From Candidatus Bruticola sp. (GTDB taxonomy: Bacteria > Vulcanimicrobiota > Xenobia > Xenobiales > Xenobiaceae), in the NCBI GenBank assembly GCA_051874735.1, contig JBJEGD010000013.1, positions 78,707-142,706 of the forward strand: a DNA stretch of 64,000 bases. Direction: 5' to 3'. Positions 1 through 64,000 of this stretch are shown here, piece by piece. How positions within the stretch are numbered: position 1 is the stretch's first letter; every line of letters starts with the position of its first letter. Both the position numbers and the translations under genes were made by a program. The notes below the pieces were generated by a model. That model searched no databases. It saw only the letters and a program-made list of their open reading frames with translations, and was not told the origin of the DNA.

Positions 1-1221
1 TCCAACAATGAGAATATTATTGAAGTTTTAGATATTGCCTGCGATGAATGTCCAGTAGGAGGTTACGAGGTTACCAACGCTTGTCGAGGCTGTATAGCTC
101 ACCGCTGTGAGCAGGCTTGCAGACGCGGAGCGATTACTTTTGACCATAATCAGAAAGCGCATATTGATAAGGACAAGTGCGTGGAGTGCGGCATGTGCGC
201 AAAAGTTTGTCCTTACAACGCTATTATGAACTTTAAGCGTCCTTGTGAGAGAGCTTGCAAAGTTAAGGCTATCAGCATGAACGAAGAAAAAGTGGCTTCT
301 ATCGACGAAAGCAAGTGCGTACGTTGTGGGGCTTGCGTTTATCAGTGTCCCTTCGGGGCTATCGTTGATAAGTCTTATATACTTAATGCTGTCGATCTGA
401 TACGCAAGAGTAAGAATGGTGGCCCTAAAGTTTATGCTGTGGTTGCTCCTTCTATTGCCAGCCAATTCAGCTACGCTAAATTGGGACAAGTAGTCAAGGC
501 TATTAAGGAGTGCGGTTTTTATAACGTTTTAGAGGCCGCTTTGGGCGCCGACATGGTAGCTTTCAATGAGTCAAAGGAATTGGCAGAGAAAGGCTTCTTG
601 CTCAGTTCTTGCTGTCCCGCCTTTGTGGCTTTTGTGCATAAAGAATTCCCTAAGCTAAAAGATAATGTCTCCCATAGTTTGTCACCTATGGCCACTATTG
701 CCAAGTATATAAAAGAAACTGATCCGGGCTGCAAGGTGGTCTTTATTGGTCCTTGTACGGCTAAAAAGATGGAAACACAGCTCGATACGGTCAGCCCTTA
801 TGTTGATGTCTCCCTGACTTTCGAAGAGTTACAGGCTTTGTTCGATGGTTTAGAGATAGATGTAGCTTCTTTGGAAGAAGATGTTTTAGACAATGCTTCC
901 TATTTCGGCAGGATATTCGCCCGCTGCGGCGGCTTGGCCGACGCTGTAGCAGAGGGGCTGAAAGAGCACGGAGTTACAGATTTCGAGCTTAAAGCCGTTT
1001 CCTGCAGCGGTTTAGAAGAATGTCGCAAAGCTTTGCTGATGGCGGCGCACGGCAAGTCTCCTTATAACTTTATTGAGGGCATGGCTTGTGTAGGCGGATG
1101 TATTGGCGGTCCAGGCTGTTTAACTCATGGTGATAAAGATTCCCGTGAAATAGATAAGTATGGCCGGGAAGCTATGGAAAAGACTATTAGCAGTGCTGTT
1201 AAGCAGTATATAAGAGATTAG
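1..1221 (+). CDS. Ferredoxin-domain [FeFe]-hydrogenase, group B-like (5' partial; the frame is open from base 1)
   Basis: Frame 1 is open upstream of the listed ORF (IACDECP...CRGCIAHRCEQAC...CVECGMC). It has several 4Fe-4S motifs plus the H-cluster motifs SSCCPAF, GPCTAKKME and EGMACVGGCIGGPG. Confidence 0.88.
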   Translation, partial: SNNENIIEVLDIACDECPVGGYEVTNACRGCIAHRCEQACRRGAITFDHNQKAHIDKDKCVECGMCAKVCPYNAIMNFKRPCERACKVKAISMNEEKVASIDESKCVRCGACVYQCPFGAIVDKSYILNAVDLIRKSKNGGPKVYAVVAPSIASQFSYAKLGQVVKAIKECGFYNVLEAALGADMVAFNESKELAEKGFLLSSCCPAFVAFVHKEFPKLKDNVSHSLSPMATIAKYIKETDPGCKVVFIGPCTAKKMETQLDTVSPYVDVSLTFEELQALFDGLEIDVASLEEDVLDNASYFGRIFARCGGLADAVAEGLKEHGVTDFELKAVSCSGLEECRKALLMAAHGKSPYNFIEGMACVGGCIGGPGCLTHGDKDSREIDKYGREAMEKTISSAVKQYIRD

Positions 1222-1242
1222 TTTCTTCGCTTGTAGGCTTAT

Positions 1243-1277
1243 AAAATCGGCTGAAAAAATTTCAGCCGATTTTTTTT
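1243..1277 (+). terminator. Intrinsic terminator after the hydrogenase gene
   Basis: AAAATCGGCTGAAA-loop-TTTCAGCCGATTTT stem followed by a T-run. Confidence 0.8.
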
Positions 1278-1348
1278 CAGCAGCAGGAAAACTATATTTA
1301 ATGTAGTAATTTTCATCTCGTTGCCGCGATAGTGGGCAGCTGTACAAT

Positions 1349-1438
1349 GGAGAGCTGGCTGAGTGGTCGAAAGCAGCGGTCTTGAAAACCGCCGTGGCAT
1401 TACTGTCACCGGGGGTTCGAATCCCTCGCTCTCCGCCA
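1349..1438 (+). tRNA. tRNA-Ser(TGA)
   Basis: Acceptor stem GGAGAGC/GCTCTCC, anticodon arm GCGGT-CTTGAAA-ACCGC, long variable arm, GGTTCGAATCC T-arm, encoded GCCA end. Confidence 0.97.
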
Positions 1439-1587
1439 AAGGTAAATAGAAAAGGGGCTGGATCGTTTTTTCTTGCGGTTCAGGTCTTTTTTTTTGTAGT
1501 GCCGCTTCTTTTGCAGTGAAATAAATGGCTTATATAAATGAAAAAGCTCCGCTGCCTATAATATTGAAGCGGAGCTGGTGCGTATTT

Positions 1588-2379
1588 TTAAGATTTGCTC
1601 AAAATTTCTTTATAAATAGCGTAGTCTTTATCTAATAAAACGGTAAAAATCACTTTAGGAGCTGTGCTTTCACGATTCAGATAATCTCGAGTGGTGCGCA
1701 GCGCGATTTCTGCTGCTCTGTGGTTAGGAAAACAGTAAACGCCGGTTGAAATACAGCAGAAAGCTATAGAATCTAATCCTTTTTCATGAGCTAACTGCAA
1801 AGAATTGCGGTAACAGGCAGCTAAAGCCTCCTCATCCGTTTTCTGCAGCTGACGGTAAATAATGGGGCCTACGGTGTGAATAACGTACTGACAGGGGAGG
1901 TTGTACGCTTTAGTTAGGCGAGCTTCTCCAGCTTGCAACGAGCGCCCCAAGCGCTGCATAATTTCGGCGCATTCTGCCCGCAGCTGCAGTCCTGCAGCTG
2001 AATGGATCGCATTATCGACGCAGTTATGGCAGGGAATAAAGCAGCCGAGCATATCTGAATTAGCAGCGTTGACAATAGCTCCGCAGCGTATTTTGCTGAT
2101 ATCCCCTTGGTGAAGATATATTTTATCAGCTACCGGATTGAGTTGGCTAACTTCAGTAATATCTAGGCTATTGAGTTCTTCCTGAAAATATTCATCTTGT
2201 ATTTTTATAAACTCTGAACTAATTGCTTTGGGAGGGCGCACATTAAGTAAAGAGCGCAAAAATTTCTTTTGCTTATCTTCTTTGTCGGGTATTTTAGTAC
2301 TAGAGGATATTTCTCTGCTGTTGATAGCTTCTCTAAGCAGTTCACTGATTAAAAAGACTCTTCTTTCACTCTGATTCAT
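1588..2379 (-). CDS. Zn-macrodomain protein-ADP-ribose hydrolase
   Basis: Macrodomain motifs QGDI, AIVNAAN, VIHTVGP and FCCISTGVY; Zn loop Cx4HxC (GCFIPCHNCVDN); N-terminal LRSLLNVRPP extension typical of this subfamily. Confidence 0.9.
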   Translation of the reverse strand: MNQSERRVFLISELLREAINSREISSSTKIPDKEDKQKKFLRSLLNVRPPKAISSEFIKIQDEYFQEELNSLDITEVSQLNPVADKIYLHQGDISKIRCGAIVNAANSDMLGCFIPCHNCVDNAIHSAAGLQLRAECAEIMQRLGRSLQAGEARLTKAYNLPCQYVIHTVGPIIYRQLQKTDEEALAACYRNSLQLAHEKGLDSIAFCCISTGVYCFPNHRAAEIALRTTRDYLNRESTAPKVIFTVLLDKDYAIYKEILSKS

Positions 2380-2562
2380 GAAGCATCCAACCTTTCATCA
2401 ATTTATTCCGTCTGGGAAGACCGACAAAGAACTTATTTAATAAATATACCTTCTTTGCTTCAGTATTTCAAACTAGCGGTCTAAAACTACTTAAAAAGTT
2501 AGCATAATTGTTTAGTTTATAAATTATAGCGGTGGAATAGACGCTTTACCCTCTATTTTGTG

Positions 2563-2613
2563 AAAAAAGCTCTTCCTATCTGTAAGTTTTCAACTTACTA
2601 TTAGGAAGAGCTT
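2563..2613 (-). terminator. Terminator-like hairpin downstream of the DUF1015 gene
   Basis: AAGCTCTTCCTA...TAGGAAGAGCTT inverted repeat; the adjacent A-run gives a U-tract on the minus strand. Confidence 0.65.
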
Positions 2614-2666
2614 GGTTACTTAAAAAACAAAAAAGGCCAATTTAGCCGTCTATTTGTTTATAACAA

Positions 2667-3896
2667 TTAGGCTAAGGCGTGATTGACGATTGAATCGCGC
2701 AGCTTAGGTTCGAACCAAGTCGACTTAGGAGGCATAATCTCGCCCGCATCGGCTATATCCATAAGTTCTTGCAAACTGACGGGGCGCATAGAGAAAGCCA
2801 CCTGCGCGCGTCCCTCATCAACTCTCTTGACTAGTTCCTCAGTACCTCTGATGCCGCCCACGAAATCGATGCGTTCATTGGTGCGTGGGTCGTCAATAGC
2901 TAAAATAGGATTGAGAATATTTTCCTGCAGAACTGCGGCATCGAGTTTCTGAGCAGGGGTGGCTGCTTTTTCTTTGAGGGAAGTAAGATCTAAATCGTAC
3001 CACTTACCGGCTAAATACATACTTACATGGCCGTCTTTTTCGGGCTCTGGAGTAGCATTAGCTTCTACAGGTACAACGTTTTTTAGTTTGGCTAAAAACT
3101 CTTCAGCACTGTGGCCATTGAGATCGGCCACTACGCGGTTATAGGCCATAATTTTAAGCTGATTGTCAGGGAAGGCCACCGCTAAGAAGAAATTCGCCGC
3201 TTCATTGCCTGTCCAGTTAGCATTTTCAGAACGAAGTTTAGCTCTGGTGCGGCTGGCTGAGGCTGCCCGGTGGTGGCCGTCGGCAATATAAAGGGCGGGG
3301 ATTTTGGCAAATTCGGCGATAAGGTCAGCGCAATCTGTCAGTTTCCAGGCTGTGTGGCGAATACCGTCAGGAGCTGTAAAATTGTAGAGAGGTTCAGCAG
3401 CAGTTGCCTGACTGACTAGGGAGTCAATTTCCGGTCTAGCTTTATATGTCAAGAAGACGGGACCAGTTTGGGCTTTAGTAGTGATAATATGATTGGTGCG
3501 GTCATCCTCTTTAGCTTTGCGCGTCTTTTCGTGTTTTTTTATAAGATTGTTATCGTACTCGTCTACTGAGAAAGTGGCGGCGATACCAGTTTGAATATGG
3601 TTACCCATTTGCTGCTGATAAATGTATACGGCGGGAGTGTCATCGGTAAAGAGAGCACCTTCGCTGCAGAGCTTTTGCAAATTTTCAGCAGCTTTAGCGT
3701 AGACGGCTGGATCGTAAGCATCTGTGGAGTCAGGAAGATCAATTTCAGCGCGAGACACATGAATAAAGCTCAGGGGATGACCTTCACCTAACGCTTTAGC
3801 TTCTTGGCGATCTACAACATCGTAGGGGACTTCGGCTACTTGGGCCACATACTGAGGGTGAGGACGCAGGGCTCGGAAAGGACGTAAAACGGACAT
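2667..3896 (-). CDS. DUF1015 family protein
   Basis: RPFRALRP, PYDVV, IKKHEKT, YIADGHHR, FVGGIRG and MPPKSTWFEPKL motifs. Confidence 0.9.
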   Translation of the reverse strand: MSVLRPFRALRPHPQYVAQVAEVPYDVVDRQEAKALGEGHPLSFIHVSRAEIDLPDSTDAYDPAVYAKAAENLQKLCSEGALFTDDTPAVYIYQQQMGNHIQTGIAATFSVDEYDNNLIKKHEKTRKAKEDDRTNHIITTKAQTGPVFLTYKARPEIDSLVSQATAAEPLYNFTAPDGIRHTAWKLTDCADLIAEFAKIPALYIADGHHRAASASRTRAKLRSENANWTGNEAANFFLAVAFPDNQLKIMAYNRVVADLNGHSAEEFLAKLKNVVPVEANATPEPEKDGHVSMYLAGKWYDLDLTSLKEKAATPAQKLDAAVLQENILNPILAIDDPRTNERIDFVGGIRGTEELVKRVDEGRAQVAFSMRPVSLQELMDIADAGEIMPPKSTWFEPKLRDSIVNHALA

Positions 3897-4026
3897 TTTC
3901 TATCACCTTTACATTTAATATCGAAGGCGTAACTTTTACATATAAAATAAAAAAACCTGCATAATTAGTTTTTGTAATTATGCAGATTTTTTTTGTCTCA
4001 GTTGTTTTGCCTATATATACATTAGG

Positions 4027-5019
4027 TTACTTAGGAAGCAGTTGAATAGCGTTGATGGTATTTTTGCTAAGGTAAATGGCTCTCCACAAATCGCCCCCGT
4101 TAGTGGTTAGATATATATTTCCTGTAATAGTTGAGAAGGCGAAAGTACGTTCTCCCAGAGCACTTATAGAGGTGATGCGCTGGTTATTGAGAGAAGGCAG
4201 GCCGACATTTTTTACCTGCCAGGTGTCTCCTCCGTCTTGGGAGCAGATTATGAGTTGAGCCCCATTATCATCGCGCATTTGGCTGAGACTGGCCATAATT
4301 AAATTAGGATTGTAAGGGGCTATGGCGATGCGCCGAGCAAAATTATAGGGAATACCGTGGCTAAGCTGGGTCCAGGTTGAGCCTAAATCGTCGGAACGGA
4401 AAATTCCCGTTGAAGTAGCCGAAAAAATGCGGTTAGGGGCTAGAGCGTGAATGGCGAAATCATTGACCTCTTTCCCTACGCTTACTGGCCGTTCAGACCA
4501 GGTTAAGCCTCCATCTAAACTTCCCATAAAGCCGCCTTGAGCTACAGAGGCGAAAACTACATTGGGATGAAGAGGGTGCTGGCGCAGCTTAGTGACGGAA
4601 GCACGGTAGGGAGGTACAGGATATATCCATTCGTCTGAACTGGGCAAAGCATTAAAACTGGGAAGTTTTTGCCAGCGCAATCCGGCTGTTTTACTTTTGT
4701 AAATTGAAGGCGGCTGGGTGCCTACGTACATAATCATAGGAGATTTGGGATGAGAGCTGATGGCTGTAATGTTGAGTCCGTCCAGTCCTTCTACAGTTGT
4801 CATCCAATTTTCGCCGTCTTTAGTTTTATGAATTGAGCCTTGAGAAGAGGCGGCTAAAATTGAGCCGCGCGGATCTGTTAGCACAGCTTGTATATTGCGG
4901 GCCTGATGAGCATGAGAAACTAAGGCCCAGGTGTCAATATCTCGTTCTCCTTCTCGTAAAACAATAATTCCGCGTGTCGTTCCTATCGCTATACGCATAA
5001 TAATTGCCGCCTTTACCAC
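4027..5019 (-). CDS. BNR/Asp-box repeat beta-propeller protein (start may be ATG at 4998)
   Basis: Repeated SxDGGxTW-type motifs: SLDGGLTW, SDDLGSTW, SQDGGDTW, TTNGGDLW. No signal peptide. Confidence 0.8.
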   Translation of the reverse strand: MVKAAIIMRIAIGTTRGIIVLREGERDIDTWALVSHAHQARNIQAVLTDPRGSILAASSQGSIHKTKDGENWMTTVEGLDGLNITAISSHPKSPMIMYVGTQPPSIYKSKTAGLRWQKLPSFNALPSSDEWIYPVPPYRASVTKLRQHPLHPNVVFASVAQGGFMGSLDGGLTWSERPVSVGKEVNDFAIHALAPNRIFSATSTGIFRSDDLGSTWTQLSHGIPYNFARRIAIAPYNPNLIMASLSQMRDDNGAQLIICSQDGGDTWQVKNVGLPSLNNQRITSISALGERTFAFSTITGNIYLTTNGGDLWRAIYLSKNTINAIQLLPK

Positions 5020-5261
5020 GCCTGTCGGGCAAAAAAATTTAATTCAAAGAGCTGTTGGGCATATCCATCCGCCCAGTATCCAGCTAGCGCAGGAGATTTT
5101 GGCAAGATTGATTTTTACTCCTGCTTAAAAATTTTTTAGCTCGAATTTGCCGTTTATGCTAGGCTGATCAGTTCAGCAGCTATCTATAGCAGGTTTTCCC
5201 CTGTTTTTGGTCGTATGAGAGGGCCGTCAGTTTACTATATTTTTTTTGAGGAGAAAGCATA

Positions 5262-5948
5262 ATGAAACTTGTTATGGTACGTCATGGCCAGAGCATGTGG
5301 AACTTAGAAAATCGTTTCACAGGTTGGACAGATGTAGATCTCAGCGAAAATGGCATTAAAGAAGCTGAAGAAGCCGGACATTTACTTAAAGCTAACGGTT
5401 TTTCTTTCGACATGGCTTTTACTTCCGTTTTGAGAAGAGCTAACCACACTTTGGAACTCATTCTTAAAGAGCTTGGTGAGAGCAATATCCCCATTAAATA
5501 CACTTGGCGGTTAAATGAGCGCCACTATGGTGCCCTTCAGGGACTCAATAAAGATGAAACTCGGGCCAAATATGGGGCTGAGCAGGTTCATATTTGGCGC
5601 CGAAGCGCCGATGTCCGTCCGCCGGCCTTGGATAAAGATGACGAGCGTTATCCAGGAAACGATCCTAAATACAAAGATCTGACTCCGGAGCAGCTTCCTC
5701 TCACTGAGCACCTGCTTGACACTGTCGATCGCGTTGTACCTTATTGGGATTCCGATATTAAGCCGGCTCTTTTAGCTGGTAAAAAGTGCATTATTGCCGC
5801 TCATGGTAACAGCATCAGAGCCTTGGTCAAATACATTGAGAATATTGGCACTAAAGAAATTATGGACGTCGAAATTCCTACTGGCAAACCCTTAGTTTAC
5901 GAGCTCGATGACAAAACTTTAGCTTTTGTCAAAAAGTATTACCTGTAG
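5262..5948 (+). CDS. gpmA: 2,3-bisphosphoglycerate-dependent phosphoglycerate mutase
   Basis: [29 protein letters not shown] and AHGNSIR motifs; GAGGAG RBS. Confidence 0.96.
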
Positions 5949-6014
5949 CTTTTTTGGTGGTTGACATCCGTCCACCGCTTTTTTAGTTGAGGTTGTTGTC
6001 GGCCGTTATTAAAT

Positions 6015-6063
6015 AAAGCCCGCCCAACTTACCCTTACGGGCAACTGGGGCGGGCTTTGTTTT
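6015..6063. terminator. Bidirectional terminator between convergent gpmA and the TlpA gene
   Basis: AAAGCCCGCCC...GGGCGGGCTTT stem with flanking T/A runs. Confidence 0.7.
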
Positions 6064-6141
6064 CGTTGGTCTTCAATTTTTTATATCGAGTTGATATAGG
6101 TCAAGCTGCTTGAAGACGGACGTCTGAGGTTATTTTTTTTG

Positions 6142-6666
6142 CTATAAATATTTTTTGATAATTTTTTCAAATACTTCTTTGTCAGCGTAACCAACATGGC
6201 AGTATCTGATATTTCCTTGGCGGTCAATAATTAAGGTGGTGGGAATACCCTGAATTTCTCCTATTTTCTGCTCAACAGCTTTTATTGCTTTCGGATTAGA
6301 GTTCCCCAGAATAGAGGGATAATTTAAGCTCTTTTTTTGAGCAAACTGTTGGTGTTTAGTTGCATCGTCGTCCAGGGAAATACCTATTATCTGCAGTCCT
6401 TGGCTTCCGTATTGTTCTTGCAGGGCGATAAAACCGGGGATTTCTTGACGGCAGGGGGGACACCAGGTGGCCCAGAAGTCTACGATTAAAACTTTGCCGA
6501 GATATTTTGAAGTATCAACAGATTGGCCGTTGTAGCTAGTACCGGTAATGGTGGGAAGTTTGCCCAAATTTTGTTCAGCGTTGTTTGCCTGAACTTTGGG
6601 AGTGCAGGCTATTAGGGCAAAGATGCTAACGCTTATAATAAGCAGTGCGTACAGATATCTTTTCAT
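6142..6666 (-). CDS. TlpA/ResA-family thiol-disulfide oxidoreductase, probable lipoprotein
   Basis: VDFWATWCPPCRQEIP and GIPTTLIIDRQG motifs; MKRYLY...LIAC signal and lipobox (start set at ATG 6666). Confidence 0.88.
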   Translation of the reverse strand: MKRYLYALLIISVSIFALIACTPKVQANNAEQNLGKLPTITGTSYNGQSVDTSKYLGKVLIVDFWATWCPPCRQEIPGFIALQEQYGSQGLQIIGISLDDDATKHQQFAQKKSLNYPSILGNSNPKAIKAVEQKIGEIQGIPTTLIIDRQGNIRYCHVGYADKEVFEKIIKKYL

Positions 6667-6848
6667 AAACGTTTCCTTTCGGCTCGCTCTGAACACCACA
6701 TTAAGTTTATAATGGATATGGTAGTTAGCGAGCGTTTAATTAGTTCCTCTAGTATAAAATATTCTCAATAATCAGGTTTTTTCTTCTTTAAAATTAAAAA
6801 ATTATAATCGAATTAAGCAGAGGGAACAGAAAGAGGTTAGCGTTTGTA

Positions 6849-7910
6849 ATGCTGTTGTATCCTTTAAAGTTAAAACCTTATTTGGCATCCCGCCTTTGGG
6901 GAGGGAGTTATTTAGCAAAACATTATGTGCGCTCTGCTCCGCAAACGGATAGTATAGGTGAAATTTGGATTATCGACGGTGAACAGCCGGTCGTTAATGG
7001 CGCTTATACGGGGCTCACCCTCAACGAATTATACAAACGTTTTCCTCGTCAATTTGGTAACGATGGCCACTGCAAAGATTTTCCTCTGCTAATAAAATGG
7101 CTGCGGGCGCAGCAGTGGCTTTCAGTGCAGGTCCATCCACCAGACAATTTAGCGGCTTCACTTAGTGGGGGCGACCAAGGTAAAGAAGAAGCTTGGTATG
7201 TAACTGAGGCGGATCCCGGAGCTCAGCTTATTTTAGGGGTCCATCCGTCAGTTCGATGCAGTCAGATCTTGAGTTTAGCTGGTCTTGATATGACGTCTTT
7301 ATTAAGTAAAATAAGGCCTGCTGTAGGAGACTGCCTCCATATAAAACCTGGGTTAATCCATGCTTTAGGGCCCGGGCTAACCGTTCTTGAAGTGCAGCAA
7401 AATTGTCATTTAACTTACCGACTGTACGATTGGGATCGTTTAGAAGTAGACGGTCATCCCCGCGAACTTCATTTGGCTGAGGCCACCGCGGTGTTGCGCA
7501 GTTGCTGGCCTGTTAATTTGCCTAGCTCAGAAAAATCTGCTTCTAAGGTTTGTGGCACGGAAAACTTTGGCCGTTCATCGGACAAAGATAAAAAAATGAC
7601 CACTGGTTTTTTGACATGCTCTAAACTGTCGCAATACGCCCCTCCTATAGGTAAAGTCTTGCTTACCGCAAAAAATTTCCGCTTAGAGGTTATAACCTTG
7701 GCTGCAGAGTCTATAAAGTGGCTTACTGACGATATTTGTTCAGAAATTATTATTTGTACTAAAGGATGTTTGCAGGTTTATTTGCATGGGGAGTTCGAAG
7801 AGCTCAGATGCGGCGAAGCTTGTGTTTTAGCAGCTGGATCGGTCAAGGTTGGGTTAACTGCCTGCGGAAATGGTGAAGCAGTGCGGGTTATCAGTTCCCG
7901 TTTTCAATAA
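6849..7910 (+). CDS. manA: Mannose-6-phosphate isomerase, class I
   Basis: LWGG, GEIW, FPLLIK, LSVQVHP, KEEAW, IHALG and LEVQQN...TYRLYDWDR motifs. Confidence 0.85.
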   Translation: MLLYPLKLKPYLASRLWGGSYLAKHYVRSAPQTDSIGEIWIIDGEQPVVNGAYTGLTLNELYKRFPRQFGNDGHCKDFPLLIKWLRAQQWLSVQVHPPDNLAASLSGGDQGKEEAWYVTEADPGAQLILGVHPSVRCSQILSLAGLDMTSLLSKIRPAVGDCLHIKPGLIHALGPGLTVLEVQQNCHLTYRLYDWDRLEVDGHPRELHLAEATAVLRSCWPVNLPSSEKSASKVCGTENFGRSSDKDKKMTTGFLTCSKLSQYAPPIGKVLLTAKNFRLEVITLAAESIKWLTDDICSEIIICTKGCLQVYLHGEFEELRCGEACVLAAGSVKVGLTACGNGEAVRVISSRFQ

Positions 7911-7985
7911 ACAAAATGCTTTCGGCGCATAACAAGTCGAAGAGCGGTCGGCTGTACTGTTTCTATTGAGCTGTTTTAAGAGAGG

Positions 7986-9383
7986 TTGGGGCTTGAGGTG
8001 GAGTTTGTATCTCCTTACGATAATTTAGCTTTCAGAAAATTGGGGCTGAGCGCGTCTGCGTCTTGGGAAGAAATAGAGGGACAGCTGGCCTGTCTGCGCC
8101 GTCTTATTGAAGAAGTTAATAATCACAACAAAGGCGGGCAGAAAAAAATAAGCTTAGCTAAAGATGCAACTGAGTCTGAAGAAGATTGGTTAGAGGCCTG
8201 TTTGAACTGTCCGGCTGGAGAAGAACTTCTCGATCGGGCTGGAGCGACTAATCTGCCTTGGTTAGAAATGGTCTCGATCAGTCGCAGTGGGGCCGATGAG
8301 ATAGAAGAACAGTTAAAAAACGATTCTGTACGCCTTATGAATCGTCTGTTTTGGTATCACTGTCAGGGCAAAGAAGATGAACAGGCTATAAAATTTATTC
8401 ACGAAGGTCAAACTGAACAAGCTGTCAAGCTTTGGATTGAGGTAGGAACTTCTGCTTCGGCCACCGCTTCTGTAAAAGCGTCCGCTCTACATAATTTAGC
8501 TATTTTGTATCATACTAGAGCGTATGCGGCTCCGCGAGGCAAAGAATGTGCTCAACAAGATCTTAAAGAAGCTGCTCGTTGGTGGAACCGAGTGTTGGAA
8601 AATAAGTATCTGCCTTTTATACTCAGCGATGGTGAAGCCTTTCAATCGTACGTTTTAAACGGCGGAGCAGATGAGGAAGATAGCCAAACTTATAGCCAGA
8701 TCTTAGAACAAGCTCGTGAACTTATTCCTAAAATTTACCGCTATATTCCCCAGCTACTGAGCTTTGAGCGCTGTCGTCTCAGTGGACAGTACGAGGAAGG
8801 GGCTAAGCAGATCAATTTCGCTAAAGATAATGTAGCTTTGCCTGTAGAGATGGATTTGCGCGACTATCAGGCGACTAAAGCCCGTATTTCTGTAGCTTTG
8901 TCGGAAGCTGATTATTTTACTGCTCACGGCCAGTTTCAGCAGGCGTCTCGTCTTATTGAAGAGGCTCGCAGTGAAGTAAATACCGATGAAATTGCTCTAT
9001 TAAATACTAGTATTTTACATGTGGAGAATAGGCGAGTTGTGCGCGGCTTAATGCCAGTTACTGAAGTCCCCAAACTTTCTTCTCGGGTAGCCTTTGGCTT
9101 TAATCTGGGACGTTTGCGCAATTTCGACGAAAAGACGCGCAGTTTTTCTGCCCGTTTAGCCTGGACTTTTTTCTTTATTCCGCTTTGGTATATCGCTCGA
9201 TATCGGGTCCGTCAGGAAGTTTCAGGACGCTGGGTTTTTATGGGACGCTACGTTCACGATCCGCTCATTTCTATTTATAACTTTATAGCGTGTATTCTGC
9301 TTATTGTGGTGTTGGTTACCATATTGTTGCTTGGTTTGCGCTTCGGACTTTCTGTCGATGTTGGCAGTGCGGTTAAGGTTTAA
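7986..9383 (+). CDS. Hypothetical helical/TPR-like protein with C-terminal membrane segments
   Basis: 465-aa ORF; J-domain-like start (AFRKLGLSASASWEEI, no HPD); TPR-like ALHNLAILYH; hydrophobic C-terminus. Confidence 0.6.
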   Translation: MGLEVEFVSPYDNLAFRKLGLSASASWEEIEGQLACLRRLIEEVNNHNKGGQKKISLAKDATESEEDWLEACLNCPAGEELLDRAGATNLPWLEMVSISRSGADEIEEQLKNDSVRLMNRLFWYHCQGKEDEQAIKFIHEGQTEQAVKLWIEVGTSASATASVKASALHNLAILYHTRAYAAPRGKECAQQDLKEAARWWNRVLENKYLPFILSDGEAFQSYVLNGGADEEDSQTYSQILEQARELIPKIYRYIPQLLSFERCRLSGQYEEGAKQINFAKDNVALPVEMDLRDYQATKARISVALSEADYFTAHGQFQQASRLIEEARSEVNTDEIALLNTSILHVENRRVVRGLMPVTEVPKLSSRVAFGFNLGRLRNFDEKTRSFSARLAWTFFFIPLWYIARYRVRQEVSGRWVFMGRYVHDPLISIYNFIACILLIVVLVTILLLGLRFGLSVDVGSAVKV

Positions 9384-9438
9384 ATTTATATAAAGGAAGC
9401 AGATTTATATTTAGAAAGGCATAGGGCTGGCGGTTTAT

Positions 9439-12400
9439 ATGAAAGCAGTTGTTAATACCGGCAAAAATAAGCGAACTGATAACACCAGAGAAGATAAAAA
9501 CCTTAATGATGTAGTGAAGAGCGGCCATATCGCTAACCATCATCTGCTTCCTAAACTTAAATCGGTAGCTGTACGCCGTTTTCTAGCTAGTACTCAAGAT
9601 TATTTTGGCGTCTTAAGTGAAGCTGGCCAAGCAGACACTCCCTACGGAAAGGTACCGTATTTAGCTCAAGTTGTTTTAGGAGAGAGCAAAGCGGTGCTTC
9701 TGGAGTATAAAAAATCTTTAGATAGCACTCAGGGGCGTTTAGCTATATCTTTTCTGCTAGTCGAACGTTGGTCGGAGTTTCGCTTAATATTGGTTAACCA
9801 TATTGGCCAGCCACTTTATGAAACGGCCCCTGCTTATTATTGGAATGCTCTGGAAATGCCATCTCTAAGCCGCAATTTCCTTTTAGCCTGTTACATAAAA
9901 TTTTATCAGCTGAGCTTAGAAGGTCGCACATCCCTTACTTCAATTGAGTTAAGAAAATTTGATTTAGTTAATTTTGTCATTCAATTTCTGCAAGAAGGCA
10001 ACATGCTCACGAAAGCTGTTAGCGAACTTGAGGAAAAAAGAGCTGATATAGCTCGTCCTCAGCCTTTTTTTGCCGATTTGCAGGCCAGTGCCGTTTTTGG
10101 ATTATATTTGGCTTCTTGCGTTAGTTACGATGGACCCTCGGAAATTAGTTTTCAAGATGGACTGCCTTTGGTAAATTACCCTTTGTCTAAAGGGATTTTA
10201 ATTTTTAAAGTAGGTCTTCTAGCCCATTATATTTTGAAAAATCCGGCTTCGAAAGCGGCTTTGCCTGGAGCTGTCAGAGCGGTAGTAAGCCAAATATCTA
10301 ATCCCTGTCTTTGTGTTGGAGCAGAGTACAGCCCTTATCTTGATTGGCAGGATAAAATTGTGGACTTCGCTTCTGTTAAAGCGGAGCAGAATGAATGTGC
10401 TGCTTCCTCTGACGGGGCTAGCTACAGGAACGCTCCCTTTGTAGTGGCTCGCCATCTTCTCTTAGAATGGCGTTCCCAGCAGCATGAAGTGGAGAAAAAT
10501 GAAACTGGCAATAAGATAAAATTGTACCAATATTGGCTTTGTCCGGCTTGTGGCAATTTTACTACGGTTGAACGAGAAGCCGTGCCTCCTACAGGAGCGG
10601 ATATTGCCGAATTAGCTAAAGAATTGGTCAAATATACGGCCTCTCTTGAAGATCATTTATGCAGTCACTGTCGCCATAGTTTAGATATTCTGTGTCTTCA
10701 GTACACAGCTCTCGACTTTGTCTGGCCTTGGCCTGGTGTGGAACTGCTGCTGGAGATGGCGCGTACTCCTACTGATGGACGTCTGCTGCGGGGATGGGGG
10801 TGGATAAGGCTCTCCGATTTAAACAATACAGCCAAGTTCTGCAGCTGTAGTGATTCGCTTAATGAAGACAGTCTGTATAACCATTTCAAACGCTTCAGCT
10901 CTTTAATGGTTCGCACTCGAGAATTAATACGTTCCGCTTTGAGTCAGCTTAGCTACGTTGAAGAGACATCCTTGGTACAAATGCTGCCAATGGGCGGTTC
11001 TTTATTCTTGCGTTTGGAAAATGCCTCACAAGGTACTGCTAATAATTCTGAACAGGAGGAGGGCCATTTTGTTGAGCTTGAAGGCAAACAGTATTTCGTA
11101 TTTCCTATAGACTTAACTAACCCGGTTTTTGCGATGCCAGCCAACTTTATTAAGCTGGATAAGATTTTAAAAGCGCGTTACTACCTCGATTGGACTGCTT
11201 TCGTTTTATTTTCTCAAGAGCATTTCAACTATATATTCCAGGTAGAAGGCAGAGAAATTAGGATTAACTGGATTGGCTCACATAAGCAAAAAATAGAAGT
11301 CTCTAGTAAAAAAGCGTTTTTCAGTCGCAATTTAGCCGAGTTAGCCTCCCAAGCTTTTTACAGCGGATATTATCCGGAGGAAATGTTGGTTAGAGGCTGT
11401 GCTGAAGACTACAAAATTTTCCAGGAGCAAGAAGATGTTTTCGATTGGGCCGAGCATCTTCAAGCTGGAGGGGAGCCTGTGCGCTGTGAAGCCGAGGGAC
11501 GCGCCTATGCTTTGTCTACTGGTGAGGAGGTTCGAAAGGTCAGCGCTGAGGAATTGCATGAAGCTTTGGAAAAACCGATGCGTTTAGCTAAGTTTACTTT
11601 TTCTAAAGCGCCCATAAATTTGCATCGCTGCCGTTGTGGCCTGGAGGCAGTACCAAGTATAGAATTCGTCGACTCTTCTCTGTTTAGTCATTTGAAGTAC
11701 ATAAAATATGAAAAAAAGTTAGACTATATTGTTAAAGATCCTAACCATAAGTTAAACACCGAGATGTTCAGCCGCTATGAAGAGCTTGATAAGAACAGGG
11801 AAAAGGCTCTCAAAGCTTCCGGAGGAAAATTGGCTGTAGCTTTAGTAGAAATCGAGTCTCTGTCTAGAAGGTCTAAAAAAGTGCCGGGCACTTTCCAGCG
11901 TACCGGTCAGATGATGCCTTCAGAAAATGAAGCATTATTTTTAGAAGCGTTTAAAAAATGGTTCCCTAGAATGGATGAGGTGCGCCTCATTAATAAACAA
12001 AAAGTTAAAACTTCTTATTTGCAGCCGGTTTGGGCTATGCGCTGTCCTTACCATGTTGTGTATATGAATCCGTCTTCTGGATCGATCCCCAGTCTATCTT
12101 CCCGGCGTCTTTTCAGTTTAGATAGACTGAGCGGTATCTTTTCAGTATATAAATTTAGGCGTTTGTGGGTTGTTTATGGCCCCAATGCTTCATTTGTAGC
12201 ACTCGATCCGAGGTTGGCAGTAGGAGTAGCTCAAGCTGGCAATATTAACTTAGACGATTTTTTCAAAGTGGCGGTGCCTCATCAGAATGTAGTTATATTG
12301 AGCGATTTAGAAACGGATAATGAAGATTTACTGGAAGTATGGCACCGTTTCTGTTGGCGTTTTCGGCAATTTCAAGGAGCAGCTAAAGACTTTTTCCTTT

Positions 12401-12465
12401 ATGAAAGAGCTTGTTTTTGTGGAGTAGCGGCGGGCAGATTCCAGGTTAAGGTCTATCCTCTTTAG
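9439..12465 (+). CDS. Large hypothetical protein with putative Zn-binding Cys pairs
   Basis: 1008-aa ORF; CPACG...CSHC and CRCG...CPYH; C-terminal VAVPHQNVVILSD resembles DUF1444. Confidence 0.65.
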   Translation: MKAVVNTGKNKRTDNTREDKNLNDVVKSGHIANHHLLPKLKSVAVRRFLASTQDYFGVLSEAGQADTPYGKVPYLAQVVLGESKAVLLEYKKSLDSTQGRLAISFLLVERWSEFRLILVNHIGQPLYETAPAYYWNALEMPSLSRNFLLACYIKFYQLSLEGRTSLTSIELRKFDLVNFVIQFLQEGNMLTKAVSELEEKRADIARPQPFFADLQASAVFGLYLASCVSYDGPSEISFQDGLPLVNYPLSKGILIFKVGLLAHYILKNPASKAALPGAVRAVVSQISNPCLCVGAEYSPYLDWQDKIVDFASVKAEQNECAASSDGASYRNAPFVVARHLLLEWRSQQHEVEKNETGNKIKLYQYWLCPACGNFTTVEREAVPPTGADIAELAKELVKYTASLEDHLCSHCRHSLDILCLQYTALDFVWPWPGVELLLEMARTPTDGRLLRGWGWIRLSDLNNTAKFCSCSDSLNEDSLYNHFKRFSSLMVRTRELIRSALSQLSYVEETSLVQMLPMGGSLFLRLENASQGTANNSEQEEGHFVELEGKQYFVFPIDLTNPVFAMPANFIKLDKILKARYYLDWTAFVLFSQEHFNYIFQVEGREIRINWIGSHKQKIEVSSKKAFFSRNLAELASQAFYSGYYPEEMLVRGCAEDYKIFQEQEDVFDWAEHLQAGGEPVRCEAEGRAYALSTGEEVRKVSAEELHEALEKPMRLAKFTFSKAPINLHRCRCGLEAVPSIEFVDSSLFSHLKYIKYEKKLDYIVKDPNHKLNTEMFSRYEELDKNREKALKASGGKLAVALVEIESLSRRSKKVPGTFQRTGQMMPSENEALFLEAFKKWFPRMDEVRLINKQKVKTSYLQPVWAMRCPYHVVYMNPSSGSIPSLSSRRLFSLDRLSGIFSVYKFRRLWVVYGPNASFVALDPRLAVGVAQAGNINLDDFFKVAVPHQNVVILSDLETDNEDLLEVWHRFCWRFRQFQGAAKDFFLYERACFCGVAAGRFQVKVYPL

Positions 12466-12681
12466 GATAAAATTTAATTTTTGCTTCAGCATTTTATAAA
12501 GCTGGCATATAAAAAGAGGTTGAAGTGTTAGCCGGAAAAAATATGTTGAACTGAACCGACCGGGTAGGCTACGCTTTCAAAAAAAGGAAGCCAGCTGTAC
12601 AGTGAGAAGTCTGTCCCCAATTTTGGAATGTTGGTGCAGTTTTAGTTGGGGGGCAGCAAGTTCGGAATTAAGGAGAAGTAT

Positions 12682-15276
12682 ATGGGGATGGAGCCGTTTT
12701 CGCATGAAGCTAGGGTGTCTATAGTTTATGCCCGTGAAGCAGCTAAATCTTTTGGAAGCAGTTATATCGGCCCAGAACATCTTTTAATGGGATTAGCAGC
12801 CAATGTCAGTTCCGAGGTAAGCGGTCTTCTGCAGAAGTACGGCATAACTTCAGAGCTTCTATATAATGAAGTATCCAAAGATTTGGGTGAGGCTTCGGCT
12901 TATCAGAGCATGATGTTTACTCAGTCTGCCAAAGAAGTCATTCAAGAAGCTTTTAAGTGCTCTCGTCGTTATGAAAGAAGTTCCGTAGGATGTGAAGCGC
13001 TCCTGTGGGCTATTTTGGAAGTTGCTGAAAATGGCGACAGCTCCTCGAAATCAGAAGTTATTTGTCGAATTTTAGGCAATTTTGATAAGGAGAATTTAGA
13101 GAACTTAAAAGAAGACGTCAAGTCTATTATAGCTGACAGTGACGAAAATGGGAAAGACAAGCGTTCTTCTAGTACGTCTGCATCAGGAAAGAGAGCTGCG
13201 GCTAGAACTCCTGTTTTAGACAGTTACTGCCGCGATCTTACCAAGTTGGCGCAAGAAGGCAAACTCGATCCTTTAGTAGGGCGTCACAACGAGCTGGAAC
13301 GCGTTATTATGGTTTTATCGCGCCGCAACAAGTGTAATCCGGTGCTGATAGGTGATCCTGGAGTGGGAAAAACGGCTATCGTAGAAGGTTTAGCGCAGCG
13401 GATTGTCAGCGGTGAAGTTCCGGATAAGCTCAGAGGTATGCGGGTCTGTTCTCTCTCCCTTTCCAGTGTAGTAGCCGGTACGCGTTACCGCGGAGATTTT
13501 GAAGATCGTCTGAACAAAATTCTCAAAGAGCTCACCGATACTAAATCTAAAGTTATTCTCTTTATCGATGAAATTCATGCATTAGTTGGGGCTGGTGACA
13601 GTGAGGGCGGTATCGACGCCTCTAGCATTCTCAAGCCGGCTTTGGCTCGCGGTGAATTCCAGTGTATTGGAGCTACAACTGTAGGCGAGTACACTAAATA
13701 TATTGAAAAAGATCCTGCTTTAGAGAGACGGTTTCAGACTGTTGATGTCAAAGAGCCGAGTGAGCAGGAAACTTGCAATATAATTTTCGGTCTGCGCGAT
13801 CGCTACGAAAGCTTCCACAATGTCGATATTTCAGAAGAAGCTGTGCGTGAGGCGGTGCGTTTGTCGAATCGTTATCTTCCCGATCGCCTTCTGCCCGATA
13901 AGGCTATCGATGTTATCGACGAGGCTTGCAGTCGCGTTAGTTTAGCCCGGGCTAACAAACCGAAGGAGCTTATTAGTAAGTCTGAAGAGGTGCGCGATTT
14001 GGTGCGTCGTCGTGATGAGGCTTTGGTTGAACAGGATTATGAATTAGCCGACGATCTTCGCTTAAAGGAAGAAAGCGCCCGTACGGTTTTAAACAGATTA
14101 GAAAACGATTGGCAGGAGCGTTTGGATTGCTCAGACTATATAAAGGGCAAACGGCCTGTGGTTAAAGCTGACAATGTGGCTTACGTTGTTTCCTTGATGT
14201 CCGGAGTTCCTTTAAATAATGTCACTCAAAATGAAGCTGCTCGTTTGAGCAACATTGAGCAGATATTACATGAGCGCGTGGTAGGGCAGGATGAGCCGAT
14301 TAAAGTAGTGAGTCGGGCTATTAAGAGGGCCAGGGCCGGATTAAAAGATCCTAATAAGCCTATCGGATCTTTTCTTTTCTTAGGCCCCACTGGTGTAGGT
14401 AAAACGGAGTTGGCCCGCACGTTGGCTCAATTCCTCTTCGATGATGAAAATGCGCTGATCCGTTTGGACATGTCGGAGTATTCTGAAAAATTCACAGTTT
14501 CTCGTCTCTACGGAGCCGCTCCTGGTTATGTAGGCTACGACGAAGGTGGGGAATTGACTGATGCCGTACGTCGCAAGCCTTATTCGGTAGTGCTTTTTGA
14601 TGAAATAGAAAAAGCTCACCCTGATATATTTAATGTGCTTTTACAGATTATGGATGAAGGACGTCTAACTGACTCTAAGCGTCATGTGGTAGACTTCAAG
14701 AATGTAGTCGTTATTCTCACTTCCAATATCGGATTTGCCAATCCCGATCCTAGTGCTAATATGGGACTGCGTGGCAACCGCGATGATGGTTCTCCTCAAG
14801 TTCGTTTTGAGCGCATGAGAAAGCGCGTTTTAGACGAAACTAAGCAGATATTTAAGCCTGAATTTTTGAACCGCCTCGATGCTTCTGTGGTCTTCCATAG
14901 TTTAGAAAGTGAAGATCTGCTTAAAATTGTCGATATTATGCTGGACAAAGTTCGCAAAGAATTATCGGCCAACCATCGCAGTTTTGAAGTTACCCAAGAT
15001 GTTAAAAGGGCTTTAGTGGCTTCGTGCCGCGAGCCTCAATATGGGGCCCGTCCTTTGCGTCGAGCTATTCAGCAGATGCTTGAAGATCCTCTGGCTGATA
15101 AAGTTATTGAAGGTGAGTTCCCTGAAGGTAGCTGTATGCTGATCGATTTGAGCGAAGAGGCGCGCATTGAGTTGACTACTCGCGAGGCCGAGGGGATGAT
15201 TTCTACGACGGGCAAGACCTCTGATAACGGCGAGGAGGAAACTTTCCGCTTTGTTTTCAAGTTATCTGAAGATTAG
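12682..15276 (+). CDS. clpC: ATP-dependent Clp protease ATP-binding subunit ClpC
   Basis: Clp N domain; D1 [14 protein letters not shown]; UVR-like middle domain ([10 protein letters not shown]); D2 [26 protein letters not shown]; AGGAG RBS before ATG 12682. Confidence 0.92.
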
Positions 15277-15334
15277 TTCAAGAGGCTTAAGGTAAGAAAA
15301 CGTTAGAGGTATAGACTGTTCAAGGATATTGACC

Positions 15335-15364
15335 TTGACAGGCAACGCAACTCGGCGTTATAAT
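15335..15364 (+). promoter_or_regulatory. Sigma70-type promoter of tRNA-Ala
   Basis: TTGACA-18 nt-TATAAT, about 20 nt upstream of the tRNA. Confidence 0.85.
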
Positions 15365-15383
15365 TGATAACGCCTTGTAGCGT

Positions 15384-15456
<73 letters not shown>

Positions 15457-15471
15457 CTGTATATGGTAGTT

Positions 15472-15510
15472 AAGAGCTTGAAGCTTGTGAGTTTCGGGCT
15501 CTTTTTTTTT
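15472..15510 (+). terminator. Intrinsic terminator after tRNA-Ala
   Basis: AAGAGCTTGAAGC...GTTTCGGGCTCTT hairpin followed by a T-run. Confidence 0.75.
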
Positions 15511-15720
15511 GTTAGGCAAAATAATTGAGTACGGTTAGATCGATTATGGAGATTGTAGCGGGGCACTAGTAAATCAGCTGGTAGGAGGGTATAGCTATTT
15601 GACAGTTGATTGGGGCTGTGTTTCAATAACGGAAATTTTTGTTGGAGTTATCAGCTAGGTTAATCTTTATATGTACTAAATATGGGCTATGTAATGTTCC
15701 AATATTGTCATTAATTGTGT

Positions 15721-18700
15721 ATGTCTGAAAAATTACGCGCTGGTTATTTATTTGCGGAGGCTGAGAGTCTTAAAGTGAACAATAAAAAATTGGAAAAATG
15801 GGCCAATCTGCTTCTTGATACTGGAAAAAGAAATAATCTAATTAATTTTAAAGATTCGAAGTTCGCTTCTGTAGAAGTTTTACTGCCGGGAGTTAGTGTT
15901 CTTTTTGAGAAAATAGATAGCAATGCGCAGTTTTCTGTTTTCGATCCTAAAATTAACGAAGATGATGATAGCGTAGAAGAAGGCACAGCTGCTACTTTAT
16001 CAGAGCAAGATGAAGCTAATAACGATGCTCGAGCTGCTTATATAGCCAAATATAGTCCGCGTCTTAAAACGTCAAAACAGCTGCTTTTGTACAATAGCGG
16101 CAGCAGTCCGATTACCGCTCTCAAGAATATTAGTAAAAAATCAAAAGAATTTATTGAAGAAACGGGCGTCAATGTGGCCCATATGGCTTTCGGCTTCATA
16201 CATTGGAAGGAGAGCGAATCTTCACAATACGTGTATTCTGCACCTGTGCTGCTGATTCCGATTCTTTTGGAGCAGGAGTCCGTTACCGCTCCTTTTTATA
16301 TACGTTCCTCCGGCGATGATATTATTGTCAATCCCACTTTTTCTTATAAATTGGAAGCTGAGTATGGTATAAAAATTCCTGAATATAATGACGAAAATTT
16401 AAGTGATTATTTGGCGCAGATTGAGCTATTGATAAAAGGATTAAAGTGGCAAGTTTCTGCTGAGTGCAAAATAGGCATTTTCTCCTTTTTAAAAATAAAT
16501 ATGTATCAAGATCTGAAAGATAACAGCGCCGCTATTTTAGCTAACGCGAATGTGCGCTCCCTTTTAGGTGAAGAGGGAGGGGCTGAGCGAGGCGCTAGCC
16601 TGGCTGTTAGTAGCAGAGGTGTTGATAACCCGCTCATAGAGTTGCACAATGTGGTCGACGCCGACTCCAGCCAAATTGAAGCGATTGAAATGGCCAAGAG
16701 CGGTAAAAGTTTTGTACTTCAAGGACCTCCGGGAACTGGTAAGAGTCAAACAATTACTAATATTATTGCCGAATGTTTGGGAGATGGTAAGAAAGTACTG
16801 TTCGTTTCTGAAAAGCTGGCTGCTTTAAAAGTTGTTTATGACAAACTAAAGAAGGCTAACTTAGCTGAATTTTGTTTAGAGTTGCACAGTCATAAAGCCA
16901 ATAAAAAGAGCATTATCGAAGATTTATGCAGCACGCTCAAAATGAGTAAAAGCACTGTCTCGGCTAAAGCTGACTCAGAAATTGCTTTGAAGAGAAAATT
17001 TATGCAGCAGCTTGATTCTTATGCTACTGAATTGCATAAGCAGAGAGCTAATATAAACAAGAGCGTGTATCAGCTTTACGAATCTTTATCAGCGTTGCGT
17101 AAAGCTCCGGAAATTGAGTGGGCTATACCTCAAATCAGTGAAAAAAATGAAAATTTTTTGCATGAAATTGATTCATTGTTATCTCAGTACGCCTGTTTTG
17201 TGCCCTCAATCGGTTACGATTATCAAAATAATTCGTGGTATGGATACAATAATCAGGATAATTCTTATCAGCATAAACTTCAGCTGAAGCAGTATTTAGA
17301 GTCTACTGTTAAATTTTTAGACAATATTGCCGATTCCGCTGAAGAAATTTCCCATAAATACGAAATTGCTTGTCACAGCATTCAAGGGATATGTGCTTGG
17401 CGAAAATTATTGTCCCTTTTAGCTGAATCGAATATCGTTGCGCCTCAATTACTGCAAAAATCTAGAATTGATCAAGTTAATGAGCGTATCGCCGAGCTGC
17501 AGCAGCGCAGTGAGGCTGTAGCAGCGATAAAAGCTGAGTTAGATCAAACTTTTTCCGAAACTATATACGATCTTAATGGGCAGGTGCTACAGGCTAAGCT
17601 CAATGGGAGGTTCCGTAGCTTTTGGGCCCGCCTATTTAGTTTTGAATATTGGAAAATTGCTCAAGATGTGCGGCGGTGTAGCAAGGGGGGACAGCGTTTT
17701 TCTTACTCTAAGCTGGTTGAATGCATACGGAAATTGGCTGATAAGCAGAAGCAGGAGGTTGGTTTTAACCAAACTGCTTCAGTGATAAAAGACTGGTTGG
17801 GTACAGCTTATCAAGGTTTGCAGACTGACTGGAAGGTTGTAGGTCCTCAGTTGAAGCAACTTGGCAGCCTAGCAGAAGCCGGAGGCAGTTTCGGCAAGTT
17901 AGCGGAAATGGACGACTCAGTTTTCGAGGCTGCAAGAGAAGAGTTCAAAAATTCAGCCGAAGCTTTGGCTCTTCACGTGGACTCAGTTCAGACTGCAATG
18001 CAAGATCTCGGCAGTTGGTTCTCACCAGAAATAGTAAATTTGCTGACTTTAGATATAGACGAAGCGCGGCGCAAGTGTAACTGCTGTTTAAGTGAGTTTG
18101 ATAAATTGGAAAATTGGTGCAGTTTGCGTCGGTTGCTCTTGGAACTGCAGAGTAAAGGTCTGCTTCCTTTCCTCAAAGTTGCTCTTCAAGCTGGCATTCC
18201 AGCTGATTCATTAGCTCCAGCCTTTGGACGCCAATTTTATACTCAATGGATTTATTACATTTTATCCTTAAGTCCCATATTATCTTCTTTCAATCGCGCT
18301 TCTCAGGATAGAGCTATCGAGATGTTCAAAGAGAAAGACCCCGAACAGTTCGAAATAAACAAAGCTTCTATTCGGGCGATGCTTTCCGCTCAGAGGCCCT
18401 CCCTAGATTTAATGGCTTCGGGCAGTGCTTCGGCCGTTTTGTTGCGAGAAGGTGAGAAAAAGCGCAGACAAAAGGGCATAAGAACGCTGCTGTCTGAAGT
18501 AGGGGAATTAGTACAGCGCATTAAGCCGTGCTTTTTGATGTCGCCTTTGAGCGTCAGTACCTTTTTAGCTCCAGGAGCTGTCTCTTTTGATACCGTTGTT
18601 TTCGATGAAGCTTCCCAAATTTTTCCCCAAGATGCCATTGGAGCGATTTACAGAGGCAAGCAGCTGATTGTAGTGGGAGACTCCAAGCAGATGCCGCCCA

Positions 18701-20409
18701 GTAATTTCTTCAATACTTCTTCAGAAGACCCCAATGATGATGAAAGCGGAGATATTAACGATTTTGAGTCTGTTTTAGATTTGTGTTCCGCTTCTATGCC
18801 TCAACTGCGTCTGAGCTGGCACTACCGCAGCCGTTGTGAGCAGTTAATTGCTTTTTCTAATAAAAATTTTTATGACAATAGTTTAACTACTTTCCCTTCA
18901 GCTAAAGCTGATGGCCAGTGGTATGGTATCGATTATTACTATTCTGGAGGAGTGTTCGATCGTAGAAGCCACAATAATCTTAAAGAAGCAGAGTTTGTAG
19001 TCGATTTAATTTACCAGAATATTGCCGTTCATCCGGAACGCAGCTTGGGCGTTGTAGCCTTCAGTGTATCTCAGCAAGAGCTGATCGACAAACTTTTATC
19101 TCGCCGGAGGCAGCAGAAGCCGGAGCAGGAGTATTTCTTCCGCAACGATGCTCAGGAACCGTTCTTTATTAAAAATTTAGAGACGGTTCAGGGAGATGAG
19201 CGCGATACTATTATTTTCAGTGTAGCTTACGGCCGAGATGCCCAGGGGCGTTTGCTTTATAACTTTGGCCCGTTAAATAGGGTAGGAGGAGAGAGACGCC
19301 TTAATGTGGCGGTGACGCGTGCCAAATATAATATTCAGTTAGTCTCTTCTATGCATTATACTGATATAGATTTGAAGCGTACTAGTGCTGAGGGAGCTAG
19401 GCTTTTGCGGGAATATCTCGATTTAGCAGAAAACGGCAATATCGCTTTAGAACGATCGATCAGTGTTAATCAGTTTGAACAATTCGATTCTGATTTTGAG
19501 CTGGAAGTTTGTGAATATTTGCGCTCTAAAGGATTTTCTGTCGATACTCAGGTCGGCTGTTCCGGTTTTAGAATTGATCTTGGTTTAAAGAAACCGGATA
19601 GTTCCGATTATGTTTTGGCCATAGAATGTGACGGAGCTTCTTACCATTCTTCCAAAAATGCGAGAGATAGAGATAGGCTGAGGCAGGAAATTTTAGAACG
19701 TATGGGGTGGAAGTTCTACAGAATTTGGTCTACTGATTGGTTTAAAAATAAGTCGGTGGAACAGGAGCGTCTTTTAGAAGCCGCCTCTAGGGCTATACGG
19801 GAATCAGCAAGTTGCCAATCTGCCGTTTCTGTCGCTTCCGAAGCAAACCAGCCTACAACAAATTTCGAAGAATCTGCTCCAGAAGAACGAACTCAATTTA
19901 AACTTTACAAGGCGGCCGATATTGAGTCATTAAGTTATCGATACATGGCGTTCGATAACTTCAAAGGTTTAGTTAAAGCTATTTTGCAAGTTGAAGCCCC
20001 TTTATCTGAAGAGTGGCTGCTAAAACGTACCGTTCACTTTTTTGATCGAGAAAAGGTAACTAATGTTGTTCAGCGTCTTTATGAAGAAAAAATGGCCGGT
20101 TGTGAACGGATAGGTATTGTGCGTCGCGGTGGTTTCCTTTATTTGCAGGGAGCTAACAAAATAGAATTTCGTGTCCCCGGTGATCTGACTCGTGAGATAA
20201 AATATATCGCTCCGGAAGAATTGGCAGTGGCTATGGTAGAAATAGTTAAGCAAAATGTAACTATTGAAAAAAACAGCTTATATAAGTTCTTAGCTTCTAA
20301 ATGTGGCTTTGCTAGAGTAAATAAAAGTGCTAGTGAATATTTTGAGGAAGTGCTTAGTTCTTTAGGTAATAAATTAAATATAGAGGGCAATTTAGTTTCT
20401 TTAAAATAA
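15721..20409 (+). CDS. DUF4011 - SF1 (Upf1-like) helicase - Vsr-like nuclease - DUF3320 protein (Hhe-like, putative anti-phage)
   Basis: N-terminal WANLLLDTGKRNNLINF; QGPPGTGKSQT, FDEASQ, VGDSKQMPP, WHYRS, VQGDERD, RLNVAVTRAK; nuclease FRIDLG...IECDGASYH...RDRLRQEILERMGW. Confidence 0.88.
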   Translation: MSEKLRAGYLFAEAESLKVNNKKLEKWANLLLDTGKRNNLINFKDSKFASVEVLLPGVSVLFEKIDSNAQFSVFDPKINEDDDSVEEGTAATLSEQDEANNDARAAYIAKYSPRLKTSKQLLLYNSGSSPITALKNISKKSKEFIEETGVNVAHMAFGFIHWKESESSQYVYSAPVLLIPILLEQESVTAPFYIRSSGDDIIVNPTFSYKLEAEYGIKIPEYNDENLSDYLAQIELLIKGLKWQVSAECKIGIFSFLKINMYQDLKDNSAAILANANVRSLLGEEGGAERGASLAVSSRGVDNPLIELHNVVDADSSQIEAIEMAKSGKSFVLQGPPGTGKSQTITNIIAECLGDGKKVLFVSEKLAALKVVYDKLKKANLAEFCLELHSHKANKKSIIEDLCSTLKMSKSTVSAKADSEIALKRKFMQQLDSYATELHKQRANINKSVYQLYESLSALRKAPEIEWAIPQISEKNENFLHEIDSLLSQYACFVPSIGYDYQNNSWYGYNNQDNSYQHKLQLKQYLESTVKFLDNIADSAEEISHKYEIACHSIQGICAWRKLLSLLAESNIVAPQLLQKSRIDQVNERIAELQQRSEAVAAIKAELDQTFSETIYDLNGQVLQAKLNGRFRSFWARLFSFEYWKIAQDVRRCSKGGQRFSYSKLVECIRKLADKQKQEVGFNQTASVIKDWLGTAYQGLQTDWKVVGPQLKQLGSLAEAGGSFGKLAEMDDSVFEAAREEFKNSAEALALHVDSVQTAMQDLGSWFSPEIVNLLTLDIDEARRKCNCCLSEFDKLENWCSLRRLLLELQSKGLLPFLKVALQAGIPADSLAPAFGRQFYTQWIYYILSLSPILSSFNRASQDRAIEMFKEKDPEQFEINKASIRAMLSAQRPSLDLMASGSASAVLLREGEKKRRQKGIRTLLSEVGELVQRIKPCFLMSPLSVSTFLAPGAVSFDTVVFDEASQIFPQDAIGAIYRGKQLIVVGDSKQMPPSNFFNTSSEDPNDDESGDINDFESVLDLCSASMPQLRLSWHYRSRCEQLIAFSNKNFYDNSLTTFPSAKADGQWYGIDYYYSGGVFDRRSHNNLKEAEFVVDLIYQNIAVHPERSLGVVAFSVSQQELIDKLLSRRRQQKPEQEYFFRNDAQEPFFIKNLETVQGDERDTIIFSVAYGRDAQGRLLYNFGPLNRVGGERRLNVAVTRAKYNIQLVSSMHYTDIDLKRTSAEGARLLREYLDLAENGNIALERSISVNQFEQFDSDFELEVCEYLRSKGFSVDTQVGCSGFRIDLGLKKPDSSDYVLAIECDGASYHSSKNARDRDRLRQEILERMGWKFYRIWSTDWFKNKSVEQERLLEAASRAIRESASCQSAVSVASEANQPTTNFEESAPEERTQFKLYKAADIESLSYRYMAFDNFKGLVKAILQVEAPLSEEWLLKRTVHFFDREKVTNVVQRLYEEKMAGCERIGIVRRGGFLYLQGANKIEFRVPGDLTREIKYIAPEELAVAMVEIVKQNVTIEKNSLYKFLASKCGFARVNKSASEYFEEVLSSLGNKLNIEGNLVSLK

Positions 20410-20440
20410 AAGAGCCAGGGTTGTTGAGCTGAGGTGAAGT

Positions 20441-20677
20441 GTGCGGAATATTTTATTTACTTTAATAATGATTATTTGTATTGCGGTGGGCTTTGTGGTG
20501 GGACCGGCAGCAGGTTTCGCTCTCTTAATTGTGTTGGCTCTGTCAGCCCTGTTGCTCCGTTTAATATACAGATTTATAAGAAATATAGGAAGCTTTAGCT
20601 GTCGGATGCTTAAGGTAGCTGCTGTAAGTTGGCTGTTTAAATTTTTCAGCTCACTACTTAGAAGAGGGAGCGAGTAG
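20441..20677 (+). CDS. Small hypothetical membrane protein
   Basis: GAGGTG RBS and GTG start; strongly hydrophobic N-terminal half. Confidence 0.55.
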   Translation: MRNILFTLIMIICIAVGFVVGPAAGFALLIVLALSALLLRLIYRFIRNIGSFSCRMLKVAAVSWLFKFFSSLLRRGSE

Positions 20678-20806
20678 TATAAACTGTAGTATTAATCTAG
20701 CAGTTTTTATAAAGGAAAATATGGGGCGTTTAACAATAGCTGTTTGCTAAAACCGATATTTTGTGTCTCCAATGCGTCGGCTTGAGTCCGCTAAATTAAC
20801 AACTAT

Positions 20807-22156
20807 ATGGAAAAAAACTTAACTTCAGGTAGCGTGCTGAAGAATATCGTATATTTTTCGCTGCCTTTTCTTTTAGCTTATTTTCTGCAGACATTTTATG
20901 GATTAGCAGATTTATTTATTGTTGGTTAATTTGAACAGGTGTCTAGTATAACCGCTGTTTCTATTGGCAGTCAGGTCATGCATATGGTGACAGTGATGAT
21001 TGTTGGCCTAACTATGGGAGCCACTGTAACCATTGCCCAGGCTGTTGGGGCTGGAGATAAAGGCAGAATCAATCAGGCTATAGGTAATACCGCTACTTTG
21101 TTTATAGGCCTATCGATGGTCATAACTTTGGCCCTATCTTGTAGCGCTGAGTCTATAACAGCTCTAATTTATACGCCCTCTGAGTCGGTTAAGGCTACTG
21201 CCGATTACCTTTTTATATGCTTTTTGGGGATACCTTTTATCACGGCTTATAATGTTATAGGAGCTGTTTACCGTGGTTTAGGAGATTCTAAAAGTCCTAT
21301 GTACTTTGTGGCTGCAGCTTGCGCCTTTAATATAATTCTCGATTATATTTTCATAGGATACATGCATATGGGAGCTTCAGGTGCAGCCTTGGGGACGTCT
21401 CTTTCACAAGCTGCTAGCGTATGCTTAGCCCTAATTATGTTTAGATGCGGTCAAAAAGAATTGCCAGTTAAAGCTGATTTTATACCTCAGCGCGGAGTTA
21501 TGGGCAAACTGTTAAAAATAGGCTTACCCGTTTCTTTACAGGACGGTTTCGTACAGATTGCTTTTATTACCATTACGATTATTGCTAACCGCCGCGGTTT
21601 GAATGATGCTGCAGCAGTAGGTATTGTAGAAAAAATTATCGGCTTTTTATTTTTAGTGCCATCATCTATGCTTTCCTCAGTTTCGGCTTTGTGCGCTCAA
21701 AATATTGGGGCTGCCAAACCGGAGCGCGCTTCAGCGACTTTGCGTTGGGCCATAGGTATAGCTGGAGGATTTGGTTTTCTTATTTCTGTAATTATGCAGT
21801 TCTCTGCGGAACCGGTGGTAGGTTGCTTTACTTCTGATTCTACCGTTATTTTAATGGGTGGAGCTTATCTGCGCGGGTATATTTGGGATTGTCTATTCGC
21901 TGGCATCCATTTTTGTTTTAGCGGTTATTTCTGCGCTTACGGCCATTCAGAGCTCTCGTTTATGCATAATATAATAACTCTGTTTTTTGCCAGAATTCCG
22001 GGAGTTTATCTGGCCTCGTTTTTGTTTCCTCAAACTCTTTACCCTATGGGATTGGCCACAGCGGCTGGCTCAGTTGTTTCAATTATTATTTGCTGTTTAT
22101 TCTATGTCCGTCTGCATCGCTATACAGAGGAATGCAGGCAAAAGTCCGCTGTTTGA
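20807..22156 (+). pseudogene. MATE efflux transporter interrupted by an in-frame TAA
   Basis: ATG 20807 gives MEKNLTSGSVLKNIVYFSLPFLLAYFLQTFYGLADLFIVG*FEQVSSITAVSIG; the stop is at 20927-20929, in frame with the listed 20939 ORF; MATE motifs RGLGDSKSP and NIILD. Confidence 0.85.
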
Positions 22157-22389
22157 AGTGGAGACCTCTATACAAAAATTAGCCATTTGTAAAGAGTGAC
22201 AACCTAAAATATTTTTTTAGTATAGCTCAAGGCTTGCAGATACAAATGTTAAACTATATGGGCAGTTTTATGAGCTTCATAAAATTTCTCTATCCCTAAT
22301 ATAGACACCTCTGTTACTTATTTAGTAAAGGTTGTTTTCCCCATGAACCGATCATACTGACTGCAAAAAAAGTAAAAGGATGCAATAAT

Positions 22390-22977
22390 ATGTCTATAAA
22401 TAAGCTTTTATACAAAATAGGGAAGGCCTCAATCTGTACTGCTTTTATAGGAATCGCCTATGTTTTGCTAAAATGGGTGATAGACGGTCGCAAATTTATG
22501 GATATGCTAGATGTTGTGATCTATATCACTCTGTTTCTGTTTATTTTTTGTATAGGCAGCTGGTTCAAAAAGATAGATCGCTGTCATAGAATCAGCGTGG
22601 GCGAAATAGCTTATAAATTGGACATGCTAGATGAAATCAAAAGTTACAGCTGTAATAAAGCTATGATGAATTTTTCAATTTATGGCATCGCAACTTTTCT
22701 TTTTAGCATAGGTAATTTTTTTCGGCTGTTTCTTCCCAGCACGGCAAGTTATGAAGTTATCAGCATTATTTGTCTTAGTTCCTGCTCCTTAGGAGTTTCA
22801 GGTATACTTTTAATGACTTATGGCTATAAGAATTCCTTATATGACAACATAATGAAAGAGAATGATAAAGAAACTCCCACACCACTAGGCAGCGGAATTG
22901 ATGATGCGGTTGATTATATTTATGATGAGCAGTATGACAGACCGCAAGGAAACAGAGCTCCTCATAAAATATCTTGA
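22390..22977 (+). CDS. Hypothetical membrane protein (about 4 TM, acidic C-tail)
   Basis: 195-aa ORF with four hydrophobic stretches; AAAGGA RBS. Confidence 0.65.
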   Translation: MSINKLLYKIGKASICTAFIGIAYVLLKWVIDGRKFMDMLDVVIYITLFLFIFCIGSWFKKIDRCHRISVGEIAYKLDMLDEIKSYSCNKAMMNFSIYGIATFLFSIGNFFRLFLPSTASYEVISIICLSSCSLGVSGILLMTYGYKNSLYDNIMKENDKETPTPLGSGIDDAVDYIYDEQYDRPQGNRAPHKIS

Positions 22978-23090
22978 TATAAAGCGTCGGCAGGTTTAGC
23001 GCTTATACTGAGTTAATTGATTACTAATTTGCTTTTAAAATATAGAGTCAGGGCGGTTAAAAGCTATGGAACGCTTACGGAGGGCAGAGC

Positions 23091-23522
23091 ATGAGACACC
23101 GTAATAATAAAAATGTGGAGATTCCTTCAGAACTTTCATGTAAAATTCGCGAATATGAAGCTAAGGGCCGATTGCTGCAAAGATGGTTGTGGGGGGTAAT
23201 TGCTTTAGAAGTTGTACTTACTATTGCATATTACGTGTCTTATAGTCATTATAAATCTTCCAATTTAATAATTAATATATACGGAATAGTGCTGTTCCTT
23301 ATGTGTATTGTGCTGGCACTAGTTATGTATTTATATCTTAGTAATGAAAGTAGTAAGCAAGTGTACGATCATTTGAAATATCAGTGTATGTTTGGTGATA
23401 TTTCTGATGACGGTGGTTGTTCCGATCAAGAATTGGAAGAATTAGAGCGCTTAATTGAGGAAGATGAGCGTTCAGCTGGAAGAAACGGACTAATTTCTAG
23501 CTTTTTCGGTATAAGAAGATAG
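23091..23522 (+). CDS. Hypothetical membrane protein (2 TM, acidic C-tail)
   Basis: 143-aa ORF; GGAGGG RBS; two hydrophobic segments. Confidence 0.65.
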   Translation: MRHRNNKNVEIPSELSCKIREYEAKGRLLQRWLWGVIALEVVLTIAYYVSYSHYKSSNLIINIYGIVLFLMCIVLALVMYLYLSNESSKQVYDHLKYQCMFGDISDDGGCSDQELEELERLIEEDERSAGRNGLISSFFGIRR

Positions 23523-23595
23523 TAAGATAATTTCCTAAGAGACTGCTACTGCTAGTAGCGGTAGCAGCGTTGTAGTAGTCAGAAGGAACTAAGTT

Positions 23596-24381
23596 ATGCA
23601 TGATAACAGTAATGGGGCTGGCGGTTCACTTTCGGTACATACTAATAAAAATCTGATTATAGTATACATAATAAATTTCATTGTCAGATTAGCTTTTCTT
23701 GTAGATATATTGGCAGGCATTGTTGCTGTTGTGCTCATGGTACTTAGTCTAGCTGATAAAGTTCATTTATCACATGTAGAAATTATCTATTGCGGTAGGG
23801 CTTTGTTATATTCAGGAATAGCTTTTGTGCCCTTATTGATAGCCTATTACTTAGCAGCTCTTTCGCTTGAAAGTACAAGAAGCAAGGCAAATAATTTAGA
23901 TTCAGATGAACAACTAGCCTTAGCTTTAGGAATTAGCCTTCCAGAGATCGAGTCCCAGCAAGATAATAGGCTGGCTGATATAGAGTTACCTACGCCGACG
24001 ACACCTACTAGCAGTCACAAGGAAGATAATCTAAAAACTAATTCAACAGCTAGTATTGTATTCGGCGTTATATTTTTTATGTCAGGTATTTATCTTGCTT
24101 CCGAAACTGGCGATTTAGGTACCAGTTCAATTCTATTAATTACTGGAGTTGGAATGTGGCTGTATGGTATGAGCGGTAGAAGGAAAGTTGAGCGTATGAA
24201 AGCAGCTAGACAGGTAGAGCAGACTTCTGCCTCAACCTCCTCTCAGTACGAACAGCCCGAACGGTTGGGAAGGAAACGCAGAAACTCGGAAAATTTTGCA
24301 GCCAGAAATAGCCGAAGAGCCGAGCGGTCGGAATCTGTAGGTTGCGATAATAACTACAGCGACTTAGACGATCAGTTCTAA
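23596..24381 (+). CDS. Hypothetical membrane protein (about 4 TM) ending ...SENFAARN...DLDDQF
   Basis: 261-aa ORF; AAGGA RBS; tail shared with the next gene. Confidence 0.7.
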   Translation: MHDNSNGAGGSLSVHTNKNLIIVYIINFIVRLAFLVDILAGIVAVVLMVLSLADKVHLSHVEIIYCGRALLYSGIAFVPLLIAYYLAALSLESTRSKANNLDSDEQLALALGISLPEIESQQDNRLADIELPTPTTPTSSHKEDNLKTNSTASIVFGVIFFMSGIYLASETGDLGTSSILLITGVGMWLYGMSGRRKVERMKAARQVEQTSASTSSQYEQPERLGRKRRNSENFAARNSRRAERSESVGCDNNYSDLDDQF

Positions 24382-24831
24382 TAATTATATAATTACGGTT
24401 GCAATAGAAAGCATAAAACCTAGAGAGACTTTCCACAGACTAAGCGCTCATCATAATAAATTAGTTTAATGACTGGTGGTATTCGGGGTATAGAGTAGTT
24501 TCTTATGTTTCACATGCGTACATATGTTGATACTGGCGATTTATTTAGTCTGTTTTTTACACTGATTGTTACAATTATTATTCATTTTATTCAGAAAAGG
24601 AGAGACGCTCGAATAGATGCTGATAAGAAAAAAGAAGAGGAAGTTTATTTGTACAATTCAGATGAGATGCCAGTAAACAGACATTATTCCTATAATAGCG
24701 ATCGTACTGGCAGTTTTATAAACGAACAAAGGAGCTCGGAAAATTTTGCGGCTAGAAATAACCCAAGATCTGAGTTTTCAAAATATGTGTACTACAGCAG
24801 CGACTATGATGACTTAGACGATCAATTTTAA
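24286..24831 (+). repeat. Diverged 96-bp direct repeat (24286-24381 and 24736-24831) encoding the shared C-terminal tails
   Basis: TCGGAAAATTTTGC.GC.AGAAATA...GACTTAGACGATCA.TT.TAA occurs twice, colinear, 450 bp apart. Confidence 0.85.
24505..24831 (+). CDS. Single-TM hypothetical protein ending ...SENFAARN...DLDDQF
   Basis: 108-aa ORF; tail paralogous to the upstream gene. Confidence 0.65.
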   Translation: MFHMRTYVDTGDLFSLFFTLIVTIIIHFIQKRRDARIDADKKKEEEVYLYNSDEMPVNRHYSYNSDRTGSFINEQRSSENFAARNNPRSEFSKYVYYSSDYDDLDDQF

Positions 24832-24836
24832 CAATA

Positions 24837-24883
24837 AAAAAAATGCCCTCATGACTATGTAAATAGACTGAGGGTATTTTTTT
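24837..24883. terminator. Bidirectional terminator
   Basis: A-run, ATGCCCTCA...TGAGGGTAT stem, T-run, between convergent genes. Confidence 0.75.
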
Positions 24884-24911
24884 ATACGAAATTACTAAAG
24901 CAAGAAATAGA

Positions 24912-25895
24912 TTAAATAAATTTATCAAGCAATTCAGGTATAAGTTGGCTATATACCTCTTCTAAATTGGCTGATGCGAAACGGCAGGCCGCTGCCAGAG
25001 CGTGTCCTCCTCCTGAGTGGCGAGCGGCAATATCATTGATGACAATTTTTTTAGAGCGAAGTGAAACTCGAACTTCGTTAGGCACAACCGCTTTAAATAA
25101 AGCAAAAACTTCACAGCCCTTCATAACGTTCAGACGGCCTAAAAGCATTTGCGTATCCTTCTCTTCTAAATTACAGGCCTTTAACATTTTTTCTGTCAGA
25201 CAGGCTGTAACTAATTTTCCGTCAGCATAAACTTTCAGAGTTTGCAAGCACATAGACTGCAGCTTAAGATCATTTAAAGTAAAGCTGCTGAAAAGTTGGT
25301 TGTGTATGTAACTTATATCCCCTAGGATGCTGAGCAGATGAGCGGCCGCTTGATGGGTGCGAGGGGAAGTAGCAGAAAAGCGGAAGCTGCCCGAATCGGA
25401 AACAATAGAAGTGTACAAAGCTTCAGCGCATTCGCGGTTTATTTCGACGTTCATGGCTTGGAAAACAAAATATAGCATTTCTCCCAAGGCCGCAAAACTA
25501 GGATCTATCCAGTTGAAATCAGCTGAAAGATTGTTCATAGGATGATGATCTAAATTAATAACTTTAGAACACCTTTGCGATAAATTCAGGTCTTTAGGAA
25601 GACGGCTAGGTTGAGGACATTCTAAAACTAGAGCGACGTCGAAGGAAGCACCTACGGGCAACTCGGTATGAATCTCGGCTGTACCCTTAATAAACTTAAA
25701 AATTTCCGGCGTACCGTCAGGACTATACAGATAGTAGTTTTTGTGCAGGCTCTTCAGTATCTGAGCACAGGCTACCATGCTGCCCAGGTCGTCGCCGTCG
25801 ATATTAACATGGGGTACAATTAAAAAATTATCGTGCTGCAGCAAAACTTGAGCAATCTCAAAACATGCTTGCGGAGGCTGATAAGTTAAATTCAT
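24912..25895 (-). CDS. nrnA: DHH/DHHA1 bifunctional oligoribonuclease/pAp phosphatase
   Basis: HVNIDGDDLGS, NLDHH, DSGSFRF, RVSLRS and GGGHALAA motifs; follows rbfA. Confidence 0.85.
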   Translation of the reverse strand: MNLTYQPPQACFEIAQVLLQHDNFLIVPHVNIDGDDLGSMVACAQILKSLHKNYYLYSPDGTPEIFKFIKGTAEIHTELPVGASFDVALVLECPQPSRLPKDLNLSQRCSKVINLDHHPMNNLSADFNWIDPSFAALGEMLYFVFQAMNVEINRECAEALYTSIVSDSGSFRFSATSPRTHQAAAHLLSILGDISYIHNQLFSSFTLNDLKLQSMCLQTLKVYADGKLVTACLTEKMLKACNLEEKDTQMLLGRLNVMKGCEVFALFKAVVPNEVRVSLRSKKIVINDIAARHSGGGHALAAACRFASANLEEVYSQLIPELLDKFI

Positions 25896-25905
25896 AGACT
25901 TGTAG

Positions 25906-26313
25906 TTAATCCTCCTCGGGCTGTTGATTTTGGTTGTCTTGGTCTATGTTGAGGCTCTCCAGCAAACTGAAAATGTGTTCAGCTTTTTCCTGGGTTGTAT
26001 CGCGGAAGAAAGCTAAAGAAGGTATATTCTTTATGCACAGTTCTTTAGCCAGTTCGTGTCGCAAAAAGCCTTTGGCTTTATTTAAGCCTTCTACGATGGC
26101 GATCTGCCTGTCTTCTGGGGCCATAATACTGATATAAAATTTCGCTAAAGAGGTATCGGCACTGAGATCGACGTCAGTTAAAGTAATAATTTCCTGACCT
26201 TCTTTTTCGGGGGGAAAAACTGAGGGATCTTTGACACGGTGAATAATTTCGTTGCCCACTTCTAACATTAAGCCACGCAGACGTACTAAATGGTGATTCA
26301 TAACTTTTTCCAC
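25906..26313 (-). CDS. rbfA: Ribosome-binding factor A (start may be ATG at 26301)
   Basis: TLTDVDLSADTSLAKFYIS, LNKAKGFLRHEL and IPSLAFFRD motifs; synteny with infB. Confidence 0.88.
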   Translation of the reverse strand: MEKVMNHHLVRLRGLMLEVGNEIIHRVKDPSVFPPEKEGQEIITLTDVDLSADTSLAKFYISIMAPEDRQIAIVEGLNKAKGFLRHELAKELCIKNIPSLAFFRDTTQEKAEHIFSLLESLNIDQDNQNQQPEED

Positions 26314-26449
26314 AATCTTTCTATTCAGTAAAAATTTAAAACTAAAAACCGCCGCAGCCTTTAGAATAGAGAAACGGCCGCCACTTCAGAGTGAGGGGAC
26401 AGCCGCATTCCGTTTAGCTAAATGGACAGCGGCGGAAATCAAACTGAGA

Positions 26450-29437
26450 CTAAAGTTCGCGCTGATGCTCCACTTTCTGGTAGCACTCGACGATATCGCC
26501 TTCCTGTAAATCTGCGTAGTTAGCCACGGTTAAACCGCACTCGAAGCCTTCGACCACTTCTCTGGCATCGTCTTTGAAGCGGCGCAGTGTTTCTACCGTA
26601 CTGTCGTAAATAACTACATTATCGCGGAGCAGGCGGCAGAGAGCCCCTCTGACGACCTTACCTTCAGTAACGTAACAGCCAGCTACTTTACCGATCTTGC
26701 TAATCTTGAAAACTTGGCGCACTTCGGCTTTGCCCAGAACAACTTCCTCAATATCGGGAGTTAGTAAGCCAGACATGGCCTTCTTTATATGCTCTATGAC
26801 TTCATAGATGATCCTATAAGTGCGTATCTCGACTTCTTCCATATCAGCAGAGCGCTTGACCAAGGCGCCTGGCCGCACATTGAAACCAATAATAATGGCT
26901 TTGGAAGCGGAAGCTAGCATGACGTCGGTTTCAGAAATAGCACCTACGCCGGAGTGAATAATTTTTACAGCCACTTCATCGGTGCTTAACTTATTCAGGG
27001 ACTGAATAAGGGCTTGTAAACTACCATGGCTTTCAGCTTTGACCAGTAACTTGAGGTCTTTAGCTACGCCGTTTTTAAGATCGGCAAAGAGGCCTTCCAG
27101 AGTTTGTCGGCTATTAGAGTTTATGCGCGTATGTCTGGCTTTGGTTGTGCGGGCTTCTGATACCTGACGGGCCATTTTTTCATCTTCAACTACTTGCAGA
27201 TGATCGCCGGCATCAGGCACAGCTTCCAAACCCACAATTTCGACAGGCACAGAAGGGCCGGCACTTCTAATGCCCTTGCCTTTCTCGTTGAGCATAGCGC
27301 GCAGTCTACCCCAAGTTTTACCCACAACAACTGTGTCACCAACCTTTAAAGTGCCATTCTGCACCAGCACAGTGGCAACCGGCCCGCGTCCTTTATCTAT
27401 AGATCCTTCGATAATCGTACCTTGGGCCTTAGCGTGTGGATTAGCCATTAAATTCATAGTGTCCGCTTGAAGAATGACCAGATCTAAAAGATCGTTTAAG
27501 CCGATATTGCGCTTGGCGGAAATTTTGCACATTATCGTGTCGCCGCCCCACTCTTCAGCTAACAGTCCGTACTCAGTAAGTTGAGTCATCACTCTGTCGG
27601 GATTAGACTCGGGGAGGTCTATTTTATTAATAGCTACGATAATAGGTAAATTAGCCGCTCTAGCATGGTTAATAGCTTCGACCGTTTGAGGCATAACGCC
27701 ATCATTAGCCGCTACTACCAAAATAGCTATATCAGTAATCGCAGCTCCTCTAGCTCTCATCTGAGTGAAAGCCTCGTGTCCGGGAGTATCGATAAAGGTA
27801 ACTTTGCGACCGTCGTGGATGACAGTATAAGCACCTATAGTTTGAGTAATACCTCCAGCTTCTCCTGAAACAACAGAAGTACGGCGGATGGCGTCTAAAA
27901 GGGAAGTTTTACCGTGGTCTACATGGCCCAAAACGGAAATAACTGGTGGACGGGGGGTAACATTGCCTTCATCTCCGTCAATCAGCTCTAAGGGGACGTC
28001 TTCGGTAGACATTTCACCGACTTTATAACCGTAAGAAATAGCCAGATCGCGGGCTTCTTCGTAGGAAAGAGCCTGGTTAATAGAAACCATCTTGCCCTGA
28101 CGGACGAAGGTACTGATTAAATTGTTAGCCGGACGCCCCATACGGGTGGCTAAATCTGCCAGGGAAATAACTTCCGGAATTACGATAGTTTTCTCTTGAG
28201 GCTGCACAGTTGACGGCTGAGTCTGATTGTGCTGATTGCGCTGCCCGTTTCGGTTGGGGGTATTGCCGCGCTGTCCTCGCTGATTGGCTCCGCCTCGGTT
28301 AGCCGCACCACCGCGCTGATTATTATTAGCTCCGCGTCCTTGGGCATTGCTGCGCACCTGGCCGCGGCCTTGAGAGGTGTGAGATTGAGAACCTCCGCGT
28401 CCGTTCATGCTATTGCGGCTCTGCTGGGCGCTGTTGTGTCCGCCTTTGTTGCGAGGAAGACGTCCCTCGCCGGAATTGCGTCCACCTCGACCACCTTCAA
28501 AAACCGCCCTGGGAGCGGTAAAATCGGAAGATGAAAAGGCGTCTTCTATAGAAATGCCCGTCATGGGAGTGGAAAGAGAAATGCTTTCGTCTTGCTGAAT
28601 GCCCATTTCTTCAGGAGAAATGATGGGCAGATCAACTAACTCTTTTTCGTTTTCTTCGTCGTAAACATCATCGATAAGGCGTTTATTAGAGGAACGCTTG
28701 CGGTTTTGTTCTTTGGCTAAAATCGCACGCTGAGCCGCCTCTTTTTCAGCAGCTTCTCTTTCTGCTGCTTCTTTCTCGGCCGCTTCTCTGGCGGCGGCTT
28801 CTCTTTCAGCTGCTTCTTTCGCTTCTTTTTCAGCAGCCTGTCGAGCTGCTTCTTGAGCTGCGGCCTCTCTCTCAGCTGCTTCCCTGGCGGCTTTTTCAGC
28901 GGCTTCGCGGGCCGCTTGCTGAGCTCTCTCTTCCTCGGCAGCTAATTTATTAGCCGTCTCTTGAGCACGCAAGGCTGGGCTGATGCTGCGGGGAATAGGG
29001 CGAAGCCCGCCATTTAAAGTAGCTCGCCTAAAGGCACCGGCTGTCTGTCTAACTTTGACATTGCTGGTGCGAATGGGGCGTGCCGCTATATTATCTTCAT
29101 GGCGGTTCACCTTGCGCTCAATAAGAGCCTGTTTCTCTTCCTGAGTTGCGCGCTTGGCAATACGAACTGCCGGCTTGCTGGCTGCTGCTTTAGCTTGAGC
29201 TTCTTCTTCCATAGCTCTATTTTTGGCTTGAGCTTCGCGGCGCAGCTGCTCAAGGTGAGGAGTAACCGTCTCGCGAACTTTCTGGACAGCCTCATTAGGA
29301 ATGCTGTTAGCCGCAGTCTTAACGGGATAGCCCATGCCTCTGAGGATATTGATCAGAGATTTGCTGTCTTCGATGCCTAGTTCTCTGGCTAATTCATATA
29401 CACGAATTTTGCCTCCGGCATTGGTATTGCTGCTCAT
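26450..29437 (-). CDS. infB: Translation initiation factor IF-2
   Basis: [11 protein letters not shown]-terminus; [20 protein letters not shown]; conserved C-terminal domains. Confidence 0.98.
28730..28945 (-). repeat. Low-complexity (E/R/K)EAA tandem repeats within the IF-2 N-region
   Basis: [19 protein letters not shown]... encoded by degenerate ~15-bp units. Confidence 0.75.
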
Positions 29438-29451
29438 AAATCTTTCACTTC

Positions 29452-29766
29452 CTAACTACAAGATGCTGCCGCAGGTTCGGTCTGGTTCGATTTTTGCTGC
29501 TCTAACTGCAAGCTGAGCCACAGGAGAGCTTCCCCGGATAACTTTGCGCTGAAATTCTTACGCAGCCGCTTGTCTTTCTCTAGTTTTTGTAGACATTCGG
29601 CAGAGCGACATATGTAAAAACCCTTGCCGCATATTCTGCCGTCTTGATTAACGACAATTTCACCGCCGCCCGTAGGTCTGACTAGGCGAAACAGCTCGTC
29701 TCTGGATTTTACTCGACGACACGCCACGCACATGCGCTCAGGAATTTTAGACGAGCCGGTTGACAC
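29452..29766 (-). CDS. ylxR: YlxR/RnpM family protein
   Basis: IPERMCVACR, LFRLV and GKGFYIC motifs; located between nusA and infB. Confidence 0.88.
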   Translation of the reverse strand: MSTGSSKIPERMCVACRRVKSRDELFRLVRPTGGGEIVVNQDGRICGKGFYICRSAECLQKLEKDKRLRKNFSAKLSGEALLWLSLQLEQQKSNQTEPAAASCS

Positions 29767-29769
29767 GCC

Positions 29770-30879
29770 TTACTCTCCTTCGCTGACATCTGTCCCAGAA
29801 GTCTGTTTCTTGGCAGCCTCAGCAGCAGCGCTTGATTCACTCTTGATATCGATATGCCACCCGGTAAGCTTAGCGGCCAGGCGAGCATTCTGACCTTCAC
29901 GCCCTATAGCTAAAGGCAGCTGCTGATCAGGGACGATAACCACAGCATTGTTTTGCTCTTTATTGGGGATGACCTTAGTGACTCGGCTGGGCTGCAGAGC
30001 ATTAGCAATGAACTCTTCAATGTTTTCCGACCAAGGAATAACATCGATCTTTTCGTTGCGCAGTTCTTCGACGATACCTTGAACGCGACTACCCTTAGGA
30101 CCTACGCAAGCTCCTACTGGATCTACGTTAGGATCAGTCGATCTGACAGCTATTTTAGAGCGCAGACCAGCCTCGCGGACTACCGCTTTAACTTGCACAA
30201 TGCCCTTCTCAATTTCAGGAACCTGGCTTTCGAATAAGCACTTGAGCAATCCTGGAGAGGAACGGGACAGAATAATCTGCGGACCGTGTTGCCCCTCTTT
30301 TACATCTATTACCAAAGCTTTTATGTGGTCGCCAATGTGGAAAAATTCGTTGTGAGCTTGCTCAGAAGGGGGAATTACACCCTCAGCTCGGCCTAAATTG
30401 ACCGTAATTTCCCTACGCTCGTGGCGGGTGACGGTGCCGCTCATAAGTTTCCCGCGTCTGTCGCTGAATTCATCGCGGATTATATCGCGCTCAAATTCAC
30501 GCATGCGCTGGAGAATAACCTGCTTGGCACTTTGAGCAGCTATGCGACCGAAACTATCGTTGCTAGTTTCAATGTCGATTTCCATACCCACTTCGACATT
30601 AGGCGCTAATTGTTCAGCCTCTTCCAGCTTTATTTCTTTGTTGCTGTCGATAACTTCAGGAACAACAGTTTTGCGTACCCAAATGTGCAACTCAGCAGTG
30701 TTGTGATCTAACTCGACGATAACCTGCTGATTATTGCCGTAGTTGCGTTCATAGGCTTTCTGAAGGGCATCTTCAATGGCCTCTATGATTTTGTCTTTAG
30801 GCAGTTTGCGCTCGCGCTCAAGAGCATCGAGCGCTGCTAAAAGTTGTTCCCTCTGATCTTTACTCATCATCTCTGACAT
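29770..30879 (-). CDS. nusA: Transcription factor NusA
   Basis: FGRIAAQSAKQVI, S1 domain, DPVGACVG, AIGREGQNARLA. Confidence 0.98.
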   Translation of the reverse strand: MSEMMSKDQREQLLAALDALERERKLPKDKIIEAIEDALQKAYERNYGNNQQVIVELDHNTAELHIWVRKTVVPEVIDSNKEIKLEEAEQLAPNVEVGMEIDIETSNDSFGRIAAQSAKQVILQRMREFERDIIRDEFSDRRGKLMSGTVTRHERREITVNLGRAEGVIPPSEQAHNEFFHIGDHIKALVIDVKEGQHGPQIILSRSSPGLLKCLFESQVPEIEKGIVQVKAVVREAGLRSKIAVRSTDPNVDPVGACVGPKGSRVQGIVEELRNEKIDVIPWSENIEEFIANALQPSRVTKVIPNKEQNNAVVIVPDQQLPLAIGREGQNARLAAKLTGWHIDIKSESSAAAEAAKKQTSGTDVSEGE

Positions 30880-30896
30880 TTTTGCTGCGCTGCTCC

Positions 30897-31229
30897 TTAA
30901 TTCAGTTCTGTTCCGACGTTTTCATTGCAAGGGTCAGGCGAAACATCTGAGCCGGGTGAAGAAACCTCTAAATAGTAAGTTCCCTTAATAGGATCTAACT
31001 CGTCTAGACGCTTAGATAAAGGACGGTGCACCTGAGTGCAATCTTCGAGTGTAACTGGAATCGACTTACCCTCGGGCTCTCCTGCCTCGTGATCTACCGT
31101 CACTCTCAAATACCAAAGGCCGTCCTCTCGTATGAACTCAACTTTCTTAATTATTAAACCTAAGGGTTGAGCTATGAGGGCGGCTTCTCTGCGGATTAAA
31201 TCTAGAGCTTTTTCGCTTATTTTCGCCAA
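30897..31229 (-). CDS. rimP: Ribosome maturation factor RimP, N-terminal domain only
   Basis: YLRVTVD, TLEDC and LDELDPIKGTYYLEVSSPG motifs; ends 17 aa after SSPG; first gene of the nusA operon. Confidence 0.85.
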   Translation of the reverse strand: MAKISEKALDLIRREAALIAQPLGLIIKKVEFIREDGLWYLRVTVDHEAGEPEGKSIPVTLEDCTQVHRPLSKRLDELDPIKGTYYLEVSSPGSDVSPDPCNENVGTELN

Positions 31230-31298
31230 GTGGAACTTCCTTCAGAAATGCAAACAATTCTTAAATGGCCCTCTGCTTTGAGGAAGCATTTGCTCACA

Positions 31299-31325
31299 GA
31301 AAAAAAGAGCGGCAGAACCACTCTT
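31299..31325 (-). promoter_or_regulatory. rimP-nusA leader attenuator hairpin
   Basis: The minus strand reads AAGAGTGG-TTCTG-CCGCTCTT-TTTTT, between the promoter and rimP; it resembles the leader hairpin common upstream of rimP operons. Confidence 0.7.
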
Positions 31326-31353
31326 AACACAGAAGGCAAAAAGATACATGCGA

Positions 31354-31382
31354 ACTATATCATATAAAGTAACTGTGTGCAA
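31354..31382 (-). promoter_or_regulatory. Sigma70-type promoter of the rimP-nusA-infB operon
   Basis: TTGCAC-17 nt-TATAGT with an extended TG. Confidence 0.7.
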
Positions 31383-31719
31383 GCATTTCTAAATACGTTC
31401 CTGCAGGAAGAAACTGCCTGATTATAAGCCTATTTTATGCATTTTTTGATCTGTAGAAGATGTTGCTAATATCTAAGCTCGGAAAAAATCTATCATTCTT
31501 CTAACGTTTGCCTACTTGTTTTGTTTTCAGTCAACAGCTATAAATTATAGGTGAGAAGCAGCGCAAGCTGTGCCTGTAAAAATTGCTAAGAAAAAAACAA
31601 GACATAGGTCTTTTTTATTATATTGCAGTTTGGAACGGTTCGTTGTTCGTTTCCTCCTCTAAGTCGGGGGAGGACTGCTGGAGCTGAGCGCGGACATCCC
31701 AAAAACTGGAGGTAAAAAA

Positions 31720-32007
31720 ATGTCTAGTATTCGTCCTTTAGGCGAGCGTATTATCGTAAAGCCTGCACCTTCCGAGGAAAAGACTGCCGGCGGTTTGTTT
31801 ATTCCTGAGACTGCCAAAGAAAAGCCCCAAAAGGGCGAAGTTATTGCTGTTGGCCCAGGCCGCAGATCTGAAGACGGCGAGTATCTTCCTATGGAAGTTA
31901 AGGTCGGAGATAAAGTTTTATACGGAAAATATTCCGGTACAGAGCTTAAGTTAGATGGAGAGATATACCTCATTATAAAAGAGAGTGATATTTTAGCCGT
32001 TCTGTAG
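31720..32007 (+). CDS. groES: Co-chaperonin GroES
   Basis: [26 protein letters not shown] and [14 protein letters not shown] motifs; GGAGG RBS. Confidence 0.98.
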
Positions 32008-32081
32008 GAACGTCTTTTAGTTGGGGGAAGATTTCCCATCAGTTAATTCTATTACTTGCAATTATTTATAATTTCATATAA

Positions 32082-33731
<1,650 letters not shown>

Positions 33732-33745
33732 TTAACTATATAGTA

Positions 33746-33849
33746 CGGCTGCTGTTTCTTATATAAATGTAAGGATTGGCAGCCGAGTTTTTTTGATAGG
33801 TTCGCTTACTGTTGTTCCTGCGGGAAAGTTAGGGTAGCGGCCTTTTTTT
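33746..33849 (+). terminator. Two tandem terminator-like hairpins after groEL
   Basis: CGGCTGC...GCAGCCG plus a T-run, then AGGTTCGCTTAC...GTAGCGGCC plus a T-run. Confidence 0.6.
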
Positions 33850-34056
33850 GTTGCTTATTTAGGCATAAAAAAATTAATTAGTAATTAACTGCACATTGTC
33901 GTTTTCTGTATATGGATAAACAGACAGCTTTTTTATGACTACAGAAAAACGTCTGGGGGGAATGTCTTTAGGTTAAGCTAAAATCCTTAGTTATAAGTTC
34001 GCAATATTATTCAGATTTTGCTTCTGGAATCGATCCAGATAGAGGAGGGGGCTTTT

Positions 34057-35394
34057 ATGCCCAAACTTTCTGCTCGCATTGCTCAGCGCAAGCCCACAGC
34101 TATACGCAATGCCAGTATAAGATTTGCTGAGAGAAAAGACGGATGTGAAGCTGTGAATGTAGCCATAGGTAATGTTAAACTGCCTATGCATCCGGCGATG
34201 ATTGATCGTCTCAAAAATTTAGATCGTCCTGACAGTCCATTTAAAGACGGCGTAGTTTGTTACAGTTCGACTGCTGGACTAGAAGAGACTCGTCAAGCTT
34301 TCATGAATGTACTTCAGTGTACCGGATTTAATGTTGAAGGATTGCATGTACAAGTAACAGATGGCGGAAGCCAGGCCATGGAATTATTGACAGCAGCCTG
34401 CTGTGGTTTCGATGGAGAAGAAGATCGGCCTCTATTGTTAGTAGACGCCGCTTATACTAACTACTGTTCCTTCGCTCATCGTTTAGGGAGACGCACCGTT
34501 TCTTTTTCTCGCCGTTTAGATAGCAGCGGCCGTTTCAATTTGCCTTCTTTGCACGACATAGAGAAGTTAATCGTTAAGGAGCATCCTGGTGCGTTAGTAG
34601 TTATTCCTTACGATAATCCAACTGGTCAACTTTATACTCACCAAATGATGGTCGACTTTGCTAAGTTGTGTATAAGGTATAATCTGTGGTTCATTTCTGA
34701 TGAAGCTTATCGTGAGCTCCACTATGTAGAGGGCTTAAAGGGGCCAGTTAGTATTTGGGGGATAACTGAAGAAGAGGCTCCAGGTATTACTGGAGTGCGC
34801 ATCAGCATTGAAACGACCTCTAAAGCTTGGAATGGTTGCGGTTTACGGGTCGGCGCCTTGGTTACGGATAATGAGGAGTTGCACAGACGTTTAGTAGCTG
34901 AAAATACGGTCAACCTGTGCACGAATACCATCGGACAATGGATTTTTGGTGCGGTTGCTCATTTAAATAGAGAAGAGGTTTGTGCTTGGTTTGCTAAGCA
35001 ACGTCTGTATTATAAGCCTTTGATGCAGAATTTTAATCGCGATATGCGTCAGGCTCTGCCTGGAGTAATTGTCAGCCGAGCAGATGCTTCTCTTTATGAA
35101 GTGGTCGATTTTAGAGAGATTGTCAGCCATAAATTTAATGCAGATAATTTTGTGGTGTGGTGCGCCTCAGAGGGTTATGTTATGCGCGATGGTCATAAGG
35201 TAACGCTGCTGACGGCTCCTATGCCTGAATTCTATAATGTTGTTGAAGGACAGGAAAATTTGGGACGCACCCAACTGCGCATCGCTTTTGTCGAAACGCC
35301 AGAAAATTTGGCCAAGGTCCCCGACCTGCTTAGCAGCCTTTTCCGCGAGTATTTGCGCCTTTATCCCGATATGGCTAAAAGGAAAGTCTGCTGA
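34057..35394 (+). CDS. PLP-dependent aminotransferase, class I/II
   Basis: VTDGGSQA, YDNPTG, ISDEAYREL and TSKAWNGCGLRVG (PLP lysine) motifs; AGGAGG RBS before ATG 34057. Confidence 0.88.
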   Translation: MPKLSARIAQRKPTAIRNASIRFAERKDGCEAVNVAIGNVKLPMHPAMIDRLKNLDRPDSPFKDGVVCYSSTAGLEETRQAFMNVLQCTGFNVEGLHVQVTDGGSQAMELLTAACCGFDGEEDRPLLLVDAAYTNYCSFAHRLGRRTVSFSRRLDSSGRFNLPSLHDIEKLIVKEHPGALVVIPYDNPTGQLYTHQMMVDFAKLCIRYNLWFISDEAYRELHYVEGLKGPVSIWGITEEEAPGITGVRISIETTSKAWNGCGLRVGALVTDNEELHRRLVAENTVNLCTNTIGQWIFGAVAHLNREEVCAWFAKQRLYYKPLMQNFNRDMRQALPGVIVSRADASLYEVVDFREIVSHKFNADNFVVWCASEGYVMRDGHKVTLLTAPMPEFYNVVEGQENLGRTQLRIAFVETPENLAKVPDLLSSLFREYLRLYPDMAKRKVC

Positions 35395-35477
35395 AAATTA
35401 TTGACAAAAAGGTGGGCGGCGGTCAGGGGGGAAAACTTGATCCCTTTGGGGTTACAGGCGCTATTTTTTTTGATCTC

Positions 35478-35506
35478 TTGACAGATAGACTCGTTTTGTG
35501 TAATAT
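35478..35506 (+). promoter_or_regulatory. Sigma70-type promoter of tRNA-Tyr
   Basis: TTGACA-17 nt-TAATAT directly upstream of the tRNA. Confidence 0.7.
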
Positions 35507-35518
35507 ACTGCACGTTAC

Positions 35519-35605
35519 GGGTACGTGGCAGAGTGGACAATTGCATCAGACTGTAAATCTGACGCGCGACGCGCTACAGAGGTTCGAATCCTTTCGTGCC
35601 CACCA
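35519..35605 (+). tRNA. tRNA-Tyr(GTA)
   Basis: Acceptor GGGTACG/CGTGCCC, anticodon arm TCAGA-CTGTAAA-TCTGA, long variable arm, GGTTCGAATCC, ACCA end. Confidence 0.97.
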
Positions 35606-35620
35606 TAAAGAGGAGAAATT

Positions 35621-35652
35621 CCGTCTCAGCGGTTGCTGGGGCGGTTTTTTTT
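35621..35652 (+). terminator. Terminator after tRNA-Tyr
   Basis: CCGTCTCAGC-GGTT-GCTGGGGCGG followed by a T-run. Confidence 0.8.
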
Positions 35653-35783
35653 TGCTATTTTTAAGGAAAGGTGGAGGTTGGCTGCAGCTAATACTTGTAA
35701 ACTTATATAAGTTCAATATTGGTAGAACGTAATTTTATATTGAAGGAAACGGGCAGAATTAACAATTCTGTTTAGGTGCTAAA

Positions 35784-36626
35784 TTGAGCAAGCTGATAAA
35801 TATTAAACGAGAGCCTAAGTCTCAGTTCAAAAAAATGGCAGCCGTTTTTGGTTACGTCTGCTTTTTTTTAGTTATATGTTTAAGTTTTTACAGCTGCGGT
35901 AGCTATTATAGTTACACAGATTATTTAAATAAGCTACCCCGAATAACCAGCCGCGAAGAATTGGATGAAGCCCTATTAGGGTTGGCGCGCTACTATGTCG
36001 TTTATAACGCACCTATTAGCGGTCAGCCTGCGGAAGATCCTTTTCATATTCTAAATGAAGGACAGGTGGCCATATACTTTCAATGTGAGGAGTACGTTCA
36101 AGAAGAATCGGAAGATGATGACGGCAACGTTGAATATGAATACAGGTGGGAGAGAGTTGGCCAACAAGATAAAATAACAAAATCGGAAAGAGCTTTTATT
36201 TACAAAAATGTACCCTTGAATTTGGCTGATTGTGAAATCAACGGCTGGGAAAAAGTTAAAGATCAAAAAGATTTCCTGCCCTCTATAGTTTCAGCTAGGA
36301 AAAATGTTCTGCCTCTTCTTTCCGGTTTGTATTATCCTCAATGTGTGGGAGACTTTGTTGGCAACAGGCGCTATGTTGTTAAGTTAATGAGACAGAATGC
36401 TCCAGTTACTTTTACAGCTGTTGTAGGTGATGGAAAAGTTGATGTCGTTTATGTAAAAAGCAGTTATGCTTTTGCTTTTTTTGAACCTGAGCATCCTGAT
36501 CTATTTATTAATGGCGACATGAAAAATCTGCATAGCACTGCTCTTACCGATTATTTCTTAGTTGTGGGATGTGCTTGGGGATTGTTGTTTGTTGGGACAA
36601 TAACCTACAAAATATTTGAGTTTTAG
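35784..36626 (+). CDS. Hypothetical membrane protein (N- and C-terminal TM, extracytoplasmic loop)
   Basis: 280-aa ORF with hydrophobic segments at both ends. Confidence 0.65.
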   Translation: MSKLINIKREPKSQFKKMAAVFGYVCFFLVICLSFYSCGSYYSYTDYLNKLPRITSREELDEALLGLARYYVVYNAPISGQPAEDPFHILNEGQVAIYFQCEEYVQEESEDDDGNVEYEYRWERVGQQDKITKSERAFIYKNVPLNLADCEINGWEKVKDQKDFLPSIVSARKNVLPLLSGLYYPQCVGDFVGNRRYVVKLMRQNAPVTFTAVVGDGKVDVVYVKSSYAFAFFEPEHPDLFINGDMKNLHSTALTDYFLVVGCAWGLLFVGTITYKIFEF

Positions 36627-36692
36627 AAAAAAATCTATCCCCCTCCGATATGGCGATCGTCGGGGGATCGTTATTTTTAAATTAGCTATTTT

Positions 36693-38021
36693 CTAGTATC
36701 CGTATCTCTTTTTATTTGCGTACAAGAAAATAATAAGCATAATTAAGGAAGCTAATTCAGCTACAATTACAGAAGCCCAAATCCATTCAACGCCGAATAA
36801 ATAAGGCAAGAACATTACGCTGGCTGATTGGAAGATCAGGGTGCGTGTAAAGGCGATGGTTGCCGAAATAATGCCGTTATTTAAGGCCGTAAAAAAGGAA
36901 GAACCGTAAATTCCTAAGCCAAAAAAGGCGAAACCTATCGAGTAAATACTTAATCCATGTTTAGTGATAGCCGTAAGTTCCTGATCGTAACCAACAAAAA
37001 GTCGAACTATAGGATCCGCTAAGATTATACTTAGTAAAGATAGGCCGATGCCGACAGAAACTGCAAAAAATATGCTTTTGTGCAGTATATTTTTTATTTC
37101 TGACGTATTTTTAGCGCCATAATGGTAGCTGACAATGGGGGCAGCACCTATGGAATAGCCGATAAAAATTGAAGAAAAGATAAAGCATAGGTAGCCTATT
37201 ACTCCGTAGGCAGCTACGCCGTTTTCTCCGATAAAGCGCAGAAGTTGAAAGTTATATAGAATAACTAAAACTGATGATGATATGCCGCTCATAAGTTCAG
37301 AGGAGCCATTAAGGCAGGACTGAAATAGAGCGCGCCCATAAAATTTAGTGGACTTCAACTGCAGCAAACTGCCGTTTGGGCGAATAAAGTAAATTAAGGC
37401 GGTTAAACTGCCTATAACTTGACTGAGAGAGGTTGCCACTGCCGCTCCCGTTAGTCCCCAGCCAAAATAAATAATGAAAATAGCGTCGAGTAACATGTTA
37501 GCCAAGCCAGACAGCAAAGTAACCGCAAATCCTAAGTTCGGACGTTCCGCCGCAATAAAGAAACTTTGAAAAACGTGCTGCAGCATAAAAAAGGGCATAG
37601 ATATCATATTAATATGTCCATAAAGAATACTGCAGTTGAGCAGTTCGCCTTCAGCTCCCAAAGCTTTAGCTACAGAGGGAACGGCCCAGTATCCAGCTGC
37701 TCCTAGTATGACGCCTAAAATGGCTGTAGCCGCAACTATCATAGAAAAGTAGCGGTTAGCTAGCTGAGGTTGGCCTTCGCCTAAAGTTTTAGCTGTGATG
37801 GCTGTGCCGCCAGTTCCCAGCATAAAACCTATAGAGCCAATAATCATCATCAGGGGGAATATAAAGTTTGTGGCTGCAAAGGCTGATTTACCGACATAAT
37901 TAGAAACAAAAAGTCCGTCAATTACATTGTACGTGGAAATGAAAAGCATCATCGCCATAGACGGCAGCGCAAAGCGCATAAGTTTTGAATAGGTGAAATG
38001 ATCTGAGAGTTTTATTTCCAT
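36693..38021 (-). CDS. MATE family efflux transporter
   Basis: MEIKLSDHFTYSKLMRFALP and YNVIDGLFVSNYVG motifs; about 12 TM segments. Confidence 0.93.
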   Translation of the reverse strand: MEIKLSDHFTYSKLMRFALPSMAMMLFISTYNVIDGLFVSNYVGKSAFAATNFIFPLMMIIGSIGFMLGTGGTAITAKTLGEGQPQLANRYFSMIVAATAILGVILGAAGYWAVPSVAKALGAEGELLNCSILYGHINMISMPFFMLQHVFQSFFIAAERPNLGFAVTLLSGLANMLLDAIFIIYFGWGLTGAAVATSLSQVIGSLTALIYFIRPNGSLLQLKSTKFYGRALFQSCLNGSSELMSGISSSVLVILYNFQLLRFIGENGVAAYGVIGYLCFIFSSIFIGYSIGAAPIVSYHYGAKNTSEIKNILHKSIFFAVSVGIGLSLLSIILADPIVRLFVGYDQELTAITKHGLSIYSIGFAFFGLGIYGSSFFTALNNGIISATIAFTRTLIFQSASVMFLPYLFGVEWIWASVIVAELASLIMLIIFLYANKKRYGY

Positions 38022-38366
38022 ATAAATATCGTAAAGGTCTGAGAGTCTAAAACAGCGACTGGTCCTTATTGTACAGCTAATATATGATCAAGCAAAGCGG
38101 CAATATGGCCGAATTAACCGTATCTTAGTTCGCTTTAACAGCCTAATTTGGCAGGTAAAACGCCGGTATAGCTTAGAAACATCAAATATATAGCAGTAAT
38201 GGCGGAGAAAAAACTTCTTAAAGATGGGAGGGGCTGAGCTTGGGGCTAGGTTTTATGGTTGTATGGTAGTTAGAGTTTCCAGAACTTAGGTACCGCTTCT
38301 TGAAGTGGCGGTCTGTCCCAGCGCAGATAGAAAATCTGCCTCCTATTTTTTAAGGAAAGGTTTAAT

Positions 38367-39485
38367 ATGCACAAACGCCGTTTAGGACGCACAGAATTGA
38401 TGGTATCTGAAGTCGGTATCGGCGGCTTGGGCATTATATCCAAGCTGCTCCCTAACCGGGAAGCCGGCATCGAAACGGTGCGCCATGCTCTCGATTTGGG
38501 AGTCAATTATATCGATACCGCGCGAGGCTATTTTGATGCCGAAGAGACGATTGGCCAGGCTATTGCCAATCGGCGCAATCAAGTAATTTTAGCCTCAAAA
38601 ACGTATCTGCGTTCTGGTTTTTTGGCTTACAAAGATTTAGAAACTAGTTTAGCAACTTTGAAAGTCAATCATATAGATATGTATCAAGTCCACCATGTGC
38701 AGTACAAAAGTGAACTTGAGCAGGTAATGGCTCCTAAAGGCGCTTTAGAGGCCTTAGAGAGCGCCAAAAAAGAAGGTCTTATTGATCATATAGGCATAAC
38801 CTCGCATCATACCAGAGTACTGTCTCAGGCGTTAGAAACGGGACGCTTCGACGCCGTGATGCTGCCTTTTTCTCCTATCGAGCGCGACGGTTTGGCGGAA
38901 GTTTTTGAAGCTGCCAAGCGTTTCGATGTGGGTATTATTGCCATGAAGGTGCTTTCGTCAGGTAGATTGACTTCAGTAGAAGAGGCCATTCAGTTTGTTT
39001 TAGCTCATGATATTTCCATGTGTGTATTGGGCTGCACTACTAAGGAACATGTAGAGCGCGACGTTCGTGCAGCTGAGGCATTGCACCAGATGAGCGGTGA
39101 ACAGCGTCAGGCTCTGCTGAGCGGCAGCGCCGATCTTAAAGACGGATTCTGTCGCCGCTGCCGCATATGTGAAGGACTTTGTCCTATGAAAATTCCTATA
39201 GCCGATATTTTCCGCTGTGAAGATTACCTTATTTTAAACGCTACTTATGCCCGTAACGAATACCGCTCTTTGTCCAGACATGTACCTAACTGTATAAAAT
39301 GTGGACAATGCGAATTAGTTTGTCCTTTTCACTTAAATGTAATATCGTCTTTAGATAGGGCTCACTGTCGATTGAGTCGAGGCAAATTGGAAGACTGTGC
39401 TGTTAATATTTTGCATAAAATAAAACTCTACGATTTGGCTCGCAAAGCTTATTTCTCGTTGGGAGGCGGGCTACCTGAACGGTGA
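38367..39485 (+). CDS. Aldo/keto reductase with a C-terminal 4Fe-4S dicluster domain
   Basis: RRLGRT, GVNYIDTARGY and IGITSH motifs; CRRCRICEGLCP and CIKCGQCELVCP. Confidence 0.9.
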   Translation: MHKRRLGRTELMVSEVGIGGLGIISKLLPNREAGIETVRHALDLGVNYIDTARGYFDAEETIGQAIANRRNQVILASKTYLRSGFLAYKDLETSLATLKVNHIDMYQVHHVQYKSELEQVMAPKGALEALESAKKEGLIDHIGITSHHTRVLSQALETGRFDAVMLPFSPIERDGLAEVFEAAKRFDVGIIAMKVLSSGRLTSVEEAIQFVLAHDISMCVLGCTTKEHVERDVRAAEALHQMSGEQRQALLSGSADLKDGFCRRCRICEGLCPMKIPIADIFRCEDYLILNATYARNEYRSLSRHVPNCIKCGQCELVCPFHLNVISSLDRAHCRLSRGKLEDCAVNILHKIKLYDLARKAYFSLGGGLPER

Positions 39486-39551
39486 AGAAAAGCTTAAAAG
39501 AGGGAAAAAAAGGCTGTGCAATAAACAAGGGGGCTCTCGGAGGTAGACAAG

Positions 39552-41195
39552 GTGGATAATACTGAAGGCGTATGCCCGTGGCTGAAAGAAGGTCAAAGGA
39601 TAATCAGCGCACCAGAAAAACGCTGGAAAATGGGTTTTATTTCTCTTTACGATGTAGAAAATAATGCAGCCCGCCTTTTAGGAGCTTGTGCCCGCCGAGC
39701 TGGCTATAAGTTTACCGAGATTTATTTTAAAGATTGGATTAATAACAAATTCGATCCGCCCAAAGATATTGAAATTAAACATCTGATTGAGCTTATCGGC
39801 CTACACAATTTAAATATTATTGGCTTTTCAGTTCGCGCTTCAGCTTATCATAAAGTAGCGGCTCAGCTCACCAAGGTAATTAGGCAGCATTTTCCCAGTA
39901 TAGTTATCCTTTGGGGCGGAACTCATACGGTACTAGATCCAGAAAAGTGTATTAAAGAAGCTGATATTGTCTGTCGAGGGGAAGCGGAAATAACTCTAAT
40001 TGAGCTGCTCGATCGTCTGTCTAACGGTTTAGATATTACTGAGCTACCTAACATTTGGGTTCGCTGGCGTTCCGATTACAAACAAATGCAGGGACACAAC
40101 CCTAGCAGCGGCGCCCCAACTCAGGTCTTTAAGAATCCGGTTGGTCCTAATGTACAGAACTTAAATTTGCTGCCCTTCCGCGATTTTTACTCCGATGATA
40201 AATACTTTATTTTGGGACGCCGCCTACATCAGGGCGATCCGATGATCGGCGATTCTTGCTTCCAAATGATGAATTCGCGCGGTTGCGTATTCCATTGCGC
40301 CTACTGCTATAATTCAGAACTTTCTGAACTGTATAAAGAGCAAGGACGCTACTTCCGCACTCGCAGTGTCGATTCAGTTTTGGCTGAAATAAAGCAGGCT
40401 CGCACCATTTTTACTAACATGAAGCGGATTCGCTTCGATGACGAAGTTTTTTTATTCTCTGATGATTGGTATGAAGAGTTCGCCCGGCGCTATCCTATCG
40501 AGGTTGGGCTGCCTTTTGAGGTTTTTACTGAGCCTAAGTTAGTTAAAAAATCGCTTTTTGAATTGCTGCGCCGGGCCGGTCTTGACGCTGTTTACATGGG
40601 GATCCAAAGCAGTTGTCGTGTTAATAGCGAACTCTATGATCGCAGTGGCAGTGATGAGCAGCTGCGCCGCTGTGCTGCTATTTTTGCTGAACTGGGACTT
40701 GATGCGCGCTATCACGTTATGATGGACGACAAAGAGTCTACTTGGGAAGATAAGCGCCATCTGTTCGATTTGCTCATGAGTTTTCCCCGGGGCAGCTATC
40801 AACTTTATCTGTTTAGCGTCGTAATTTTTCCCAATACTATGTTAGCCCGCAAACTTCTGGCTGAAGGCAAAATTACAGAAAATGATTTAGAGGGTGAACG
40901 CAATAAAACATTTCAGCAAATAAGGGTTAGCTTAAATTATCCTCGTCCTCCTGAGGACATGTTTTGGGCCGCTATGTTTGTCTTAGTCAGTAAGAATTTT
41001 CTCAGTGACAATTTTTTGTACTTTTTGGCCGACAATAAATTTTTACGCCGTAACCCTAAAATTTTGGCCTTGTTTGCCCAGTTGTGCAACATTATCAAAA
41101 TGGTCGGCGTAGTATTTGATATGGCATGTCGAGGAGAAATGAACTGGACTTTAATTAGGCGCTGGCTCAATTTTAATTCCCTCATTAGTCAATGA
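39552..41195 (+). CDS. Cobalamin-binding radical SAM protein
   Basis: B12-binding domain (ILWGGTH, VCRGEAE); SRGCVFHCAYC; RSVDSVLAEI; FDDEVF. Confidence 0.9.
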   Translation: MDNTEGVCPWLKEGQRIISAPEKRWKMGFISLYDVENNAARLLGACARRAGYKFTEIYFKDWINNKFDPPKDIEIKHLIELIGLHNLNIIGFSVRASAYHKVAAQLTKVIRQHFPSIVILWGGTHTVLDPEKCIKEADIVCRGEAEITLIELLDRLSNGLDITELPNIWVRWRSDYKQMQGHNPSSGAPTQVFKNPVGPNVQNLNLLPFRDFYSDDKYFILGRRLHQGDPMIGDSCFQMMNSRGCVFHCAYCYNSELSELYKEQGRYFRTRSVDSVLAEIKQARTIFTNMKRIRFDDEVFLFSDDWYEEFARRYPIEVGLPFEVFTEPKLVKKSLFELLRRAGLDAVYMGIQSSCRVNSELYDRSGSDEQLRRCAAIFAELGLDARYHVMMDDKESTWEDKRHLFDLLMSFPRGSYQLYLFSVVIFPNTMLARKLLAEGKITENDLEGERNKTFQQIRVSLNYPRPPEDMFWAAMFVLVSKNFLSDNFLYFLADNKFLRRNPKILALFAQLCNIIKMVGVVFDMACRGEMNWTLIRRWLNFNSLISQ

Positions 41196-41275
41196 TAACT
41201 GACCTAACTAGTAATACACGCTGATATGAACTCAGCGATTATCATCCGTTTTTTTTAACACTGCAGGGTAAAAAA

Positions 41276-44041
41276 ATGTGCAGCTGCTTGGCAAAATTAA
41301 AAAAAATTGCGGCCACCGCGGGTGAGTGGGGGATAGTTGTCAGCCTCTATACTTTTTTAGCACTACTTTTTACTTATCCTTTGGTGCTGAACTATTCCGG
41401 GTACGTAGTCGGATGTATGGAAAGCGATGTTTGGAAGCATCTTTGGGGAATGTGGTGGATGCGCGTCCGCTTGATAGAAGACGGTGTGCTGCCGCTGCAT
41501 ACGTTTTTGCTTAATTATCCATACGGCGGCGCCCTGTACTTTATAGATTCCTTAAACGGCCTGCTTTCTGTACCTTTACAAAGCTTCTTAACTATAGTGC
41601 AGACTTTTAACACTATGGTTATCTTTAATTTAGTTCTAGCGGCTTCCGGAACTTACTTATTAGTTAAGGGCTTGACTGGACGACCTATGGCCTCCTTTTG
41701 CGCCGGTACGGTTTACGCTTTTTCAGCTTATATGGGATCCAGTATCGCCTCAGGTATAACAGAATCGATAAATATAGGCTGGATGCCCTTTTTCTGCCAT
41801 TATTTTATGCGTTTATTTAAAACGCGCAGCTGGAAAGACGCTTTTTGGGCAGCTGTATTCTTTTCACTTAACACTTTAGGCTGTTGGTATTTCGGCACTT
41901 TTGCTGTTCTTTTTGCTGTTTTTTACTATGTGTGGTTGTTATTTGAGCGTATCGGTCGATCTTGTCAGGGAGCAGGTAAGGAACTACTCAAACTGGTGCT
42001 GCCTCCCTGGAATTATGAGTTTACGCTCGGTTTAGTTATATTAAGCAGCTGGTGGTATCTGATGCAGAAGTTGCCCAGCCTGCTAGTTCATTTATCATTT
42101 GGTTTCATTCTTTTTTCTGACATTTACATATGTATTTTTGTGCCGCTTTTGATTGCCGTCGCTTGGTATGTTTGGGGCACTCCTCAAACATCGTTTTCTC
42201 TGCGTTATAGGTCTTTGCTAGTTTTAACTGGCGAAATGGCTTTGAGCTATTGGCCTGGTTCTTACTTATGGGATAAAGCCAAGCTGAACTGGGATTGGCA
42301 GCCTCTTTCGTTCGGATTGACAGTTTGTTTGGGGTGGGTAGTTGCCTCGGCTGTGGCTCTATTATGTTTTATCTTCTTAGATAAAAAGTCTGCTACTTGG
42401 GAGGGGGGCAGTTCTATTGCACAGCGTATAAGTGCCGCTTTTAGGGCTATTCGTCCGCCTTTTTTAAAGTTCTGGTTGATAAAGGTCTTCCAGCTGTTGA
42501 TTTTCGGCACTGCTGGAGTGAAGCTCAGCTCTGAAACTTTGCACGGGCTAGAAGTAGAGCGCAGTCTAATATTGACCGCTTTTTTGGTATTGTCAGCTAT
42601 AATCTGGCAACACATATTCTTAACTAACTTTATAAAAGAAGTTTCCGATGCCGACGGTAAAAGGAGAGCACTGTTAGCTCCTTTGCCGGTGCGTCTAGCC
42701 CATTATTACCTAGACAATTTTAATTTTATAAATTTGGGATCAGTATTAGCTTTGCTGGCAGTGCAGTATCTTTTAGCTGACGATTACTCTCCTTTAGGTC
42801 TTTTCTTTGTTTGGCTAGTCTGCGCTCAAATAGTGGAATTGCTTCCTTTTATCTCCCGACGATGGCGCCTTAATTTTGAGCGCTATTTAAATGCAAGATG
42901 GTCCATTTCCATAGACGATTTGGGACGCATTTACTGGCATGAATATTTTAAAGTACCTTGTTTAATGGTATTAATCTGCGCCGCCATCATTGTTGGTCCG
43001 ACTATAGCTTTTCAAAGCACTATAAATGCTAGCGATTCTATAGTCTTCAGAGGGCGCAGCGAGATGAATGTCGATCTCCATTTGTCCCGCCAATTTTATA
43101 ATGTAATGACTTTAAAAGATTTTGTAGTCGGTGGCAAAGAGAGAGCGGTAGAGAGCTATACGGTAGACCGGTTAATTCGCGCTTGTTATATTGGCTGGTG
43201 TGCTTTAGCACTTGCTGCAGGTGGCTTGCTTTGGGGAAGGCGGCGCCGCGATAGAGGATATTGGCTGTTTTGCACCTTAATCTTTATGGTATTTGCTTCC
43301 GGTCCCTTCATGTATATTAGCGATGAAATTTATTCTACAGTTAAGTCGCCGCTTTACATGCTGTTTTTCCGTTATTTCCCTACATTTTCCGCTGTATCTA
43401 TACCATTTCGCTTCAGTATTTTGGTTATGTTGAGCGTCTCTGTACTGAGCGCTTATGCTTTGGCTGACCTAGAAAGACAACTTTCTAGACTAGAGAGCTT
43501 GATGCTGACATCAGCAGTATGCGCAGCAGTTATCTTTGAAGTAGCTGTTGTATCGCCATCGCCTTTTCCTTTACCTCTTTCAGAAGCTAAAATGCCTCAA
43601 TACTGCGCAGATATTGCAGCTGCCGGAGGGGACTATGGCTTAATAGATTTCCCTATTCAGCGCACTAGAGGGGAGCTGCTGCCTGGAGAATACTTTTTCT
43701 ATCAAATTGGCCATCACCAGGCTATTCCTAACCGTGTGGAAGGAACAATTCCCTTATTTGTTTATCAGAATGCTTTTACTAGCTACCTCTTTATTTTGGA
43801 ACATTCTCAAGGTGATATCCCGGAGCGCAGCCGTGAAGAACTGGACGTCGGTTTCGCTGACCTAATGCGTTTTCGTTTTCGCTATATAGTTGTGCACAAT
43901 AATTACTTGCGTCGCCGCTCTAAAGAAAAACTGCATAATATGCTGCACTTTTACTGTGGCGAACCTAAGCACTACCCCAAAGGGGTTTATGTTTACACCA
44001 TCCCTAGACCTGCAGAATTGGGCAGATCAGTAAAACATTAA
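41276..44041 (+). CDS. Large polytopic membrane protein, GT-C-fold glycosyltransferase-like
   Basis: TM1 followed by ESDVWKHLWGMWW...NYPYGG; YAFSAY; IPFRF; C-terminal YQIGHH; many TM segments. Confidence 0.65.
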   Translation: MCSCLAKLKKIAATAGEWGIVVSLYTFLALLFTYPLVLNYSGYVVGCMESDVWKHLWGMWWMRVRLIEDGVLPLHTFLLNYPYGGALYFIDSLNGLLSVPLQSFLTIVQTFNTMVIFNLVLAASGTYLLVKGLTGRPMASFCAGTVYAFSAYMGSSIASGITESINIGWMPFFCHYFMRLFKTRSWKDAFWAAVFFSLNTLGCWYFGTFAVLFAVFYYVWLLFERIGRSCQGAGKELLKLVLPPWNYEFTLGLVILSSWWYLMQKLPSLLVHLSFGFILFSDIYICIFVPLLIAVAWYVWGTPQTSFSLRYRSLLVLTGEMALSYWPGSYLWDKAKLNWDWQPLSFGLTVCLGWVVASAVALLCFIFLDKKSATWEGGSSIAQRISAAFRAIRPPFLKFWLIKVFQLLIFGTAGVKLSSETLHGLEVERSLILTAFLVLSAIIWQHIFLTNFIKEVSDADGKRRALLAPLPVRLAHYYLDNFNFINLGSVLALLAVQYLLADDYSPLGLFFVWLVCAQIVELLPFISRRWRLNFERYLNARWSISIDDLGRIYWHEYFKVPCLMVLICAAIIVGPTIAFQSTINASDSIVFRGRSEMNVDLHLSRQFYNVMTLKDFVVGGKERAVESYTVDRLIRACYIGWCALALAAGGLLWGRRRRDRGYWLFCTLIFMVFASGPFMYISDEIYSTVKSPLYMLFFRYFPTFSAVSIPFRFSILVMLSVSVLSAYALADLERQLSRLESLMLTSAVCAAVIFEVAVVSPSPFPLPLSEAKMPQYCADIAAAGGDYGLIDFPIQRTRGELLPGEYFFYQIGHHQAIPNRVEGTIPLFVYQNAFTSYLFILEHSQGDIPERSREELDVGFADLMRFRFRYIVVHNNYLRRRSKEKLHNMLHFYCGEPKHYPKGVYVYTIPRPAELGRSVKH

Positions 44042-44053
44042 GGAGGATAATAA

Positions 44054-44311
44054 GTGAACCGTCGGCGGAACTACTGGGCCATTATAAAGAAGCTGATTCG
44101 CAGCCAAAATTGGCAAATAGTTTGGATTGTATTAGCTTTCATGGTTGCGCTGCAACTGTTTTTCGCTATGTCTGCTAACGTGAGATATGTAAAAAAGCCT
44201 GTAGTAAAATCTGATGTTTCTGTTTTTGAAGACAACGAATTTATAGATAATAATGCAGAAGTGCCAGTAGCTCCTAATCATGAGTTCAATTTCGATAGGG
44301 GAGAAAATTAA
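44054..44311 (+). CDS. Small single-TM protein
   Basis: AGGAGG RBS; one hydrophobic helix; closely spaced with its neighbours. Confidence 0.6.
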   Translation: MNRRRNYWAIIKKLIRSQNWQIVWIVLAFMVALQLFFAMSANVRYVKKPVVKSDVSVFEDNEFIDNNAEVPVAPNHEFNFDRGEN

Positions 44312-44313
44312 TT

Positions 44314-45402
44314 TTGGATTCTAATAAAAACGGTTGGGCTGTTGAGCCGGAAACCGCTCCGCTGCCGTGCAGAGAACCTCATTTTGCAAGGTATAAATTA
44401 AGCTGGGGGAAGATATTGACCGGCTTAGGAATATGTCTCTGCCTTGTACCTTTAGTTAAAACTGATCAACTGCTCAGTAGCTTCAGCAGACTGAGCTGGG
44501 AGTGTTTTTTTCTTTCTCTAGTTTTTTTTATATTAGCTTCGGCTCCGGCTAGCTTAGTTTGGTATGCTGCGGCCCGCCATTTGGGTTCTTCAATGAGCTT
44601 TATGCAATCGTGGCGCCTTTCTTTGATAGGTTTTTTTTGGAATAATTTAATTCCGGGCGGGGTCGCTGGAGATGGAGTACGCGTTTGGGAAGTGCACAAG
44701 CGTCATCTTTCTTATGCGCAGGGAGCGGCTTCAGTTTTTATTGAACGATGGAGCGCATTAGCCGCCCTTATAGTTATTTCGCTGGCCGCCTGGTTTATGG
44801 CAGCCCCTATTTTTGATTCTTTTGAAGAAAAAACGCATACTTTGCCTATTTTATCCAGCTTAAACGGATTTAGTGTTAAGTGGAGCATGTTATCTGTTAT
44901 TATTGTTATGGCTGTAGTTTTTGTCTTGGGAAGTGCAGTCATTTTTTCTGAACATTTGTGGCAGGGGTTGCGTTATCGTCTGTTAAGCCGCTTCAGTTTA
45001 GGGGCATCTTTAGAAGAATTTACCAAAACTTGTGCTCTCATAAAATTCCATTGGCTGGGTTTTCTAGCCGCTTCGGCAATAAATTTGCTAGCTCCGTTAT
45101 TGGAAGCCATCGCCGTATATATTGTATTTTATAAAATTTGCCCGCACAATTTGCCTATAATTTATTTCTTGATATTTATACCAATTTTTCGCCTTATGCT
45201 TCATCTGCCTATATCGGTAAACGGCATAGGCACGCAGGAAGCGGCTTTTGCTGTTTATTGGGGCAGCGTGGGCATGGATTTAGAACCCGTGCTGCTTTCT
45301 TCTTTTTTAGTGCATGCTATTAAGCTATTTATGTGTGTGTTGGGAGCTTTGCTGTATTACTTAGAACCACAGGCTGAACGAAAAATACAGGCGGACAGCT
45401 AG
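44314..45402 (+). CDS. Lysylphosphatidylglycerol synthase TM-region (UPF0104, flippase-like) protein
   Basis: FFWNNLIPGGVAGDGVR, SVFIER and LPISVNGIGTQE motifs. Confidence 0.85.
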   Translation: MDSNKNGWAVEPETAPLPCREPHFARYKLSWGKILTGLGICLCLVPLVKTDQLLSSFSRLSWECFFLSLVFFILASAPASLVWYAAARHLGSSMSFMQSWRLSLIGFFWNNLIPGGVAGDGVRVWEVHKRHLSYAQGAASVFIERWSALAALIVISLAAWFMAAPIFDSFEEKTHTLPILSSLNGFSVKWSMLSVIIVMAVVFVLGSAVIFSEHLWQGLRYRLLSRFSLGASLEEFTKTCALIKFHWLGFLAASAINLLAPLLEAIAVYIVFYKICPHNLPIIYFLIFIPIFRLMLHLPISVNGIGTQEAAFAVYWGSVGMDLEPVLLSSFLVHAIKLFMCVLGALLYYLEPQAERKIQADS

Positions 45403-45491
45403 ATGAACGGTTTAATTTTGGTAATTGTATAACGACTTTTTTTATAATTATTTGAGAGCTGTCCGCCTTAAGTAAGTAAAAGTAGCTTTAA

Positions 45492-45640
45492 TTAGTATTT
45501 TTTGAGAATAACTTCTTCAATAAGTTTAGATACTCTTTTCAACTCTTTTTTTGCATCTTTGTGAGGTATGTATCTCTGAATATAACCTTTTTGTCCTTTT
45601 TATTCTTCGGTAACTACATCTTCCCATCTACATTCTGGCG
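45492..45640 (-). pseudogene. Possible decayed gene fragment
   Basis: The minus strand reads ...CRWEDVVTEE*KGQKGYIQRYIPHKDAKKELKRVSKLIEEVILKKY*: protein-like, with one internal stop and no clear start. Confidence 0.3.
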
Positions 45641-45920
45641 TTGAGGAAGTTGTTGGCTAGGAGAAGATGATTATATTTTTTTGCTTCTGCTCCGTTGCGG
45701 AATAGAAAAATATAAATGGTAAATTGAATATTTTTTTGTAGTCTTTCTAGTGATTGAGAACAAAGTAAAACAGAAAATATTTATTCTTCAGCGCCTGCAG
45801 TTATATGGGCATATAGGGAATTTCTTATTACTGTGAGAAATGAAAAATTTGGTGCTGAATTAAAAAATCAGCAGGTAATAATCATTTTAAGCGAAGTGAA
45901 AAGCCGATTTTTAGAAAGGG

Positions 45921-47009
45921 ATGTTTCGTTTCATGTTGTTGAACGTCGATACTACAAAGACTTCTGTAATCGAAGAACTTTTAGGTAGCGAAGCTGAGTC
46001 TTTGCTTAAGCATGAGTGTAAGACTATCGATAAGAAGATGCTCCATCTTCCTGGAGGAGACGTCGTAAATCGCATTTACAGCGATTCTGACCGTAATTAC
46101 CAGGTGCTGCGCAGTTTGCAGCAGCTCTTCGGCACTGGTCGTTTGGCCAATACTGGCTATTTGTCAATTCTGCCTATCGATCAGGGACTCGAGCACAGTG
46201 CTGGCGCTTCTTTCGCTGCTAACCCTGCTTACTTCGATCCAGAAAATATTGTTAAATTGGCTATCGAAGGCGGATGCAACGCGGTTGCTTCAACTTTTGG
46301 TGTACTCGGTGCTGTGGCCCGCAAGTATGCTCATAAAATTCCTTTCGTTGTAAAGCTGAACCACAACGAATTGCTTACCTATCCTAACTCTTTCAAACAG
46401 ATTCTTTTTGGAACCGTGCGTGAAGCTTGGGATATGGGTGCTGTCGCTGTAGGCGCTACCATTTATTTCGGCAGTGAAGATTCCCGTCGCCAGATTGTGG
46501 AAATTGCCCAGGCTTTCCATGAAGCTCATGAGCTCGGTATGGCTACTATCCTTTGGTGCTACACTCGTAACGATGCTTTTAAGGTTGACGGAGTTGACTA
46601 TCACACCGCCGCCGACGTTACCAGTCAGGCTAACCACATCGGTGTAACCTTGGAAGCCGATATCATCAAGCAGAAACTGCCCACTCTTAACGGCGCCTTC
46701 AAGAAGATCGGCTTCTGCAAGCGCGATGAGCGTATGTACACTGAGTTGTCCAGCGATCATCCTATTGATTTGTGCCGCTACCAGGTAGCTAATTGCTATA
46801 TGGGCCGCATGGGCTTGATTAACTCTGGTGGGCCTTCCGGCTCCAATGACTTGGCCGAAGCTGTTAGAACCGCTGTTATCAACAAACGCGCCGGTGGTAT
46901 CGGTTTGATCTGCGGACGTAAAGCTTTCCAGCGTCCTATGGAAGAGGGAGCTCGTCTCATTCACGCTATCCAGGATGTGTATCTCAACAAGGATATTACT
47001 ATCGCCTAA
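45921..47009 (+). CDS. fbaB: Class I fructose-bisphosphate aldolase (DhnA type)
   Basis: [33 protein letters not shown] (Schiff-base Lys) and AVINKRAGG motifs. Confidence 0.95.
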
Positions 47010-47265
47010 TTGAGAATTAGGATCACAATCGCTCTGTGCCGCTTGTTCGTTTTTCGGCGTGCCGGTGGTAATGAGAGTAGGAAAGTCTGAGACTAGTTCT
47101 TCAAAGGCGGGCTGGTCTCAGATTTCTGACCTTTTGTGATTATTTTTTATTTTTTGTTCAAAATAAGGCAACAGACTTTACCTATGTTTTAAGGTAAAAT
47201 ATCTACGAAGGTTTTTGATTCATCAGATCCTCGCCATCTAGACGTGGAGGTTCCAACTATAAAAA

Positions 47266-48735
47266 ATGATAGGTTCAATCAGTACCCCCAATTATAGTAA
47301 TTATAACATCCAGGGAGTTAGCGCCCCCAGAGCTAAGCAGGCCGAAACAATTGAATTCTCATACAACTCTCAGGATCAGTTGGTTAAGTCTGCCGGCACT
47401 ACCGAAGTAGACGGCGTCACTATTCGTAAAAATGTAAAGGGCGAGTCTAATATTTCCACCGAGCGCACTAAGCTCAGCACCGCTCTGAAAGCTAATGACG
47501 AAGGCACCTACGTTTACGATCAGAAAGCTAAACCCAAAGAGTTTACTTCTGCCCATGTATTTGCTACTGTTAACAACACTTTGCAAATGTTCCAAGATGC
47601 CTATGGCGAGAAGATTCCGTGGGCTCGTCCTGTTAGCCAAATGAAGATCGTCCCCGATGGCGGTGAAATGCTCAACGCTTATTACTCTCGTCGCGACGTC
47701 TCTGTAAACTTCTTCCACGCTGTCGATCCTACAACTAACGAAATGGTCTATTCTGGCCAGTCCGGTGAGGTCGTTTCCCACGAAGTCGGTCACGCCATGC
47801 TTGATGGTCTCCATCCCGAGTATCTGCAGGCTTGGAGTCCTGATCCCGGCGGGTTCCACGAGTCTTTTGCCGATATGACCGGTTTTATGATGGCTACTCA
47901 AGATGACGCCACTTGCGAGTTAGTAGCTCAGCAGACCGGCGGCGACCTCACCAAAGACAACAGTCTGTCTTTGACCGGTGAAGAGCTCGGTACCACTATC
48001 GGTCACGCCAGTGGTGACAGCAGCCGTAATAACATCCGCAACGCTAACAACAAATTTAAGTGGGTCGATCCTAAAACTCTGCCCGAAAATCCTCCCAAAG
48101 GCGGTCTGGGCACTGAAATGCATAGTTGGTCCCAGGTTTATACTGGAGCCATGTACGATGCCTTTACTACAATGGTGAAGCGCGGCATGGAGGAAGAGGG
48201 CCTGACTGCAGCTCAATCTATTAAAGACAGCGGTAAGCAGCTCATCGAACTGTATGCAGCCACTTTGAAAGACGCTCCTAAGGGCGATTTCACTTACAAG
48301 CAGATGGCTAATTGCATGTTGAAAGCCGATCGCGAATTGGGCGGCAAGAACCAGGAAGCTCTCCGCAACGCTTTTATTGGCCGCAATATTTTAGATGATA
48401 ACATGAGCATTAACGAAACTCCCGACTACGGTATGAGAAATACTCGTACTATGACCGTATCTTTAGACGGCGATTTCGGTATGTTCTCTGGTGCTAAGGT
48501 CGATACTTTAGTAGACGCAGACAAAATGTATGCTAGTGACTCTTCCCGTCCGGAAGCTACTAATCTCAAGCATGATATGAAGCGTTTAATCGACGCTGGT
48601 CGTATTCTGTATACTGAGCCCAATCAGAATATCCAGACTAAAGATCTTTTCGATAAGGATGGAGTTCCTTACGCTGGTGTAGTTCGCTGGATCGATGGTA
48701 ATATGACCATTGAGAGAAATACTATTATTAATTAG
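47266..48735 (+). CDS. Gluzincin metallopeptidase (M4/M36-like)
   Basis: NAYY, SHEVGH (HEXXH), HESFAD third ligand, EMHSWSQVY; GGAGG upstream. Confidence 0.8.
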   Translation: MIGSISTPNYSNYNIQGVSAPRAKQAETIEFSYNSQDQLVKSAGTTEVDGVTIRKNVKGESNISTERTKLSTALKANDEGTYVYDQKAKPKEFTSAHVFATVNNTLQMFQDAYGEKIPWARPVSQMKIVPDGGEMLNAYYSRRDVSVNFFHAVDPTTNEMVYSGQSGEVVSHEVGHAMLDGLHPEYLQAWSPDPGGFHESFADMTGFMMATQDDATCELVAQQTGGDLTKDNSLSLTGEELGTTIGHASGDSSRNNIRNANNKFKWVDPKTLPENPPKGGLGTEMHSWSQVYTGAMYDAFTTMVKRGMEEEGLTAAQSIKDSGKQLIELYAATLKDAPKGDFTYKQMANCMLKADRELGGKNQEALRNAFIGRNILDDNMSINETPDYGMRNTRTMTVSLDGDFGMFSGAKVDTLVDADKMYASDSSRPEATNLKHDMKRLIDAGRILYTEPNQNIQTKDLFDKDGVPYAGVVRWIDGNMTIERNTIIN

Positions 48736-48774
48736 TATCGACAAAAAATAATCGGCTGTTTTGATAATAGCTGG

Positions 48775-48813
48775 AGGCTCCCGCGGGCAAAGTCAAGGCG
48801 GGAGCCTTTTTTT
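48775..48813 (+). terminator. Intrinsic terminator
   Basis: AGGCTCCCGC...GCGGGAGCCT followed by a T-run. Confidence 0.8.
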
Positions 48814-48909
48814 ATTTTGCCGCTGATTATATAAATAAAAAAATCCCGTCCGCTTTTAGTAAGCAAACGGGATCGCTTCAGATTTTATGCCGTATTTTAT
48901 TGAGTTGAG

Positions 48910-51039
48910 TTATTTCTTCTTAATAAGTATATACTCATTCTGTTTAGTTTGGGGAGTATTGGCCGCTGGGCCATGATGAATTTTGCCTCCCTTCATAACT
49001 TCTAAGCAAGTTAACACTGATATGTAGTGGTTAGTTGCCATCCAGAGTGAGGATTCTGCCCAGGTTAAGGGTGTATTAATGCCGGGCAGATAAGCTTTGC
49101 CGGAATTGGGAGGCAGAGTACTGACGCACTGCCAGGCTTCGGGAACAGACCAAGCGGGAGCTACAGCTCCGTTAGCCTTAACAATGTCGGTTTCGGGAGT
49201 AATTCTGGCGTAAGCTCTGTTTATATTGCGGTTGGCTCCGGCCAAGCATTCTTTTATAAGAGCTTCTTCTTCAGCCGTAAGGGTAGGACGTCCGTTAGGT
49301 TTAGTTCTAGATGAAGCTTGATTACAGATCGCTCTAGCCTGTTCTGCATAACCGCGGGCCAGATCGGAGACTAAGAACCATTGGGCTTCGCAATTAGGAG
49401 CAGTTAACTTAGAGCGGGCCATAAAGACGTCGGCTGCGCTGGCGTCTTTAGAGCCGAACTCTTTAAGAATGTTAAGCCATTCAAAATTTATATGACCTTC
49501 AGGATCGCAGGCAATATTGTAGTTCAAGTTCAAGTAGCTGTCAGGAGATACGGCTTTAGAACCATCTTTTAAAGTCATATTAAAAGGAGCATAGCGCAGT
49601 GAACCATTATCTCTTACTAAAGCGTCTTCCAGCATTTTTAAGTTTTTGAGATGCTTGCGGACGCTCTTTAAGACGTCTGCATCGAGCATAACCTGAGTGG
49701 AGGAAAGCAAAGCTAAGGATATATCTTTTTCACGCTGACCCGGACTTTCTGCATAGTAAGTTTTTTGGACTCTGGTTAAGCCGCGCTGATAAGCTGCTTC
49801 AATATCGCTTCGGCGGCTGAAAATGTCGCCGTGTTTTTGGCAGCGCAGAGCTTTGCGCAGTTTCATTATGTCTTTATTCGAATTGTAGGCGGGGTTGTAC
49901 ATAATGTCGAGTACTTCGCCTAGAGCGTCGTTAATAGTTTGAGTGTCCCAGGTTAAGCCACCGGGAAAAGGTATCTCTTCCCAGTTGCCGGCTGAAGGAG
50001 CGGTGGAATAGTCTATGCTAACAAGATAGGCCGTCAAATTCGTTACCGCCTGTAAGAAAAGAGGAGAAGGATCTTTGATACCACGATCCCAGTGCTTTAT
50101 GCAGCCGTCGCGCAGAGCAGCCATAAAAGCTCTCAAGGCTAAACCGTGCGATTCTAGACGCTTGTTGTTAAACCATTGACTGTCGCGTTCTAAAGTGGCT
50201 GGATAAAAAATATGGGCCACACCTTCAACTGGTCCTCCTTCACGGTAAGAGGCCGGATCGGCTATCGCCTTATCGAAAGCGCGCTGCTCCGCTTTGCTGG
50301 TATAGAACTTAGCTAATGTATTTAAGGCTGTGGTCCAAGCCTTGGGATTGACATTAGTCTCTAAAAATCCGGCATAAATAGTGTCTGTGATCCAGGCACG
50401 TTCAGACATTTCCGGATTTTCACCTTCAGGTATATCACTAGTAGCAATTAAGCCGTTCTTTTCGTTAAGATTAATACGGAAGACATAATTACGGAGGGCT
50501 AAATCACGCAGTTGGCCTAAAGTAGTGCTGGTATACTCAGAACGCAGTTGTTTAAATATCGCGGAATTGTAGACTGGCACACTGTAATCGGGACCTTGAA
50601 AAGTTTGGTACTTGATATTGGTAGCAGCCCGCATAGTTTTTAAAGTATTTAGCAAACTGGAAACACTGCCCTCAATTTTGGCTAATCTGTCCCAACTCAG
50701 ACGGCAGTCTACTTTGCGGCTATTAGGGAGGTTGTCTAGATCGGGAACTTCTATACTGTCAGTGCCAAGCATGCAATTTAACTTGTCTATCCAGGCGGCG
50801 TCAGTAACTTGAAAATTTTTGCCTTCTTTATGCATTTTTTCCAGCTTGCTGATGCTTTCATCAACAAATTGGCTAATTTCCGCTGAAGAATAATTGGCGC
50901 GTTGGCCAGGCAGGGTAGAGAAGACTGGTGAAGCCGTCTGAGTTGTATCTGCAGAAGCAGAATCAACTGGACTAGCTAATACGGAGATAGGCCAACTGAG
51001 CAAACAAGCTAGAGCTAAAAGATGGGCGGTAAATTTCAT
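48910..51039 (-). CDS. Secreted six-hairpin glycosidase-like protein (GH15 / phosphorylase-kinase-regulatory-like)
   Basis: Sec signal MKFTAHLLALACLLSWPISVLA; AWITD (WxRD-like), AGNWEE, VPEAW and TPLTWAES motifs. Confidence 0.62.
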   Translation of the reverse strand: MKFTAHLLALACLLSWPISVLASPVDSASADTTQTASPVFSTLPGQRANYSSAEISQFVDESISKLEKMHKEGKNFQVTDAAWIDKLNCMLGTDSIEVPDLDNLPNSRKVDCRLSWDRLAKIEGSVSSLLNTLKTMRAATNIKYQTFQGPDYSVPVYNSAIFKQLRSEYTSTTLGQLRDLALRNYVFRINLNEKNGLIATSDIPEGENPEMSERAWITDTIYAGFLETNVNPKAWTTALNTLAKFYTSKAEQRAFDKAIADPASYREGGPVEGVAHIFYPATLERDSQWFNNKRLESHGLALRAFMAALRDGCIKHWDRGIKDPSPLFLQAVTNLTAYLVSIDYSTAPSAGNWEEIPFPGGLTWDTQTINDALGEVLDIMYNPAYNSNKDIMKLRKALRCQKHGDIFSRRSDIEAAYQRGLTRVQKTYYAESPGQREKDISLALLSSTQVMLDADVLKSVRKHLKNLKMLEDALVRDNGSLRYAPFNMTLKDGSKAVSPDSYLNLNYNIACDPEGHINFEWLNILKEFGSKDASAADVFMARSKLTAPNCEAQWFLVSDLARGYAEQARAICNQASSRTKPNGRPTLTAEEEALIKECLAGANRNINRAYARITPETDIVKANGAVAPAWSVPEAWQCVSTLPPNSGKAYLPGINTPLTWAESSLWMATNHYISVLTCLEVMKGGKIHHGPAANTPQTKQNEYILIKKK

Positions 51040-51130
51040 AATTTCGGAACAGCTCTCCTAGACATATAAATTTTAAGTATTGTCTGCAACTGCTGCAGAG
51101 CTGCCCTTCAGCATCTCTTGCAGCTAAAAA

Positions 51131-52570
51131 TTAACTATTTTTGTTGTTTTTAGGCAGTATAGATATAGAAATCTGCTTATCTTCCTCAGATAAGACTATA
51201 CTGTCTCCTCGGTTGGCGGTATGCTCCAGGATAGCTTTAGCCACGAAGCTGCCAATCTCTCTAGAGAAGAGGCGGCGCAGCGAAGTCGCTCCATGGCCTA
51301 CTTCTTCGCTCTTCTTAATAAGATAGAACTTAACCGCTTCGTTTATATTGATATTGAGATTATGCTCACGTTTCAGCTCTTTAGACAGCTCTTCTATCCA
51401 GGTATCCAGAAGTTTAAGTAGGCCTTTATCGCTGATAGGCGGGAAGAACACAGTTTCGTCGGCCAAACTGATGGTATCAGGACGCAAAACTGTCTCTATA
51501 TCTGGCATAAGCAGGCGATCGTACTGATCTTGGGAGTCTTCTTCTTTATCTTTGTTTCGGCGGAACCCCATATTGGCGTTTTTGAAAAACTCGGCGTCCA
51601 TAGATATGGAGAGGATAATAATGTGATCGCGGAAGTCCAGACGTCTGCCGCTGCTGGTCATGAAATGACCTTTCTCCAAAATTTGGTGGATACACTCCAT
51701 AACTTTAGGATGAGCTTGCTCCACGCCCTCTATATAAATAACTCCGAAGGGAAATTCGCGATTTAGTATTCCCAGCAACGATTCTTGCCCGCTGCTACCT
51801 ATAAATTGAGCTGCTCTTCCTTCTTCACTGAAGTCGGCTAGGTCGAGGCGGTAGACTCGATCTAAATCATTGAAAAGAAATTTGGCTAAATTGCGAGCTA
51901 AAGTCATGCGCCCAGAACCGCGCGGTCCAATAAATAGGAAACTGGCAATAGGACGGCTACTACCTAAGAAGCCGGCCCAAGAGCGAGTTAAAGTATCGAC
52001 AATTCGGGTAATGGTAGACTCTGTAACAACTACATTTTTCTTTAGCTCTTCTCCGCATTCAGACAGACGGCGGCGCCACTTGTTATTCTTGCTGCCACTA
52101 CTGCCTTTGCTGCGGAAGGATAAAACTTCAGGACGTCTGGTTGTCGGTTCAGCTAAAAGGTCTTCTATATCAGAGCACCAGCTCTTCGCTTCATCTTCAT
52201 CTTTGACTAGAACTTGAGCTGCTTCACAGCTAAATTCATCCAAAATAGCCCAAAGCAGATGAAGAGTTCCTACTGGTTTATTGTAAGTTTGGGCTAAATC
52301 TTCGGCGTTATGAAATAACATTATGTTGCGCAGACTCCTAGGAGGATCTTCCTGTTTTTTAGAGCCTTTGCCCAGTAGTTCGGCTATTTGTTTGTATACT
52401 TTAGAATAGCTGATTCCTTTTTTGCGCAGAAAGTTGGCCGCCTGACTATCTCTAGTAGACAAGATGGCTAGCAGCAAATGTTCGGCAGTTACGAACATAT
52501 GTCTGAGTTTCATAGCCTCTTGTTTTGATGCAACTTTTACTTTTTCTAAATTGCTTGTATAAAGTTTCAT
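51131..52570 (-). CDS. Degenerate Clp AAA+ protein (Clp-N plus a single D2-like module)
   Basis: EHLLLAIL and LHLLWAIL N-repeats; RPIASFLFIGPRGSGRMT; AHPKV; RRLDFRD; no D1; start set at ATG 52570. Confidence 0.82.
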   Translation of the reverse strand: MKLYTSNLEKVKVASKQEAMKLRHMFVTAEHLLLAILSTRDSQAANFLRKKGISYSKVYKQIAELLGKGSKKQEDPPRSLRNIMLFHNAEDLAQTYNKPVGTLHLLWAILDEFSCEAAQVLVKDEDEAKSWCSDIEDLLAEPTTRRPEVLSFRSKGSSGSKNNKWRRRLSECGEELKKNVVVTESTITRIVDTLTRSWAGFLGSSRPIASFLFIGPRGSGRMTLARNLAKFLFNDLDRVYRLDLADFSEEGRAAQFIGSSGQESLLGILNREFPFGVIYIEGVEQAHPKVMECIHQILEKGHFMTSSGRRLDFRDHIIILSISMDAEFFKNANMGFRRNKDKEEDSQDQYDRLLMPDIETVLRPDTISLADETVFFPPISDKGLLKLLDTWIEELSKELKREHNLNININEAVKFYLIKKSEEVGHGATSLRRLFSREIGSFVAKAILEHTANRGDSIVLSEEDKQISISILPKNNKNS

Positions 52571-52596
52571 AAGTTTCCCTTTTCCTATAGACAGAC

Positions 52597-54624
52597 TTAA
52601 GAGTCGAGCAACCAAGCCTTTATAGCTTGACGGGCGTTAGAACAAAGGGACAGGTTTGGAGTAGACCAAACTGACTGAGGTATATGCTCCATCTCAGCAT
52701 TTATGGAACGGGGTAAAATAAGGCGTTTCCATCGTACTCCGGATTCATACATGCGCTGTAGTCCTGAGGCCAGTTGAGTAGAACTGTAAATTCGTCCCTG
52801 CAAGTCGATCCGTCCTCCTACTACACAGAGATTACCTCCGGAAGAACCGGTAAGAGCGCTAACCATAGCCAGAAGGAAAGCTAAGCCAAGTTCCTCACTA
52901 CTGCTAAAACTGTTTTCATCTAATTTGTATGTACCTAAATACTCGGAGAGTGTGTTAAGTTTTTTGTTGATATCAAAACTAATATCTCGGATATGAATGT
53001 GAATATCATAGCTATTAGGATCGGGCAATCCTAAAGATCTGGCCTCAGAGCGCAAATAGGTCCAGGCAATCTCCATAGCTGAGGCTACACTTTCAGTACC
53101 GGTAATCTTGATGTTGCCGCTGCCTTCCATTGATCTGGCACTTATGCCCAGGGCTATTATAGGAAATGATGAAGGGGGAACCGCAATAATCTCGCTGCTA
53201 AAAGGCTCCTCTTCCTGGGGGGTCAAAGACTGAATTTGAATACGGGCTAAACGATATTTAAGAGTTTGGTCGCTCTTTTTGTACAGGATGGCCAACTGAT
53301 TCCATATATCAATATTTTTGGTCTGTTTGCCTAATAACCCCACAGCATATTCTAAAATTTTGATGGCGTCTTCGTGCTTTTTTTGCTGCGACATTATCTT
53401 AGACTTGCCTAGGTAAACTTCCGGAATATCTATATCAGGGTAAGCTGCATCTAGTTTTTGCCAAGATTCTAGGGCTTTATCGTATTCACCGCTGTCACAG
53501 AGCAAATCTGCTTCTAAAGAAGTGCGGGCTACAGCTGCTGTTATTTCATCTTGGCTCGGCGTCTTTAGATTGTCATCTTCTTCACTGTCATTTTTTAGAC
53601 TGTCATCTTCTTCATTATCATCTTCTTCAGATTCACTTTGGGCAGTACTGCCTAGTTCTGCTCTCTTTTCAAACTCGTAAAATCTTACTGCTGCGTCAAT
53701 TTGACCAATTCCCAGCAGACAGCGGGCTAACATGCGGAGCAGAGAGGGAGGAGTGTCTTTGGCAATACTATCAGGCACCATGTTCGTAAAGATTTCGACG
53801 GCGCCTGCGTAGTCTTCTTGTTCCATTTTGATAGAGATCATCTCTTCAAAAATTAGGAAAGGATTAAGTTTGTGTAACTGCAGAATGCACAGAAAACATA
53901 GACTTAGAGCTTTGTCGTAGTTCTTTTGAATATGAGCTATACGGGCTCTCATTAGCATGGCACTCTCGCTTGACCAATCTAAGGCGAAGCGGTATTCTCG
54001 CCACGTTCCTTCGGAATCTAGTTCTAAAACTTTTTCAAATTCTGAATCAGCACTATCAAAGTGGGCTATGCGCATGTACAGCAATCCCATTAGATAGCGC
54101 ATAGGTAGACTATCGTACTCTGCTTCTAAAGCATTGCTGGCTAATTGTAGTAAAGATGTCTCTTCGTCGATAGCGTTGTCACCTAAAACAAATGATAGCA
54201 GAGCCAAAGAGGCGAGCAATTCAGGATCATCAGGATTTTGTTCTAGGCGCTTTTTGTACATTGAGCGCAACAAAAACAAGTCTACCGCCATATTCTCTTG
54301 GGCTAAGATAGCCCCCCAACGGTCCAGGGGATAGCTGGTTACTCTATCTGTTTGAGCCCATTGAGTGTACGCGGTAATCGCTTCACTTATTTGATTCCCT
54401 TTTTTATTTATATAACCGGACCATTCGTATACTAAAGAGCGAAAGTAGGAATTAGGATCTAACTCGGCGGCTCTATTGAATGCTTTGAAAGCCCCGTCAG
54501 TGTCGCCATTACGCAGACAGGCTTCACCTATGCTGATATGAAGATCAACATTGTTAGGCTCGCGATGGGAGCGCTCCAAAAGCTGTTCTGCGTACTGACG
54601 GGAAGTTAACTTTTTACTACTCAC
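52597..54624 (-). CDS. TPR protein with a C-terminal degenerate Lon (S16)-like domain
   Basis: Several TPRs (AFKAFNRAAELDP, FEKVLELD); C-terminal GSGNIKITG, AWTYLR, DIHIH, LAMVSALTG, GRIDLQGRI, LILP. Confidence 0.72.
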   Translation of the reverse strand: MSSKKLTSRQYAEQLLERSHREPNNVDLHISIGEACLRNGDTDGAFKAFNRAAELDPNSYFRSLVYEWSGYINKKGNQISEAITAYTQWAQTDRVTSYPLDRWGAILAQENMAVDLFLLRSMYKKRLEQNPDDPELLASLALLSFVLGDNAIDEETSLLQLASNALEAEYDSLPMRYLMGLLYMRIAHFDSADSEFEKVLELDSEGTWREYRFALDWSSESAMLMRARIAHIQKNYDKALSLCFLCILQLHKLNPFLIFEEMISIKMEQEDYAGAVEIFTNMVPDSIAKDTPPSLLRMLARCLLGIGQIDAAVRFYEFEKRAELGSTAQSESEEDDNEEDDSLKNDSEEDDNLKTPSQDEITAAVARTSLEADLLCDSGEYDKALESWQKLDAAYPDIDIPEVYLGKSKIMSQQKKHEDAIKILEYAVGLLGKQTKNIDIWNQLAILYKKSDQTLKYRLARIQIQSLTPQEEEPFSSEIIAVPPSSFPIIALGISARSMEGSGNIKITGTESVASAMEIAWTYLRSEARSLGLPDPNSYDIHIHIRDISFDINKKLNTLSEYLGTYKLDENSFSSSEELGLAFLLAMVSALTGSSGGNLCVVGGRIDLQGRIYSSTQLASGLQRMYESGVRWKRLILPRSINAEMEHIPQSVWSTPNLSLCSNARQAIKAWLLDS

Positions 54625-54721
54625 AGGGCTAAGTTTCTATATCCGATCGCTTGAACCTTTGCCATAATAGACACGATAATCAGGAAAATAATTTAATTGT
54701 ATATAAAAGTACTTATGGACG

Positions 54722-56038
54722 TCAGCTGCCGCTGGAAGTTGCCTTTTTTTCGTCTTCTTTATCTTGACTGTCGTCATCATTAGGCAGAGGACGCGGGGAC
54801 CAAACGTAGACGCATTTAGGAGAACGCAAACCAAAAGTAGGTTCTTGGCTATCGTAAGTTTCCCAAGAATTGGCCTGTTTAGGATCGAGGCATACTATAC
54901 GGTCATTGCCCGTATCGGCAATATAAATTTTGCTACCATCCTCACTAGAACTTAGTCCCTTGGGCTCTAAAAATTGAAAAGCACCTCGCCCATAGGAGCC
55001 TATTTCCACATGATTTTTGCCTCTAAAGTTATCGGCTTTCACTAAACGTTGGTTGGCTATATCTACGAAGAAAACACCGTCGTCAGTTTTTACAAATTGG
55101 GTTGGAGTGAAGGCTGCTCCGCTGAGATTTTGGCCACGGTAAACTTGCCAAGTGCTGGGCAAAGCGGTAAGATCGAAGGGAATACGCACAATCTGCCCCT
55201 TCATAGTGCCTTCTCCGCAGCAAACATAGAGGTTGCCATCCATATCGAGCCATAAATAACCTGGTTTGTTTATTTTGCTGTCTTTAAGCTCAGCCATAGG
55301 TTCTGTATCGCCGAATTTTTCGTATACTAAAATGCGGTTGTTTTCAGTATCGGAAATATACAGACGCTTACCGTGAAAAGCTACGCCTTTGGGGCCTTTG
55401 AAGCCATTGTCCATTTCTGTCCAGCCCAAACCGCGAATATCATCTATGCGGATAATGCGGTTATTGCCTCGATCGGCGATGTAAACTTTACCAGTGACAT
55501 CGACCCAAATTTGCTCTGGATTGAGAAAACGCCCTAAGCCACTGCCGCTAAGTCCTAAAGGATAAAAATCTTCGCCCTGAATGTTCTTCATGTATACTAT
55601 GCGTCCGTTGCCAGTATCTGAGATCCAGATACCACTTAACCGCTTGTAATCTTCAGGATTAGAAGATTGCAGCATAGTAAAGCGCGGCTTTTTTTTCATT
55701 TCTAGATCGATAGTTTTAACTTTGCCTTTTTGCAATTCTGCGTTGAGGTCTTGCAGACTTTTAACGCTTTCATTATCTGTTGCCGTTTTTGTGTCTGTAC
55801 TGGCAGCTGGCGCAGCAGGGGACTCTTCTGTCGTTTCACTATTGGTTTGCTCTGGTGAAGCTGCTTCAGTGGCTGTATCTGCCTCTGCTGCTGATGTACT
55901 TTCTGCTGGAGGAACCGAAACTGTTACTTCAGATGGCTGCTGAGCCTGAACGGGCCAGGCTGAAAGTCCGAAAATCGCACAACACAGCGCTGCTTTGGTA
56001 AAAGCATGTATTATTGTCGTTTTGTAGTTAGTTTGCAA
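54722..56038 (-). CDS. Secreted NHL-repeat beta-propeller protein
   Basis: Signal peptide (...LSAWPVQA); low-complexity A/T/E/S linker; repeats ISDTGNGRI, IADRGNNRI, ISDTENNRI, IADTGNDRI. Confidence 0.85.
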   Translation of the reverse strand: MQTNYKTTIIHAFTKAALCCAIFGLSAWPVQAQQPSEVTVSVPPAESTSAAEADTATEAASPEQTNSETTEESPAAPAASTDTKTATDNESVKSLQDLNAELQKGKVKTIDLEMKKKPRFTMLQSSNPEDYKRLSGIWISDTGNGRIVYMKNIQGEDFYPLGLSGSGLGRFLNPEQIWVDVTGKVYIADRGNNRIIRIDDIRGLGWTEMDNGFKGPKGVAFHGKRLYISDTENNRILVYEKFGDTEPMAELKDSKINKPGYLWLDMDGNLYVCCGEGTMKGQIVRIPFDLTALPSTWQVYRGQNLSGAAFTPTQFVKTDDGVFFVDIANQRLVKADNFRGKNHVEIGSYGRGAFQFLEPKGLSSSEDGSKIYIADTGNDRIVCLDPKQANSWETYDSQEPTFGLRSPKCVYVWSPRPLPNDDDSQDKEDEKKATSSGS

Positions 56039-56470
56039 GAAAGTTTATCCTCCACCTGAGTTGGGCTTATTAGATAAAATAAAGGGCTACCTATATTAAA
56101 AATTTAGCGCAGACTTTAATCTGCAGCGAACTCAGGAATTTACTAAAAAATAAGGCTTTACCTTCTTATAAGTGACAATAATAATCATTGATATTATAAA
56201 TAGTTTGTGTGTGCATATGCCTAAAAATAATCAAAAATAGGGCAATAAATATAAAAATAAAAAATCTACCTGCCTAAAAATGGGCAGGGTTCAGCTATAT
56301 AGAGAAGAAAGCAAGGCCATTTTCCGACAGGATCTCCGCTAGCAGCGGCAGTGTTCCTAACGGGAGTATGTTTGCTTTTTTGTGTTTGGTTCGAATTGAA
56401 GTTAATTCACCGCTTGGCGGCTTAATTTAGGCACAAAAGAGGTTAAAGAAGATTAAAAAAGAGGTGTGTT

Positions 56471-57493
56471 ATGGAAATTCTCGATGTTCTGCGCAGTAAG
56501 GCTTCAGCTAATCGACGTCATATTGTGCTGCCTGAGGGAAAAGATGACAGAACTTTGCAGGCGGCCCGTATGGTTACCGATCGCGGTTACGCTAAAGTTA
56601 CGGTTATCGGCCAGCCTGAAGAAGTACGCGCCCGCGCTGCAGAACTTGGGTTCTCTCTTGAAGATGTAGAAGTTTTAGATCATAAAGCTGCTGACGATTT
56701 CGAAGAATACGCCAATGCCTATTACGAGCTGCGCAAAGCTAAAGGTATGACTCCTGAAGAAGCTCGTGAAGCTATGGCTGACCCCCTCTACTATGCCAAT
56801 ATGATGGTGCGTTCCGGTAAAGCTGACGGCACTGTGGCTGGAGCTACCAACACTACTGCTCATACTGTGCGTGCAGCTTTGAAGTGCTTGGGTGTGCAGC
56901 CTGGCCTTAAGACCGTTTCTAGTTTCTTCTTGATGGTTGTGCCTAACAAAGCTTTCGGTGAAAATGGAGCCATGATTTTTGCTGACTGCGGTGTGGTGAT
57001 CGACCCTGATCCTCTGCAGTTGGCTGAAATTGCTTTGACCACTGCCGATTCTTGCCGCCTGTTCTTGGAAGCTGAGCCCCGCATGGCCATGTTGAGCTTC
57101 AGTACTAAAGGCAGCGCTAAACATGAAAAGATTGATAAAGTAACTGAGGCTTTGAGCATTGTCAAAGCTCGTCGTCCCGATTTGAATGTCGACGGTGAAA
57201 TGCAAGTCGATGCCGCTCTGATCCCCAGAATTGGCCAGTCTAAAGCTCCCGGCTCTCCCGTCGCCGGTCGAGCTAACGTGCTGATTTTCCCCGACATCCA
57301 GTCTGGCAACATCGGCTATAAGTTAGCTGAGCGTATGTCCGGCGGTGTGGCTATAGGTCCGATTCTGCAGGGCTTCGATTATGCTTCTAACGATCTCTCT
57401 CGCGGTTGCAAAGCTGAGGATATTGTGGATACAGTGGTTATAACAGCTTTGCAGTCTATCGACTGCGAGCGCCGCAAAGCTGAAAGAGCTTAA
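56471..57493 (+). CDS. pta: Phosphate acetyltransferase
   Basis: [41 protein letters not shown] and DLSRGC motifs; GAGGTG RBS. Confidence 0.95.
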
Positions 57494-57542
57494 ACTGCTG
57501 CTTTGAGACGATTATTTTTTAATAATTAATAATCTGTTAAGC

Positions 57543-57587
57543 AAAAAATGGGCCTTTCTTATTGTAAAAGAAAGGCCCATTTTTTTT
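57543..57587. terminator. Bidirectional terminator after pta
   Basis: AAAAAATGGGCCTTTCTT...AAGAAAGGCCCATTTTTT. Confidence 0.85.
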
Positions 57588-57735
57588 GTAATTTATATTT
57601 TAGCGAAGTAATAATCGGCCGTTCTTTAAAAAAACAACAAGTAGAAAAGCTTCCTGCAGGCAGCTATAAGCCTGCTGGGAAGCTTTAACAAGGAAACTGA
57701 AAGGGCAATTTCAGAACTTGCCTGCCGAAAAAAGA

Positions 57736-59859
57736 TTATTCTTCGTAGCCGTAATTACGCCCATCGCCCAACCAGCCAGTTTTGTCCTGGTTGGAATCAT
57801 CTTGACGTTTAACCGGAGAGATAGAAGGCAAGCCGGGGAAGGGATGAACCTTAATTGAACGAGAGGAGGGGCTCCCTAAATAGCCCTCTTGCTCAGCCGC
57901 CTGTGCTGCTTCTATAGCGGCAATGTCGGGAAGACCGGTACCGCTCTCTGCCAACTGAAGCTCCTCAGCACTGAGCTTAGAAGCAATGCGCTCTAAGAAA
58001 CGTTTTACAACTGGAGTCGCTAAGTTGAGTGGCTCAAGAGTAACAAACTTCTTGTAACCGGAGTAGGCTCTGATCATATCGCCCTTGTGCTCGGCTAGAA
58101 TGGCTAAGCCACGAACAGCAGTGGCGTTCATGGCGTCGTATTTGACGGCCTGAGCGTAAGCGTGTTCTGCTTCTGAATCGCGGTGAGCCAGGGAACAAGT
58201 ATCGCCCAGCAGAGCCCAGAGCACGGAAGAAGCGGGAGCACATCCAGTTTGATGCTCAGCTGATTGGCGCACTTCTTCAGCTAAAGCGGCCGCTTCTTTG
58301 ACTCGTTTGAGCAACAGAAGGAGCTTAACTTTACGGAAAACGCAATGAATGGAGTCGGGATAAAACTCGCAGATCTCGTCCATAGCCTGCAAAGCAGCTT
58401 CGAAATTGCTCTGCTTCATGTAGGCTGTAGCTAAAGCAACGGCGAGATTGGTGTGTACTTCTTCGGTAGCGTAGTTGCAATTCAACCCGTCGCGAGCAGC
58501 TTGAATAGCCTGAGTCCAGTTACCTTGACGAACCCAATATTCAGCCAAGCCCAAATGGCATTTCGCATCGCGGGGGGACTGGGTTACCGACTTAATATAA
58601 AGCATTTGAGCTTCAGGAATTTGGCCGGTCGCTTCCATAATAGGAGCTATTACAGAGGCGTTGTTTTCCTCATCGGTCATGTAAATGGCCAACGCCTCAT
58701 CATACATGCCAAGTTTGAAGTACAGCTCTGCCAAAGCTTTTTCGATGACGCGCCGAATCGACTTGCGCTCGTTGGGATCTTCAACAATGTCCCGGTAGTA
58801 GTCGATGGCATTTTGGGCCTCGCCGCGGCGGACATAAAGACGTCCGAGCTCCCAAAGGGCCTGGGCATTTTTTGAATCAGCGGAGAGGGCGTCTTTTAAG
58901 GTGACGATAGCATCATCGAAGAGACCTGCCTGGATCTGCTGAGTAGCCAATAAGTTCCAGATACGTTGATTAGTGCGATCTTTGGCTACTTGACTTTGAA
59001 GTTCGGCGATAAACTCTGAACTGAGACGTGACCAATGCTGCTGCAGGCCTAACTGAGCATAAACGCGCAGAAGCTCAACCTTCCACATCAAAATGTTGCG
59101 GTGAGTCGGATTAGTTCTTATAGCCTGTTCATAGGCGCCGCGTGATTCAGTGTAGTTCTTGGTTCGGTAAGCTAAGCGGGCTGCTGCTTCAAGCAGGCTG
59201 GCATTGCTGTCATGGTGCATGAGAGCTCTGGCCACCAGGTGCAGACCCATTTGCTGCAACTTAGAACGCTGATCGGGCTTGAGACCTTTGCCAAGCATTT
59301 CTTCAAAGAAAGTGGCGCCCAGAGGGCAATCCTCTTCGTCGCGCAATTCGATCAAACGGAGATAACTCTTTTCAGCAGTCGGCAGATCGTAAGCGCGAGC
59401 AGCTGTGGCCGCTAAACGTCTGACGGAATCGGGGTCGTCGGGCTGTCTGTCGAGCACCCACTGACGCAGTTCCTGAGCTTTAGCATAAGCGCCTTTTCCT
59501 TCTAAAACGTCTGCCAGTTTGACGGCAAAGAAGACGTCGGGGCAATTCTCCATGGCGTCTTCCAGGGCTTGCTGCATAGCATTGTTGTCGTTCTGTTTGC
59601 GCAATATGCTGATCTTGCGCTTATGCAGTTCCGGATCTTCCGGATTCTGCAGCAATTCTTGATTGACTTCTTCGAGAGCTTCATCGAGAGGCTCATTAAT
59701 ATCACCAAAAACAGGCTTGCCGAGACGGCCTGCCTTGGCCTGGCCTTCATTGGAACTTTGTTTGCGTACTAGGCCTTTGCCTTGATCAGTCGCTGACTGA
59801 TCTTTGCCCGGCATAGCCGGTTTAAATTGTTTGCTGGAACCAAACTTTGGAGTCATCAC
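57736..59859 (-). CDS. Multi-TPR protein
   Basis: 707 aa with many TPR-like helix pairs, disordered termini and no signal peptide; GAGGAG RBS. Confidence 0.85.
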   Translation of the reverse strand: MMTPKFGSSKQFKPAMPGKDQSATDQGKGLVRKQSSNEGQAKAGRLGKPVFGDINEPLDEALEEVNQELLQNPEDPELHKRKISILRKQNDNNAMQQALEDAMENCPDVFFAVKLADVLEGKGAYAKAQELRQWVLDRQPDDPDSVRRLAATAARAYDLPTAEKSYLRLIELRDEEDCPLGATFFEEMLGKGLKPDQRSKLQQMGLHLVARALMHHDSNASLLEAAARLAYRTKNYTESRGAYEQAIRTNPTHRNILMWKVELLRVYAQLGLQQHWSRLSSEFIAELQSQVAKDRTNQRIWNLLATQQIQAGLFDDAIVTLKDALSADSKNAQALWELGRLYVRRGEAQNAIDYYRDIVEDPNERKSIRRVIEKALAELYFKLGMYDEALAIYMTDEENNASVIAPIMEATGQIPEAQMLYIKSVTQSPRDAKCHLGLAEYWVRQGNWTQAIQAARDGLNCNYATEEVHTNLAVALATAYMKQSNFEAALQAMDEICEFYPDSIHCVFRKVKLLLLLKRVKEAAALAEEVRQSAEHQTGCAPASSVLWALLGDTCSLAHRDSEAEHAYAQAVKYDAMNATAVRGLAILAEHKGDMIRAYSGYKKFVTLEPLNLATPVVKRFLERIASKLSAEELQLAESGTGLPDIAAIEAAQAAEQEGYLGSPSSRSIKVHPFPGLPSISPVKRQDDSNQDKTGWLGDGRNYGYEE

Positions 59860-59897
59860 ACTCTCCTCACAGACGGGAACTTAGTCGCCTGGGGTGT

Positions 59898-60018
59898 TTG
59901 ACATTCCTCACAGCTTTAGGCGGAGAGGATTCCCAACTTAGAAACTTGCGACTAAGCTGTAAAAAAGCTTAGTTTCACGTTCCTGTCAGGCGTAGACTTC
60001 CGTGTGCCCCACGGTATT
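59898..60018 (-). mobile_element. Orphan IS200/IS605 right end / TnpB omegaRNA-like scaffold (non-autonomous remnant or co-opted RNA)
   Basis: The minus strand reads AATACCGTGGGGCACACGGAAGTCTACGCCTG...GAATCCTCTCCGCCTAAAGCTGTGAGGAATGTCAA, matching the remembered pattern of tnpB 3' ends (subterminal hairpin plus terminal TCAA). No tnpA or tnpB ORF is nearby. Confidence 0.6.
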
Positions 60019-60400
60019 TTTTTATGCTCCCTCGCCTTCGGGCGGATCTACGCCCGTTCTAGGCTTGCGCTGAGAGGGATAGCGCCCTTAGTAGCTCAAA
60101 TACTTGCATTTTAACAAGCACTAGGCATACCTATTTGTACTTTTTTCAAAAAGAATTAATATCCTGCTGAATGAACCGCAAGAGCGAATTTTAGCATAAA
60201 TCTTCGCATGAAAATGTAAGGCTGATTTGACCGTTCTAATATAAGTGTAGAAAAACTTAAGCTATTAGATATCGGGCTTAATTTACAATGTTAGTAAAGG
60301 TTGGCAGTCACAGTTTAATCAACTTATAAGTATTTGAAAAATAGACGGCTTGTTGCTGGACTAGAGGACAAAAAAGGTAAAATTAGAAAGCTCCCTATTT

Positions 60401-62935
60401 ATGATTGGTACTATAGTTGCAGACCGTTATAAAATAATTTCCCAGTTGGGCGTGGGGGGAATGGCCAAGGTTTATAAGGCCAAAGATTTGAATTTGGGAC
60501 GTGATGTAGCTCTTAAAGTGCTGCTCGAATCTGTCTCCAACGATCCAGAATTCAGAGAACGATTCCGTCGTGAAGCTAGGGCCAGTGCTGCTCTTTCTCA
60601 TCCCAATATCGTTCAAGTTTACGATTTTTTTGAAGCCGGCAAAGATATTTTTTTAGTTATGGAACTGATTGATGGACGCGATCTGCGCGATCTGATGCAG
60701 GAACAGGGGCATCTCAATATAGATGAAGCGGTTCGCATAATCATTGAAGTTCTTTCCGCTTTGGAGTTCGCCCATTCTCGAGGGGTGGTACACCGCGATA
60801 TCTCAGCACGCAACGTGATGATTAATAGGGACGGCTCCGTTAAAGTAGCCGATTTCGGTATCGCTCGCATAGTTGGAGAGCGCACGCTCACTCAAAGTGG
60901 AGAACTGATAGGCTCTGTACAGTATATCTCTCCGGAACAAGCCAGCGGCGGCCATGCTACTCCAGCCGCGGATATATACTCTACCGGTGTGCTGCTTTAC
61001 GAAATGCTGACTGGCGAGCTGCCCTTTAATTCCGACAATGTAGTTAAACTAGCTTTAATGCACGTGCAGTGTGCTGTTCCCAAACCTTCCGCTTTACGGC
61101 CGCAGATTTCAGAAGCTTTGGATAATATAGTCCTTAAGGCTATGTCTAAAAATCCGGTAAACCGTTACCGCAGTGCCGGAGAAATGATTGATGCTCTGCA
61201 GATGCTACGCTCTTCTAGTGCACCTTCGTCGGCAGGACATCCTTTAGTGCAGGCTTCGGCGCATCCATTGCCCGAACAGGCCTCTACAGCCAATACAGAT
61301 TCTGCTCTATCTGGTTCTTTTTATGGAGGGACAGTTGGAGAGGGAGCTGCAGGGGGAGCGCTGGGACTTGCTAAATTCGATGGCGCGACAGAGCGCACTA
61401 TGCTCAAGACTCGTTTGCCGCAAAATTTAATGAAAATGCAGGAAGACTCGTTAGGGGCTTCTGTGCGCCCGTTAGACAATTCTCTGCCGGTGGATACGGT
61501 CGATCTCAGTTGCAATCCCGAAGAAGAAGAGTATCAGGAATTTGGTCCTGAGGGCTATGAAGATTACGATGGTGAGAACGGCGAAGTGTACGAGGAGGGG
61601 GAAGAAAACCAGACTGAAGACGCAGAGTCTGAAAGTATGGGAGCCGTAAATCACAGTTTGGGAGCCATTATAGCTGTAACTCTAACTATTTTGATTGCTT
61701 TTGTAGCGGGAATTACCTGGGTTAACCTCAATTCTGCTCCAGGGGTCAATGTGCCCTCAGTAGTTGGACAAAAACTAGCTCAAGCTAGAGAAACGGTTAA
61801 AGAAGCTGGTCTGCGTTTAGAAGTACGGTCACAAAAATATGAACAGGGCGTTCATCCTGGTATTGTGTTGAGCCAAGATCCGGTTAGCGGTGTGCAGCTA
61901 GTTAAAGATGGGGTCATTTGGGTGGATATAAGTTTAGGCAGAGAGCTAATCGCCGTGCCCGATCTAAGCGGTTTGACCGAAGACAGGGCTTGCGATGAAC
62001 TTAATAACAGCGGTTTAGGTTACACTATAGTGCCCAAAGAGAACAGTGCCCCTGCTGGTACGGTTTTTGCTCAAGATCCTTCGGCCGGGCAGGAGTTAGC
62101 TGCCGGTTCTGAAGTGACCGTTTTTATTAGTTTAGGTCACGGTGAAGTTAAAGTACCCGACTTAAGCGGTTTAAGTTTGAAGAGTGCGGCCGATTTGGTT
62201 GTTGGTTTGGGCGGTAGTGTAAAAGTACGTGCTCAAAAAGACGATCCCAAAGCTGCTGAGGGAACTATCCTTGCTCAGGAGCCGGCTTCAGGTCAAGTTT
62301 TCCGCCGTGGTACTGTTGTTTATGTAGTAATTTGTAGCAAAAAGATGGCTGAGAACAAACCGGCTCCTTCGTTAATAGGCAAGAGCGTAGCAGAAGCTAA
62401 GGCTGAAGCGACCGCCTTGGGTATAGAACTCAATATTGAGGGAGATAGTTCTGAAGCTGCCCGCATAAATACTCAGAGCACTGCACCGGGAACGATGATT
62501 GAAGGAGGCCGTTTAACTGTTTCTGCTTCTACTCAAGCAGTAATCCCCGATGTCTGTACTCAGAGTTATGAGCAGGCTCTGAATAACTTAAAAAACGCTG
62601 GTTTCAAAGTCGGGCGTATATCTGTATCGGCCGGTACGGCTAACGATGTCGTAATTGAACAATATCCTGGAGGAGGACAGATGGCCCCCTTAGGCAGTAG
62701 CATCGATTTGACGATTACCAAGGCTGTTGAAAATGAGTCAGAAGCTTCTGCCCCCAGTAACGGAAGTACAACGATTAATATTAATTCTGTACCGCTTAAG
62801 GCTCCCGATCCTAGTCCAGTGGCTCCAGAACATTCTGCTCCTCCTGTAGAATCATCGCAGTCGCCTACTGATGGAGAGCATGGTAGCGGAGATAGCGGCA
62901 ATTTAGACATTGAACTTCCTGGGGATCTGCCCTAG
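60401..62935 (+). CDS. pknB: Stk1/PknB family PASTA-domain Ser/Thr kinase
   Basis: GVGGMAKVY, VALK, HRDISARN, DFGIAR and YISPEQ motifs; a TM helix; multiple PASTA repeats. Confidence 0.93.
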   Translation: MIGTIVADRYKIISQLGVGGMAKVYKAKDLNLGRDVALKVLLESVSNDPEFRERFRREARASAALSHPNIVQVYDFFEAGKDIFLVMELIDGRDLRDLMQEQGHLNIDEAVRIIIEVLSALEFAHSRGVVHRDISARNVMINRDGSVKVADFGIARIVGERTLTQSGELIGSVQYISPEQASGGHATPAADIYSTGVLLYEMLTGELPFNSDNVVKLALMHVQCAVPKPSALRPQISEALDNIVLKAMSKNPVNRYRSAGEMIDALQMLRSSSAPSSAGHPLVQASAHPLPEQASTANTDSALSGSFYGGTVGEGAAGGALGLAKFDGATERTMLKTRLPQNLMKMQEDSLGASVRPLDNSLPVDTVDLSCNPEEEEYQEFGPEGYEDYDGENGEVYEEGEENQTEDAESESMGAVNHSLGAIIAVTLTILIAFVAGITWVNLNSAPGVNVPSVVGQKLAQARETVKEAGLRLEVRSQKYEQGVHPGIVLSQDPVSGVQLVKDGVIWVDISLGRELIAVPDLSGLTEDRACDELNNSGLGYTIVPKENSAPAGTVFAQDPSAGQELAAGSEVTVFISLGHGEVKVPDLSGLSLKSAADLVVGLGGSVKVRAQKDDPKAAEGTILAQEPASGQVFRRGTVVYVVICSKKMAENKPAPSLIGKSVAEAKAEATALGIELNIEGDSSEAARINTQSTAPGTMIEGGRLTVSASTQAVIPDVCTQSYEQALNNLKNAGFKVGRISVSAGTANDVVIEQYPGGGQMAPLGSSIDLTITKAVENESEASAPSNGSTTININSVPLKAPDPSPVAPEHSAPPVESSQSPTDGEHGSGDSGNLDIELPGDLP

Positions 62936-62995
62936 AAACAGAAACATTAAGTGAGGCTGTAAAATGGTGTATACGAGAGGAGTAGAATTTTGACC

Positions 62996-64000
62996 ATGGG
63001 CGACAAGGTGAAGACAAAATCTGGTGAGGCTGTTAAGCTGAGCAAGAAAAAGCTGGAGTTGAAACCTGACGTCGCTGTTGACGGCCGGAGGTTAAACCAT
63101 AAAGAAGGTTCGTCTGATCGGCAAGTCGAGGGAGCTAAACAAGCTTCTGCTCAGGTCTTATCTGATTCTAGAAATAGTGCGCCTGATACTCAGAATGCAT
63201 CTGAAGGATCTACAACAAGCGCGACGTCTGCCGCTGGCGCTCCGGGCCGACATATGGCTCCACCTCTTCCAGCTGACGATAAGCTTAATTCAACAGAAGC
63301 TACCGCTGTGCAAGTAGCGGCAGAGCCCCCCTCAGTTTCTCCTCAGCCAGCGGTCACCTGTAATCCTTGGGTTTCGTGGTGCTCTTGGCAAAGGCTATTG
63401 TGGGCAGCTTTTAAGACAGCTGTTATAGTATTCGTGATATTCTCAGCGGCAGTATTCGGAACTGTTGTAGGGGTAACTGTGTACCGCACCTATTTTGCTG
63501 TTCCCGATGAAATAGAAGTTCCGGCTATTCAAGGCAAAGATTTTGCTACCGCCAACGAAATACTCAAGAATATGGGCTTGCGGCTGCGCATAGAAGAGGG
63601 ACGTCACACTGCCAAGTTCCCCGATCGCATTATCATTTCTCAAGATCCCCCTAAAGGGAGAATAGTGCGCAAAAATAGAGAAATATTGGCCGTTGTTAGT
63701 TTAGGTCCGGAGCAGTTTAGAGTGCCCGATTTAAAAGGCTTGAGTTTGCGTGAAGTAAAAAAATCACTCAATAATAACAAACTTAATTTGGGTAAGGTAA
63801 CCTACGTACCTAAACATACTAATCGCCCTGATGAAGTCTTGGAGCAAAAGCCCGCTGCCGGCACTTTAGCTTTGAAGGGCTCTAAGGTTAATATCACTGT
63901 TAACAAAGGCTTAGGCATGGCTAAAGTTAGCGTTCCCGATTTTACTAGACGAAACTTAGCTTTAGTTTCTCCCTTGCTGTCTAAAGTTGGTTTAAGTCTA
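62996..64000 (+). CDS. PASTA domain membrane protein (3' partial; absent from the ORF track)
   Basis: AGAGGAG RBS; TTG 62990 or ATG 62996; frame open to the window end; disordered N-region, a TM helix, then VPAIQGK...IISQDP, VPDLKGL...LEQKP and VPDF repeats. Confidence 0.85.
   Translation, partial: MGDKVKTKSGEAVKLSKKKLELKPDVAVDGRRLNHKEGSSDRQVEGAKQASAQVLSDSRNSAPDTQNASEGSTTSATSAAGAPGRHMAPPLPADDKLNSTEATAVQVAAEPPSVSPQPAVTCNPWVSWCSWQRLLWAAFKTAVIVFVIFSAAVFGTVVGVTVYRTYFAVPDEIEVPAIQGKDFATANEILKNMGLRLRIEEGRHTAKFPDRIIISQDPPKGRIVRKNREILAVVSLGPEQFRVPDLKGLSLREVKKSLNNNKLNLGKVTYVPKHTNRPDEVLEQKPAAGTLALKGSKVNITVNKGLGMAKVSVPDFTRRNLALVSPLLSKVGLSL

What the first reader, a model, noticed from the sequence alone, without database searches (positions are those of the whole stretch)
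51131..54624. Adjacent pseudo-Lon (TPR fusion) and ATPase-dead Clp genes: candidate undescribed pseudoenzyme proteolysis-control module
Seen: two co-oriented genes under 30 bp apart. The first is a TPR array fused to a Lon-protease-like domain: the scaffold motifs remain (GSGNIKITG, DIHIH, LAMVSALTG, GRIDLQGRI, LILP), but PKDGPSAG and the catalytic-Lys segment are not recognisable. The second is a Clp-N plus D2-only protein with its ATPase motifs broken. Established: Lon needs a Ser-Lys dyad; Clp unfoldases need Walker A Lys, Walker B DE, a pore loop and an Arg finger. Inference: two long intact ORFs that have lost catalytic residues but kept their folds suggest selection for a non-catalytic role, such as a ring-forming scaffold, adaptor or inhibitor that uses TPRs to capture substrates. 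I know of no described system with this pairing.
Basis: partly seen in the sequence, partly recalled or inferred. Interest (0 to 1): 0.8.

Follow-up and report, generated by a model that had tools for sequence, protein, structure and literature searches.

The report
Conserved pseudo-Lon and pseudo-Clp gene pair
Two neighbouring genes in an uncultured gut bacterium encode catalytically dead copies of a Lon protease domain and a Clp unfoldase ring that have stayed together under strong selection, are predicted to bind each other, and keep the short loop that Clp unfoldases use to dock on the ClpP protease.

Summary
On the minus strand, 52597-54624 encodes a 675-aa TPR protein ending in a LonA-type protease fold. 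The catalytic Ser is Glu and the catalytic Lys is Leu. After 26 nt, 51131-52570 encodes a 479-aa Clp_N + ClpC-D2 protein. It lacks D1, the pore loop, the Walker B Glu, the Arg finger and the sensor-2 Arg, and in this genome the Walker A Lys is Arg.

This is not decay. The pair is adjacent and co-oriented in 33 of 33 genomes inspected, all of one order (class Xenobia, Vulcanimicrobiota), often with 4-nt start/stop overlaps. It was not found elsewhere in the phylum. dN/dS is 0.02-0.05 for both genes.

A complex prediction places the conserved N-terminal TPR domain on the pseudo-Clp N-domain (ipSAE 0.78, best control 0.00). The pseudo-Clp also keeps an invariant G-[F/L]-R island in a disordered loop, matching the ClpP-docking loop of this lineage's own ClpC.

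My best reading (0.45) is a non-catalytic heteromer that docks on ClpP as a cap or regulator. ClpP binding was not tested. Four of my five literature searches looked for such a pair and found no description. Interest 0.62; new variant of a known kind.

The parts
52597..54624 (-). TPR-pseudoLon gene (675 aa, GTG start, TAA stop)
   Evidence: ORF. Pfam finds TPR families plus Lon_C. Orthologues at 25-71% identity are aligned in A5.
53875..54624 (-). Conserved N-terminal TPR domain (residues 1-250), predicted to bind the pseudo-Clp N-domain
   Evidence: Holds 30 of the protein's 34 invariant columns. Supplies all confident contacts in the complex prediction, ipSAE 0.78 against 0.00 for the best control.
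53308..53874 (-). Variable middle TPR region with an acidic low-complexity stretch (residues 330-341 at 53602-53637)
   Evidence: Poorly conserved and rich in insertions and deletions in A5. Positions.
52600..53307 (-). LonA-type protease-fold domain without the Ser-Lys dyad (residues 440-675; Ser-equivalent E578 within 52885-52899; Lys-equivalent L618 within 52762-52779)
   Evidence: Family profile without the genome's own Lon matches LonA 7p6u at E=4.7e-20. Model and Foldseek results. Residue mapping.
52571..52596 (-). 26-nt intergenic spacer with ribosome-binding site AGGAAAAGGG
   Evidence: Read directly from the sequence.
51131..52570 (-). Pseudo-Clp gene (479 aa): Clp_N, linker, ClpC-type D2, D2-small
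   Evidence: Pfam and NCBIfam. Model and Foldseek. Orthologues at 31-85% identity aligned in A4.
52151..52570 (-). Clp_N domain (residues 1-140), including the family motif PPRSLR (residues 76-81, 52328-52345) at the predicted interface
   Evidence: Pfam Clp_N covers residues 31-82. Interface residues are 1-9, 22-29, 64-70, 77-87 and 114-116.
51902..51928 (-). Degenerate Walker A, GPRGSGRMT (Lys -> Arg, Thr -> Met)
51716..51742 (-). Degenerate Walker B, VIYIEGVEQ (DE -> EG)
51557..51574 (-). Retained ClpP-docking-type loop NMGFRR (residues 333-338). G335 and R337 are invariant and F336 is 88% conserved.
   Evidence: The loop is disordered in the model (pLDDT below 50 for residues 333-344).
54696..54725 (-). 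Promoter-like site upstream of the pair (consensus match only)
   Evidence: The number of sites found is no higher than in shuffled sequence, so this is weak.
48910..51039 (-). Co-oriented downstream gene (709 aa, signal peptide, possibly GH15-like). May be co-transcribed here; it is not part of the conserved pair.
   Evidence: No terminator-like site lies between it and the pseudo-Clp gene. A 14-pair hairpin at 48842-48874 follows it.

Best explanation
The two genes encode an obligate, non-catalytic two-protein complex. It was built from a ClpC fragment (N-domain plus the D2 ring module) and a LonA protease domain fused to TPR repeats.

Shown:
- Both folds are intact and both catalytic centres are gone in every orthologue examined.
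- The genes are always adjacent and often translationally coupled.
- Both evolve under strong purifying selection.

Predicted: the conserved N-terminal TPR domain clamps the pseudo-Clp N-domain, in the way adaptors hold ClpC N-domains.

Inferred: the pseudo-Clp has lost everything needed to hydrolyse ATP and thread a polypeptide. It keeps the flexible x-G-[F/L]-R loop that this lineage's real ClpC uses to dock in the hydrophobic sites of ClpP. I therefore infer that the complex sits on ClpP as a motor-less cap. It could compete with ClpC and ClpX for ClpP faces (a brake). It could instead open the ClpP gate without ATP for unstructured clients brought in by the TPR and pseudo-Lon part (an activator).

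The dead Lon domain most likely serves as an oligomerisation ring, as dead Lon-like domains do in RadA, ComM and BrxL.
For: Catalytic residues are lost across the family:
- Lon Ser column is E, D or another residue, and the Lys column is L, A or V, in all 20 family rows. No invariant Ser, Lys, His or Asp exists in the domain.
- Walker B Glu is absent in 31 of 31 genomes where it can be read.
- Pore loop, Arg finger and sensor-2 Arg are absent in 20 of 20 orthologues.

Folds are kept.

The pair behaves as a unit:
- Adjacent and co-oriented in 33 of 33 genomes inspected. With longest-ORF starts, six of 21 loci overlap by 4 nt, four have no gap, four have gaps of 22-49 nt, and seven give larger negative values because the pseudo-Clp ORF start is over-extended. 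Refined starts were computed for 16 of the 21 loci, including five of those seven.
- Neighbouring genes are reshuffled around it.

Selection: dN/dS is 0.022-0.036 for pseudo-Clp and 0.018-0.053 for TPR-Lon, over 15 pairs each with dS 0.11-1.02.

Binding: complex prediction gave ipSAE 0.78 (runs 0.78, 0.79, 0.77), with the best of 3 controls at 0.00. That mark was reached by 58 of 80 solved complexes and 2 of 110 mismatched pairs. The runs agree in at least 86% of contacts and the partner pLDDT is at least 75. The interface joins TPR residues 5-11, 27-40, 64-75 and 202-208 to Clp_N residues 1-9, 22-29, 64-70 and 77-87. I recall no solved TPR:Clp_N complex, so a pass from memory seems unlikely (recalled, not searched).

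ClpP loop:
- G-[F/L]-R is present in 31 of 31 readable genomes.
- G335 is 100% conserved, F336 88% and R337 100%, inside a loop whose other positions are 6-35% conserved and which is disordered in the model.
- The genome's own ClpC reads MGLRG. Five ClpC-type chains from five relatives read [L/I]-G-[F/L]-R. The ClpB-type chains in the same output lack the loop, and two further Hsp100 paralogs read LGFR and LGLR.
- The genome's own ClpB also lacks the loop.
- IGF-type loops dock in ClpP H sites, and occupying those sites activates ClpP (PMC9035409, passages read).
- The genome encodes two ClpP genes.

Precedent for dead Lon-like domains as ring scaffolds: PMC11612176 and PMC10164562 (passages read).
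Against: - ClpP binding was not tested. My single complex job went to the pair itself.
- The G-F-R island could dock on another partner, for example the pseudo-Lon ring.
- ClpP docking needs several loops from an oligomer. Loss of the Arg finger and sensor-2 Arg, and of the P-loop Lys in this genus, might weaken hexamer formation.
- The complex prediction gave no confident contact for the Lon-like domain, so its role is unexplained.
- That job used three chains and my own alignments, unlike the tool's calibration.
- Interface residues are only mildly enriched for conservation on the TPR side (10 of 35 against 33 of 215) and not at all on the pseudo-Clp side (3 of 31 against 18 of 109).
- ClpP copy number does not track the pair. 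Genus g8 lacks the pair but has 2-3 ClpP matches.
- No expression data are available.
Confidence: 0.45

Rival explanations
1. A ClpP-independent 'split pseudo-Lon'. The dead Lon ring and the dead D2 ring stack into a two-tier hexamer like LonA. This would act as a passive scaffold, holdase or sequestering cage. By analogy with RadA, ComM and BrxL it could instead be a ring that binds nucleic acid. The TPR arms would recruit clients.
For: - The Lon-like domain is closest to LonA (E=4.7e-20).
- Clp D2 and Lon AAA+ modules belong to the same AAA+ clade (established knowledge, recalled).
- Dead Lon-like domains act as oligomerisation scaffolds in RadA and ComM (PMC11612176) and in BrxL (PMC10164562).
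- Strict pairing and translational coupling.
Against: - No confident contact between the Lon-like domain and D2, although only a 1:1:1 assembly was modelled.
- It does not explain why the ClpP-type G-F-R loop is the one invariant island in D2.
- In all three precedents the dead Lon domain is fused to an active ATPase. Here no motor is present.
Confidence: 0.25
2. A decoy or buffer for the ClpC system. The pseudo-Clp N-domain, held by the TPR protein, would soak up ClpC adaptors, tagged substrates or N-domain ligands. Alternatively pseudo-Clp subunits would mix into ClpC assemblies and tune real ClpC activity. The mycobacterial N-domain-only paralog ClpC2 is said to protect ClpC1 in a similar way (recalled, no call).
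For: - The N-domain is retained and conserved: E30, H31, L33, L105, L106 and W107 are invariant.
- A canonical ClpC lies in the same genome and window, at 12646-15276.
- The predicted interface uses the helix-1 and helix-5 face of the N-domain. As I recall, ClpC1-binding antibiotics and adaptors bind that face.
Against: - A decoy would not need 340 residues of conserved D2 and D2-small, nor the G-F-R loop.
- If the prediction is right, the N-domain groove is already occupied by the TPR partner.
- A single-ring protein would fit poorly into a two-tier ClpC hexamer.
Confidence: 0.15
3. Cryptic enzymes. One or both proteins would keep activity through non-canonical residues. Examples are ATP turnover with the E-D Walker B in lineages that keep GKTT, or a different nucleophile in the Lon fold.
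For: - Walker A is canonical (GKTT) in the five f2 genomes and in one of two g9 genomes; the second g9 copy is cut by its contig end before Walker A. The Lys is kept in 24 of 32 genomes.
- An acidic pair (E-D) remains at Walker B in most lineages.
- g7 orthologues carry a Ser in the catalytic-Ser column.
Against: - No Lys partner exists in any orthologue, and no invariant polar residue exists in the Lon-like domain.
- Arg finger, sensor-2 Arg and pore loop are absent everywhere.
- This genus replaced the P-loop Lys and still keeps dN/dS near 0.03. The selected function therefore does not depend on that Lys.
Confidence: 0.07
4. Neutrally decaying duplicates of ClpC and Lon with no function.
For: Catalytic residues are lost.
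Against: - The ORFs are intact in 33 genomes, down to roughly 25-35% identity with this copy.
- dN/dS is 0.02-0.05.
- Synteny is strict.
- Family-specific invariant motifs exist.
Confidence: 0.02

Closest known systems
ClpC (class I Clp/Hsp100 unfoldase) and its ClpP-docking D2 ring
   Same: - It has a Clp_N domain, a D2 large and small fold, and a ClpP-type x-G-[F/L]-R loop identical in pattern to this lineage's own ClpC.
- Among the genome's own Hsp100 proteins, ClpC is the closest at 29% identity, against 26% and 25% for the others.
   Different: - It has no D1 ring and no M-domain.
- The pore loop is deleted.
- The Walker B Glu, Arg finger and sensor-2 Arg are lost in all orthologues.
- It cannot be a motor.
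LonA protease domain (MEROPS S16)
   Same: - The fold is the same (Foldseek E=7.6e-15, TM by target 0.77-0.79).
- The family profile matches LonA at E=4.7e-20, better than BrxL (2.3e-8), the LonB-type 1xhk (0.0023) or RadA (0.6).
   Different: - The Ser-Lys dyad is absent.
- An insertion of about 20-25 residues precedes the Ser-equivalent position.
- The domain is not fused to an AAA+ module. It is fused to about 440 residues of TPR.
Dead Lon-like domains of RadA, ComM and BrxL
   Same: These also have a Lon protease fold without a protease motif, and use it as a ring or oligomerisation scaffold (PMC11612176 and PMC10164562, passages read). A ComM gene also exists in this genome.
   Different: - Those domains are fused to active ATPases and act on DNA.
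- Sequence similarity here is much weaker to them than to LonA.
- PADLOC gives only a domain-level BrxL match (8.3e-11) and no defence-system context.
Clp N-domain adaptors (MecA, ClpS, McsB) and N-domain-only Clp paralogs (mycobacterial ClpC2, plastid ClpT); all recalled, not tested by any search
   Same: It works alike in one respect: a partner protein holds a Clp N-domain (predicted here). They are also non-catalytic, Clp-derived accessory proteins.
   Different: - The TPR fold is unrelated to MecA or ClpS, and Pfam found no such family.
- The N-domain-only paralogs lack D2 and the ClpP loop.
ATP-independent proteasome activators (PA28/11S, PA200, mycobacterial Bpa/PafE); recalled, a functional analogy only
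   Same: If the activator reading is right, both are motor-less rings that dock on a self-compartmentalised peptidase through short motifs and open its gate.
   Different: There is no homology. The peptidase is ClpP rather than the 20S proteasome, and the activity is untested.

Membership tests
Lon protease (S16) | Lon_C proteolytic-domain fold | tested here: met
   Pfam Lon_C at E=4.7e-9. Family profile against LonA structures at E=4.7e-20. Foldseek at E=7.6e-15.
Lon protease (S16) | Catalytic Ser-Lys dyad | tested here: not met
   Ser -> E578 and Lys -> L618 in this copy. No orthologue has both residues, and the Lys column is L, A or V in all.
Lon protease (S16) | AAA+ module in the same polypeptide (LonA, LonB) | tested here: not met
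   Only TPR families lie upstream of the Lon_C domain.
Clp/Hsp100 unfoldase (ClpC type) | Clp_N domain and D2 AAA+ large and small fold | tested here: met
   Pfam Clp_N, AAA_2 and ClpB_D2-small. Foldseek to ClpC and ClpB, with TM by target 0.86-0.87 for NBD2.
Clp/Hsp100 unfoldase (ClpC type) | Two AAA+ rings (D1 and D2) with an M-domain | tested here: not met
   D1 and the M-domain are missing relative to full-length ClpC in alignment A1.
Clp/Hsp100 unfoldase (ClpC type) | Walker A Lys, Walker B Asp-Glu, Arg finger, sensor-2 Arg | tested here: not met
   Walker B Glu is absent in 31 of 31 genomes. Arg finger and sensor-2 Arg are absent in 20 of 20. Walker A Lys is Arg in this copy and kept in 24 of 32.
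Clp/Hsp100 unfoldase (ClpC type) | Aromatic pore loop (GYVG) | tested here: not met
   Deleted or replaced in 20 of 20 orthologues.
Clp/Hsp100 unfoldase (ClpC type) | ClpP-docking [I/L/V/M]-G-[F/L] loop | tested here: met
   Sequence motif present in 31 of 31 genomes. It matches the lineage's ClpC loop. Actual ClpP binding cannot be tested with these tools.
RadA / ComM / BrxL-type dead Lon-like domain | Lon-like domain fused to an active RecA-like or AAA+ ATPase that acts on DNA | tested here: not met
   There is no ATPase in the same chain. The partner AAA+ is itself dead. Similarity to BrxL and RadA is weaker than to LonA.
Known anti-phage defence systems (PADLOC) | Full-length match to a system component, with system neighbours | tested here: not met
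   Only a domain-level BrxL match (38.9 bits) and weak AAA matches. The neighbours give nothing.

The most novel reading that the evidence does not exclude
The pair is the first natural protein-based, ATP-independent cap for ClpP. A ring of motor-less ClpC-D2 modules would dock through its G-F-R loops and open or occupy the ClpP gate. The TPR and pseudo-Lon partner, clamped to its N-domains, would act as a dedicated client receptor. That would be the bacterial ClpP counterpart of the PA28 and Bpa activators of the proteasome, and a natural analogue of acyldepsipeptide activation.
Probability: 0.2. Interest if true: 0.85.

Novelty: new variant of a known kind. Interest (0 to 1): 0.62.

Why it matters
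Every ClpP partner I know of from bacteria is an ATP-driven unfoldase. Small molecules that occupy the same docking sites (ADEPs) deregulate ClpP (PMC9035409).

A conserved, strongly selected ClpC derivative has discarded its motor but kept the docking loop, and it has acquired a dedicated partner made from a dead Lon domain. This would be a natural experiment in regulating ClpP without ATP.

It would also be a rare case of two pseudoenzymes from the two main bacterial AAA+ protease families co-opted into one complex.

It is directly testable by heterologous expression, although the host lineage (animal-gut Xenobia) is uncultured.

Even if ClpP is not the target, the pair defines a new lineage-specific protein complex, with a predicted TPR:Clp_N interface that can be mutated and tested.

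Tried and rejected
- **Contaminated profile.** The first profile search against solved structures used alignment A2, which contained the genome's own canonical Lon as one row. Its E-values of about 1e-34 are inflated and I do not use them. I repeated the search with A3, without that row.
- **dN/dS against the window's own copy.** dS was saturated (1.5 or higher, or not computable). I used six closer genomes of the same genus instead.
- **ClpP copy number as a phyletic test.** Genomes with and without the pair both show 1-3 ClpP matches, so this is uninformative.
- **Expression.** No RNA holder was listed. One DNA run held a small share (0.12) of the words. I did not lay reads.
- **PADLOC.** No defence-system membership.
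- **Literature.** Four searches looked for the pair or its parts and found nothing on such a pair or on motor-less ClpP caps of this kind: Xenobia / Eremiobacterota; pseudoprotease / Lon / TPR; pseudo-ATPase / ClpP / ClpC; ATP-independent ClpP activator / IGF loop. A fifth search (RadA / Lon protease-like domain) looked only for precedents.
- **Fused forms.** None of the roughly 27 full-profile family representatives exceeds 792 aa, and none of the 33 genomes has a fusion. I did not run the 'longer' search of the search for homologous proteins, so fused forms elsewhere are not excluded.
- **Alternative catalytic residues in the Lon fold.** No invariant polar column exists.

Full report
**What is there**

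On the minus strand, ORF 52597-54624 (675 aa) is followed after 26 nt and a ribosome-binding site by ORF 51131-52570 (479 aa).

Pfam sees TPR repeats plus a C-terminal Lon_C domain in the first protein. In the second it sees Clp_N, AAA_2 and ClpB_D2-small. NCBIfam places the second protein nearest the D2 half of ClpB, ClpA and ClpV, far below their cut-offs.

The window is contig C13:78707-142706 of a 2.47-Mb, 92%-complete genome. The closest database proteins are labelled Candidatus Bruticola and Candidatus Xenobium. That places it in family Xenobiaceae, class Xenobia, phylum Vulcanimicrobiota, formerly Eremiobacterota.

**Are the enzymes really dead?**

Yes.

I aligned the family to the genome's own LonA (contig C5). 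The catalytic Ser column of GPSAG is E578 in this copy. It is E, D or another residue in relatives, and one genus has a Ser there. The catalytic Lys column is L618 here and L, A or V in every orthologue. The Lon-like domain has no invariant polar column at all.

I also aligned 20 orthologues to the genome's own ClpC, ClpB and a third Hsp100:
- The Walker B Glu, the GYVG pore loop, the Arg finger and the sensor-2 Arg are missing in all 20.
- Over all genomes where the motifs can be read, Walker B lacks the Glu in 31 of 31.
- The Walker A Lys is Arg in 8 genomes, all in this genus, and is kept in 24 of 32. The five f2 genomes and one g9 genome read a canonical GKTT.

So hydrolysis and threading are lost throughout the family. 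Nucleotide binding may survive outside this genus.

**Are the folds kept?**

Yes.
- A family profile without the genome's own Lon matches LonA structures (7p6u, E=4.7e-20). This is ahead of BrxL (2.3e-8), a LonB-type domain (0.0023) and RadA (0.6).
- An earlier search included the genome's own Lon in the profile, and I discard it.
- The AlphaFold model of residues 440-675 (pLDDT 81.7) was built with alignment A2, which still contains the genome's own Lon as one row. It matches the E. coli Lon proteolytic domain (E=7.6e-15, TM by target 0.77).
- The pseudo-Clp model (pLDDT 80.9) matches ClpC and ClpB chains, and ClpB NBD2 with TM by target 0.86-0.87.

**Is it decay or function?**

It is function.

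*Distribution*
- The Lon-like domain profile finds the family in 34 of 151 genomes sampled across the phylum, counting this one. All 34 are in one order: family f1 18 of 18, f2 5 of 5, f3 10 of 16. Within f3, genus g7 has 8 of 8, g9 2 of 2 and g8 0 of 6.
- It was found in none of five other genomes of the same class, and in none of the rest of the phylum.
- Three g8 genomes, and one genome from another family of the same class, have only full-length Hsp100 proteins as their best pseudo-Clp matches.
- In 1.84 billion representative proteins there are about 27 full-profile family members of 544-792 aa. Scores then drop sharply to ordinary Lon.

*Pairing*
- In 33 of 33 genomes inspected, the pseudo-Clp gene lies directly downstream on the same strand. 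One further hit, in G032, was not inspected.
- With longest-ORF starts, six of 21 loci overlap by 4 nt, four have no gap, four have gaps of 22-49 nt, and seven give larger negative values that reflect over-extended ORF starts. I refined the pseudo-Clp start for 16 of the 21 loci, five of those seven among them.
- The neighbouring genes are often nearby but in changing order and orientation. Among 20 extended loci, a 707-aa TPR protein appears in 11, pta in 14 and an NHL-repeat protein in 13. Only the pair is constant.

*Selection*
- Among six genomes of the same genus, dN/dS is 0.022-0.036 for pseudo-Clp and 0.018-0.053 for TPR-Lon. That is 15 pairs each, with dS 0.11-1.02.
- Comparisons with the window's own copy were saturated.

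**Do the two proteins bind?**

I gave one complex job three chains: TPR-Lon residues 1-250, TPR-Lon residues 440-675, and the whole pseudo-Clp as the partner. Each came with a 17-row alignment.
- The score was ipSAE 0.78 (runs 0.78, 0.79, 0.77), and the best of three controls was 0.00.
- That mark was reached by 58 of 80 solved complexes and by 2 of 110 mismatched pairs.
- The runs agree in at least 86% of contacts, and the partner pLDDT is at least 75.
- The tool notes that its counts hold only roughly here, because I used my own alignments and three chains.

All confident contacts join the N-terminal TPR domain to the Clp_N domain. The lowest-error pairs involve TPR residues G33, E34, L37 and W68, which are invariant in the family. 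On the other side they involve pseudo-Clp residues 24-28 and 78-83, part of the family motif PPRSLR.

Conservation at the interface is only modestly raised on the TPR side (10 of 35 residues at 90% identity or more, against 33 of 215 elsewhere). It is not raised on the pseudo-Clp side (3 of 31 against 18 of 109). The Lon-like domain made no confident contact.

The model supports binding. It does not show it.

**The functional clue**

In a protein where every motor element has decayed, one short element has not. Residues 333-338 read NMGFRR.
- Across 17 orthologues, G335 is 100% conserved, F336 88% and R337 100%. The flanking loop positions are 6-35% conserved.
- The loop is disordered in the model (pLDDT below 50 for residues 333-344).
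- G-[F/L]-R is present in 31 of 31 readable genomes.
- It aligns with the ClpP-docking loop of the genome's own ClpC (MGLRG). Five ClpC-type chains from relatives read [L/I]-G-[F/L]-R. The ClpB-type chains in the same output lack the loop, and two further Hsp100 paralogs read LGFR and LGLR.
- The genome's own ClpB, which does not use ClpP, has no such loop.

IGF-type loops dock in hydrophobic H sites on ClpP, and occupying those sites by small molecules activates ClpP (PMC9035409, passages read). The genome has two ClpP genes that are 74% identical.

**Mechanism I commit to (0.45)**

The pair forms a non-catalytic heteromer. The TPR domain clamps the pseudo-Clp N-domain. The pseudo-Clp docks on ClpP by its G-F-R loops as a motor-less cap, acting either as a brake or as an ATP-independent gate opener. 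The dead Lon domain provides oligomerisation, as in RadA, ComM and BrxL (PMC11612176 and PMC10164562, passages read).

How far each step is established:
- Shown: loss of catalysis, kept folds, pairing, selection.
- Predicted: the TPR:Clp_N interface.
- Inferred: ClpP docking, oligomeric state and the direction of the effect.

Against this reading:
- ClpP binding is untested.
- Oligomerisation may suffer without the Arg finger.
- The role of the Lon-like domain is unexplained.
- ClpP copy number does not follow the pair.

Rivals:
- A ClpP-independent split pseudo-Lon scaffold (0.25).
- A decoy for the ClpC system (0.15).
- Cryptic enzymatic activity (0.07).
- Neutral decay (0.02).

**Comparison and novelty**

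The pair is neither a Lon protease nor a Clp unfoldase, because defining catalytic features were tested and not met. It is derived from both.

It resembles dead Lon-like scaffolds, but those are fused to live ATPases. It resembles N-domain-only Clp paralogs (recalled, not tested), but those lack D2 and the ClpP loop.

Four literature searches for such a pair found no description. A fifth sought only precedents for dead Lon-like domains.

I rate it a new variant of a known kind, with interest 0.62.

Noticed in passing
window 12646-15276 (+): A canonical ClpC-type Hsp100 (876 aa) with intact Walker motifs, a GYVG pore loop and an MGLRG ClpP loop lies about 36 kb from the pair in the same window. 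The genome also has a ClpB (C13:47297-49933) and a third Hsp100.
   Followed up: partly
window 48910-51039 (-): A 709-aa protein with an N-terminal signal peptide and no Pfam or NCBIfam match. The language-model atlas points to GH15-like glycoside hydrolases (score 0.95, 29 of 30 hits; a lead only). It directly follows the pseudo-Clp gene on the same strand with no terminator-like site between them. This arrangement recurs in five of the 20 extended loci, all in family f1 (genera g1 and g4). A 14-pair hairpin follows it at 48842-48874.
   Followed up: partly
window 57736-59859 (-): A 707-aa TPR protein is more conserved than the pair itself (53-94% identity). It lies within a few kb of the pair in 11 of 20 extended loci. 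In four f2 loci (L032, L036-L038) it lies upstream of TPR-Lon on the same strand, about 320-340 nt away. It could be a third component; this was not tested.
   Followed up: partly
window 54722-56038 (-) and 56471-57493 (+): A secreted NHL-repeat beta-propeller protein and phosphate acetyltransferase (pta) are frequent neighbours of the pair, in 13 and 14 of 20 loci. Their order and strand change between lineages.
   Followed up: partly
G000:C6:52264-55701 (-): The third Hsp100 paralog is 1145 aa. It has a long C-terminal tail of Pro/Gly/Tyr/Gln-rich repeats (PGGY and QRPVGPGAN units) that contains a run of unknown bases.
   Followed up: no
window 47266-48735 (+): A 489-aa protein carries an HExxH motif and has only a faint thermolysin-like (M4) match (E=0.055). 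A relative (locus L027) carries two copies side by side.
   Followed up: no
window 51902-51928 (-) and loci L006-L012: The Walker A Lys-to-Arg change is confined to a subclade of this genus (8 genomes). Purifying selection stays just as strong there. This suggests that nucleotide chemistry at that Lys is dispensable for the selected function.
   Followed up: yes

What the first reader, a model, noticed from the sequence alone, without database searches (positions are those of the whole stretch)
59860..60112. Orphan TnpB omegaRNA / IS605-end-like RNA embedded in the structured leader of a TPR gene
Seen on the minus strand: an extended -10 (TGTTAAAAT, about 60116-60108), then about 240 nt of dense structure ending at the TPR gene RBS. 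It includes the CCGTG-GGGCA-CACGG hairpin followed by TCTACGCCTG, and a terminal GAATCCTC...GAGGAATGTCAA. Established: IS200/IS605 right ends of this form encode the TnpB omegaRNA, with the sequence after TCAA serving as guide; domesticated TnpB derivatives (TldR) use such RNAs to regulate genes. There is no tnpB coding remnant here. The would-be guide (59897-59878) is ACACCCCAGGCGACTAAGTT. Inference: either a ~120-160 nt non-autonomous element (the CGCC-CGAA-GGCG hairpin near 60033-60044 could be a left end), a trans-acting guide for a TnpB/TldR encoded elsewhere, or an omegaRNA co-opted as a cis-regulator.
Basis: partly seen in the sequence, partly recalled or inferred. Interest (0 to 1): 0.75.

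Follow-up and report, generated by a model that had tools for sequence, protein, structure and literature searches.

The report
Orphan TnpB guide-RNA relic in leader
The leader of this TPR gene contains the leftover guide-RNA scaffold of an IS605-type transposon that has lost its nuclease gene, and the scaffold has been kept unusually well across a whole genus, so it may have acquired a use of its own.

Summary
Window 60022..59898 (minus strand) is a full-length TnpB omegaRNA scaffold, the right end of an IS200/IS605 element. A covariance model built only from right ends in other phyla, three of them directly behind Pfam-confirmed tnpB genes, hits it at 53.5 bits, E 9e-12; the next best hit in the window is 12.9 bits. 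Rfam has no match.

It is an orphan. This 92%-complete assembly has no TnpB or Y1 TnpA, no tnpB coding remnant and no detectable left end. The would-be guide is simply the flanking host sequence: the 5' arm of an older hairpin next to the ribosome-binding site, also present in genomes that lack the element. It has no second target.

The scaffold sits at the same site in 8 of 10 genomes of the genus. It is better conserved (63-85% identity) than fourfold-degenerate sites of the adjacent gene (39-65%) or upstream intergenic DNA (27-67%), with compensatory stem changes.

It is most likely a fossil right end retained as a structured cis leader. No function is shown, and no RNA data exist.

The parts
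59898..60022 (-). Orphan TnpB omegaRNA scaffold, i.e. the right end of an IS605-family element, 'GTCAA' subtype (125 nt).
   Evidence: R2 gives 53.5 bits, E 9e-12, model positions 1-125 of 125. R1 gives 46.1 bits, E 1.1e-10. Seven of 7 orthologous leaders also hit.
60000..60014 (-). P1 hairpin CCGTG-GGGCA-CACGG, preceded by AAAAAATA at 60022-60015. Read on the + strand it looks like a weak intrinsic terminator (hairpin plus T-run).
   Evidence: P1 is invariant in 17 of 17 sister copies and in 8 of 8 orthologues. In intact elements it starts about 15 nt after the tnpB stop codon.
59932..59990 (-). Central multi-helix domain. P2 pairs CCTGA 59990-59986 with TTGGG 59936-59932. P2a pairs GAAACT 59976-59971 with AGTTTC 59946-59941. 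The variable hairpin P3 lies at about 59973-59951. The junction resembles RAGATH-18.
   Evidence: R2 alignment. Compensatory changes among the 8 orthologues. RAGATH-18 gives sub-threshold hits (26-27 bits, gathering score 44.9) on sister copies only.
59898..59929 (-). P4 hairpin (TCCTC 59929-59925 with GAGGA 59909-59905) followed by the terminal ATGTCAA at 59904-59898. This is the transposon end.
   Evidence: The same module, GAATCCCC..GGGGAGTGTCAA, ends the elements behind intact tnpB genes (L109, L092, L100), and flanks diverge immediately after it.
59878..59897 (-). Would-be guide. It is simply the host DNA flanking the right end, and it forms the anti-SD CCCC plus the 5' arm of the hairpin next to the ribosome-binding site.
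   Evidence: The same sequence is present in 4 orthologous loci that lack the scaffold (L023-L026). The 16-mer matches only itself exactly in the genome. The 18-mer has 0 matches in viral contigs.
59862..59894 (-). Older hairpin beside the SD: CCCC, then CAGGCG 59891-59886, a loop, then CGTCTG 59875-59870, then SD GAGGAGA 59868-59862.
   Evidence: Kept in 12 of 12 orthologues across two genera with changes on both sides, e.g. CAGGCGG/CCGCCTG, CAAGCGG/CCGCTTG, CAAGTGG/CCACTTG. In predicted folds the CCCC pairs with SD guanines in several orthologues.
60023..60116 (-). This part is not IS-derived by any test.
   Evidence: No left-end or tnpB similarity. Alignable only with G008.
57736..59856 (-). 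TPR-repeat protein gene served by the leader.
   Evidence: ORF. Pfam TPR_16 E 1.2e-26 plus 17 other TPR/ARM-type families.

Best explanation
An IS200/IS605-family element (Y1 TnpA, TnpB and a 3' omegaRNA) inserted, in an ancestor of 8 of the 10 sampled species of this genus, immediately 5' of an existing SD-sequestering hairpin in front of the TPR gene. The transposase and nuclease genes and the left end were later lost. Only the 125-nt right end, the complete omegaRNA scaffold at 60022..59898, remains.

Its 'guide' is just the adjoining host leader. In this genome it cannot work as a guide RNA, because no TnpB is encoded and no second target exists.

The scaffold is presumably co-transcribed with the TPR mRNA. 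It has been kept under purifying selection on its stems, so it most likely now acts in cis as a folded 5'-leader module next to the anti-SD hairpin, for example by stabilising the mRNA or shaping access to the ribosome-binding site.

Shown: its identity, its orphan state, its fixation at one site, and its conservation with compensatory changes. Inferred: that it is transcribed, and its cis role.
For: Identity:
- R2 was built from 14 right ends of non-related genomes. Three of them lie directly behind ORFs carrying HTH_OrfB_IS605, OrfB_IS605 and Cas12f1-like_TNB (5 of 5 tested ORFs). One of those elements also carries a Y1_Tnp gene, E 1e-45.
- R2 hits window 60022..59898 at 53.5 bits, E 9e-12, full length; the next best hit is 12.9 bits.
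- R1 was built from 17 sister copies at other loci in relatives. It gives 46.1 bits.
- In the pattern scan of genome contigs, 46 of 122 motif instances follow an ORF with a TnpB C-terminal signature, and 29 of those ORFs are at least 330 aa.
- In G008 a sister copy directly follows a tnpB C-terminal remnant.

Orphan state:
- PF07282, PF01385 and PF01797 give no match over cut-off in the own genome.
- tblastn with 7 TnpB and 1 TnpA proteins gives a best E of 0.002, and that hit is a zinc ribbon in an unrelated ORF.
- No left end was found.

Insertion into an older element:
- Four orthologous loci (L023-L026) keep the hairpin and SD and have 0 of 4 R1 hits.

Selection:
- In 11 species pairs, scaffold identity over all alignment columns is 0.63-0.85, against 0.27-0.67 for the 250 nt upstream. 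In the 13 pairs, fourfold-degenerate sites of the adjacent gene are 0.39-0.65 identical.
- Among the 8 orthologues, 92.2% of pair cells are paired, against 28-42% when partners are slid. Ten of 30 pairs changed on both sides, and 0 of 500 shuffles reach this.
- The compensation is visible directly, for example P2a GAAATG:CATTTC / GAAACC:GGTTTC / GAAACT:AGTTTC.
Against: - Nothing shows that the leader is transcribed from upstream of the scaffold. No promoter was found, and no RNA run holds the sequence.
- The pair counts were made on an alignment fitted to the model's structure, which favours pairing.
- P3 cannot be aligned between the two ortholog groups, and the inner pairs of P4 are lost in 6 of 8 orthologues. 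Part of the scaffold is therefore decaying.
- The genus holds 82 such scaffolds at E <= 1e-4 in 9 of 10 genomes, and most have no gene-specific role that I could see.
- Conservation could serve a selfish purpose (loading by a TnpB supplied in trans) rather than the host.
- The assembly is 92% complete in 42 contigs. IS copies often fail to assemble, and in relatives 4 TnpB loci sit at contig ends. Absence of TnpB is therefore not proven.
Confidence: 0.6

Rival explanations
1. It is a neutral fossil. The right end is a decaying remnant with no present function, and its apparent conservation reflects limited time or an artefact of alignment.
For: It is an orphan with no TnpB, TnpA or left end. 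P3 is unalignable between ortholog groups, and inner P4 pairs are broken in 6 of 8 orthologues. Such relics and PATE-like copies are numerous in the genus, with 82 matches. The pair counts rest on a model-fitted alignment.
Against: Fourfold-degenerate sites of the adjacent gene are near saturation between the two ortholog groups (0.39-0.48 identical). The scaffold keeps 0.63-0.66 identity over all columns in those pairs, and the upstream 250 nt only 0.27-0.40. P1 and the 3' module are almost invariant in 8 of 8 orthologues. P2 and P2a change on both sides while keeping their pairing. Gene conversion from other copies is unlikely, because the conserved P1 loop and the GAGGAATGTCAA end are specific to the TPR copies.
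Confidence: 0.25
2. It is a working guide RNA. The scaffold is loaded in trans by a TnpB, or a nuclease-dead TldR-like derivative, encoded elsewhere in an unassembled part of the genome or on a mobile element. It then directs cleavage of empty alleles (selfish retention or homing) or represses a target.
For: The scaffold is complete (full-length model match) and under structural constraint. Within the genus, G003 has an intact 431-aa TnpB followed by an R2-type omegaRNA (35.9 bits), and G009 has a truncated one. The assembly is 92% complete, and IS copies break contigs in relatives. One genome of the genus without the element (G002) has TTTAT just 5' of the guide-like sequence, resembling the TTAY motif next to the left ends of this subtype (4 left ends only). 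PATEs with omegaRNAs that need TnpB in trans are described (PMC10055086, passages read).
Against: The own assembly has no TnpB-family match by two Pfam models or by tblastn. The closest relative G008 has only tnpB fragments. The guide matches only its own flank, with 0 other matches at up to 2 mismatches. Seven matches at 3 mismatches compare with my own estimate of about 19 by chance. There are 0 matches in viral contigs. The locus itself lacks a TAM, so it is not a repressor site for its own gene.
Confidence: 0.1
3. It is a complete, still mobile, non-autonomous element (PATE/MITE) with both ends, whose left end lies in the hairpins at 60030-60100.
For: Sister copies in relatives are exactly that. 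A roughly 75-nt left end flanked by TTTAAC is fused to the 131-nt right end. G008 has near-identical multi-copy versions made of left end, tnpB C-terminal fragment and right end.
Against: The left-end model R3 finds left ends in intact elements (30.4 and 29.7 bits). In window 59800-60420 with filters off, its best hits are 11.6 bits on the + strand (60314-60343) and 7.0 bits on the element's strand, neither adjacent to the scaffold. BLAST with 4 left ends of the GTCAA subtype gives only chance words. No Y1 transposase is present. The copy is fixed at one orthologous site in 8 species and is single-copy in this genome.
Confidence: 0.03
4. It is not IS-derived at all, but an unrelated riboswitch or protein-binding leader that merely resembles a transposon end.
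For: It lies in a 5' leader on the gene's strand, is structured and is conserved.
Against: Full-length, highly significant matches to two models built from other loci, one of them from TnpB-linked right ends in other phyla. No Rfam family matches even at E <= 10.
Confidence: 0.02

Closest known systems
TnpB omegaRNA (reRNA) encoded at the right end of IS200/IS605 elements (IS608/ISDra2 type)
   Same: Sequence-and-structure homology to RNAs that start about 15 nt after the stop of Pfam-confirmed tnpB genes. Those elements also carry a Y1 tnpA. The scaffold ends at the transposon boundary (...TGTCAA), with flanking DNA in the guide position. The left-end and right-end hairpins of the intact relatives resemble each other.
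   Different: There is no tnpB, no tnpA and no left end at this locus or in this assembly. The copy is fixed in a host gene leader across a genus. The TTAC/TCAA motifs of IS608 are recalled, not taken from a call.
RAGATH-18-derived reRNAs of IS607 TnpB (ISFba1; PMC11061315, passages read)
   Same: They share the core junction CCUGUGGAG...GAUGAAGCAGGAA. The scaffold lies outside the tnpB ORF. They are abundant in gut bacteria, and the paper reports 64% (10,258 of 16,029) of RAGATH-18 RNAs next to a TnpB, so many are not adjacent.
   Different: Rfam RAGATH-18 reaches only 26-27 bits (gathering score 44.9) on sister copies and gives nothing on this leader. The intact relatives here carry a Y1 (IS605-type) transposase, not a serine-recombinase (IS607-type) one. 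The scaffold is 125-131 nt, against 187 nt. The inferred TAM is TTAY/TTTAA, against AGGAG/GAGGG.
PATEs, protein-less IS200/IS605 derivatives that still encode omegaRNAs (Meers et al., PMC10055086, passages read)
   Same: An omegaRNA without its nuclease. Sister copies in relatives are genuine left-end-plus-right-end PATE-like units.
   Different: No left end is detectable at this locus, so it is a right-end-only relic. It is not multi-copy in this genome.
TldR guide RNAs, from domesticated nuclease-dead TnpB repressors (PMC10705468, abstract only; 10.64898/2026.09.22.753285, passages)
   Same: An omegaRNA-type scaffold tied to host gene regulation rather than transposition would be the analogy.
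   Different: TldR guide RNAs sit next to a tldR gene and match a promoter elsewhere beside a TAM. Here there is no TnpB-like gene and no second target.

Membership tests
TnpB omegaRNA / IS200-IS605 right end | Sequence and secondary-structure homology to RNAs encoded directly 3' of intact tnpB genes | tested here: met
   R2, from 14 right ends of which 3 are behind Pfam-confirmed TnpB, gives 53.5 bits, E 9e-12, model positions 1-125 of 125. R1 gives 46.1 bits.
TnpB omegaRNA / IS200-IS605 right end | The scaffold ends at the transposon boundary, and what follows is unrelated flanking DNA (the guide position) | tested here: met
   Nineteen GTCAA-type copies diverge right after GTCAA. At this locus the sequence after 59898 is host leader, also present in 4 loci without the scaffold.
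TnpB omegaRNA / IS200-IS605 right end | Adjacent tnpB gene, or a coding remnant, upstream on the same strand | tested here: not met
   tblastn with 7 TnpB proteins gives no hit in C13:138.6-139.1 kb. The upstream neighbour is a divergent PASTA kinase gene.
TnpB omegaRNA / IS200-IS605 right end | A cognate TnpB encoded in the same genome | tested here: not met
   PF07282 best 15.8 bits (cut-off 26.3) and PF01385 best 13.5 bits (cut-off 30.5). The best tblastn hit, E 0.002, is an unrelated zinc ribbon. The assembly is 92.4% complete, so absence is not proven.
TnpB omegaRNA / IS200-IS605 right end | Expressed as a discrete RNA that binds TnpB and guides DNA cleavage | not testable with these tools
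   No RNA run is listed for the sequence.
PATE / MITE derivative of IS200/IS605 | Left end with a subterminal hairpin beside a TAM, paired with the right end | tested here: not met
   R3 detects the left ends of L145 (30.4 bits) and L135 (29.7 bits). In 59800-60420 its best hits are 11.6 bits on the + strand and 7.0 bits on the element's strand, neither adjacent to the scaffold. BLAST with the left ends of L109, L127, L100 and L055 gives only 7-15-nt chance words. Only 4 left ends of this subtype were available.
TldR guide RNA | Encoded beside a nuclease-dead tnpB-like gene, with the guide matching a promoter elsewhere next to a TAM | tested here: not met
   No TnpB-like gene. The guide 16-mer matches only its own flank exactly. 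The seven 3-mismatch matches are not preceded by TTAY.
Rfam RAGATH-18 (RF03064) | Score at or above the gathering threshold of 44.9 bits | tested here: not met
   No match at E <= 10 in 59700-60420. Sister copies reach 26.0-26.8 bits.
Any curated cis-regulatory RNA (riboswitch, ribosomal leader, etc.) in Rfam 15 | Match to a family model | tested here: not met
   Three tRNAs are the only gathering-level matches in the window. There are 0 matches at E <= 10 in the leader.

The most novel reading that the evidence does not exclude
The omegaRNA scaffold has been exapted. After loss of its nuclease it became a TnpB-independent, fold-dependent 5'-leader module that tunes stability or translation of the TPR mRNA together with the adjoining anti-SD hairpin. 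It would be one of several such domesticated right ends in this genus, since a second sits in the trmD-rplS spacer of at least 5 genomes, and it is kept by compensatory evolution. That would be a transposon guide RNA recycled as a host cis-regulatory RNA.
Probability: 0.3. Interest if true: 0.7.

Novelty: new member of a known kind. Interest (0 to 1): 0.45.

Why it matters
TnpB guide RNAs are known as parts of active transposons, of protein-less PATEs, or of domesticated TldR repressors. This is a clean example of a fourth state: a right-end-only scaffold locked into a host gene's leader.

It has survived divergence deep enough to nearly saturate synonymous sites, with stems repaired by compensatory changes, in a genome where no TnpB was found. 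If the constraint is host-level, transposon guide RNAs are a source of new cis-regulatory RNA folds. If it is selfish (loading by a TnpB in trans), orphan scaffolds can persist as parasites of other elements' nucleases.

Such leaders can easily be mistaken for riboswitches.

I found no paper on conserved orphan omegaRNAs in leaders in the listings of three searches. Those searches are narrow, the Greek-letter spelling could not be searched, and supplements were closed.

Tried and rejected
- Rfam, whole window at gathering threshold and the leader at E <= 10: nothing but 3 tRNAs.
- Own-genome BLAST with the 271-nt leader: only itself plus 14-25-nt chance words. Copies elsewhere in the genome were seen only with the covariance models.
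- The RNAalifold consensus for A1 proposed a long-range pairing of UCUACGCCUGUGGAG with the P4 region instead of P2/P4. I rejected it in favour of a manual structure, because P4 shows A:U/G:C/G:U exchanges and the manual structure pairs 90.7% of cells against 39-50% when slid.
- Left-end searches were negative. A by-eye resemblance of 60100-60070 to the PATE left end did not survive the model search, and I dropped it.
- The tblastn hit at C3:73439-73588 (E 0.002) is the N-terminal zinc ribbon of another ORF, not a tnpB remnant.
- Four TnpB-like loci conserved in relatives were examined as possible domesticated copies. All lie within about 1 kb of contig ends, so they look like ordinary IS copies. 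My C-terminal signature did not match them.
- Guide search: nothing beyond self, and 0 exact matches of the 18-mer in viral contigs.
- Promoter scan: 0 sites.
- Expression: no RNA holder was listed, so nothing can be said either way.
- DNA contigs of two runs were laid. One contig of X1 bridges 59839-60067 with 6 substitutions and 3 gaps, so a related strain also carries the scaffold. No contig joins across it. Parts without cover say nothing.
- Literature: 10.64898/2026.09.22.753285 uses 'orphan' only for genes, not guide RNAs.
- The co-orientation of all copies with the downstream gene was considered as evidence of function and rejected. By recalled knowledge, not from any call, IS200/IS605 insertion is strand-biased with respect to replication, which would give the same pattern.
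Full report
**What is there**

On the minus strand, a 540-nt spacer separates a TPR-protein gene from a divergent PASTA Ser/Thr kinase gene at 60401-62935. The TPR gene runs from 57736 to 59856. Its ATG at 59856 is conserved in all 12 orthologues, and GTG 59859 is in frame.

The 250-nt leader folds more stably than its shuffles (-86.1 against -73.0 +/- 4.8 kcal/mol, z -2.72). Rfam gives no match in the leader, even at E <= 10.

**Relatives show two layers**

A 601-nt query matched 14 of 41 related genomes. Seven genomes of the same genus keep the stretch from 60023 to the gene start at the orthologous TPR gene: G001, G003, G004, G006, G007, G008 and G009. Four others match only from the hairpin beside the ribosome-binding site onwards: G002 and G005 of the same genus, and G012 and G015 of a sister genus.

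That hairpin reads CCCC-CAGGCGG-loop-CCGCCTG, followed by GAGGAGA. It changes on both sides across the 12 orthologues (CAGGCGG/CCGCCTG, CAGACGG/CCGTCTG, CAAGCGG/CCGCTTG, CAAGTGG/CCACTTG). It is therefore older than anything upstream of it.

The 34 nt around the CCGTG-N5-CACGG hairpin are multi-copy in the relatives.

**The multi-copy family**

The other copies are 130-nt units with a fixed architecture:
- P1 hairpin;
- RAAUCUACGCCUG;
- a closing helix P2 (CCUG/CAGG);
- P2a;
- a variable hairpin P3;
- a terminal hairpin P4;
- ...GUUCAC, after which the flanks differ from site to site.

With a manually set structure, 90.7% of pair cells are paired, against 39-50% when partners are slid. The model R1 built from these 17 copies contains none from the TPR locus. 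It hits the window at 60022..59897 with 46.1 bits, E 1.1e-10, full length and filters off; the next best hit is 14.3 bits. It also hits all 7 orthologous leaders and none of the 4 loci that lack the upstream layer.

**The family is a TnpB right end**

In G008 a copy starts about 40 nt after a reading frame ending ...CPNCGSHHNRDKNAAINMREE. This matches the last 30 positions of Pfam Cas12f1-like_TNB.

They come from Selenomonas, Mitsuokella, Megasphaera, Dialister, Ruminococcus, Treponema, Riflebacteria and others. Of 122 motif instances in those loci, 46 follow an ORF with a TnpB C-terminal signature, and 29 of those ORFs are at least 330 aa (the signature is my own regular expression).

Five of 5 ORFs tested carry HTH_OrfB_IS605, OrfB_IS605 and Cas12f1-like_TNB. 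Three elements (L109, L092, L100) show a Y1-transposase-like reading frame upstream of tnpB. The L109 one was confirmed by Pfam as Y1_Tnp, E 1e-45. These are therefore IS605-type elements.

Two 3'-end subtypes exist...GGGAGUACGUUCAC and ...GAAUCCCC..GGGGAGUGUCAA. The TPR leader has the second.

R2 was built from 14 right ends of the second subtype, all from outside the window's genus. It hits 60022..59898 with 53.5 bits, E 9e-12, full length; the next best hit is 12.9 bits.

Rfam's RAGATH-18 model, known as the core of IS607 TnpB reRNAs (PMC11061315, passages), reaches only 26-27 bits on sister copies. This is a related but uncatalogued omegaRNA class.

**It is an orphan**

- The own assembly (2.47 Mb, 42 contigs, 92.4% complete) has no match over cut-off to PF07282, PF01385 or PF01797.
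- tblastn with seven TnpB proteins and one TnpA gives nothing better than E 0.002. That hit is a zinc ribbon in an unrelated ORF.
- There is no tnpB coding remnant upstream of the scaffold.
- Relatives' copies are mostly PATE-like. A 75-nt left end flanked by TTTAAC is fused to the right end, and G008 has left end, tnpB fragment and right end together.
- At the TPR locus, the left-end model R3 finds nothing next to the scaffold, although it detects left ends in intact elements. BLAST with four left ends of the GTCAA subtype, including one from the genus itself, finds nothing either.
- The locus is therefore a right-end-only relic as far as I can tell, from only four left ends of its subtype.

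**The 'guide'**

That sequence is the anti-SD CCCC plus the 5' arm of the older hairpin, that is, ordinary flanking DNA.

Its 16-mer has no other match with up to 2 mismatches in the genome. It has seven matches with 3 mismatches, against my own estimate of about 19 expected by chance. The 18-mer is absent from viral contigs.

One genome without the element (G002) reads ...GGTTTATAATACCCCAGG. TTAT lies where the left ends of this subtype are flanked by TTAY. This suggests an ancestral target site, but it rests on four left ends.

**Conservation**

In the genus, R2 finds 82 scaffolds at E <= 1e-4 in 9 of 10 genomes: 3 in the own genome and 0 in G005. TnpB domains over cut-off occur in 8 of 10 genomes, many as fragments. 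One intact 431-aa TnpB, in G003, is followed by an R2-type omegaRNA (35.9 bits).

Identity at the TPR locus (for the leader segments, 11 species pairs, all alignment columns; for fourfold sites, 13 pairs):

| Segment | Identity |
|---|---|
| 250 nt upstream of the scaffold | 0.27-0.67 |
| Scaffold | 0.63-0.85 |
| Hairpin plus SD | 0.83-1.00 |
| First 57 nt of the gene | 0.89-1.00 |
| Fourfold-degenerate sites of the adjacent gene | 0.39-0.65 |

Among the 8 orthologues aligned to R2, 92.2% of pair cells are paired, against 28-42% when slid. Ten of 30 pairs changed on both sides, and 0 of 500 shuffles reach the observed values. That alignment is fitted to the model.

The exchanges can also be read directly from the sequences:
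- P2: CUUGA:UCAAG / CCUAG:UUAGG / CCUGA:UUGGG.
- P2a: GAAAUG:CAUUUC / GAAACC:GGUUUC / GAAACU:AGUUUC.

P3 is a hairpin in the sequences I inspected (own genome, G008, G006), but it cannot be aligned between the two ortholog groups. The inner P4 pairs are lost in 6 of 8 orthologues. The TPR copies share a P1 loop and a GAGGAAUGUCAA end that the abundant PATE copies lack, so gene conversion does not explain the conservation.

**How it probably works**

The shown steps are identity, orphan state, insertion next to an older anti-SD hairpin, and constraint on the stems. From these I infer that the scaffold is part of the TPR mRNA leader and is kept for its fold.

In predicted folds, the SD is mostly paired in all 7 scaffold-bearing leaders folded. 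Its partner is the CCCC of the hairpin in L017 and L021, and a distal UCCCUC at 60079-60074 in the own genome and G008. The scaffold sits between these partners, so a role in setting SD access or mRNA stability is plausible. It is not shown. The promoter is unknown, and no RNA data exist.

The main rivals are a neutral fossil and loading by a TnpB supplied in trans. The latter is possible in G003 and G009. I see no way for it to work in this assembly.

**Comparison and novelty**

Orphan omegaRNAs in PATEs that need TnpB in trans are described (PMC10055086, passages). The Cell Research paper reports that 36% of RAGATH-18 RNAs are not next to a TnpB. The object is thus a new member of a known kind.

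What I have not found described is its long retention, with compensatory change, inside a host leader and without a nuclease. The searches were made, judged from listings and abstracts. Supplements were closed, and the Greek-letter spelling of the RNA could not be searched.

**Limits**

- There are no expression data.
- The genome is a draft.
- E-values from the short model calibration are rough.
- The covariation controls are not tree-aware.

Noticed in passing
window 59862-59894 (-): The hairpin immediately 5' of the SD, with an invariant CCCC that can pair with SD guanines, is conserved with changes on both sides in 12 of 12 TPR orthologues across two genera. That includes the 4 that lack the transposon relic. 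It looks like the real, older translational control element of this gene; its ligand or partner is unknown.
   Followed up: partly
own genome G000:C6:64718-64845 (+), outside the window: A second orphan omegaRNA scaffold of the same subtype (R2 66.5 bits) lies between trmD and rplS. It ends ...GGGGAGTTTCAA just upstream of the L19 gene. The same spacer carries one or two such scaffolds in G001, G003, G004 and G009.
   Followed up: partly
own genome G000:C5:13144-13270 (-) and G000:C13:71044-71187 (+), outside the window: There are two further orphan scaffolds (R2 53.0 and 29.6 bits). Each lies just upstream of, and co-oriented with, a gene of 435 aa and 489 aa respectively.
   Followed up: no
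relatives: L043, L044, L046, L049 (atpE-atpF spacer); L042, L045, L054; L040, L041, L053: PATE-like units of about 205 nt (left end plus right end) sit at the same intergenic sites in several species of the genus, for example between the ATP synthase c and b subunit genes. Each ends a few bases before the next gene's ribosome-binding site.
   Followed up: partly
L061 (G008:C20) 1400-1790, with near-identical copies in L035-L039: The closest relative has several near-identical internally deleted elements (left end, last ~45 codons of tnpB, right end). Their left end is almost identical to that of Megasphaera elements (L135, L154, L180). This suggests recent horizontal arrival and mobilisation.
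   Followed up: partly
window 60000-60024 (+): Read on the opposite strand, P1 plus the A-run becomes CCGTGTGCCCCACGG TATTTTTTTA. This is a terminator-like site that would stop antisense transcription from the TPR gene before the kinase gene. The A-run is longer in most TPR copies than in typical family members.
   Followed up: no
window 10131-10201 (-), 1203-1316 (+), 5960-6084 (-): The omegaRNA models give weak, non-significant matches here (11-14 bits, E 0.06-0.6). The last one ends in GGAUGUCAAC. These are probably chance, or possibly very decayed relics.
   Followed up: no
L070 5073-5190 (+) (Mitsuokella locus): There is a sub-threshold Rfam match to STnc490, 48.9 bits against a gathering score of 56. 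By recall, that family derives from the IS200 transposase leader. The match lies a few kb from the TnpB element.
   Followed up: no
window 59934 and 60016 in run X1: A related strain's contig carries the scaffold with 6 substitutions. One turns the P2 U:G pair (59988:59934) into U:A, and a 2-base insertion lengthens the A-run before P1.
   Followed up: no
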